A DNA stretch of 61,549 nucleotides, counting the filler, from Hausera hauseri (taxonomy: Eukaryota), in the NCBI GenBank assembly GCA_046269625.1. It is 10 parts of 10 records of this genome, joined end to end, with 100 filler letters (N's around TTAATTAATTAA, not from the genome) between each part and the next. Parts side by side here need not be neighbours in the genome. Positions count along the whole stretch, not along the records: positions 12,427 to 16,612 come from JBJURY010713326.1; 9 more parts are not named here. One strand, given 5' to 3'. The notes under the pieces were generated by a model. That model made no database searches. It saw only the letters and a list, made by a program, of their open reading frames with translations, and was not told the origin of the DNA. This document shows positions 1 through 61,549 of this stretch, in pieces (within the stretch, counting starts at the first letter, position 1; each line of letters starts with the position of its first letter). A program made the position numbers and the translations under genes.

Positions 1-12599: not shown

Positions 12600-15500
12600 G
12601 AACTTTGGTAGTCCATGTACCACGTTTAATAGGCACTACACAGGTGAGTATGATTTGTCACCATGTACTATTTTGCAGAAAGAATCCTGGCTTAATTGAA
12701 CGAAGTGACTGTGCAGACCCAATTGTTTCGTCAGTCGGTGTGTTATCCAAATCGGTGAGTTTAAAGAGTGCACGAATTGTGGTACCAAAAAGTGCTTCAG
12801 TGAGTGCCCAACCGGTGGTACTAGACGGCGTGTTGCGCCAACCGAGTAAAGCAAAAGGGAGAATGGTTGTCAAATTCTTATGAGTTTCGGCCAGGAATTT
12901 TAACGAGATCTTGAGAGTGCTATGAAAGCGTTCTAATAAGCAGTTCGACTGGGGATGATATGTAGTTGTTATGTATGTGGTTTATGCCTAGTCGATTAAC
13001 TAAAGATTTGAATATGTTCAATTGAAATTGGGTACCTTAGTGTGTAATTATATAGCGAGGTGAACCGAACCGGCTAATCCAAATCCTTATGAATGCTTCG
13101 GCAATCGAGTCTATATTGATGGCGCGCAAAGGGACGGCTTCAGGCCAACGAGACGCACAGTCCATCATTGCTAAGGTAAATTGGTGTGCGTTATAGGAAG
13201 GTAATGGGCCAGCGATATCTATGTGAACTGACTCAAAACGGAATGTACATGGGAAATGGAATAATGGTGGTTTAAGATATTTAGCTACTTTGAACTTTGG
13301 CAAGCTACGCATTGCCTAATCCAGCTCTGTACGTCCGACCTCACTGATGGCCATGTTACGTGGCGTTTGACAAGGCGGAATGTAGCTTTGGAACCTGGGT
13401 GATAAAAAGAATGAACGTGTTGAAATGCAGTTTGTTGGAGAAGAGGTGCCAAAATTGGCAAATGTTGTCCAGATGCCGAAGTGTCCATGGCTATTCCATC
13501 GATGATTTGTACGGATTTGTACTGTTTAAGAATTTCAGCGGAAGGAGAATTTTGAATTAATTGTTCCTTAGAGAATATTGGTGTGACACTAATAGCACCA
13601 ACTGACCGTGATAGGAAATCAGCTATTAAATTGTCTGTGCCAGAAATGTGGCAAATTTTGAAGTTGAATGTTGACAGATATGAGATATTGCATTCTTGTC
13701 GCAGTAATGGTTGTTTCATGTTTATTACGTGAACGAGAGCTTTGTGGTCCGTTTGGGTAGTGAAGGAACGGGCGGTAAGCAAATGTGAAAAATGTTTTAG
13801 AGCTAAAACAATGGCCAGGAGTTCTCTATCGAAGGTAGCGTAACGGCGTTCTTGTGGCTGCAGCTTGCGTGAAAAAAATTCTAATGGCTCGTTTATACCT
13901 TTAGAAATTTGATAAAGAACCGCTCTACTGCTGCAGTTGATGCGTGGGTTGTTAAAATGAGGTCAGCATCAGGTTTTGGGTAAGCTAAAATCTCGACTGT
14001 TTTGAGCTTTTCGCGGATTTCATTGAACTGTTTAACAAGTTCTGGTGTCCAATATATGAGCTTTTTCTTCGGCCCTGCTCCTAGTTGAGCGAAAGGAGTA
14101 GTTAACTGGCTACAATGTGGGACGCATTTATGGACAAAATGTAAAGTCCCAAGGAAACTACGCATGTCAGTAGTGGTTTTTGGTAGCTCGATGTTTCGTA
14201 ACTGATGGATTCTATCAGGCTGTGAACTGTGACCGTCAGGTGTGATGACGTGACCAAGGATATTGGCATTTTTCTAAAAGAAGGAACACTTAGAAAAGTT
14301 CACTTGCAAATTGTAGTTGTGCAAGCGTTGGAAAACTAGTCTGAGATGTTTTTTGTGTTGTTTGGACGATGCTGATGGGACTAGTATGTCATCAATGTAC
14401 GGATATACAAATGGCAAGCCTGAAAGAACTGAATCAATATACCGTTGGAAAGTTTGTGCTGCGTTCTTTAAACCGAAGGGCATGAATGCGTATTTGAAAA
14501 GACCAAAAGGTGTTATTATGCCGTTTTTAGGATGTCTTCTGGTGCTACCGGTATTTGGTGGTAGGCTTTTTCGAGATCTATAGTCGAATAGATTGTTGTT
14601 TTGTGTAAGGAATGTATTATATCCTTAATCAAAGTAGAGGATAAGAGTCCATGGTAGTGACTTTATTAAGTTGGAGATAATCGCCGCATTGACGGAATGT
14701 GCCATCTTTTTTCGGGACGACGTGGAGTGGTGATGCCCAAGTTGATTTCTAGCGTCCATTTGAAAATGTCTCAGAATGGTGGTAAAGTGAATGAAACCTT
14801 AGAAGTGCCGAAAATACGTAAAGCTTGGCCGTTAGCTGTGTATCTACGCAGTAAATCGGCATTGTTAGTCTGGTTCACTCCTAACTTGTTTAATCGGGTT
14901 AAAGATGTTTGTAAAAATTAAGAGGGTTTTTCATTTCCTATTGTGTTGTCGTTAAAATATTTGTGGATAATATATAGAGATGGTTCCGTGATTTTTAGGA
15001 CTGAGCTAAAAAGTGTTTTGTATGGGTCACTGCTTTGGAAAATTTCAGACAAGTTGGAAAATTGCGACTTAATTTTGGGAGGTAGAAGTATCAGCAAGCT
15101 GTTTGCTTTAAGAAACGAGTCGACAACATTATTTGATTTCAACCAAGCTGCATGAAAGTCTAACCACGTCCGGCTGGATTGTTGCTTGTCGACGAAGTAT
15201 TCTACGCAAGGTAGATTTACAGTAGACGACGGGGGCAGAGGTGGATTTAACGGTACAGAAATAGTAGGAATGTCAGAAAAATCCTGTTGGTCCATAGAGG
15301 ATGCTTTTGGATCAGATCCACCTAGCAGACGGTAGTGTACGGTGAGTATAGGTGCTGCAGATGAATGGGTGTAACTTGTTATAATGTCGAATTGTCGAAG
15401 AAAAAATCCGTTATAACTAAGCCAAAAATTAGTCGGGAATGTTTCTCGTTGTAACACGCCATGCAAATGTGCGTTAGTTGCTGTTTGATGTATGTAGTAT

Positions 15501-16612
15501 GTACGTGTATTTATTTTCAAACAAAAGATTAAGGAAAATAGTTTTCAGATATGTAGGGTGCACAATGCGGTGCATAGGACACGGGCGCGTCCAATATCCC
15601 CGTGTTGTAATGGTTGGCCCGAGCATCTGGCCCTTCATTATTTATGACAGAAGTATTAACAATGAGACAAGGCGACTCACCAGAGTAATCCGATTCTGAA
15701 AAATTGCTGTATTTCCTGTGCAGTAGACTACTGTACCCTGGTTCCTCTGTTTTTGCAGATGGCATTTATGTTTTGTCGACATTCTTCGTGCTATACGATT
15801 CGGAACGATTTGATTCGGAGGGATCGATGTTTATCGGACTAATTAATCTAATACAATATTTCCCTGGTAGAAGTTTAGCTGATATTCTTTCCAAAAATAG
15901 TTTTTGAGCGGTAGATGTATCCAGTGGAGCATGTACACGGACGTAAACAGGTAAACCGATGATTTGTGCTGAAAACGAACCGGACTCGTCTTGCGATTCA
16001 TAATCGATGGAAGAAATTTAGATGCCAACATTACAGAGTAAGTTGTTGCGTCAATTTAGTGAAAAATTGTGCAATCCATCGGAATTGGCAGAGGTATTTA
16101 CTAACAGTCAATATGCCGACGGCCCCGTTTCGCCGGCTCATAAAATTTGGTTCGTGCAATTGGGATCGCATTATTTTATAGGCGAAGGGGTCATTAAAAA
16201 TGTCATTCGCGTCGAGCAATTCTAACAAAAACCTGTATCCAGCGACCATCAACATTGTATAGAATCGCAATATATCATCTATATCGGTAATATCCATGGG
16301 ACAATGGTTGAGTAATTGTATCAACTGTTTTCCTTCTTCAATTAATGCATTACACTTTTTAATAGCTTCATCATGGAAAATCCATTCATTCCCTTCTTTG
16401 CTTATTTCATTAATGAGGAGTCTATCAATCGGATCCTTCTGTTCCGTAATGCACCATTTAATAATCTCTGATTGTGAAAATTTTTTATCAGTAACTACAT
16501 ATCCAGATAGGAAGACCTGATTTTGATTAATAAGCTGAGATTCGTTGGAGAACGATGCTTTTAATTAGATCATACGATTCCGGTGGTTTAACGTATTTTC
16601 ACAATGAAAAAC
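12600..16612 (-). mobile_element. CsRn1-like Ty3/gypsy element (family B, copy 1): leader, Ubl-GG, gag, pol; internal deletions
   Basis: MPFGLKNAAQTFQR, YIDD, RNase H TDHK, integrase HPG..CVAC, HIDIAGPLP, RWPEAVPL; gag LLRRY jumps to protease TANGQ and protease FKWT jumps to RT WASPLHVV (two deletions). Confidence 0.9.
14918..15540 (-). pseudogene. gag: Ubiquitin-like domain (ends RLLGG at 15317) fused in frame to Gag N-terminal domain
   Basis: ORF 14918-15520: FWLSYNGFFL...ILTVHYRLLGG|SDP...PCVEYFVDKQQSSRTWLDFH..WL. Confidence 0.8.
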
Positions 16613-16740
16613 NNNNNNNNNNNNNNNNNNNNNNNNNNNNNNNNNNNNNNNNNNNNTTAATTAATTAANNNNNNNNNNNNNNNNNNNNNNNNNNNNNNNN
16701 NNNNNNNNNNNNAAGTGTTTAAAGATAATGATTCTTCCTC

Positions 16741-17184
16741 TTAAATAGAATTGATGGTGGCAGTTGTAAACTGGTGTTTATTTTTAGTTTTTAAACAGAT
16801 GGCTCCTCTGGCGATATGTGTAATTAATCCTTCGATTGTGTTGCTTCTTGTCATAAATTGATTCAGGAAGAAGTGGTATGATTCTAGAATCGTATTGATA
16901 CTGAGAGTCATATTTACTGTTATCTCGTGTTTGAGTTGATTAGGAATTCGTACCACGTTCAATACTTCGAAACTTGTGTTGAGTAATACTTGTCTCCAAA
17001 TATTGTTATTAAATGTTTTAGACAGTGTCTTAGAATGATAACTCTTCTTAATTCCATGATTTGGGATTATAGTTTCACTATATAATTGGTCAGCATGATA
17101 CTGCGGGTGTAATTTGGAATATATCACTCTGAATTGTATTTGACTTTCGGTTTTGTTCATCTTTTCGTTTAATCTTCGTATCAT
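16741..17184 (-). CDS. Hypothetical ORF downstream of the FN3-like remnant, probably element-associated
   Basis: 147-aa ORF on the same strand; no recognisable motif. Confidence 0.25.
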   Translation of the reverse strand: MIRRLNEKMNKTESQIQFRVIYSKLHPQYHADQLYSETIIPNHGIKKSYHSKTLSKTFNNNIWRQVLLNTSFEVLNVVRIPNQLKHEITVNMTLSINTILESYHFFLNQFMTRSNTIEGLITHIARGAICLKTKNKHQFTTATINSI

Positions 17185-17259
17185 TTGTCTTAATTTGTTA
17201 TCACGTTTTCGAAGAGCTGAAAGTAAAATAAACTCATTTATATACTCACCGTTGTTGTT

Positions 17260-18075
17260 TCATGTGAGGTCCAACAAACACACATGCAATGAACATATTA
17301 AGAATGTGACTATGTGTGGAGGCGCGCGTAGTGTGTGCGATGACTGTTCATTCAGATTACTTGTTTGCAACCGCCATCTTGTTATTAGAGGGCAATGGCA
17401 CATGCTAATGTCAATATGATTATGTCTGACTATTACTGGAATGATTAAAGTGCCTATAACCAACGTAAACAACAAAGCTATTCTTAGTAATATGGCTAAC
17501 AAGGCACATATAACAATGCTTATTTCAGTGTTGTCAATTTTTGGCTTCATAGTCAGAGAATCATTTCTAATATCATTTTTGCTATAGCTAAATTTGACTA
17601 CGTCATTTATTTTTGGTAAAGTTTTAACGTAAATTTCTGAATAGTGGGTACAGTTTTTTACTACTATTAAATATTCAGTACCTGAATTTAGGCCTACGCA
17701 ATAGGCATATTTTTTTCTCTTCAAAAATAATTCTCTGTTGATAATGATGGTTTATACAAGTTATACTAACCCATGTATTTTTAGTGTTCATTTGATGATT
17801 CTAAGCGAATGCTATTCTATCTTTGGAAAACTAGTACAAATATGTTATTGTGATTTCTATGTCGTAGTATTTAGCCATCCTTTTATACTCCCTATAGGGT
17901 ATATTACATCTATTTTGTTCGGTCATGAAAGTAATCTCGTAAACACATTCATTAATTTTGAAGGGTATTAAACATTTGATACTACATTTGACTGTCAAGT
18001 ACAAGTCCCATATGGCTTCTTTATTTATCTTGAAAATTAGTGTTAGTAGGGAAAATGGTTTATCTCTAATCTCCA
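17260..18075 (-). pseudogene. FN3-like single-pass membrane protein remnant
   Basis: YAYCVGLNSGTEYLIVVKN..VKTL then hydrophobic ISIVICALLAILLRIALLFTLVIGTLIIPVIV; resembles the 9315-10640 product. Confidence 0.5.
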
Positions 18076-18076
18076 A

Positions 18077-21000
18077 TAGGCTTCGGTAGGTAAACAACCT
18101 GTAGAGGTAGAAGGTGTATTACGCCAACCCAGAAGAACAAGCGGAAGGAGAGTAGTCCAACTGCTATTTGATTCTGCGAGGATCCTCAATGACTTTTTTA
18201 ATGTTCTGTGGAATCTCTCTAGAAGACCATTCGATTGAGGGTGATACGGTGACGTGTGGATGTGACTGATTTCTAATCGGTTAACGAGTGATTTAAACAG
18301 ATTAAACTTAAACTGAGTGCCTTGGTCCGTAATAATGAATCTAGGGGATCCAAATCTACTAATCCACGTGAGTATAAAACGTCGGATATCGTGTCCGTAT
18401 TGGTGCTCCGTAGTGGGACGGCTTCAGGCCATCGTGATGAACGATCCACCATGGTTAAAATGAACTGGTGACCGTTGTCAAGAGGAAGAGTGCCAACGAT
18501 ATCTATATGTACGGACTCGAAACGTGATTTGCAAGGGAAGTGATATAGTGGTGGTTTTAGATGTTTAGTGATTTTAAATTTCTGGCAAGCCACGCACTCC
18601 TTAACACATGCTTACACATCGGAACGCATTGTCGGCCATATTACCTGCCGGCGGAGTAAGCGAAAGGTTGCCTTAGCACAGAGATGATGTAGTGAATGTA
18701 CGTTGTTAAAAGCTTGTCGTTGTAAAGGTGGTACGCGAATTATTACGGAATGGCCTGGTTTGAAGGTGTCTAAAGCTACGCCGTCAATGATGTTGTAAGA
18801 TCGGAAAGATGTAAGCATATCTAAAGGTGGTTGATTTTCATCCAGCTGATCTTCTGTGAATATAGATTTAAAATTGATGGAGCTAACGAATCTCGAAAGG
18901 AAATCGGCGACTAAGTTGTTTACACCGTTAATGTCTTTGATCTCGAAATTGAACGTCGACAAGTATGAAATTTGACGTTCCTGTTTAGACGATGCGTGTT
19001 TCATCATCATGACGTTTATTAGAGGTTTGTGATCGGTCTGTATGGTGAAACGTCGAGCAGTTAGTAAATGTGAAAGGTGTTTTAAATCAAAAGAACTATC
19101 GCTAGTAGTTCTCGGTCGAACGTGGAGTATTTAGTTTCGGGAAGTGTTAACTTGCGTGAAAAAAATTCCAAAGGCTGGTTCTCACCCTTATAGATTTGAT
19201 GAAGTACGGCGCCCACAGCAGTGGTGGAGGCGTCTGTATTGATGATCAGTTGTGCATCGTGCTTGGGAAAAGCTAATATTTTGACAGTTTTTAAACCTTC
19301 TCTTAGCTTTTCGAATTTGTTAACTAGTTTCGGAGTCCATAGTATTCATTGATGTTTTTTCAACCACTAAGGCAAGCAAATGGTGCGGTAAGTTCAAAGC
19401 AGTATGACACATACTTGTGAACGAAATGCAAAGTGCCCAAAAAACTCCTCATTTCTGTTGTTGCACGAGGTAGCTGTACGTTTTTTAAGGCTTCAACTTG
19501 GTCGGGCTGAGGCGAGTGACCTTCTGCAGAAATAACATGACCAAGAAAATGTATAGGTTTATGGAAAAGTGACATTTGCCGAAATTTATCTGCAGGTTAT
19601 GCTGGTGTAAGCGTTAAAAGATTGATCTGAGGTGTTATTCATGTTGTTTGGTTAAGGAAGAAACAATTAATATGTCATCGATATAGGGATCAGCATATGG
19701 AAAATCGGAAAGGATAGTATCGATGTGGCGTTGGAAAGTCTGAGCAGCATTTCGTAAGCCAAAAGGCATGTACAGATATTCGTATAGGCCAAAAGAAGTG
19801 GTGACAGCTGTTTTTTCGATATCCTCAGGTGCTACAGGAATTTGATGGTAGGCTTTGGATAAATCGATGGTAGAATAAATGGCAGTTGAGTGGAGACAGT
19901 GTAAGATATCCTTAATGAGTGGCAACGGGTATGCATCCATTATTGTCAAAGTGTTCAACTGGCGTTAATCACCACATGGTCGAAAAGTTCCGTCCTTCTT
20001 TTGCACGACATGTAGTGGTGACGACCATGGGGATTTGGAGCGACGTACAATTCCGCAACGTTCTTGTTCTAGAAATTCGGCTTCAACTGCATGTGTACGA
20101 CGAGGAGATAATTGACGCACTTTTTGGCGGATAGGTCTTTGAAGTTTTGTCACAGTGTAGTGAAAAGTGGTATTTGGTAGTGTAAAAGACCTATCTTTTT
20201 GAATAATTTTAGAACAAGATACGTGGATGAATTGTTGCAGACTTGCAGGTAATTGTGAAAAGTTTGGTGGAAGCGAGTTCTTACCGGTAACTTTGGTGGT
20301 ATCAGTAACAGTAGCAATTCGGACGTTATTTTGTGGTCGAGAATGAAATGGTATTCGATGCAGGATGGTTGTATTGAAGATGGTATTGTAATTTGTAGTT
20401 TTATCGAAGGATTTGGTAGTGGTAACAGGATCGCTTTTATCGCTGTGTAAACCCCAATCGTCAATAACATTGTTCTTTAGTGATTTATAAAACAAAATGC
20501 CATGGTTGTAAGAAAAAGGTTTGTTTAACGATTTTTTTAATATCGGCTTTTGAGATGCATTTACCCGTACGACAGCCGAAATTGTATCGTCGTGATAGAA
20601 TAGCTCCTTATTGCGATCACTTGTTAAACATCGTTGCTTGCAATCGACAAGGAGGTTATAGTGCGAAAGAAAATCGGATCCTGAAATGGCTGTTTGGACA
20701 TTTGCGACGGTAAATGTCCAGTGGAACGTTTGAGTAAATTTCGGAAGGATAATAGAAAGCCTATATGTACCGGAAACATGTAGCGGTTGTCCTGAAGCTG
20801 TAAATAAAAGTTTAATTTTCGATGGCGTGTTGAGTTGGAAAGGTGAGCGGTACTAAAGAAATCTGTGCACCTGAATTGATGAGAAAATTTATCTGTTGAG
20901 GTGTCGGTGCGATGGTGAAGGCTTTTAATGTGAACACGGCGAAAAAAATTTTTCGGCTATTAGGAAGTGAAGAGTGGCCTTCGCCAGTGCTTGCCGAAAA

Positions 21001-22840
21001 CTCTGGCGGCAAAGTTAGTTTTTTGAAAAAGAGGAACCTGAGTGACTGTTAGAAACGAAAGTTGTTCGTTCGTCATTTGCATGGTGGGATTTGTTTTTAA
21101 ACGTGCAACCTGGAATGCATTTGCGTGCATTATGTTTGAATTTTGCATGATATATGCAAATGATGTTGTCCGTATGGTATCTTTGATCATAAGATTTGCA
21201 CACTAGGTAGAATTTTTGTGCGTTACTATCAAACTTACCGTGGTAATAGCAAATCAGTGATCGGCCAGGTGAGGGTGAACGATCACGAGATAATGAACGG
21301 TTACTATCATGTATGAAACCCTCACGTCGAGTAAATGAAATATTGTTAAGTTTATTGTTGATATTATTTATTGTTGTTTGTAGGGCCGCATTTTCAGCTC
21401 GTAGTTGATTTAACTGCTCTTTGAGTGTAACGTTGTTGGTTGCAACGGCTGCAGAAATGACTGGTTGAGTGTGTGCGTTCAAAGTCTCGTATGTTTTGTC
21501 CGCCAGTTTGGCCAATTTATGCAGTGTTGTCAATTCTTCGACGACAGTAAATAAGGCCCTAATTTGTATGGGCAATGCGTTCAGGAAGTAGCGTCTCAAA
21601 AGATCAGCCTCGTGTTGTTTACTCAGGCCAAGTGTTTGAAGTTGCACGAGTGAAGTTCTCAGGAAATCAGATGTCTTTTGCATCCCCATAGCATTGTCGT
21701 TGAAGAAACGGTGAATTATTGAGTCCATAGATGGTTCAGTAAGCTTTAAAACAGCATTATAAAGATGGGTAATGGATCTGGTTGCTGGAAGATATCTAAC
21801 AAATCATGGATGGCCATTTTTACAGTTGTCGGTAAAAGACAAAGCAGATTATGAGTTTTAGTTAGCGGTTCAGTAATGTTGTTAGAGTGCAACCAAAGTT
21901 TATGGAAGCTAATCCAGGTTTTGCTAAACTATTCGTGGTCGATAAAATACTCCGTGCACCGAGAAAAAGTGTGTTTGGTTGACGAGGTTGAAGAAGTATA
22001 ACTACTGAAAGAAGATGGCGTGGTAACGGTCGAAGATTTTTGGTTTAACGCAAAATGTGATGTTTTGGAGGTAGTTGTCAGTGGTGTTAATGGTAGGTGA
22101 AGAGTCCATTCCACCACGTATGCGAATATGTACGTGAATGATGATGCCATGGGTTGAAGGTACAGAAAGATTACGAAGGTTGGCATTAGTTACTGGTAGA
22201 TTATTGTAAGATAAAAGTCAGACATGTTGGCGACGTATAGTGCGTAGTTGTATAAGTAGGATGCGTCTATGAAATGTTATTCTGTTTGTGAGTAAATTGT
22301 GATTATTTAGAAAGAATAAAAAGGAAAGAGTCGGTGTAGATCCAGGTGGTTGGTGTGGTGACGGAACACACCATGGCGTGAGACCCATTGACTTAGGACA
22401 GACGGTTGGGTAATCGGTCACGCTGTGATGTACTCGGGACTCAACAGCTTTGTAATGCGAACTGTGAGGACGTTTTGATAAAGAATCGGTATAACCTCTA
22501 ATAATTAAATCGCTTTCGAGGGTCTGGATAATGTCAAATTGTGTTTGGCATACAATTATGCTTGTAAGGTGAGGGATAGCCATAAGGCCTGCTGTATTTA
22601 CGTCAATTTACCTTAAATAGAGTTTGAAAAGTAGTAATGAATCGGCAAGATAATCAGCAATTGCTATCTCATTTTTGTATTGTAATATGCAACATGGTAT
22701 ACGTGGCTGCAGCAATGGATGATAAGACAGCAAACTTTTTTGAAGTGAATGGACAGGAAAGGTGAAATAAAGAGAAAACTCTAAGTATATAAATCTTAAG
22801 TAACGACCGCGACGTTGGGCTGTGGGAAAGGGGTGGTGGT
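18077..22840 (-). mobile_element. CsRn1-like Ty3/gypsy element (family B, copy 2): leader, Ubl-GG, gag (2x CHCC), PR, RT, RH, IN; decayed
   Basis: IHVHIRIRGG|MDSSP (22139-22110); Gag ICYYHGKF.. and ICIYHAKF..ARKCIPGC; FLINSGAQISL; WSSPLHVV; YIDD; HIDIVG; SRWPEAVPL. Confidence 0.92.
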
Positions 22841-23178
22841 GTTGTGCCAGCAGCGAGCAATCTAAGAATAAAATCATATGAAAAACGAAAAGGGAATAAT
22901 TAACAAAAAATGATTGCTTGACAGATAGAGCTTGATAACAAATCCCACCTCGTCGTATACTGGTCTCTCCATGACTGGCAGTATCGTTTTCAGCTGAGGG
23001 TACAGTAGATCGACTTCTTCACGTCGTGTCGTTCTACGGGCGGTCTGTGTATACAACCACTTTGGACGAACCAACTAGTTCGTTATATATTGTCTGTTTA
23101 TCATCGTATCTTGTATGCTTGCCGTAGTTTGACATGAGCATTCTGCTTGCTCCACTCTGTAGTCTAGTAAGGGTAATA

Positions 23179-23600
23179 TCACCATTTGACAGCAGCTGTT
23201 GTTGTTTTACCTGTTGACTGAAGCTGCATCTTCAATCCATGCACCCAGTGATAACGTGTGAAATCCATCGGCAGTTCGATTAATGCAGGATAATCGAATG
23301 GTATTTTGTGTGGCAGGTTAGTACTCCATAATGACGTCATGGAAAGTGTACTCGGTTTGATGAGCTGTTTCAAATGTTTGTCGACGAATGACGGTAAATG
23401 GTCATGAGAAAATGGCAGCAGTTCCAGCTGCAGTAGTTTCATAATGGCAGATATTTCTGCATTGGTGTCATCAAATGGCTGTGTCAGCAATTTCACAGTT
23501 CCCAATAAAGACAGTAGGTATGTGGTACATCGCCGAAACGGCAGCAAACTACGCTTATAGGCAGTGAACAGTTGCGTAGGTGACAAATCTGCCTAGTGTT
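23179..23600 (-). pseudogene. Fragment resembling the C-terminal region of a UBR1/2/3 N-recognin E3 ligase
   Basis: LLPFRRCTTYL (cf. PFLRCAALF) and PALIELPMDF (cf. LIxLPxDY). Confidence 0.5.
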
Positions 23601-23676
23601 ACGAGCGGACAATGCGTCCCGACAGACTGCCGCAATTACCACAGTTGATCTTCAGTATCCGATGAGTCATCGGCGA

Positions 23677-25382
23677 TTAGTGCATTGCGTACGACAGGGA
23701 TGTCGATGTTGCAAAAACACATTTGCACAGCGGACATTCAGTGAATATTTGTGGATACAACACGCCCTTTGACTTAGCGATGTTCCGTTTGTGTTTGATC
23801 ATGTCTTCGAAAAATATTGGCCAATAGTCACCTTCGAAATATGGAATTTCATGGACACTCTTGTTTGACTGACTGACGTCCTTGTAAATGCCATTGTAAT
23901 CATGAACAACCAATTCCTGCATGCCTTTATCGAGCATCTTCTGATACCATTCGATCAGTCGTTTGGATTTCGGTATTTTTAGATCAGGAGGATGGCTATG
24001 AAATATGTAGTCATCGCCTTCGTTCGGCGGACACGCTCAAATGTGTGCCATAACATAACCCAACTTCTTTACGTAATCCAAATACCCGATTAGAATTTCG
24101 TAGTAGACTTTTGTCCGGTGCTTTGATGGTTCGAAAAACCGAACAGAATCCAAATAGGCTAAGTAGACCCGCCGTCGATATGGGTCTGGAGAATCGGACC
24201 CGTATCCCTCAAATTCTCAAAAGCAAATATTGCTTTGGAACGATATGGAAACTGAGCTGGTAAACCGTCGTAATACGTTCTCATTCGTTTTTTAATATCT
24301 GTAAACTTCTGGACGTTAGACAGAACCATAATGATAACATTTTCTGCGAACAGTTCGTTCGTCTTTAAATAATCATTAATTCGTTTTTCTAAAAAATTAC
24401 TGAGTACACGCGTCGGCAATCGTCGTGCTGTGTACCTATTTTCCTTTTTCATGGACTTTTTGTTAGAACAAGCTCTACAGTAAAATGTTGGCCAGATTTC
24501 ATCTAAATGACAGGCGTAAACTTTGTGCCATTTACGTTTGCATTCACCGCAAATAACGAATTCTTGAATTTCAATGTTATTTCGCCGTTTTACCAATAGA
24601 TCCTTCTTGACGGTAAATAGTTCGTTTGATTCTCCAATAAACGAAACATTTGTTGCACTATCCGTAAAGCATTTTTCACAGCATAAATATGTTTCAACTG
24701 ATAAACTAGGATCTTTCAAGTCATCATTTTCATTTGGATATGCATAATACGCCGAATCCTTGGAAATCGTGCAAACTTGTGCTGTACAACAGACAAGCGT
24801 CAGTGGCTGACAAACTTCTTCCCGATCACAACAAAATCACAATTGTTTCATAATCACGTCCAATAAATGTTGTAGTTCCTGCACAACCTGATCCAGATTC
24901 TTCTTCAATTTTCTATTTTTTCTACTAAATACATACGCATTTTTCACAATCAAATTAATATCATCAACAATATCCCAAGGATTTACGTTATGACCATCGT
25001 TTAACTTTATACAAATGGACGAGAATAATATCGGTTTCGAAACAGATTTGTTGTATTTGGTCTTCGAATCAACTTGACTGAAAAATGACAGTTTATTCTT
25101 TATAAATTCAAAAAACAAGCCAAATGCCTGATAGAGTTCTTCCTTACTCCAAACTTTGACGACACTTTCTTCCCTTATATTTGTATTTGTTTGTTCTTCT
25201 TTGTTTTCTGTTTTTGCCGGTGTATTTATTGTCGTTCCTTCGTTTAGCAACAACTTTGGTTGAAATTCATATTCGCATTGTAGAATTTTCTGAGATTGAT
25301 TCAACTGATCCGTATCGAAATTGTTACTACCGTTATTCATGTTTTTCTGATGTAAAAATGAACCGTAATTGGATAAATCCAT
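23677..25382 (-). pseudogene. CREBBP/EP300: Divergent, disrupted CBP/p300-like acetyltransferase (bromodomain-RING/PHD-HAT)
   Basis: [92 protein letters not shown]; in-frame stops and an internal deletion; no introns. Confidence 0.9.
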
Positions 25383-25941
25383 TCGTTCTGGAACGGCAAT
25401 TTTTGGTGATTGCGAACTGAATTCCGGACAACNNNNNNNNNNNNNNNNNNNNNNNNNNNNNNNNNNNNNNNNNNNNTTAATTAATTAANNNNNNNNNNNN
25501 NNNNNNNNNNNNNNNNNNNNNNNNNNNNNNNNACAAAAGAAAAGTTCAACAATTTTCTCATATCATTAATCAGCATTACATTTTGCACGTCTCTCTGACT
25601 ATTTGTGTAAAACATTAGACATAGATTTCAGACAGTTTGTTGTCGAACAATCAATTGCCTTTTTCCAATGCATATAGTACAACTTTAAAAAATTAAATAA
25701 ATGGAAAATACTGATATTTATTCTTCGAATTATCAGTCTTTGATATCGAGTATTTATTCCATCATTCGAACAAATTCAATTTGATTAAACGTAATTATAT
25801 TTTTAATTATTTTGAATTATATTTTCATAACAAAAAACATGTTACCAAAAAATTACATCAACAAAATGAAGATCAAAATCTATTTATATCAAATCGAATA
25901 TTTCATAAGCAACTGTATTATGTTTCCTCAATCAAACCATT

Positions 25942-27033
25942 CTAGTACGAATGGTTTTTCACAAAAAGAGATTTTTCTCCAGCAGCTGTAGCCAAACTTC
26001 CTTCGAATTTACCAATAGCTGCATTTCCATTGGCAGCGGCCAAAGTTCTCAACTGATCCTGAGCAGCCTTCGTGTTCTCATTCTTTCCCTTCCAAACATC
26101 AAGAACCGATGCCTGAAGAGCTCTACCGAAGCTGAAAGTCAGTGCCCATGGTTTACGTCCTGGATATTTATTGATAGCATTCAAATTGATTGTGGCATCT
26201 GCCTCCGACTGACCACCAGATAAGAACGTTATTCCGGCAACTGCAGGGGGTACTGTTCGTTGCAGTGCAGCCACTGTTGCTGCAGCGATTTGTTCGGTTG
26301 AGTATTTTATCTCGCATGACTGTCCAGCAGTGACCATGTTTGGTTTCAACAGAGTTCCTTCAAGGTAGACATGATGATCCGCAAGTGCCTTGTACACAAA
26401 CACGAGAACTTGTTCAGTCACCTGCTGAGCTTCTTCAAGTGTGTGGCTGCCATCAGGAAGGACTTCCGGTTCCACAATGGGAACGATACCATTTTGCTGG
26501 CAAATCGATGCATATCTGGCCAGTACGTTTGCATTTGCGATCATTGCTTGATAACTGGGAGTTTGTGATGCGATTTTCAAAACGCATCTCCATTTTGCAA
26601 ATTGAATGCCGTCCATTTTGTACTGAGCACATCTCTCTGCAAGACTATCCAATCCTTGAGTGGTGACTTCATCATGAGAACCGGCCAGTGGAACAACTCC
26701 TTTGTCGACTTTTATTCCGGGAATGATTCCTCGTTCATGCAACAATTTCACCAGTGGAGTTCCGTCATCAGATTTCTGATAGAGAGTATCGTGGTACAAA
26801 ATGACACCGGAAATATATTTCTCGAGATTGTTGTCACCAGTAAACAGAAGTTGTCGATAGAGTCGACGATTTTCCTCGGTATTTTCAATGCCAATATTAT
26901 CGAATCTCTTTCCGATTGTCGCAATGCTTTCATCAGCTGCAAGAATTCCTTTGCCAGGTGCAACAATGGCATTGGCAATTTCTTTCAATTCAGTCTCTTG
27001 TTCGGTCGTCAAATATTTAGCAAATACCGGCAT
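25942..27033 (-). CDS. ALDO: Fructose-1,6-bisphosphate aldolase, class I; intact and intronless
   Basis: 363 aa; [39 protein letters not shown] (Schiff-base Lys), FLSGGQSE, C-terminal Tyr. Confidence 0.98.
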
Positions 27034-28134
27034 ATTTCGTGAATACGTCCGACTAGAAAATTTCCATTTATATATTCAAAAATCAATCTAGTTTATTTTA
27101 ACACACTAATTATTACTTTCCCAATTATTACGCGAACATTTCGTAATATTCGCATAGTACTCGACGTTATTTACATGCTTAACGTGATATTTTAATTACT
27201 TTAAACTGTTCGGGATGTTTTGTATCGAACATGCAGCTCATGTTTTTAATATCTACTATTGCGTAATAATCAATATTCGGTTGAATGTGTTCGGTAAATG
27301 AACATTTTTTCGTTCAAATTTACACTACACAATATACATTCGTATTTTTGTAACATTTGTAACGCTCATATTTAGTTTGATGAGAAACGTTTATAAATAA
27401 AATAATCTTGCTCATACTGACCCAAGGTCATTTCAAATGTAATAATTTTTACCATTTTTTGCGATGCAATTAAAGTTTGCATTTTACTACGTACCTTATT
27501 TAAAGAAGTACAACGTTGAATCAAATTTTATTAATAATTTAAAAAAAATTTCACCTTTTGCACTTATTCAATCTCCTCCCACAGTATGCATAATTGTAGA
27601 AAAATCAAATATTCCAAAAATATTTGATTTGTAACGTATTCTCCAAGTTCTAAATGTATTCGACTTATTACCAATCGCATCGTAAATTGTTACTAACAAC
27701 CGAACGAATTTTACTGTAAATCTGGGATTTATAACAAATAGTCAGAGACCTAGTTGGTTAACATAGTGATCCAGTAACCCATTAACATGCATTTATTGAT
27801 CAAATATTCATAGTTCGATATTTACCAAAGTGAGGTGTACCACTATGTGCAGAAGTGCCGTCAAAAAATTCAAAAAACACAAAAGTATAATTATTTATTG
27901 TAAAAATGCCTATTTAAATATTGCTCATATTGAATCGTACTACTGGCGCTTTCTTCAAAGGAGTCGAGGTCTCAAAAATGTAACTGTTGTGGCCCTAAAT
28001 TTTAAATAAACATCAAATAATCATTGAGATCAAACAAACCAAAATCGATAAATGTTGTTTTTCATTTAAATCATCATCATGGGTCTCAATAATGGACGAA
28101 ACAATCACGGAGTCCATTACTGCCTAAAATAAAA

Positions 28135-29837
28135 TCAATAGTGCAATGTTGTACAAATTTCCATAAGTACATTATCAGTTCGGTCTTTGAGCTGCACGAC
28201 AATAGCTTCCAGTAATTTCATGTCGTTATATAGCTTTTGATTTATCGCATTCAGTTCATTGTTTTCTTTCACAGCTTGGTTTCTTTCTGCCATTATTTGA
28301 AAAACAACTCTTTCCAGTAATTCATTGGCACTGCATGAAATGTTGGAGCACGACTGCTGGTCGAATAATTTTGATGTTGATGTCTGAATGAGTTGTTTAA
28401 ATTTGGTAAAATTTGGTGAGGACTTTTTGGGAGAAAGACACTGCGTACCTTCCAAGGTTTAAATTTTATATGATAACAAGTCAATAATCGGTACATGACA
28501 AATCAAAACAATTCCATGAGAAATGACCAATTTTCTTACACACGTTGTTTACAGTTATGATTATCAAAAGTATTGTCATATAAATCGGATAGTAAAATAC
28601 AATCGATATAAATTGATTTAATCAGAATCATTTCTGAAATAATAAACCAAAAATTCTCTACTGATTCATCATGAATCATATGACTTCATCATTCTACTCT
28701 CGATAATATCGGCCTTTACTCATTGAGGACAAAATCAATGCAGTGTGTTGTAAGTTCAATAATTATAGTTTCTCAATGGAACCGTAATTTGAATTAAAAT
28801 ATTGATTTATACAAATTGATGTTAGTGAATAATTTAATGTTGTTAATGAGTGTCTTTCTCACGACTATCCAATAAAGCATCAAAATTACATTTTTATCAT
28901 GCATTTCAATACCAGAGCCATTTTCTTTCGGTGAATTTGGTTTATAATTATTTTGAAAGAATTCCAGTATTTCTTTGTTTGTTTTATTGCATTCTTCTGA
29001 AACTCTTAATCGATTTTCATAGTCCAGTTTTATATTTTTGATTTGTGTTTTTAACAGAGCAATAATTTCGGTTTTATCGCAAATCTCTCTTTTCACGGTT
29101 TCAATTTCTTTGCCCACTTGGTCAACTTTATCTTCATATTCATCGACATGCGCTGGGTAAAGGGCATTCAATCCAATAGAGTCAGAGGTCTTGTTGAGAT
29201 TTAATGGCGTATTTTGATCTTTAGTTTCCACCTCTGACGTACTTGTTCCGATTTCGTTGAAGTGCTTCTTCGGAACTTTAAGTTGGTAATTCTTTCGATA
29301 ATCCTCCAGCTTTTCTTTATCTTCCCTCTCAATTTCTTCAAAATCCCGAAGTCGATTCTCGTGGTCCATTTTCATATCTCGCATTTTTTTCTCCAGTTGT
29401 ACAATGATGTCAGTTTTATTGAAATTATCAGCCTTCAGTGAAATGTTTTCCTGATGTATTCGTTCCATTTCATCGTCATGTTCTTCTAAATACGATTGAT
29501 AAAGAATATTGAGTCCCACTGATTCGAAGCTTTGATTGAAATTTTGTTGATTATTTACACCACCGTTGTTGGCGAGGGATGTAACTCTTGAGTCGGATTC
29601 TTCGGATGATGAGCTGCTGAATTTGGTGTTTAGAAGGACTCTTTCAATACGGGTAAGATTTTTGATTATGGCAATTTGATTGGGAGTCAGTTTGTTGTCG
29701 TATTCGATCTCGATCATGCTGTCAGTGGACGACTTTTCATGACATATACCGGTCATTATTTGGCCAGCGATTTTCTCTAGGTGACGTTTTAATATTTTTT
29801 CGAATAACTGTTGCTGTTCTCTGATGGAACAAATCAA
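28135..29837 (-). CDS. Putative coiled-coil protein with an internal ~115-aa duplication; probably two exons
   Basis: ORFs 28794-29837 and 28135-28455; repeats SVGLNILY..KTDII..DHENRLR and SIGLNALY..KTEII..DYENRLR; start and splice sites uncertain. Confidence 0.55.
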
Positions 29838-30426
29838 TGGTTTTTATTTCAAAGTTAAAACTAACCTTTGACTTTCATTTTCAACTGTAGATTCTATATG
29901 GTACCCATTACTTGACTGAAAATGGAAAACAATTTATTATTGATTTATGCTTTCATAGTTACGAGATATTTACATTTTCGAAAGTCATGCTTCATTGGTT
30001 ATATTTTGTTATAATGTATTTCTTAAAAAACAAATTTAAATATGTCAAGGACAACATTTGTACATGAGCGATGCTAAAGTGCGACTTTACATTGGAGATT
30101 ATTCTGTAGTTCCGCTGGACAGGAATTGAGTACATTAGTTTCATCAAAGTAGATAGAATGGAGTGCACTGGCATACCACCATGGTCAATAATCAATAAAG
30201 TAATAAATCAATCAATAGTGTACAGTGCACCATCGATTTTAACACTTCGAAAGTGTGCTGCACTATTCGAATTCGGTGCAAATTTTCGAAAAATGGAAAA
30301 AAGATATAAAATATGTATTTTTGAATNNNNNNNNNNNNNNNNNNNNNNNNNNNNNNNNNNNNNNNNNNNNTTAATTAATTAANNNNNNNNNNNNNNNNNN
30401 NNNNNNNNNNNNNNNNNNNNNNNNNN

Positions 30427-32107
30427 CCTCAGCATCCAATGTTACTTTGTCCTTATCTCTAGGCGCAACCTCGGTATCTGCATCCAAATCTACGCTTGGA
30501 GGCGTAGTTGGCTTTGCCACTGGATTTAGGTTTTCCTTCCTGGTCATATTAGTATTCTTAGGCGCTACAGCCTTTTCGTATTCTGTTGTTGGTTCTCTTA
30601 ATCCATGATAAACTTCCATTTGATGCAAATTTTCTTTGTATTCCTTCCTAGCCTTGATTACTTGTGGATTATTAGATTCGCCCATATTTTTTACATACCT
30701 TTGTAAGTCTTGCATCCTAATAATCATGATTATGTCACCTCGTTTCCCGTAGATTCCTTTCAAATGATCTTTTATCATACTAGCTTTATTAGTCTCTGCA
30801 AATGATACACTCCGTGGATTAGGGCATGATCTAGCTATATGTCCTTCCTTACCGCATGAATAACAAATTAGGTTTCCATCTCGACCGATCCTTTGTCTTC
30901 CGTCCTCATTCACTGGCGATTTGGGTGTACCCATTGTTTTGCCTTGAGCTTGTTTATCAAATCCGCTATTTCTATTTTCAAAACTCCGACTGCCTATATA
31001 TCGACTTTTATTACTTCGGTCATTATTGTGGTTTCTATCCGGATTATAACCTGTTTTGTTATAAGGATTATATGTATTCAGATTATCATTAAAATTCCTA
31101 TTATTATATTTCGTGTTGCGATTGGAGGCGTTATGAGCTCTATTCTCATAGCCTCGGTCCTTATTATTTTCGTTAAATCTTTTATTGTTCCCTTTTTTCT
31201 CACGATTGTCACAATCATTATTTCGGTCATATCTCTCATTTTGTTTGGCATATTTATCTAATGCCATTTCCAAATTTTGAGCTAGCTGCAATGCAGTTTC
31301 GAAACTGTCTGGTCAAGCCAAAATCAGTTGCTTAACTAAATCTCTGGACCATATGCAGTTTATTAGCTGCGTTGTCATCATGACATCTAAACCTGGTGAA
31401 CTAGCCTTTTCTGCAGCTTCTCGTTCTGCCTCTGTCTTTGCCTTTGCAGAATTAGCTATTCTTAACGTGCTTACGTAGCTATTGGCTAGTTTCTTAAGCG
31501 CGAATGCAAATTGAGTAACCGATTCGCCTTTTTGTTGCATTCTATTCTGAAAAGCCATCAGCTTCTGTTGTGGCGTACCTGTCAGCAACAGTTTACGATT
31601 CAAAGCTCCTACTACAGAGGACCATGATTTCTTCTCTTCATTAGTCAATTCACTATAGGCATCTGCAGCCAGGTTTTTCAGGTATAATGATAATCGTTTA
31701 ATCATGACTTCGGGTGCAAGACTGGCTCCTTCTGCATGCAATTTGTAAATCCTTAGGAAATCATTTAACCCATCAGGGTCTCCGTCGTATGCGGATAAAT
31801 TCAACGAGTCAAACGTGAATATATCAAGTTTCTGAGCTATTGCTGGATTATCTGTTGCCATTTTAATTTTATTCGTTTTGTCTATCTTAGTTCTAGGAGG
31901 AACTTTAAATTCTCTAAGAGAGTTTAATTCGGCATCTGACAGATAGTGCTTATCTATTATCTTATCTTCAGTATAAAGTCTATTTCTTGTCTCTCTTTGA
32001 TTTAGTTCCTTTTGACCGTTTACTAACGAGTTTTGATTCAATTTGAGCCTATCAATGTTTGCTCTCAATTCAATTTTGTTAATCTCTTCTATCAACTTAT
32101 AATCCAA
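30427..32107 (-). pseudogene. gag: Gag with capsid-like domain and CCHC zinc knuckle
   Basis: YDGDPDGLNDFLRIY, RMQQKGESVTQFAFALKKLA, CYSCGKEGHIARSC; one break near 31300. Confidence 0.9.
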
Positions 32108-32218
32108 AATTTTAAACTCTCGATTCTTACTATATCTATTACTTGATGTAAATGGCGCTATTCACCGGTATGTCGTTAATTGGTTTCTCAAGAGTAAAGT
32201 CTAGCGAGGCACAAACTG

Positions 32219-32235
32219 TCCTGCTGGGGTCGCCA
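32219..32235 (-). promoter_or_regulatory. Primer-binding site TGGCGACCCCAGCAGGA (tRNA-Arg type likely)
   Basis: Lies 4 nt after the LTR end ...TGTAACA; begins TGG, complementary to tRNA CCA. Confidence 0.85.
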
Positions 32236-32239
32236 AGTA

Positions 32240-33226
32240 TGTTACAGTTGGGGTGGCCCTTATCTCCTCCCACTACAACAATATTATTCCAAGTTTTAAT
32301 CGTTGAATCAGCAGGTTAGGATTACTCGTTCTCGAGTAATCTGCTTGTGCCTTAATATTTTAGAAGAATTTGAGCTAAATGCGGGTACTGCGTGCGATTA
32401 GATGCTTGCTTCAAATTAAGAAAATCTTGTCTTAACTATGTGATTTTAAGTGATAATTTAACCTTAGTGGAGTACAAATCGTCCTTAAGGGACGATGGAA
32501 AACTATATGGGATTTTAACAACAATCGAATGAAAAATCACCTTTTTTTGATATATCAATATCACAATGTCTTCAAGAATCAATTTCACAACGATAATGTT
32601 AATAGCAGAATACGCTTTCTGAACAGATCAATATTTTCGTTTGTGACTGAATATTCGTTTTGTCCGACTCTAGGTCGTACATAAAATTCTCATTTTCTGA
32701 TTTTGGTGAACTGTTTATATAGTTTTTCGGCCGGATTTGACTTTGATTATTTACAATTTATTTTGCCTTATTTTTCATTGTAATTGAATTGTTCAGTGTT
32801 ATTTCGATTTACGCCGATACAAATTGATTATAACTTTGATAAACAATTACTAAAATTGTATATACAGTTTTGAATCAACAATATCAATTTAATAAACAAT
32901 TATTAAAATTTCGAATCAACAATTTGACGATCGCAGTTTAACTTAACTTGATCTGACAAGTAAAATTTTTTTGAATCGCATAGATACATGTCGATAATCC
33001 AAAGAACAAAAATCATTTATGTCAAAAATAAAAAAATGATTAACGGACTTTCACGGATTTCCCTAAATACCTAGCGAACGTTTTCGAAAGATATATGATA
33101 GTTGTATAATTACTACATACGAAAATCAGAATGTGAATATCAATTTAATCGTCTATATACTTACAGTTATGCGAAATGTATATAAACAATTATATTAAAT
33201 GTATTAATTGTGTCTAAGCTTGAACA
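32240..33226 (-). repeat. Putative 5' LTR (~1 kb), TGTT...AACA
   Basis: Inner end fixed by the PBS; outer end inferred from TGTTCA at 33226 beside the mariner; TATA-like ACTATATAAA near 32720. Confidence 0.65.
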
Positions 33227-33230
33227 TATA

Positions 33231-34464
33231 TTAAGGTGTGGCAAAAGTTTCCGGGTACTTTTATATAAAAATATTATTTTACAAATTCTATGGTCTACCA
33301 GAAAATTCTATACTTTTGTGTAAATGCATCAATTACATCCTTAATTCCAGAATTTTCCACGCAAGTAGATAGGCCACTGCAGCCGTTGCTTATTCGTTTT
33401 AAAGTATCGCAATGTGCGATGAAAAATTGCACTTCGAGTTCTTTTGTGTCACTATTGAAAAAAAGAGCTCAGCACAAGAGCTGCAGCCGAGGAAGTTTGT
33501 GCAGTGGAAGGTGAAGGGGTCGTTAACAAGACTACAGCGGCAGAATGGTTCAAGCGCTTCAATGAAGGTGACAAACTTCAAAGACAAACCCCGCTTCGGA
33601 CAACAAGGCACTGCTACAAGCAATGAAAAACCAGCCAACCACCAGTACACACAGATTGTCAGCAGAACTTGGCCTTCATTATTCCACCATTGATTGCCAT
33701 CTCCAGTAACTTTGGTTCCACAACAGACTCTGTCGAGAAATTCCACATGAATTGACTACAACGCAGGCTCAACGTCGTATGGACATCTGTCAACAACTCC
33801 TTGCTAATCCTCAGGATGGCCGATTCTGGAAACGAATTGTGACTGTGGATGAAAAATAGGTTTATTTAAACAATCCCTACAAGGACAATCAATGGTTAAT
33901 GACCAGTCAACCAGCAACCCCGATTGTTCGAAGAGGGTGGTTTGAAAAGAAGATTATGCTATGCGTCTAATGGAATTTTGAGGGAGTACTGCACTTCGAA
34001 CTCGTTCTAGAGGGTCATTCAACAAATGCTAACCTCTATTCTGAACGCGCTACCCTGCCTTGACCAGTCGGAGACGGGCACTTCTGCATGGCAATGCCTC
34101 AGCGCACACCGCAAGGACAACTCAGAAGAAGATCCAGGAGCTTGCCGACATTGAAGTCCTCCCTCATTCCCCATACAGTCCGGACCTCGCGACATCTGAC
34201 TATTACTTGTTTCTGTCGATGGCTCACTTTCTACGTGGACGCTAGTTCGAGAATGTCGAGGAGGTAGAAAATGGATGCGGCAAGATTTCAGCCTCGAAAT
34301 CAAAGTAATGGTATCGACATGGAATCGAGCAGTTGTCAAGAAGATGGATCCAAACAGTAGAAAACGATGACCTTTACTTTGACAGTTAATACTTATTTGT
34401 TTGTCATTTCGTGTGTTTGTAAAATATACATAGGAAGTTTCCGGAAACTTTTGCAACACCCTAG
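33231..34464 (+). mobile_element. Mariner (D,D34D) DNA transposon, decayed
   Basis: Imperfect TIRs TAAGGTGTGGCAAAAGTTTCCGG / CCGGAAACTTTTGCAACACCCTA; transposase remnants IVTVDEK, HGNASAH, HSPYSPDLATSDYYLF. Confidence 0.93.
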
Positions 34465-35699
34465 TTCTAGTTCAAAATCAGCCTAATGTATAAAAGTTTT
34501 GTGTTTAGATAAAATTGCGTCCTAATTTCCATTAGAATTCTAATGTATATATGAACATTAAAGTGGGTCGAAAAAATGAAAAATTAGAATATCGAAATGG
34601 AATANNNNNNNNNNNNNNNNNNNNNNNNNNNNNNNNNNNNNNNNNNNNTTAATTAATTAANNNNNNNNNNNNNNNNNNNNNNNNNNNNNNNNNNNNNNNN
34701 NNNNTGAGGGAGAACCCGCATAGGTATTTTAGGTCCTAAGGAAGCAAAATTCGACAAATGTTTAAGCGGGAACAAATAGGAAGTGCCACATTGTAACACG
34801 GGTCTTCCATTTCCGATTTCCGAAATTCGGTGCACAATTCGAATAAACATCGATTTTCACCGAATAGTATCGAATATCTTGACACCCATAAACTTTTTGA
34901 GAAATCTGAGAGCACCAATCGAGTCCCCGTGTCTTAACGCATTTATACAGCACTTTGGAGATGTGTCACATATGTGCAAGCATGCTTTAATAAATAATAA
35001 CGGTTTTCCGATAAAACCTATAAAGTTGATTTTAACACACAAGCAAGTGGAAATCGAAAAATGTGCAAGCGTAAGTAGATAGGAAGGTATATGTGAGGAA
35101 TCAGAATCAGGCGTCAGATATTCGAAAAGTCGAATACAAGTCAAACTTTTCGAATAATTGATTTTCTATTCGAATACAAACAAAAAGCGAAAAATGTAAA
35201 AGCGTAGAGGGATAGAAAACCATATATGGAGAATCCGAACATGATGTCAGATATTTGAAAAGAGGCTTAAATAAAAAAGCCGACTTTTCAATCGAATTCG
35301 AATATTCGAATAGTACCATCGGATTCCCCTTCTCCGAAAACCTTTGTAGACCAAAAATTGGGTATGCAAAGTATTTACAAGTGTCTCGAAATGAATAAAG
35401 CATGGACAACATCGATAATATTCGGTCAAGCATGCATTATTCGAAGAATGTGATGGATTTAATCGATTCTCCATGTATGAAAACCTATTTGGCGCCCAAG
35501 TGCATTTAATTTATTTTATGCATTAAACCAGAGTGTTCTAGAATGTTCGAAAATTTAAAATTTAAAAATTCATAAATGAGACAGTATACGTTGATATGCC
35601 TATACGTTTCATTATTTTCAAAATCACTTCCACGAATGGTGAGACTTTTATTTGTGCTCCTCAAATAATTGGCTGATTTTTAGATGTGAAATCTATAGA

Positions 35700-38228
35700 A
35701 ACTATGCTTGGATGAAATACACCAGCCTGTAAATTGCCACAATGTTATGCAGAAATACTTCAGCCATCTACACAACAGGGCTGAGTATGATGTATGCCCG
35801 ACATGTGAGGTAGTGTGCCAGACCAAATATAAAGACTTTTACAATGCTCATAAACAACACCTGATTCCATTCGCCAATTCGAAAAAACAAATATTCAATA
35901 CCACTATGCCAATAATGACTCCCATGCCTAAGCAAAATCAAAGATGCAGTTCATGCGTGTATTGCACAGTTAAAAATTTGGAAAAGTCAACAACATATCT
36001 ATCAATATCTTGGTATTGGACGAGGATGATAAATTATATCCCCTGCAGATATTCTATGAATTGGAAAATCATAAGGATCTGCTCCTACTAAACAATGGAG
36101 AAAAGAAACATTATGTTTGGATCATAGACTTTGACTGGCTAGTCAGATCACAAGTTGCGAAACATCATGGACAAATAGAAATATGTAAACGATGTTTGTC
36201 CCATTTCAGTTGCAAGGTAGCTGTGGAGAAGCTGAAGGAGCACAATATGTACTGCAACAACAATTATTGTATCAGGTCAGATTTCCCCAATGAGGACAAC
36301 ATTGAATTTAAGGAGTTCGAGAAAAAGATCAAGGTCACAATAGTTATATATTGCGACTTTTAAGCGATCCTGCGCCAAATTTACAGTTGCAGTCCTAATC
36401 CCCAATACAGCAGCATAACGGCATACCAATATCACGAGCCCTCACCATATTGCATGTATGCCAAAGGACTGGACAGTGAACCATATTTATTCATGGTCCA
36501 GGCACAGCAGCTCATTTCATGAAGCCACTTGAAAATATGGCTCATAGGATCGGAGATATGCAACAGCACCATAAGGATACAATGAGCATGTTGAAGCAGC
36601 AAGAAGAAGAATGGTGCAAGGCAACAGCATGTTACTTGTGCTCCAAATCATTCACTAAGGAGAATCATAAAGTCATGGATGACTGACATTTTACAGGCAA
36701 ATATCGGGGCGCGGCATGCAACCACTGCAATCTACGTTTCAAAACATGTACATATGTGCCTGCAGTGTTCCATAATCTCAGTGGCTATGAATCCCATTTC
36801 ATTGTTCGGGAACTGGGTAGCTCATTTCTTTACGGCTCTAAGTATGAGTTGGGCAATTATGCTGAGATATACAGGTGTCAGGCTGCAGATAATAAAGGAT
36901 TACGACATGATCCTCATGATTAAAAAAGGCATTAGAAGTGGAATATGCCAGGCCATTCACCGGTATAGCAAGGCCAACAACAAGTATATGGCCCAGTTTG
37001 ATCCATCCAAGGAATCCTCATATATATCATACCCGGATGCCAACAACTTGTATGGATCGGCAATAAGCGCCCCATTGCCATATGATAACTTCAAGTGGGT
37101 TGAGAATCCTGAAAACTTCCTTATACTGAACCTGGATTCTATTGGCGATACAGGATACATACTGGAGGTGGATATCGGATATCCGGCTTCTATACACACA
37201 AAACATCAATACCTGCCTTTTCTCACTGAGAGCAAGCCTCTGCCTCATGGAAAGCATAGAAAGATGCTCTGCCATCTGGATAGTAGGGAGAGGTATGTTG
37301 TCAACTACATAAATCTCCAGCACGCGATCAGGAATGGACTAGGCATTATTAAGATCCATAGAGCCCTGCAGTTCAGCCAGTCCATGTGGCTGCAGACCTA
37401 CATAAACCTCAATACGAAGCTGCGGACCAATGCCAAAAACGATTTTGAGAAGGACCAGTTCAAGCTTTACAACAACAGCGTTTTTCGCAAGACCATGGAG
37501 AATATCTGCAACAGGATCAACATCGAACTGATCTCTGAGTGGGAGTGGGCAAAGAAGCTCATTGCTAAGCCCAATTTCCACAGAATAATCATATATGCTG
37601 AGAATTGGGTCAGCATCCAAATGCTGAAAACATCCTTGCAATTCAACAAGCCCATATATGTGGGTATGACAATACTAAACCTGTCAAAGACCCTGATGTA
37701 CAAATTCCACTATGACATCATGGTCCCCACATTCAAGTCCATACAACTGATGTATATGGATACTGATAGTTTCATCTATCAGATCCATACTGAGGACATT
37801 TATGACGGCTTTGCTAAGTTGGCCCAGCATATAGATATGTCGGATTATCCAAAGGATCATCCCATCTATTCAATTACCAACAAAAAAGGTCCTTGTGAAA
37901 TTTAAAGATGATGTGAATGGGACAATCATCTAGAGATTTGTAGCTCATAGGTGCAAAATGTATGCAATTAATATATGCGGCCAAGTAAAGAAGCGGGCTA
38001 AAGGGGTTCAAAGGGCTACCTTAGCCAAGAAGATAGGCTTCAATGACTATGTTAGAGTTCTGCATGAGCAGACTCATATCATATCAGAGATGTAAAGGAT
38101 TTAGTATAGGGCTCATAACATTGATACAGTAACACTACAGAAGAAAAGTCTAGATTGGATGGATGACAAGAGGTAGATCCTGGGTGATGGAATCCATACA
38201 CTACCTCACGGACATGTGGCATTGTAGA
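35700..38228 (+). pseudogene. polB: Protein-primed family B DNA polymerase relic (Polinton/Maverick-like) with endonuclease VII-like segment
   Basis: YPDANNLYG, GYILEVDI.YP, KLYNNSVFRKTMEN, KPIYVG..IL.LSK, YMDTDSFIY, TLPHGH; HFTGKYRGAA motif; stops, frameshifts and deletions. Confidence 0.92.
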
Positions 38229-38300
38229 TATGTACATATTGTTATTCTTTGTTTAATAAATCTTTTATAGAAATATCGTGTTGTCTTCTTGATCAAATAA

Positions 38301-39659
38301 TGTGGAGTATAGGATAAGGCCAAGTAAAACTAAGTAACTAGTATGTAGGATAAGGCCAACTAATTTCATAACACATTTCATAATTATGAGGATATAATCG
38401 AGAACGGAACATTTAAATTTAAATTAGAAACATTTTTAAATTTAAAAAAATTTAATTTAGTAGTGTAATATTAAGTGTAATTTAAATTTAGAATTTTTTT
38501 TCCAAATAAGTACTTTCGATTACAATAAAAAATTTTCTACAACTGGTGCTTACTTTTTAATAAGTAATTTCAAACGATCCAATTCTGATTCAGAAGCCAT
38601 ATCAGAAGGCGGATATTTTCCAACCCTACTCAAGCTTGGCGATGTCGTGGACAGCGTGGATGCGCACGCTGCCAACATGGCGATTTACGCCACAATGGAC
38701 ATATTCGCGAACCAATTGTTGCCCAACAAATTCAGGAAAGGCGACTACGTGGAGAAGTTCATTAAAGGATGTGAAAAATTTTTCAAATATATGAACAATC
38801 GGGCGGCGAAACATGAAATCATGGTTGAATGTCTCTTGGATGAAGAAGCAAAAAAAAGATTCGAGGCAATACACGCGAAGATAACTGGATATATAAAAAC
38901 AGACTACGTAAGGCTTTCGCCCGATCCTCAACGTTGTGCGAAGATCTGAAAGAAGCAGTCGAGTACAGTATGAATGGAGCGGAACCTTAGGCTTACTTCG
39001 AGGCAATCGAGAAACTTCTGGATAAAGTCATTAAGCACAATCTTTTACGCGAGGCTCTGAAAGAGGAACTATTGTTCCAATGTAAAAATGTAGAGATAAA
39101 AAGAGAGATATGCCTCAGTGACAAAAGAGACGCGGAAACCATACGGGAGAAAATACGGGAGATACACGAGGTAAAGATTAAGACAGAAGACGTCAACATG
39201 TTTAAGGAGTATCCGGGGATCGGTAGAAGCTACCAGGAGGTGGCAGCACAAAATATTAGGAAACCCGTTCCTAGAATCAACACGATCCCAATTAAAGCAT
39301 CAAATAGTATATTAATGTGTTGGCCATGATAGAAGGAAGGGCATACGAGCAGATCTTGCACCGTATGGAGACCGGTAAAATGCTTTGGATGCGGAAAAGA
39401 AGGACACATAAGCATGCAGTGTCCCGAAAGAAATCCAGTAAAATGCGACGGATGTTGTCAGGTAGGGCACATGAGACAAAATTGTGTGAACCTTAGCTGT
39501 GCAAATGTCACCATAGAGGACATACCGAACAGGAGTGCTATATCAGGCTGGAGGGGGGAAGAGAACTAGGATGGGATACGTACGGAGTTAAAAGGAGATA
39601 CCGGGGATAAAGTGAGCAGAAGATGCAAACGTAGAGGAAGAAGAAACAGAATCTGATCA
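38301..39659 (+). mobile_element. 5' part of another LTR retrotransposon: LTR 38301-38541, PBS-like TGGTGC at 38544, gag with four CCHC knuckles
   Basis: TGTGGA...TCTACA termini; knuckles including CFGCGKEGHISMQC and CDGCCQVGHMRQNC at ~39317-39538. Confidence 0.75.
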
Positions 39660-40309
39660 NNNNNNNNNNNNNNNNNNNNNNNNNNNNNNNNNNNNNNNNN
39701 NNNTTAATTAATTAANNNNNNNNNNNNNNNNNNNNNNNNNNNNNNNNNNNNNNNNNNNNGAAGACATTTGTAATGTTTTAAATTCCAAAATAAACGTTTG
39801 AGAAATTTGCATTTGTTTCTGGAGATAAGACGATTGAGACAATTTTGATCGTCTATACTTTGGAGGCCTTTCCTGGCCTGAATTATTCACCATTTTTGGT
39901 GAGAATTTAGATGCGTGGCCCTCAGACTTGCCCGCATCTACTGACATATTATTCTCTGCAAATATGTCATTAATTTCCATGAAATTCCAGTCGTTTGATT
40001 TAGTCCTTATCAGGACTTTATAAACAGTCAGCATTAATTTTCAATTTGCAGATTGCCAATTTATTAATTCAATTTATGATATCAATATTTTTTCTATGGC
40101 ATTTTCTGCCTATCTACAATTTATTTTTATATGATCTATTTAGATATTTATATATATATATTGACACTAAAATAATCCAATTTGTTCACTCAGTGATAAT
40201 ACGAAACAAGACAATTTAGCAGTGTCGCTTAGTATGTAACATTGGATCAGATATGGTTTCAGATAACCTTATCAATCTGTCAATCCAAAATAAGTGCTCA
40301 AATTAGATT

Positions 40310-41590
40310 ATTACTTGAAAGAAATTATCATCATGGTTGTTTATCAAGAGCTAACTTCGAATCGGTATTGATGTGATACCGTTTTGAACTCTCTGCCTTT
40401 TTTTGTCCTCTACACTTGAACTTTGGTTTCTAGATCGTTGACTCGTAACTGGAATATCTTTTTTGGTCGTCTAATGATGGTACCTTGATTAAAGGCTTGT
40501 TGTTATTAATGACGGATGGATCAATAAGTCTCGTTCTTGGTATAGCACTGTCGACCTCAAATATATAATTCATTCTTGTTCTTATCCATCAATTGCTGAG
40601 ACAATTTGTCGTTCTCTTCATTTGCCTCGTGAAATGACTTTTGACATTTCGCAATTTGATTTCTAAATCGTGAATTCGACCTTTCAGCTGGATTTCTGTT
40701 TAATTTCAAGTAATCTACTTCTATCTATGACTGATTTAGCGCAGTGTTGGCTTCTGTCAGATGTAGCGGAAGTATATTAATCATCCTGTGTGGATTATTT
40801 CGTTCAAATACACAAATTATTATAGCTCTTATCTATTCGTAATCGTCGAGTATCTTCTTTTAACTGTACATACTTTTCTGAGTGCTTTTGTCAAAGTCAA
40901 TTTGCTATATAGTTCATCCATATTTCTATCTTTGAGTTCAACACGTTTCAAAAATTCTCTTTCAATTTGTTTTCTGAGATTATCTACTTCTAATTGTTGA
41001 CCATTTTCTCAGCATTCATTCTAGCAAGGGATGTTTCGGTCCCTTGTAATGTCCTGGCATACGTCGAATGTTTCGATTTAAGTGCCATGAACTTGGTTTG
41101 CATTAATGCCAGTAACTTCTTCACCGTTGCTAAATCGGCTTGTTTTGCAGTTAACCTAACTGACGGTTCTTCCTTCGTTTCTCGTTCCTTTGCGATGGAT
41201 CTTTGATTGCTTTTCAATTCGCCGTCTAACAAACTCAAATGACCATTTTTCTCTTTAACAACTTCATTGACCGTGATATTTGCTTCATTCCGACGCTGCA
41301 AACCGATTAAGGTCGAATTCCATTGACTCATCAAGTGTTTCTGTTCGTATTTTATACTCTGGATTTCGTCCTGTGTTTCTCGAAGTGTGTCTACAATTGC
41401 CTTCCGTTCTTCCGTCTGTGCACTAATTTGTATTTCATATAGACCGATTTCTTCTTTCAGTCGGTCAACCTGTTCAACAAGTTGATCGACGAGCGAATCC
41501 TGTTCCAGTTTATCGTCTTCTGCCTTGTATAATTCCTCTACGGCCTTCTCAGCAGCCCTTTTCATCACTGCAATATCACCACAAATGTCT
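40310..41590 (-). pseudogene. CCDC40: Intronless, disrupted CCDC40 (axonemal ruler) fragment
   Basis: DIAVMKRAAEKA..QDSLVDQL..IGLYEIQISAQ..LMSQWNSTLIGLQRRNEA; stops downstream; 3' limit approximate. Confidence 0.8.
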
Positions 41591-41626
41591 TTCTTGATAC
41601 TTTTACATAAAACCATCGAAGCACTC

Positions 41627-42038
41627 TTACATCCATTTCTTTTCGAAGTTATTCAAGCTTCTGGCTTTCTTGATGAACCTTGTTGTTTTTGCTTCGGAAT
41701 TCGGTTTGTGTGTGGTCAAGTTCTTAATCAGTTTCTTGGTGCTTTTGTGGTAACCAGTGATTTTCATCTTGCAGCTTTTTGAGTTCAGCGATTTCGAGAT
41801 GTTCGTCTCGCTTACTTTTAATTCTTCCGCCGTCTCTTTATCTTCCAATTCAGCTAAACGTGCACTTCTTCGTCTGGTACCTTGTTCTGGTATTGATTTG
41901 GATTTGTCTTTTCCTTTAGCAGGCATATCATACAATTATAAAACAATAATTTTGTAAAACTCGACTGACGGCTCTCAATTCACGGTTAGCCATAATTATT
42001 CTTGCTCTCTCAGTTCTCCGAACCCTGCCAGGGGTCGT
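41627..42038 (-). mobile_element. Probable LTR-element 5' remnant: degenerate PBS and gag-like start
   Basis: CGACCCCTGGCAGG (42037-42024) resembles the family A PBS; ORF MPAKGKDK..TRRRSARLAE. Confidence 0.5.
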
Positions 42039-42239
42039 GCATCCATTATTTTACACATTCTATTTTTGTATCACGCACATTCATTCAACCTTTTATACAT
42101 TCCATACAACCCTTATTTTGTCAACCAGTACACACAGTGAAACCAACATGAGCACACCTACATTCATATATACATTATATATAATTTTATATAATTACAT
42201 TATATACATTTTATGCATCCCCTATACCTCTTTTGTTGA

Positions 42240-43140
42240 AGATCGACCGGATTCCCCAACTGGTCAATCTGGTTCCAACAGCTTGAACTGCAGCTGAGGC
42301 AGCTCAATGATGACTTCTGATGTTATCGACGACATACAAGACTTTTCTATTTGTTCTTTTCATGATGTGATTAAATGTCGTCAGCCATTGATACCACAAG
42401 TCTCTTGTCATCCATGCTTTGCTATTGGCAGTGTACTGCAGAGGATGTAGGCTGATATCGAGACTTTGCTGATTTTCCAATCATCAACATCCTTCTTTTG
42501 TCTGAGCCAGACATATTGTAGCAGAATAGAAGTGTTAGGCGCACTTCTCTTGGATCCCGAGCATTTGTCATCCTTGAAAGCAGTTGTGCGATTTGGAAGG
42601 CATTCATAAAAGATGGCGCTTTCATCTGCATTATAAATGTCTTCTTCGCTGCATTCATTCAGAATGGATGAAAGAATTCTCTCTGCCAACTGCTGAGCCA
42701 TTTCACTGTTAGCTGAAGCCTATTCGCTGCAGACTGAACGAAATATTGTGCCATGCCTACCTCTGAAATGGTTGAGAAATCAAGCACTTCTTTTAAAGTC
42801 TTCATAACCACGTCGTTCGGCAAACTGCTGTGCATTCTCCTGTAACATTGGCCCATTGACATGTACGTTAGCAGAACGTTGTTGTGTGAACCACTGCACC
42901 AGCGCTTGATCCACATCCACATATTCTACTGATCTTATCTTTTTTCTTTGAGAGAGGGAACCACTTTTGCCCATTCGTCAAAGATCTTCTTTTGGCTCAA
43001 TATTGTTGAAAGAGTGCTGGGTGTTATGTCGAAGGTCCTAGCAACATCTACCTTCTTGTTGTTCTCGACTGCCTGGATTATTTCCACTTTCGTACTCAGT
43101 GCGAGTGTCTTTCGCTTCTTCTCAAGGGGAGGTATTCTTT
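42240..43140 (-). mobile_element. Tigger/pogo transposase relic (CENP-B HTH + DDE_1)
   Basis: DVDQALVQWFTQQR..NGPMLQE.A, DIYNADESAIFY..LP..T, NMSGSDK..MIGKS, NSKAWMT. Confidence 0.9.
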
Positions 43141-43811
43141 ACAGAATTGAATGTTTAAATTATAAATAAAGAAATACTTCAGGATAGAGAGAGAAGCCAA
43201 TGAGAAAGTTGCGTATGTATTGTAACAAAATTTGCTCCTTTTATATTTTTCCATCTGTTTCACAATCTTGTGATAAAACAGTGGGGAGTCACAGGGACTC
43301 CCTGTACTGTATAATTGCTATTCGTCATTACATGCAGTGTGTGCGTGATCTATATAAATAGCTGGTGATAACCGCTTGATTTTATTACATTCCTTTGCAT
43401 AGTGGGGTCGAAGACCCTAAATGTGTTCCCACTCACATACAGTATATATTTTAATATCACATCGGTTTCATGAGACGAACGGTAAAAACGGTTAAAATAT
43501 AATTGTTCTAAACTATTTTATATGAATAAACGTACTTCCTATTCCGACGAATTAGCTTGTATCGACCAGCGTTCGAATGAAACTTATTACTGATAGATGG
43601 AAAAATGTCATTTAAACCTAGTTATCACATGAAGTACAGAGAAAACCATAAATATATTCATTGAACTATAGACGTAGTGCCGTCATATAGTTCCAAGAAA
43701 AATAAAAATTTNNNNNNNNNNNNNNNNNNNNNNNNNNNNNNNNNNNNNNNNNNNNTTAATTAATTAANNNNNNNNNNNNNNNNNNNNNNNNNNNNNNNNN
43801 NNNNNNNNNNN

Positions 43812-46800
43812 CGTACTCTATTGGCTGATAAAAGTTTCGAAATTTTACAAACTAACAACTCACAACCCGTAGATACAGGAACCGCGCATACTTCATCTTA
43901 CATAAACACGACTGTTTTCGCACAGCAATTGCACTTAATGCAGAAACAATACTTTACAACATTCAATTTCAGCCATCACGGCCCAACTAAGTAATCTGTC
44001 TGTCTCGGCAAGGTGAGACCCGTGCATCGCATGAGCGTAGCCACTCCAGGCAATCATTTTGTTCTAAATCTCAGGGCGCACAAATGATTTGTTTTTATAA
44101 CAATAAATTTCGCAGAAACACAGATAAATGTCTCTTGAGCTATAAATTTTATGACGAGCGTTTTGCGGTGGACAGTCCTATCTACATTTATCACACAAAA
44201 TTTTACTCTGTAGACAGATCGTGTGTTCCGGGATGTAAACATTACCAAACCAACTTCAGTTTTTCTTCACCTTCTTCTCTTCCTCCTTCTGCCTACCAGT
44301 CATCTTCTTTCCCTCCACAATCTTCAAAGTACTAAAAACTCCGCCATATGTCACGGCACACTGTGGAATAGGCAATACTGCTCAGTTTTCTAGCCGCCTT
44401 AACACCGCCCCCACACTTTTCCTGTTAAAATCTACACTGATTCCTAGCAATGCTTCACATATCGATTTTCGTATTGACTCAGGAACTTTTTTTTCACTCC
44501 TTCCTTTGCCCTTTGTCCCTACATCCACTGCAGATTCTTCGCCGCCGCTTTTCACTGCCAGCGGTCAACCTTTGCGCATTGCAGGTACCACGGAATTGGT
44601 TGTTATATTTTCAAACTTACCAGGTACGTTTGTCTGGAAATTCCACGTGGCCAATATCAAATCGCCCATAATCGGCTCAGATTTTTTGGCCACACATGAT
44701 TTGCTACTTTACTGCAAGTATGGCTGTTTGCTACTTAGAGACGCCGTCGTGAATGTTAACAATTGTCTACCAGACAGCTCAACAGGCATTTCTTCTGCGA
44801 ACTCACATGTGGATTTGGTAAATTATTCGTCGGTTGGTAAAGCTACATTTAGTAATTTATCTACTCTTTCAGTTATATCTTAAATATCGAAGTCGATTTT
44901 AAAACAATCGGTTAAACCGAATGTTGATGGTGGCGATGTCTGTAGTTCTTCGCCAATCACAGCCACCACATCCTTTGATGATATGCCTCAATCATTTTCA
45001 TCACTAGATTCCAATCTCAAATTCTATACCATTTCTTCTTGTTCTCGTATACTCGAAATGGACTCTAGTTTTAAGCTCCAATCAACAATTTATCACTACA
45101 TAGTCACCCAACACCAAAGACCTATTAAACAAAAGGTAAGGCCATTATCTCCTCGTAGACGAAAAGCTGTGGAATTAGAGTTTAACAAACTCTAGTATTA
45201 TTCGGAGGTCGAAATCACAATGGGCTTTACCATTAAATGTAGTAGCAAAAAAGACGGTACTTTTCAACCATGTGGCGACTACCATCAAGTAAACAATCTA
45301 ACCATCGTGGATACTTACCCATTACCGTTCATAAAGGATATCCTGCACAGTCTTAAAAACACCAATACTTATTCCACAATAGATTTACACAAAGCCTATT
45401 ATCAAATTCCCGTTGCAACCGATGATATTCCAAAGACTGATGTCAACACTCCATTTGGCCTTTACGAATGCATATTTATGCCATTCGGTTTAAGTAACGC
45501 AGCCCAAACCTTTCAACGCTACATGGACACCGTACTCTCAGGCCTTGATTTTGCTCATCTGTACATCGATAACATATTAGGTGCCTCCAACTCCGTCAAA
45601 CAACACCATGAACATCCCCGAATTATTTGTTACAGACTACATCATAGCAACTTACAAGTTAACTTCTCCAAGTGCAACTTCTTTCAGAAACGTGTCAATT
45701 TCCTAGGCTACATCATTACTTTTCACGGCCACTCTCCACAACTTGATCGACTACAACAATTGAAAAATGTAACAATACCAACGAACATTACAGATATAAG
45801 AAGTTTTTAGGCACACGACATTTCGTTTATAAATACGTACAGAATTGCTCTGAGCTTACAGCACCTTTCGCACATGTGTCATCAGGAAAGAAAAGGCAGT
45901 TAATCCAGTAAACTCCTGATTTAGTCACCAAATTCGATCACTTACGCGAAGGCCTAAAATCCGTCGAAATACTGGCCTATCCAAAACTAGACGAGGAGAA
46001 GATACTTACCACCGATGCCTCTACCACAGCTACTGGTGCAATACTACACCACATTTCCAACGGCGTCGATGAACCTTTAGAATTTTACTCTCAAAAACTC
46101 ACACAACCAGAAAGCCGATATTCAACATTGGATCGTGAGCTACTAGCCATATTTCTGGTTGTAAAACATTTCAAGCATCTCCTTCTCTCTCGTCGATTTA
46201 TCATTCAAACCCACCACAAGCCTCTGTTGCACATCATGTCACTAAAACAGCCATCACCGAGATAGGAACGGCAGATATCGTACCCATCTGCATTTAGTTT
46301 TGTCATAAAATATATTTCAGGTACTAAGAATTTGGTCGCGGATTTTTTGTCGCGGTTGGACGGCTCAATTACGGTTGAACCAGTATTTTCTGCAGAAATT
46401 CTAAAGCTCAGTCAGCCGTTCAATGATATTCTTAGCTCTTTCAAATCCTTCGAAATTATTAATGGCATTGCATACGACGCATCTAACCCAGGTAATAAAA
46501 AAATCATTTTTGCGCCTTCTTTGCAAAAGCCAGTTTTCTTTCACACGCATTCACTTCATCATCCAGGCTCGAAAGTCACGTTTCGCTTGCTCCAACGTCA
46601 TGTAGTTTGGCCATCACTGTACAGAGCTGGGTTAAGGAATGCGTAGCCTGCCAAAAATGCAAAGTCAACAAACATCTTAAACCACCGCTTTACCATTTCC
46701 TTTGTACGTCACGTTTTCATACCGTCCATCTTGATGTTGTTGGTGCCTTACCTTCTGACAACGGGTATCAACATACTCTCACTATGATGGATCATGATTC

Positions 46801-48138
46801 TTGATGGCCTGAAGCCGTTCCTCTTTGTTCACCAAACACTGATTCAATAGCCGATGCCTTTATTAAAATCTGGATAAGTCGTTATGGATCCCCACGGCAC
46901 ATCATAACGGACCAAGATCCGCAGTTCGAATCGGAACTCTTCAAATCGCTTGTTAAACGCTTGGGGATATACCATTTCCATACAACATCGTATCATCCAC
47001 AATCAAATGGCCTTCTTGAAAAGTTCCATCGAACAATGAAAATTACTGTAAAAATCGTGACAGACAATCATCGCAATTGGACGTCCATCCTACCATTTGT
47101 TCTACTGATGTGGCGCAACACATCTTCCACCACCACGGGTTGTGCTTCAGCCGAGGCGCTTTTTGGGACTCCAATATGGACTCAAACTTTCCAACCTCGA
47201 CGACAATCCGACATACGATAACATTCGCTCGGAACATTCTCACTTCGTCGAAGTCAGCTTAGACTCGATCTGCCGTCTATTTAACAATAACAAATCGTAC
47301 ATTCCGAAGCATTTATACTCAGCCAAGTTTGTATAGCCCTCGGGTTTTCGACCTCAGTATGTTGGCCCATACAAACTCCTTCATCTCTCATCTCATACAG
47401 CTACCATCTTATGCCAACACAAACCTTACAACGTCCACATTTCGAATCTTAAGTCCTCTTCCTTCGTTGATGACAATCCGGATGCCAATACTACTTCCAA
47501 CTCCAACTCAACTCTCAATCCTTCCATTCCTTCCTCAAACTTTCTCCACGACTTCGCTCCGTTGCAGCAATCACCTTTCTCTCGCACTAAATCATCCTCA
47601 TCTTCGCACCGTTTACTATACCTATATTACTTATTCCGTTTTCTTCGCCCGCCTCTCTTCCCTCTCTTTCATCATCCCCACTGCCTTCTGTTTCATCGCC
47701 TTCATTTTCTTCGCCTCTTTTGCTTGACTTATTTTATTTATCACCTTCAACCTCTTCACCACAAGTACCACAGCACTTTGAATCAGAAAATCTTACAGAA
47801 AGGCTATCACAAAATTTCGTTCAACAGTCGAGCACAAATCAATCAAATAAGGCATGCACAGTGACATTTAGTACCTATAGTAGGGAAAAATCCGTAAACT
47901 GAATACAACGCCTCATACACACCAAAACCCAATAAGCACTAAGCACTTTCCTTTTTGCGTTTTGACCGTTTCTACTTTGCTTTAGAGTTCCTTTTCTTCC
48001 ATGGGGGTGGTGTATTGCCGCGATCTAGGACATGGCCCTCCATTTTCGGCTATCAGGTCACCGTTTGGTGCAGCTAGACCGGCACGGTTTTCTTCCTGCC
48101 TTTTACCTTTTGGCCTTTGTTTGTTTGGCAGCCGAACA
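43812..48138 (+). mobile_element. CsRn1-like Ty3/gypsy element (family B, copy 3): gag C-terminus, PR, RT, RH, IN, PPT, start of 3' LTR
   Basis: Tandem CHCC remnants, IDSG, PCGDY, MPFGLSNAAQTFQR, YIDN, HLDVVG, YHPQSNGLLE; PPT GGGGGTGG 48003-48010 then TGTATTG; LTR right end uncertain. Confidence 0.92.
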
Positions 48139-48149
48139 GTCCATATCAG

Positions 48150-48425
48150 TGTCAAATAAAATCAATATTCTTATTTGGTTGTTTATTAGGCTACCAATTA
48201 TTCTACTTTTTATTTTTCCTTTCATTCATATCTGTATACCAAGTGGATTTAGGTTCGTTCGTACAAATAATCTCGTTGTTTCTGGTAAGTGTTAACAGTT
48301 GCATTAATCCAGTTGTTTACATTGTCGTAATGAGAAATTTCAGGAAGGAATATTTTGGAATTCTTACTTGTTTTAAACAATCCAATTCAGTAGCCACTGA
48401 AACAAAATCAAATACGTATACTTAA
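48150..48425 (+). pseudogene. 3' end (TM6-TM7-helix 8) of a rhodopsin-family GPCR next to the LTR
   Basis: VNSCINPVVYIVVMRNFRKEY..LTC (NPxxY and helix-8 FR). Confidence 0.75.
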
Positions 48426-49399
48426 TGTGATACAGATTGAACGTTTTATGTTTTTAGCCAGCATCATTGCGATTTTTTGCACGAAGTAGAGACGTTAGAG
48501 AAATTTTGAATTCATTGTCACCGAATAGAAATAATAAACTTTGATTTTATTTCTCCATATGAAAAATTACAATGGTATGTTATTGAACTAAATTTCTTTT
48601 GTCGTTCGTTTTAGTACTTTTTCAATTTCTTTTAGTACGTAAATAAATTTTGAGTTTTGCACTAAACACGTTGGACGAATTTGCATTTTGTTTGCGATTT
48701 TCTAGGTTACCAAGAATTAAATACTGTGGTGATGTAAAGAAGACAGGGTACTCCATTTGTTCAAATGCAATCTGGAGGAATTGGCTACAGAACTAATAAA
48801 GTAGTACCGGAGTTTTCAACTTATCCATTAGTAGTAGGAAAGGAGCACAAAGCCCCAATATAAATTTCCTATCTCGAAGACCCCCCGGGGGAAGAAAAAA
48901 TTTTCTTTGCCGGATGAGTCAATGTGGGATAGGAAAATTGGCCAGTGGGAAACAAGACATGATCCCCCCAGTTTGGGATATATGTTCGCAGTGGCTTGGT
49001 GTGCCCTGCTTTAGCTTGGTGTGGCTAGGGTTTAGCTTGATTTGGTTTGATTTTGCTTGGTGTGGTTAGTGCTTACTTTTTTTTGGCTTGGTTTGGCTTA
49101 ATGTCGCTTGGGTTTCCCTACTTTCACTTTAGGGATCAAGTGCTTTTAGGTGCACTCATGTTTCCCTCCCATCGATTACCTTTATATGTGTATTGTTTTC
49201 TTAATGTGAGATTATGTAGTATTATGTTCAAACATAACGCTGTGTCTAGTGTTGGAAATAACGAAAATTGAACGTATTTACTAAAAGGCCTAACCAACAA
49301 AAGCAACATAATACAGATTAAAATTTTTATTTATACCACATATACAAATAAATCAAAATATTTACAATTAAGTCAATAATGTCTGTAAGCAATTGATCT

Positions 49400-49808
49400 G
49401 TTTTTCTTAATTCACTGCCGTTTGTAGTCGAATGGATCCAATGATTTCTTTTTTGTGCTGATCGACATAAGTTTGTGGTTTTTAGTCTCGATTCCTTCCT
49501 GGTCCACCATGGTCCCACAACCGGATTCATAAGCCTGTAAATAGCTGTCGAAATGCAAGTCTGTCTGCTTGAGATTTACGCCATTGCATTTGAGAGCATT
49601 GAGTTTTGAGAGCATAAGATTTTGGCCGTAGACAAATCCCCTCTTTATACTGAATGCAGCCCTTACTTTCGTCTTTAAATTTCCCTATTACAGCTGCGAA
49701 GCGAGTCGAGTATAGCGGATTACTCTTGTCGTAGTTCGATGTATCTAGTTGTTCATTAGCTATCATTTCTGGTAACAATTGTAATTTTAAGTCAACACCG
49801 CGACACTC
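49400..49808 (-). pseudogene. polB: C-terminal fragment of a second Polinton-type PolB
   Basis: LDTSNY..NPLYS..VIGKFKDE..LRPKSYA; KKSLDPFDYKR. Confidence 0.85.
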
Positions 49809-49908
49809 NNNNNNNNNNNNNNNNNNNNNNNNNNNNNNNNNNNNNNNNNNNNTTAATTAATTAANNNNNNNNNNNNNNNNNNNNNNNNNNNNNNNNNNNN
49901 NNNNNNNN

Positions 49909-52670
49909 CCTTTTCGAGTTTATTGAACTCTGATTCAACGGCTTTTCGTCTGCGAGATGACAGTGGCCTTACCTTTTGTCTAATAGGTCCTTGGTTTTCG
50001 GTGACTATGTGGTGATAAGTTGTAGAATGCGGCTTGAAATTAATGTCCTTCTTAAGAGTGCGGAAGCAAAAAATTTTCATGAAGGATTTAAGATTGGATC
50101 CCAGCGATAAGAATGATGAGGGCATATTAGTGGAAGAGTAGGTGGCTGTAACTGATGTAGAATTACTGAACACTGTTAATAATATTCGGTTCAATCGATT
50201 GTTTCAAGATTGATTTGTTCTCACTTGATGAAATTAAAAATATTGATGAAATATTCAGCGTGTTGTTATCAGCCGATGAACAGCATGTCAAATTGGCATT
50301 TGAATGAACAGAGGAAAACAAGGTGTCCGACTGGTCGTTTGGTGAGCATTTGTTGGTATTTGCAACGGCGTTTCTAAGCAGGAGGCATTTATGCTTACAG
50401 TGCACTAACAAATTGTATGCAGCTAGGAAATCGGAGCCTATTATGGGCGATCTGATGTTGGCTATGTGAAATTTCCAGGCGAATTTCCCTGGAAAATTTG
50501 AGAATGTGAAAGACAGTTTAGTGATACCTACAATGTTCAAGGGTTGACCACAGGCAATAAAGAGTGGTGGAGAGAAAACTGTGTTAGATGTAGGAGCGAA
50601 AGACAAAGGAAAAAGTGAAAAGGCAGCTCCTGAATCGATAAGAAAGTCTGTGTGAGATGTCTTTAAATAACATTTCAGTTTTCAACATAAATACTGCAGA
50701 GGCGGAGTCGAAAAAGCCAGAAATTTGAGCGATATTACCTATACCAGAATGTGCCATGGCATCTGGTGGCATTATTAGTTTTTTGAGGATTTTTGGGAAA
50801 AATAAGAGGAATGATGAGTACAAGAAGGCGAAGATGATGGAGAAAACTAAAATTCTTTTTATAGTGTTTGCATCCTGGCACACATGATCTGGCCTTGGAT
50901 TGATACTTTGTGATAAATGCAGATTGGGTTGTCTACTGCATAACGTTCCTCATAGAATCGACAGCCTAAAAGACATTTTCTTGTGTCACTGTGGAATTTG
51001 TTATGATAAAAGCAAACTATCTTTCCATCACGAGATCTCGACCAAAAAGAGGGCCTGGAAAGGCTACGATTGAGCGAAACACGGTTTTTGTTTCCTCGAG
51101 ACACAGATAGGTCACTAAGTTGGGATGTGAGGGCAGAAATTGCCTGTTTGAGTGTGTCGAATTGCTTCTGCATCAAATGTAGTTGTTGTGAAAATAAAAT
51201 GTTATCTGTGTGTGGCGGTGTGTAAGTGTTTGCTGCAGCTACTGGTTGTGAACTATTAGATCGCAAAATGTCAAAACTTTTGTCTGCCAATAAGGCAAGC
51301 TTTTCAAGCGCCGTTGAGTCGTTTACTACAGTGAGCAGCGCTCTAATGGAAGTTGGTAAAGATGAAAGAAAATACCGGCGAAGAAGAACGGCATTGTTTG
51401 TAAGAGTGAAGCCTAAAGAGCTCAGTTGAGAGATTGCAGTTTTATGGAAATCCGATGGTTTTAATTTCCGATGGCATATTCATTAAAGTAATTTTGAATA
51501 ATGCTGTCAATGGAAGGGTCGGTGATATGCAAAACTGATTCATAAAGCATGTCATGTAGATTTGAAGAAGTGTCAGTAAGATTGTTGATTTGCTGCTTAA
51601 TATTAGCTGGAAGTAGTAGCAGCAAACTGTTCGCCGTTAAAAAGGAGTCTGTAATATGATTAGCTTTAAGCCATTGCAAATGAAATTGTAACCAGGTACG
51701 ACTAGAATTCATTTTGTCAAGAAAATATCCGTGCAAGGGAGATTTGAAGATGTAGTTGGTGTGAGGTCGGCAGGACGACGACCAGATCTGGTCTTAATGG
51801 AATTTTCGGCATAAGAGGGATCGGGGTCCGATCCGCCCCAGACGCGATAATGAAGTGCGAGGTGAGTGATGAAGTGAGCAAAAAGAGAAGAAAGTGAGTC
51901 GGACGGATGTAAAATTGAACCGTTGTATGACAGATAAAAATCAGAGGAATTGACATGGGATGAAAGAGAAGAATAAATGGTGTGTATCTTCTGTGTGTTC
52001 TGCATATGTGATATAGATGTGTTTGTTATTGTGAAAAACAAAGAACGAAAGGGGTTGAGAAATGATACCCGGGAAATGCCCTGGTACGTTGAGGATTCCG
52101 GCAACGTTGAATCCATACTGCCAAACTAATAAGCAAAACATGGAATCTCGATCTGGATAATTCCTATTCGGTTGTAGAAGGAGGTCGATATATGTTATGC
52201 CAATAATTGTGGTAGTGCAACTACCAAAATACATGAAAAAATATGAAAAAACAATGCTTGAATAGAGATAAAATCAGTGTGTCCAATCGTTTAAAGTAGA
52301 CCAAGAAAAGGATTTTTTTATTTTAATAATTGAAGATTTTGTTAATAAATTTGATTGGAGAACCTCGAATAAAACTGTTTGATCGACCGGTGCGTGATTT
52401 ACACAAGAATACAAGAAATTAAAATGTTTGCATGGTGTTATAAGGGTGGAAATAACGGTTTTACAGTTGTCAGAATAAATTATTTTATAGGTAACAGAAA
52501 TGGGGAAGTCTACATGTAGATTATGGTGCAACATTGTAAGTGTGGTATTAATATTAATACTCGATCCACCCTGAGAAGTAAATGAAAAGAAATATAGGAT
52601 GAAGATTATTATTCCATTAATATACATTCCTGTGTCACCGGATGTGTTGCAGATTGAGATAGGCAATGTT
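49909..52670 (-). mobile_element. CsRn1-like Ty3/gypsy element (family B, copy 4): membrane-protein-like leader, Ubl-GG, gag (2x CHCC), PR, start of RT
   Basis: SDFYLSYNGSIL..LALHYRVWGG|SDP (di-Gly ends at 51832); SSRTWLQFHLQWL; VCFYHNKF..RKCLLGC; FLIDSGA; PIIGSDFL. Confidence 0.9.
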
Positions 52671-52699
52671 ACAATTCAAAATCACAATGAGAGGTGGTT

Positions 52700-53020
52700 G
52701 AAAAATGTTTCACAACGTAATGTAATATATGTATTAAATGGTAATAAATAGTGATTAAAAGTAAAAAATGTATCAATAGCTTCGCTACCGGTAAACAGTT
52801 CAGCAACGATGTAGAGATGCGGATAGACGGCTCGAACTCGATCGAGCATGTATTGTGCAGCATATGTTGGTGTACTATGGCAATTATCCAACCGAATATC
52901 ATGGAATATGCGCGCTGTTATTTCCGTATATTTCGTCCACAGGTAGGGACCGTCACTCGGATTCTTACCATATCGCAGTTTCACGGAATCAACCCATACA
53001 ATTAATTCCAAACGAAGGTC
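52700..53020 (-). pseudogene. AGL: Glycogen debranching enzyme fragment
   Basis: [46 protein letters not shown]; only ~105 aa, with a small deletion. Confidence 0.88.
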
Positions 53021-54149
53021 AACAGCCGAATCTTCCGCAAGATTCGTTAAATCGATTAACTTATTAATAAAACCTGGGGCAAAATTCCGACAACAGAATT
53101 TAAGCAACATGATTTCATTTTTATTTAAAGTTTCTGGATAGAATTTACTAATCATGAACTGATTAAATAGCCCTATTGCTTCAACAGCAGTTTTGATCAG
53201 GCTTTATTGTTCCACCAAACTGGATATTTATTGGTCGTTATAATCATTTTACTACCTAGAACACCCTTCGTGAATATTTGCAATGAGAACCGAATTAATA
53301 AAACCGGCAAGTCGAAAAACCATCGTGCGCAAACTATTCTCATCGTACACCGAAATCGATTCATTCGAATTGTGTAATGGCCACAACCAAAAACTCAACA
53401 CGGACTGTGCATTAATCAAATTCAATTTCGTCAAATAATCCAAGAAATAGTCGGCGATTTCTTGTTCGTTTTCGCTATGAACAATCAACCGAACACAACG
53501 AAGGACTATTTTTCGTACTACGCTATAATCATCGTGGAGACAACGAACAAATAGAAATCAAACAATCTGAGAACCAGAATGGCTTTCAGCAGATTTAGTG
53601 ACAGTTTAATGATGAGAAGAAGATACTGAAGTGTGATTGATTATAATCAATTTCTGAATGAACTTTTATGCGGAGGGCATTTCTTTACTCCCATGATGGA
53701 CACAGAGGGTTTAGTTTTTCCTACCATCCAGCACCCAACACGTGTTCGTCAAAGCGTAAGCAATATTCATTCATCACGAGTCGATAACTTTCTGTAGTCT
53801 TGGTGTTTTCTATGCAGTAATCTCAGTACAACGTCCAGGATTGTCTTCAGTGTAGTTAGTGAAGCAGCAGCAGCGGCTCTGATTGTTGGATGCAGTCGTT
53901 TGAAACGTTTCCTTCGCTGATGTCTGGGTTTAGTATTTTTGACTGAGCTACTTTATAGGAATTAAAAGCAGTGTTTTTGGTTTAAAGGCAGCGGCATTTG
54001 CCTTTGTTTTGTTTTTTTCCCTCATTGTCTTGGTCTTATTTTGTGCTTATTGATTTGAATTGCAAGCATTTGTAAAGTATCATTGAAATGTCAACGGTGC
54101 CAGTCTTCACAGACAGATCCTATATATAAGAAAACTGCGGCCGGCTGAC

Positions 54150-54235
54150 GTTTGGTCTTAATGGGTCAGTGGCAGCACGTTGGGTTGCCACTCCAGACTC
54201 TCTCTCGACCCGGGTTCGATCCCGACCTTAACCCC
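54150..54235 (+). mobile_element. tRNA-derived SINE head or tRNA pseudogene
   Basis: Pol III A box TGGGTCAGTGG and B box GGTTCGATCCC; no clean cloverleaf. Confidence 0.55.
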
Positions 54236-54873
54236 AATTGACCACTCATTAAGTGGACAATCTTTTACATTTCTCCTTTACCTAATATGGCTAAAATGTG
54301 TCTTTGACATTTTTACTGCCAAACACAGAGCAGGGAACAGGAGAGCTTACGCTACAGCCTTTTTGCTTAGTTACACACGTTTTATTATAATGCTCAGTGT
54401 CAAGCACTTTGGAATGTTTACATCTTCAAATACAATATAGAAAATTTCACTTACATCACATGGGAAACATTTACAAAACATCACACTTCCTCTGTTATAT
54501 TGAACAAAAGTACTATTCAAAAACTTCATTTACAAGTCTGACAATTACTTTTATCTTGATTCAATATTCAAGCATTAACAACAACAATTCTATAACAAAC
54601 GTACAGAAAACATACACATCTCGTGTTGTATTTAAATCATTTGAGTAACAGAGGTTCAAACCAGTAACATGAAAACATAGAAAAAACATAGAACACGCAA
54701 ACACCACACAGAAACAAGTATCTCTGCAGACAAATGCAGAAGGCGTATCTGGAGGGCCACATGTGATTGGATTNNNNNNNNNNNNNNNNNNNNNNNNNNN
54801 NNNNNNNNNNNNNNNNNTTAATTAATTAANNNNNNNNNNNNNNNNNNNNNNNNNNNNNNNNNNNNNNNNNNNN

Positions 54874-57800
54874 CATTCTGTTTTGTTCGTGGTTTACTAT
54901 TTACACCGCCTAGAACAAAGCATTATGGCTTGATCGTGGATTCACTATTCCCACGCCCAAAAAAAGCATTCTGGCTAGATCGTGGTTTCACTATTCCCAG
55001 CCCTTATATCAAAGCAATCTGGTTTGATCCTGGTTTCACTATTCCCACCCCATGGAACAAAGCATTCTTCCATGGTCGTGGATTCTCTATTCCTACCCTA
55101 TAGAACAAAGCATTCTGGTTTGTTCGTGGTTTTACTATTCCCACCCCACAGAACGGAGCCTTCTGGCTTGATCGTGGTTTCACTATTCCCACCCCTTAGG
55201 AAAAAGCAATCTGCCTTCATCATCGTTTCACTATTCCCACCCCTTAGAACAAAGCAATCTGGCTTGATCTTGGTTTTACTATTCCCACCCCTTAGAACAA
55301 GGCAATCTGGTTTGATCTTCGTTTCACTATTCCACCACAGAGAACAAAGCCTTCTGCCTTCAACGTTGTTTCACTCTTCCCAAACTCTAGAAGAAAGCAT
55401 TCTGCCTTCATCGTGGTTTTACTATTGTTACCCCCTAAAGCAAAGCATTATAGCTTGATCGTGATTTTACTATTCCCACCCCTGAAACAAAGCATTCTGG
55501 CTTGATCGTGGATTCACTATTCCCAACCCATAGAACAAAGCATTCTGCCTTGATCATGGTTTCATTATTCCCACCCCCTGGGACAAAGCATTCTTCTTTG
55601 TTCGTCATTTTACTTTTCCCGCCCCTAAAACGAAGCATTCACGCTTGATCGTGGTTTCACTATTCCCACCCCTTTGAACAAAGCAATCTGGATTGATCGT
55701 GGTTTCACTATTCCCACCCCTTTGAAAAAAGCAATTTGGCTTGATCATGGTTTCACTATTCCCAACCCCTGGAACAAAGCATACTGTTTTGTTCGTTGTT
55801 TACTATTCACACCGCATAGAACAAAACATTATCTCATGATCGTGGATTCACTATTCCTGCGCCCTGAAAAAAATGCATTCTGGTTTGATCGTGGTTTTAC
55901 TATTCCCACCGTTTATATCAAAGCAATCTGGCTTGATCGTGGTTTCACTATTCCCACCCCATGGATCAAAGCATTCTTCCATGGTCGTGGATTCTCTATT
56001 CCCACACCCTGAAACAAGGCATTCTGCCCTGATCGTTATTTCACTATTCCCACCCCATAGAAAAAAACATTGTGGTTTGATCGTGGTTTTACTATTCCCA
56101 CCCCATAAATCAAACCATTCTGTCTTGATCGTGGTTTCGCTATTCCCACCTCTTGGTGAAAAGCAGTCTGGGTTGATCATGGTATCACTAATCACACCTT
56201 TTAGAACAAAGCAATCTGGCTTGATTGTGGTTTCACCATTCCCACCTCCTGAAACAAAGCATACTGGTTTGATCGTGGTTTTACTATTCACACCCCCTAG
56301 AACAGAACATTCTCGATTGATCGTCGATTTACTATTCCCACCCCATAAAAAAAGCATTCTGGCTTGATCGTGGTTTCACTAGTCCCGCCCCTTAGAACAA
56401 AGCAATCTCGTTGATCGTGGGTTTACTATTCCCACACCCTGAAGTAAAGCATTCTGGTTTGATCGTGGTTTTACTATTCCCACCCCATAAATCAAACCAT
56501 TCTGTCTTGATCGTGATTTACTATTCCCACCCCTAAAAAAGCATTCTGGCTTGATCGTGGTTTCACTATTCCCACCCCTTGGAACAATGTAAATTGGCTT
56601 GATCCTATTTTTACTATTCCCTCCCCTAGAAAAAAGCATTCTGCTTTGATCGTGATTTTACTATTCGCACCCCTAAAAAAGCATTCTGCCTTCTGCAATT
56701 TGGCTTGTTCGTGGTTTCACTATTCACACCGCTTTGAAAAAAGCATTCTCTTGATCGTGAATTCACTATTCCCACCGTACAGATAAAAACATTCTGGCTT
56801 GATCGTGGTTTCTCTATTTCCACCCCTAAAGCAAAGCATTTTCTCTTGATCGCGGTTTGACTATTCACACCCACTAGAACAAAGCATTCTGGCTTGATCT
56901 TGGTTTCACTATTCACAACTCCTGAAAAAGAGCATTCTGCCTTGATCGTGGTTTCTCTATTCCCACACCTTAGAAAAAGCAATCTGGCTTGATCGTGGTT
57001 TCACTATTCCCACCCCCTGGAACAAAGCATTCTGCCTTGGTTCTGGATTCTCTATTCCCACCCCTTGAAACAAAGCATTCTGCCTTGATCGTGGTTTCGC
57101 TATTCTCACAACCTGAAAAAAAGCATTCTGGCTTGATCGTTATTCACTGTTCCCACCCCTTAAAACAAAGCAGTTTGACTTGATCTTGGTTTCACTATTC
57201 CCACTCCCTGAAGCAAAGCATTCTGCCTTGATCGTGGTTTCACTATTCCCACCCTATAGAACAAAGCATTCTGGTTTGTTCGTGGTTTTACTATTCCCAC
57301 CCCAGAGAACAGAGCCTTCTGGCTTAATCGTGGTTTCACTATTACCACCCCTTAGGAAAAAGCAATCTGCCTTCATCATCATTTTACTATTCCCACCCCT
57401 TAGAACAAAGCAATCTGGCTTTGTCTTGCTTTTACTCTTCCCACCCCTTAGAACAAGGCAATCTGGTTTGATCGTCGATTCACTATTCCACCACATAGAA
57501 CAAAGCCTTCTGCCTTGAACGTTGTTTCACTATTCTTACACCCTAGAAGAAAGCATTCTGCCTTGATCGTGGTTTTACTATTCCCACCCCCAAGAGCAAA
57601 GCATTATGGCTTGATCTTGATTTTACTATTCCCACCCCTGAAACAAAGCATTCTGGCTTCATCGTGGTTTCACTATTCTTACCCCTTAGAATAAAGCAAT
57701 CTGGCTTGATCGTACTTTCAATATTCCCACCCCTTAAAACAAAGCAATCTGACTTGATCGTGAATTTTCTATTCCCAACCCGTAGAACAAAGCATTGTGC

Positions 57801-60800
57801 CTTGATCGTGGTTTCACTATTCCCACTCCCTAGGACAAAGCATTCTGGCTTGATCGTGATGGTACTATTCCCATCCCTAAGAAAAGCATTCTGGCTTGAT
57901 CGTGGTTTCACTATTCCCACCCCTTAGAACAAAGTAATCTGGCTTGACCCCAGTTTCATTCTTCCCTCCCCTAGAAAAAAGCCTTCTGCCTTGATCGTGG
58001 TTTCACTATTCCCACCCCCTAAAGCAAAGCATTATCGCTTGATCGTGATTTTACTATTCCCACCCCAAAAGCGAAGCATTCTGTCTTGATTGTGGTTTCA
58101 CTATTCCCACCTTTTTGAAGAAAGCAATCTGGATTGATCGTGATTTCACTATTCCCACCCCTTAGAACAAAGCAATTTGGCTTGATCATGCTTTTACTAT
58201 TCCCACCCCCTGGAAAAAAGCATTCTGTTTTGTTCGTGGTTTACTATTCATACCGCCTAAAACAAAGCATTATGGCATGATCGTGGATTCATTATTCCCA
58301 CGCCCTGAACAAAATGCATTCTGGCTTGATTGTGGTTTCACTATTCCCACCCATTATATCAAAGCAATCTGGCTTGACCGTGGATTCTCTATTCCCACCC
58401 TTTGAAACAAGGCATTCTGCCTTGATCGTTATTTCACTATTCCCACCCCATAGATCAAACCATTCTGGCTTAATCGTGATTTCGCTATTCCCACCCATTG
58501 GTACAAAGCAGTCTGGCTTAATCGTGGTTCCACTATTCCCACCGCCTGAAACAAAGCATTCTGGTTTGATCGTGGTTTACTATTCACACCCCCTATAACA
58601 AAGCATTCTCGATTGATCGTGGTTTCACTCTTCCAACCCCATGAAAAAAAGCATTCTGGCTGGATCGTGGATTCACTATTTCCACCCCTTAGAAAAAAGC
58701 AATCTGGCTTGATCGTGGTTTCATTATTCCACCACCTAGAACCAAGCATTCTGCCTTGAACGTTGTTTCACTACTCCCACCTCCTAGAAAAAAGCAATAT
58801 GGCTTGATCGTGGTTTCATTGTTTCCACCCCTAGAGCAAAGTATTCTATTTTGATCGTGGTTTTACTATTCACACCCCCTGAAAAAAAGCATTCTGCCTT
58901 GATCGTTGTTTCATTATTCCCAGCCCCTAGAAAAAAGCAATCTGGCTTGATCGTGGTTTCATTGTTTCCACCCCTAGAGCAAAGTATTCTATTTTGATCG
59001 TGGTTTTACTATTCACACATCCTAAAACAAAGCATTCTGGCTTGATCGTGGTTTCACTATTCCCACCCCTTAGAAGAAAGCAATCTGGCTTGATCGTGGT
59101 TTCACCATGTCCACCCCCTAAAACAACGCATTCTGGTTTGATCGTGGTTTTACTATTCACACTTCCTAGAACAAAACATTCTCGATTGATCGTGGTTTCA
59201 CTATTCCCACCCCATGAAAAAAAGCATTCTGGCTTGATCGTGGATTCACTATTCCCACCCCTTAGAAGAAAGGAATCTAGCTTGATCGTTGTTTTACTAT
59301 TCCACCCCATGGAACAAAGCATTCTGCCTTGAACGTTGTTTCATTACTCCCACCTCCTAGAACAAAGCATTCTCCCTTGATCGTTGTTTCATTATTCCCA
59401 CCCCCTAGAAAAAAGCAATCTGGCTTGATCGTGGTTTCATTATTTCCACCGCTAAAGCAAAGCATTCTCTTTTGATCGTGGTTTTACTATTCACACCCCC
59501 TGAAAAAAAGCATTCTGCTTTGATCGTGAATTCACTATTCCCACCCCATAGATCAAAGCATTCTGGCTTGATCGTGGTTTCATTATTCCCACCCCTTAGA
59601 ACAAAGCAATTTGGCTTGATCATGGTTTCACTATTCCCACCCCCTGGCACAAAGCATTCTGTTTTGTTCGTTGTTTATTATTCACACCGCATAGAACAAA
59701 GCATTATGGCATGATCGTGGATTAACTATTCCCACGCCCTAAAAAAATGCATTCTGGCTTGATCGTGGTTTCACTATTCCCACCCATTATATCAAAGCAA
59801 TCTGGTTTGATCGTGGTTTTACTATTCCCACCCCATAGATCAAAGCATTCTGGCTTGATCATGGTTTCGCTATTCCCACACCTTGGTACAAAGCAGTCTG
59901 GCTTGATCATGGTATCACTATTCCCACCCCTTAGAACAAAGCAATCTGGCTTGATCGTGGTTTTATTATTCCCACCCTCTGAAACAATGCATTCTGGTTT
60001 GATCGTGGTTTTACTATTTACACCCCCTAGAACAAAGCATTCTCGATTGATCGTGGTTTCACTATTCCCACCCCATAAAAAAAAGCATTCTGGTTTGATC
60101 GTGCATTCACTGTTCCCACCCCTTAGAAAAAAGCAATCTGGCTTGATCGTGGTTTTACTATTCCACTCCATGGAACAAAACATTCTGCCTTGAACGTTGT
60201 TTCACTACTCCCACCCCCTAGAAAAAAGGATTCTGCCTTGATCGTGGTTTTACTATTCACACCCCCTAGATCAAAGCATTATGGCTTGATCGTGGTTTCA
60301 CTATTCCCACCTTTTTGAAGAAAGCAATCTGGATTGATCGTGATTTCACTATTCCCACCCCCTGGAACAAAGCATTCTGTTTTGTTTGTGGTTTACTATT
60401 CACACCGCCTAGAACAAAGCATTAGGGCATGATCGTGGATTCACTATTCCCACGTCCTGAAAAAAAGCATTCTGGTTTGATCGTGGTTTTACTATTCTTA
60501 CGCCTTATATCAAAGCAATCTGTCTTGATCGTGGTTTCACTATTCCAACCCCATGGAACAAAGCATTCTTCCATGGTCATGGATTCTCTATTCACACCCC
60601 CTGAAACAAGGCATTCTGCCTTGATCTTGATTTCACTATTCCCACCCCCTGAAACAAAGCATTCTTATTTGATCGTGGTTTTACTATTCACACCCCCTAG
60701 AATAAAGCATTCTCGATTGATCGTGGATTCACTATTCCCACCCCATGAAAAAAAGCATTCTGGCTTGATCGTGGATTCACTATTTCCACCCCTTAGAAAA

Positions 60801-61549
60801 AAGCAATCTGGCTTAATCGTGGTTTTACTATTTTCACCCCTAATGCAAAGCATTCTCTTTTGATCGTGGTTTTACTATTGACACCCCCTAAAGCAAAGCA
60901 TTCTGGCTTGATCGTGGTTTCACTATTTCCACCCCTAAAGCAAAGCATTCTCTTTTGATCATGGTTTTACTATTGACACCCCCTAGAACAAAGCATTCTG
61001 GCTTGATCGTGGTTTCACTATTCACACCCCCTGAAAAAAAGCATTCTGCCTTGATCGTAGTTTCTCTATTCCCACACCTTAGTAGAAGCAATCTGGCTTG
61101 ATCGTGGTTTCACTATTCCCACCCAATGGAACAAAGCTTTCTGGTTTGATCTTGGTTTTACTATTCCAGCCCATAGAACAAAGCATTCTGGCTTGATCGT
61201 GGTTTTACTATTCCCACCCCTTAGAACAAAGCAATCTGGCTTGTTCATGGTATCACTATGCCCACCCCTTAGAACAAAGCAGTCTGGCTTGATCGTGGTT
61301 TCACTCTTCCCACCCCCTAGAACAAAGCATTCTGGCTTGATCGTGGTTTCACTATTCCCACCCCCTGAAAAAAAGCATTCTGGCTCGATCGTTGTTTCAC
61401 TTTTCCCACCCCTTAGAACAAAGCAATCTGTCTTGATCATCGTTTCACTCTTCCACCCCATAGAACAAATCATTCTGGCTTGATCGTGGTTTCACTATTC
61501 CTACCCCGAAGAACAAAGCATCCTGGCGCAGTGTTGGTTTCCCTATTCC
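54874..61549. repeat. 48-bp tandem satellite, ~139 monomers; consensus TTGATCGTGGTTTCACTATTCCCACCCCTTAGAACAAAGCATTCTGGC
   Basis: Head-to-tail diverged monomers fill the whole contig; 16-codon periodicity in the spurious ORFs. Confidence 0.97.

What the first reader, a model, noticed from the sequence alone, without database searches (positions are those of the whole stretch)
14918..15540. Ubiquitin-like domain with a di-Gly end fused to Gag: candidate host-DUB-processed retrotransposon polyprotein (family B)
Seen: the ORF reads ...FWLSYNGFFL..ILTVHYRLLGG|SDP and continues in frame into Gag. The same module (LSYN(G), then H-x-R-x-x-G-G) precedes Gag in two other strongly diverged copies (RIRGG at 22110, RVWGG at 51832), while flanking sequence is poorly conserved. 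Known: ubiquitin, FUBI and SDE2 precursors are cut after LRGG/LGG by cellular proteases, and cytopathic pestiviruses use inserted ubiquitin as a polyprotein processing signal. Inference: these gypsy elements use a Ubl-GG cassette so a host deubiquitinase releases Gag from an upstream accessory leader and sets its N-terminus; the freed leader-Ubl-GG might also be conjugatable. I know of no description of this for Ty3/gypsy Gag but cannot check the literature.
Basis: partly seen in the sequence, partly recalled or inferred. Interest (0 to 1): 0.9.

Follow-up and report, generated by a model that had tools for sequence, protein, structure and literature searches.

The report
Ubiquitin-like domain fused to retrotransposon Gag
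A decayed gypsy-type jumping gene carries a real ubiquitin-like domain ending in Gly-Gly directly before its capsid protein (Gag); diverged relatives keep the same layout, which suggests these elements rely on host ubiquitin-cutting enzymes to trim Gag.

Summary
On the minus strand, 15535-15317 encodes a 73-residue module ending RLLGG. It is in frame with a 36-residue Pro/Ser-rich linker and the N-terminal core of a Gag protein.

Ten diverged relatives from public data have the same layout. The two glycines are the only invariant columns of the module (11 of 11).

A family profile matches ubiquitin over its full length in the Protein Data Bank (mono-ubiquitin E=0.006; the top 60 hits are all ubiquitin or ubiquitin fusions). 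AlphaFold2 with the family alignment gives the ubiquitin strand/helix order (pLDDT 72.5). Structure searches return ubiquitin, ISG15 and SUMO (TM about 0.7, Z 8-8.8).

Full-length relatives end in two CX2HX9CX3C knuckles, the published mark of the CsRn1 clade of Ty3/gypsy elements.

Nothing upstream of the module is conserved, and in this copy the repeat ends where the module begins. The ubiquitin-like domain (Ubl) is itself the N-terminal part of the Gag precursor.

Cutting after Gly-Gly by a host deubiquitinase is the best reading but is inferred, not shown.

The window copy is dead: truncated at both ends, with a premature stop, an internal deletion and frameshifts. I found no published description of a Ubl-Gag fusion.

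The parts
15317..15535 (-). Ubiquitin-like domain, 73 residues, ending RLLGG
   Evidence: Translation. AlphaFold2 with the family alignment gives strand-strand-helix-strand-strand-short turn-strand, pLDDT 72.5. Foldseek and VIA-align hit ubiquitin, ISG15 and SUMO. The family profile matches ubiquitin residues 2-76.
15317..15322 (-). Gly-Gly codons at the end of the ubiquitin-like domain; proposed cutting site lies just after them
   Evidence: Invariant in 11 of 11 aligned sequences. They align with ubiquitin G75-G76. The next residue is Ser (S) here; across the family it is S, G, N or M, never Pro.
15209..15316 (-). Linker of 36 residues, rich in Pro, Ser and Thr, between Gly-Gly and the Gag core
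   Evidence: Translation. The linker varies from 15 to 37 residues and averages 16% pairwise identity among relatives.
14840..15208 (-). N-terminal Gag core (Pfam DUF7041-like), broken by a premature stop at 14918-14920
   Evidence: tblastn of relatives reads through the stop down to 14840: P0001 E=6e-48, P0004 E=3e-20. The matching region of the relatives hits DUF7041.
14774..14839 (-). Junction of an internal deletion. The rest of Gag (including the CHCC knuckles) and nearly all of the protease are missing; 22 unassigned codons remain.
   Evidence: Gag homology stops at 14840 while relatives continue for about 180 more residues. Reverse transcriptase motifs begin about 50 bases downstream. 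Reading the 22 codons as a protease remnant is inference.
14277..14790 (-). Reverse transcriptase, spread over three frames by frameshifts
   Evidence: Pfam RVT_1 E=7e-16 on 14277-14483. Three-frame translation.
13896..14273 (-). RNase H region of Pol
   Evidence: Pfam RT_RNaseH_2 E=5e-7.
12661..13782 (-). Integrase (zinc-binding H2C2 domain and catalytic core), frameshifted; no 3' LTR in the piece
   Evidence: Pfam Integrase_H2C2 E=4.5e-14. Translation. Little of the run's contig sequence lies below about 12567: the summed depth there is at flank level, against hundreds of times more over pol (table 2; the tool warns that contig depth is a poor measure).
15545..16612 (.). Low-copy flank, not part of the element; a stop codon lies three codons before the module
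   Evidence: No homology to relatives. Only 3-4 contigs lie here against 23-36 on the module.

Best explanation
This is a dead fragment of a CsRn1-clade Ty3/gypsy LTR retrotransposon. In this family, Gag is made as a precursor whose N-terminal part is a diverged ubiquitin-like domain ending in Gly-Gly, followed by a short disordered linker, the capsid-like core and two CHCC zinc knuckles. Shown here: the domain, its fold (predicted), its kinship with ubiquitin, its conservation and its in-frame position. Inferred: host deubiquitinases, which normally cut ubiquitin from its natural precursors, cut after Gly-Gly during or soon after translation. That would release a small ubiquitin-like protein and a Gag that starts with a defined non-Met residue (Ser, Gly or Asn). 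The likely benefit is the one known for natural and engineered ubiquitin fusions: better yield and folding of the downstream protein, plus a fixed N-terminus made without the element's own protease. The copy in the window cannot do any of this.
For: Module and frame. Relatives with the same layout. Gly-Gly invariant in 11 of 11, while the module averages only 18% pairwise identity against 34% for the Gag core; this pattern fits selection on fold and tail only. Family profile against the Protein Data Bank: with 7 sequences, 124 hits at E<=10, of which 59 of the 60 best shown are ubiquitin or ubiquitin fusions; with 11 sequences, mono-ubiquitin E=0.006 over residues 2-76, ubiquitin-S27a fusions about 4e-6, and the FUBI-type eS30 chain 7e-4. 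The signal grows as members are added. AlphaFold2: pLDDT 72.5, ubiquitin order of strands and helix. Foldseek: TM 0.66-0.70, probability 1.0, to ISG15, ubiquitin and the Get5 Ubl domain. VIA-align: Z 8.0-8.8 over 68-74 of 75 residues. The residue after Gly-Gly is never Pro in 11 sequences although the linker is Pro-rich; from established knowledge, ubiquitin-Pro junctions are cut poorly. Precedent: ubiquitin inserted in cytopathic BVDV polyproteins is cut by cellular ubiquitin C-terminal hydrolases to make the NS3 N-terminus (PMC8310069), and such BVDV polyproteins are among the structural hits. CsRn1 clade: relatives have two CX2HX9CX3C motifs, the published clade signature (PMC2582038).
Against: No cleavage has been observed; it is inferred from Gly-Gly conservation and analogy. 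No single family member reaches the Pfam ubiquitin model. The model confidence is moderate. The position matching ubiquitin Ile44, used by many deubiquitinases and ubiquitin receptors, is Ser or Thr in most members (alignment). One member has Ala at the Leu73 position (KAYGG). The true start codon of the family-B precursor is unknown, because the closest relatives lack a Met near the first strand. The organisms of the relatives are unknown, so their independence is judged from divergence only.
Confidence: 0.6

Rival explanations
1. The ubiquitin-like domain stays attached and works as a binding module. It would be a built-in 'ubiquitin' on Gag that recruits ubiquitin-binding host machinery (ESCRT, proteasome shuttle factors, nuclear import or autophagy receptors) or shields Gag, as in Rad23, ubiquilin or Ddi1-type Ubl domains.
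For: The fold is shared with non-cleaved Ubl domains such as Get5, TBK1 and Elongin B, which are also among the hits. From established knowledge, retroviral Gag proteins depend on ubiquitin for budding, and a fused ubiquitin can substitute for late-domain function.
Against: Non-cleaved Ubl domains usually lack a terminal Gly-Gly. Here Gly-Gly is the only invariant feature, at the exact end of the fold and followed by a variable linker. The Ile44-patch position that most ubiquitin receptors read is not kept.
Confidence: 0.2
2. The junction is cut, but by the element's own aspartic protease or another host protease. The ubiquitin-like domain would be an N-terminal accessory protein comparable to retroviral p12- or MA-type pieces, and Gly-Gly would be only part of a flexible hinge.
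For: LTR retroelements normally process Gag with their own protease. The linker after Gly-Gly is disordered and accessible.
Against: Retroelement protease sites are not marked by Gly-Gly. The tail pattern of basic or hydrophobic residues then Gly-Gly (RLLGG, RIRGG, KLRGG, RLRGG) mirrors ubiquitin's LRLRGG in register.
Confidence: 0.1
3. The resemblance is an artefact: a chance Gly-Gly, or a host ubiquitin-like exon wrongly joined to Gag by gene prediction.
For: Several relatives are clearly chimeric gene models: P0002 with exosome and CNOT1 pieces, P0015 with histone H2A. Single-sequence searches find no ubiquitin. The single-sequence fold was poor.
Against: In the window the module and Gag are one uninterrupted reading frame of raw DNA. 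The same junction is seen in 10 diverged sequences. The module is multi-copy with the element. Profile and fold evidence agree independently.
Confidence: 0.03

Closest known systems
Ubiquitin-ribosomal protein precursors (ubiquitin-eL40, ubiquitin-eS31/S27a) and FUBI-eS30
   Same: A ubiquitin or ubiquitin-like domain ending in Gly-Gly is encoded directly before an unrelated 'cargo' protein in one ORF. These fusion chains are among the best profile hits. From established knowledge, host deubiquitinases release the cargo and the ubiquitin part aids its production.
   Different: Here the cargo is a retrotransposon capsid protein, not a ribosomal protein. The domain is far more diverged (about 15-25% identity to ubiquitin or ISG15), and a 15-37 residue disordered linker follows Gly-Gly. 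Cleavage is untested.
Ubiquitin insertions in cytopathic pestiviruses (BVDV strains Osloss, CP1, CP Rit)
   Same: A mobile or viral polyprotein uses a captured ubiquitin as a processing signal read by cellular ubiquitin C-terminal hydrolases, which sets the N-terminus of the downstream protein (PMC8310069). BVDV polyproteins with ubiquitin are structural hits.
   Different: BVDV insertions are recent, nearly unchanged host ubiquitin picked up sporadically by RNA recombination within single animals. Here the domain is old, strongly diverged, and a fixed feature of a retrotransposon lineage. It sits at the N-terminus of Gag, not inside a non-structural region.
CsRn1-clade Ty3/gypsy elements (CsRn1, PwRn1, Boudicca, Kabuki, AgCR)
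   Same: Closest relatives carry the clade's unusual CX2HX9CX3C (CHCC) Gag signature, twice (PMC2582038). Pol order is RT-RNase H-integrase.
   Different: The PwRn1 paper does not contain the word ubiquitin. It calls Gag alpha-helix-rich and reports that homolog searches found no related cellular or retrotransposon protein. Arthropod DUF7041 Gag clusters are only 265-280 residues, and P0005 lacks the domain. So the ubiquitin-like domain seems limited to a sub-lineage. I could not check whether the named elements carry it.
ISG15 C-terminal domain
   Same: Best Foldseek hits, with 22-27% identity. Like ISG15 the domain ends in Gly-Gly.
   Different: ISG15 is a two-domain vertebrate interferon-induced modifier. 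The sequence profile ranks ubiquitin itself first. There is no evidence of descent from ISG15.

Membership tests
Ubiquitin-like (beta-grasp) modifiers | Beta-grasp fold in the order strand-strand-helix-strand-strand-short turn-strand | tested here: met
   AlphaFold2 with an 11-row alignment gives E3-8, E11-16, H21-31, E37-41, E44-46, a turn at 52-54 and E63-68, pLDDT 72.5. Foldseek TM 0.66-0.70 to ISG15 and ubiquitin. VIA-align Z 8.0-8.8 over 68-74 of 75 residues. This is a predicted structure, not a solved one.
Ubiquitin-like (beta-grasp) modifiers | Sequence kinship with ubiquitin | tested here: met
   Family profile against the Protein Data Bank: mono-ubiquitin E=0.006, aligned 2-76; 218 sequences at E<=1; the top 60 are all ubiquitin or ubiquitin fusions. 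The signal was weaker with the 7-sequence profile.
Ubiquitin-like (beta-grasp) modifiers | Match to the Pfam ubiquitin model above its cut-off | tested here: not met
   No ubiquitin-family hit for the window ORF at E<=1, nor for ten relatives at E<=0.1. Only single sequences could be scanned.
Ubiquitin-like (beta-grasp) modifiers | C-terminal Gly-Gly directly after the last strand | tested here: met
   Invariant in 11 of 11, in register with ubiquitin G75-G76.
Ubiquitin-like (beta-grasp) modifiers | Ile44 hydrophobic patch and Lys48/Lys63 of ubiquitin proper | tested here: not met
   In the alignment the Ile44 column is Thr in the family consensus and Ser in the window; the Lys48 column is Phe in the window.
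Ubiquitin-like (beta-grasp) modifiers | Release by a deubiquitinase and/or conjugation through Gly-Gly | not testable with these tools
   Needs expression and biochemistry.
Deubiquitinase-processed ubiquitin-fusion precursors | Ubl and cargo in one ORF, Gly-Gly at the junction, next residue not Pro | tested here: met
   In frame in the window and in all relatives. The residue after Gly-Gly is S (5), G (3), N (2) or M (1), never P.
CsRn1 clade of Ty3/gypsy LTR retrotransposons | Gag with the CX2HX9CX3C (CHCC) signature | tested here: inconclusive
   That region is deleted in the window copy. It is present twice in the closest relatives P0001 and P0012 and in P0003, P0004, P0006, P0007, P0008 and P0015. 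The signature is defined in PMC2582038.
CsRn1 clade of Ty3/gypsy LTR retrotransposons | Primer binding site for tRNA-Trp and 4-bp target site duplication | tested here: inconclusive
The copy has no LTRs or 5' leader, so the feature cannot be judged here.
CsRn1 clade of Ty3/gypsy LTR retrotransposons | Pol order RT-RNase H-integrase with gypsy-type domains | tested here: met
   RVT_1, RT_RNaseH_2 and Integrase_H2C2 in that order on the minus strand.

The most novel reading that the evidence does not exclude
The released domain, with its exposed Gly-Gly, is itself active: a retrotransposon-encoded ubiquitin-like modifier or decoy. It could be attached by host enzymes to Gag or host proteins, or it could occupy host deubiquitinases or ubiquitin receptors to protect the particles. 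The element would then carry its own post-translational tag rather than only a processing signal.
Probability: 0.1. Interest if true: 0.9.

Novelty: new variant of a known kind. Interest (0 to 1): 0.7.

Why it matters
LTR retrotransposons are thought to mature Gag with their own aspartic protease, and accessory domains on Gag are rare. A conserved, ancient ubiquitin-like domain with a Gly-Gly end at the N-terminus of Gag would add a new accessory domain to the Ty3/gypsy repertoire. It would imply a host-enzyme-dependent maturation step, and so a possible host control point through deubiquitinases.

It would also give a natural, long-lived counterpart to the sporadic ubiquitin captures of pestiviruses and to the ubiquitin-fusion trick used in protein expression. 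And it gives the CsRn1-clade Gag, whose origin its describers could not trace, a first recognisable cellular-derived part.

Seven of ten allowed full-text searches were aimed at such a fusion, and none found a description. That library lacks most subscription journals, so prior description cannot be excluded.

Tried and rejected
Searches and folds that gave nothing:
- Pfam on the window ORF alone gave no ubiquitin hit.
- phmmer of the ORF against Protein Data Bank sequences gave only noise.
- AlphaFold2 on the single sequence gave pLDDT 51, all-strand, unusable.
- The ESM Atlas on the module gave no usable hit.
- The word-indexed protein search was swamped with the alignment (2 hits). With P0008 it gave two new members; with P0004 none.
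- A tRNA-Trp primer site pattern was absent from the piece.
- tblastn against phage records was blank and irrelevant.
- The sequencing-run search found one coded DNA run kept as contigs and no RNA run, so neither organism name nor expression could be learned.

Ideas rejected:
- A conserved leader upstream of the module.
- A host exon mis-joined to Gag.
- A myristoylation role for a new N-terminal Gly: only 3 of 11 members have Gly after Gly-Gly.

Complex prediction was not used. No eukaryotic deubiquitinase can be supplied by reference, and I claim no specific protein pair.
Full report
**What is in the piece**

Only 12427-16612 is genome; the rest of the window is N and linker. The feature lies on the minus strand. 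Reading 5' to 3' on that strand:

- A low-copy flank lies at 16612-15545.
- An open frame runs from 15544 to a stop at 14918-14920.
- A short unassigned stretch follows.
- Reverse transcriptase lies at 14790-14277, spread over three frames.
- The RNase H region lies at 14273-13896.
- Integrase lies at 13782-12661, frameshifted.

Pfam supports the Pol assignments: RVT_1 E=7e-16, RT_RNaseH_2 E=5e-7, Integrase_H2C2 E=4.5e-14. No LTR-like direct repeat is present.

**The observation**

The frame reads a 73-residue module (15535-15317) ending ...HYRLLGG. A 36-residue linker rich in Pro, Ser and Thr follows (15316-15209), and then a Gag-like core.

tblastn with relatives shows that Gag homology runs through the stop at 14918-14920 and on to 14840, where it ends abruptly. 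Relatives continue for about 180 more residues, including zinc knuckles, and reverse transcriptase motifs start about 50 bases further on. So this copy has a premature stop and an internal deletion. The deletion removed the rest of Gag and nearly all of the protease.

Laying the contigs of the one public run that holds this DNA gave a clear contrast:

| Place | Contigs lying on it |
|---|---|
| Pol | dozens |
| 15236-15355 | 23-36 |
| 15463 | 10 |
| 15614-15814 | 3-4 |

The summed contig depth at 12427-12566 is likewise at the level of the upstream flank (table 2; the tool warns that contig depth is a poor measure). So the repeat ends at about 15510-15545, exactly where the module begins, and the copy is truncated at both ends. 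The stop three codons before the module is therefore flank, not element.

**Is the module real?**

A phmmer search of 1.84 billion representative proteins with the 206-residue ORF found 11 relatives. P0001 and P0002 are 43-44% identical over the module, linker and core. P0003, P0004, P0006, P0007 and P0008 are complete Gag proteins of about 400 residues at 29-35% identity. A further search added P0015 and P0016.

Each of these has an N-terminal module ending RLLGG, RLCGG, KAYGG, SLSGG, KLRGG or RIRGG. A variable linker of 15-37 residues follows, then a core that matches Pfam DUF7041. Every gene model that is complete at its C-terminus then carries two CX2HX9CX3C motifs: P0001, P0003, P0004, P0006, P0007, P0008, P0012-P0015; P0002 carries one, and P0016 and P0009 stop before that region. 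One gene model (P0009) even starts at M-RLRGG.

In the 11-row alignment the two glycines are the only invariant columns of the module. Mean pairwise identity is 18% in the module, 16% in the linker and 34% in the core.

**Is it ubiquitin-like?**

Single sequences fail. There is no Pfam ubiquitin hit, no hit among solved structures, and a poor single-sequence fold.

The family profile succeeds:

- With 7 sequences it returned 124 Protein Data Bank sequences at E<=10. Of the 60 best shown, 59 are ubiquitin or ubiquitin fusions, aligned in register from residue 9 to the Gly-Gly.
- With 11 sequences, mono-ubiquitin scored E=0.006 over residues 2-76.
- Ubiquitin-S27a fusions scored about 4e-6 and a FUBI-type eS30 chain 7e-4.
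- All of the top 60 of 218 hits were ubiquitin or its fusions.

The very low E-values for polyubiquitin only sum one weak match many times and are not extra evidence.

AlphaFold2 with the family alignment gave pLDDT 72.5 (five models, 71-72.5) and the order strand-strand-helix-strand-strand-turn-strand. Foldseek against solved structures gave the ISG15 C-terminal domain, ubiquitin, the Get5 Ubl domain, TBK1 and Elongin B at TM 0.6-0.7 and probability 1.0, with best E=2e-3. VIA-align gave Z 8.0-8.8 with 68-74 of 75 residues aligned at 2.3-3.0 A to ubiquitin, SUMO and ISG15. In the viral structure library the hits are BVDV polyproteins with ubiquitin insertions, giant-virus ubiquitin-like proteins and baculovirus v-ubi; no Gag appears.

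Sequence and fold evidence are independent and agree: this is a diverged ubiquitin-family domain.

It also differs from ubiquitin. The Ile44 position is Ser here and Thr in the family consensus, and Lys48 is Phe here (alignment).

**Which element family?**

The CX2HX9CX3C motif is the published mark of the CsRn1 clade of Ty3/gypsy elements, found in trematodes and insects (PMC2582038). That paper does not contain the word ubiquitin. It calls Gag alpha-helix-rich and states that homolog searches found no related cellular or retrotransposon protein.

Arthropod DUF7041 clusters are only 265-280 residues, and P0005 has the core and a knuckle but no module. The module therefore seems confined to a sub-lineage. 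The window copy has lost the knuckle region, so it is placed in the clade through its closest relatives.

**The 'leader'**

I find no such leader.

- Homology with the closest relatives starts at the first strand of the module.
- The stretches upstream of the module in nine relatives show no similarity to each other beyond one near-identical pair.
- The long upstream parts of P0002, P0012 and P0015 are pieces of host genes joined by gene prediction: an Rrp44 cold-shock domain, a CNOT1 domain and histone H2A.
- Intact-looking Gag ORFs have only about 17-36 residues before the module.

The module is the N-terminal part of the precursor. The layout is that of ubiquitin-ribosomal protein fusions.

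**How it most likely works (inferred)**

Host deubiquitinases cut after Gly-Gly, releasing the small domain and a Gag that starts with Ser, Gly, Asn or Met. Four points support this:

- Gly-Gly is strictly kept at the exact end of the fold, while the rest drifts.
- The tails mirror ubiquitin's RLRGG.
- The next residue is never Pro in 11 cases despite a Pro-rich linker; from established knowledge, ubiquitin-Pro junctions resist cutting.
- There is the pestivirus precedent, in which cellular ubiquitin C-terminal hydrolases cut inserted ubiquitin to create the NS3 N-terminus (PMC8310069).

Likely benefits are higher yield and better folding of Gag and a protease-independent N-terminus.

Three points count against it. 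Nothing has been measured. The Ile44 patch used by many deubiquitinases is not kept. One member has Ala at the Leu73 position.

The rivals are a non-cleaved binding module (0.2), cutting by the element's own or another protease (0.1) and an artefact (0.03).

**Novelty**

I found no paper describing a ubiquitin-like domain on a retrotransposon Gag. The library lacks most subscription journals, so this is not proof.

I rate it a new variant of a known kind: a ubiquitin fusion used as a processing signal (known for cellular precursors and pestiviruses), here as a fixed, ancient feature of an LTR retrotransposon lineage.

**Limits**

- The organisms of the window and of the relatives are unknown to me, because run and organism names were coded.
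I therefore could not inspect full-length elements, start codons or other copies in this genome.
I describe where this copy is broken without saying how to restore it.

Noticed in passing
window 12453-12553 (+): This stretch matches the first 34 residues of the gene models P0002 and P0012 (65% identity, E=2e-8), with a change of frame near 12518. It lies just beyond the integrase end, on the opposite strand. In P0002 the same N-terminus leads into an Rrp44-like cold-shock domain. It is probably a host exon or pseudogene beside the insertion.
   Followed up: partly
window 16034-16564 (-): An open frame of 177 codons in the low-copy flank upstream of the element. It has no Pfam family (best E about 0.1) and is not homologous to any relative of the element. 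It may be a host exon.
   Followed up: partly
proteins P0010 and P0011 (hits): Both have a Gag-core-like N-terminal domain, joined to leucine-rich repeats in P0010 and to a long Ser/Thr/Gly-rich region in P0011. Both end in the same motif, IPPRG-x-DFATGG. They could be domesticated Gag-derived host genes or chimeric models.
   Followed up: no
proteins P0002/P0012 and P0015: These gene models in public data fuse host gene pieces (Rrp44 cold-shock domain and CNOT1 CAF1-binding domain; histone H2A) to Ubl-Gag. They are annotation artefacts that would hide the retrotransposon origin of the ubiquitin-like domain in domain-architecture surveys.
   Followed up: partly
protein P0005 and arthropod DUF7041 clusters: These related Gag proteins have the DUF7041 core (P0005 also one CHCC knuckle) but no ubiquitin-like module. 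P0005 is 314 residues and the arthropod clusters 265-280. The module was therefore gained or lost within the clade.
   Followed up: no
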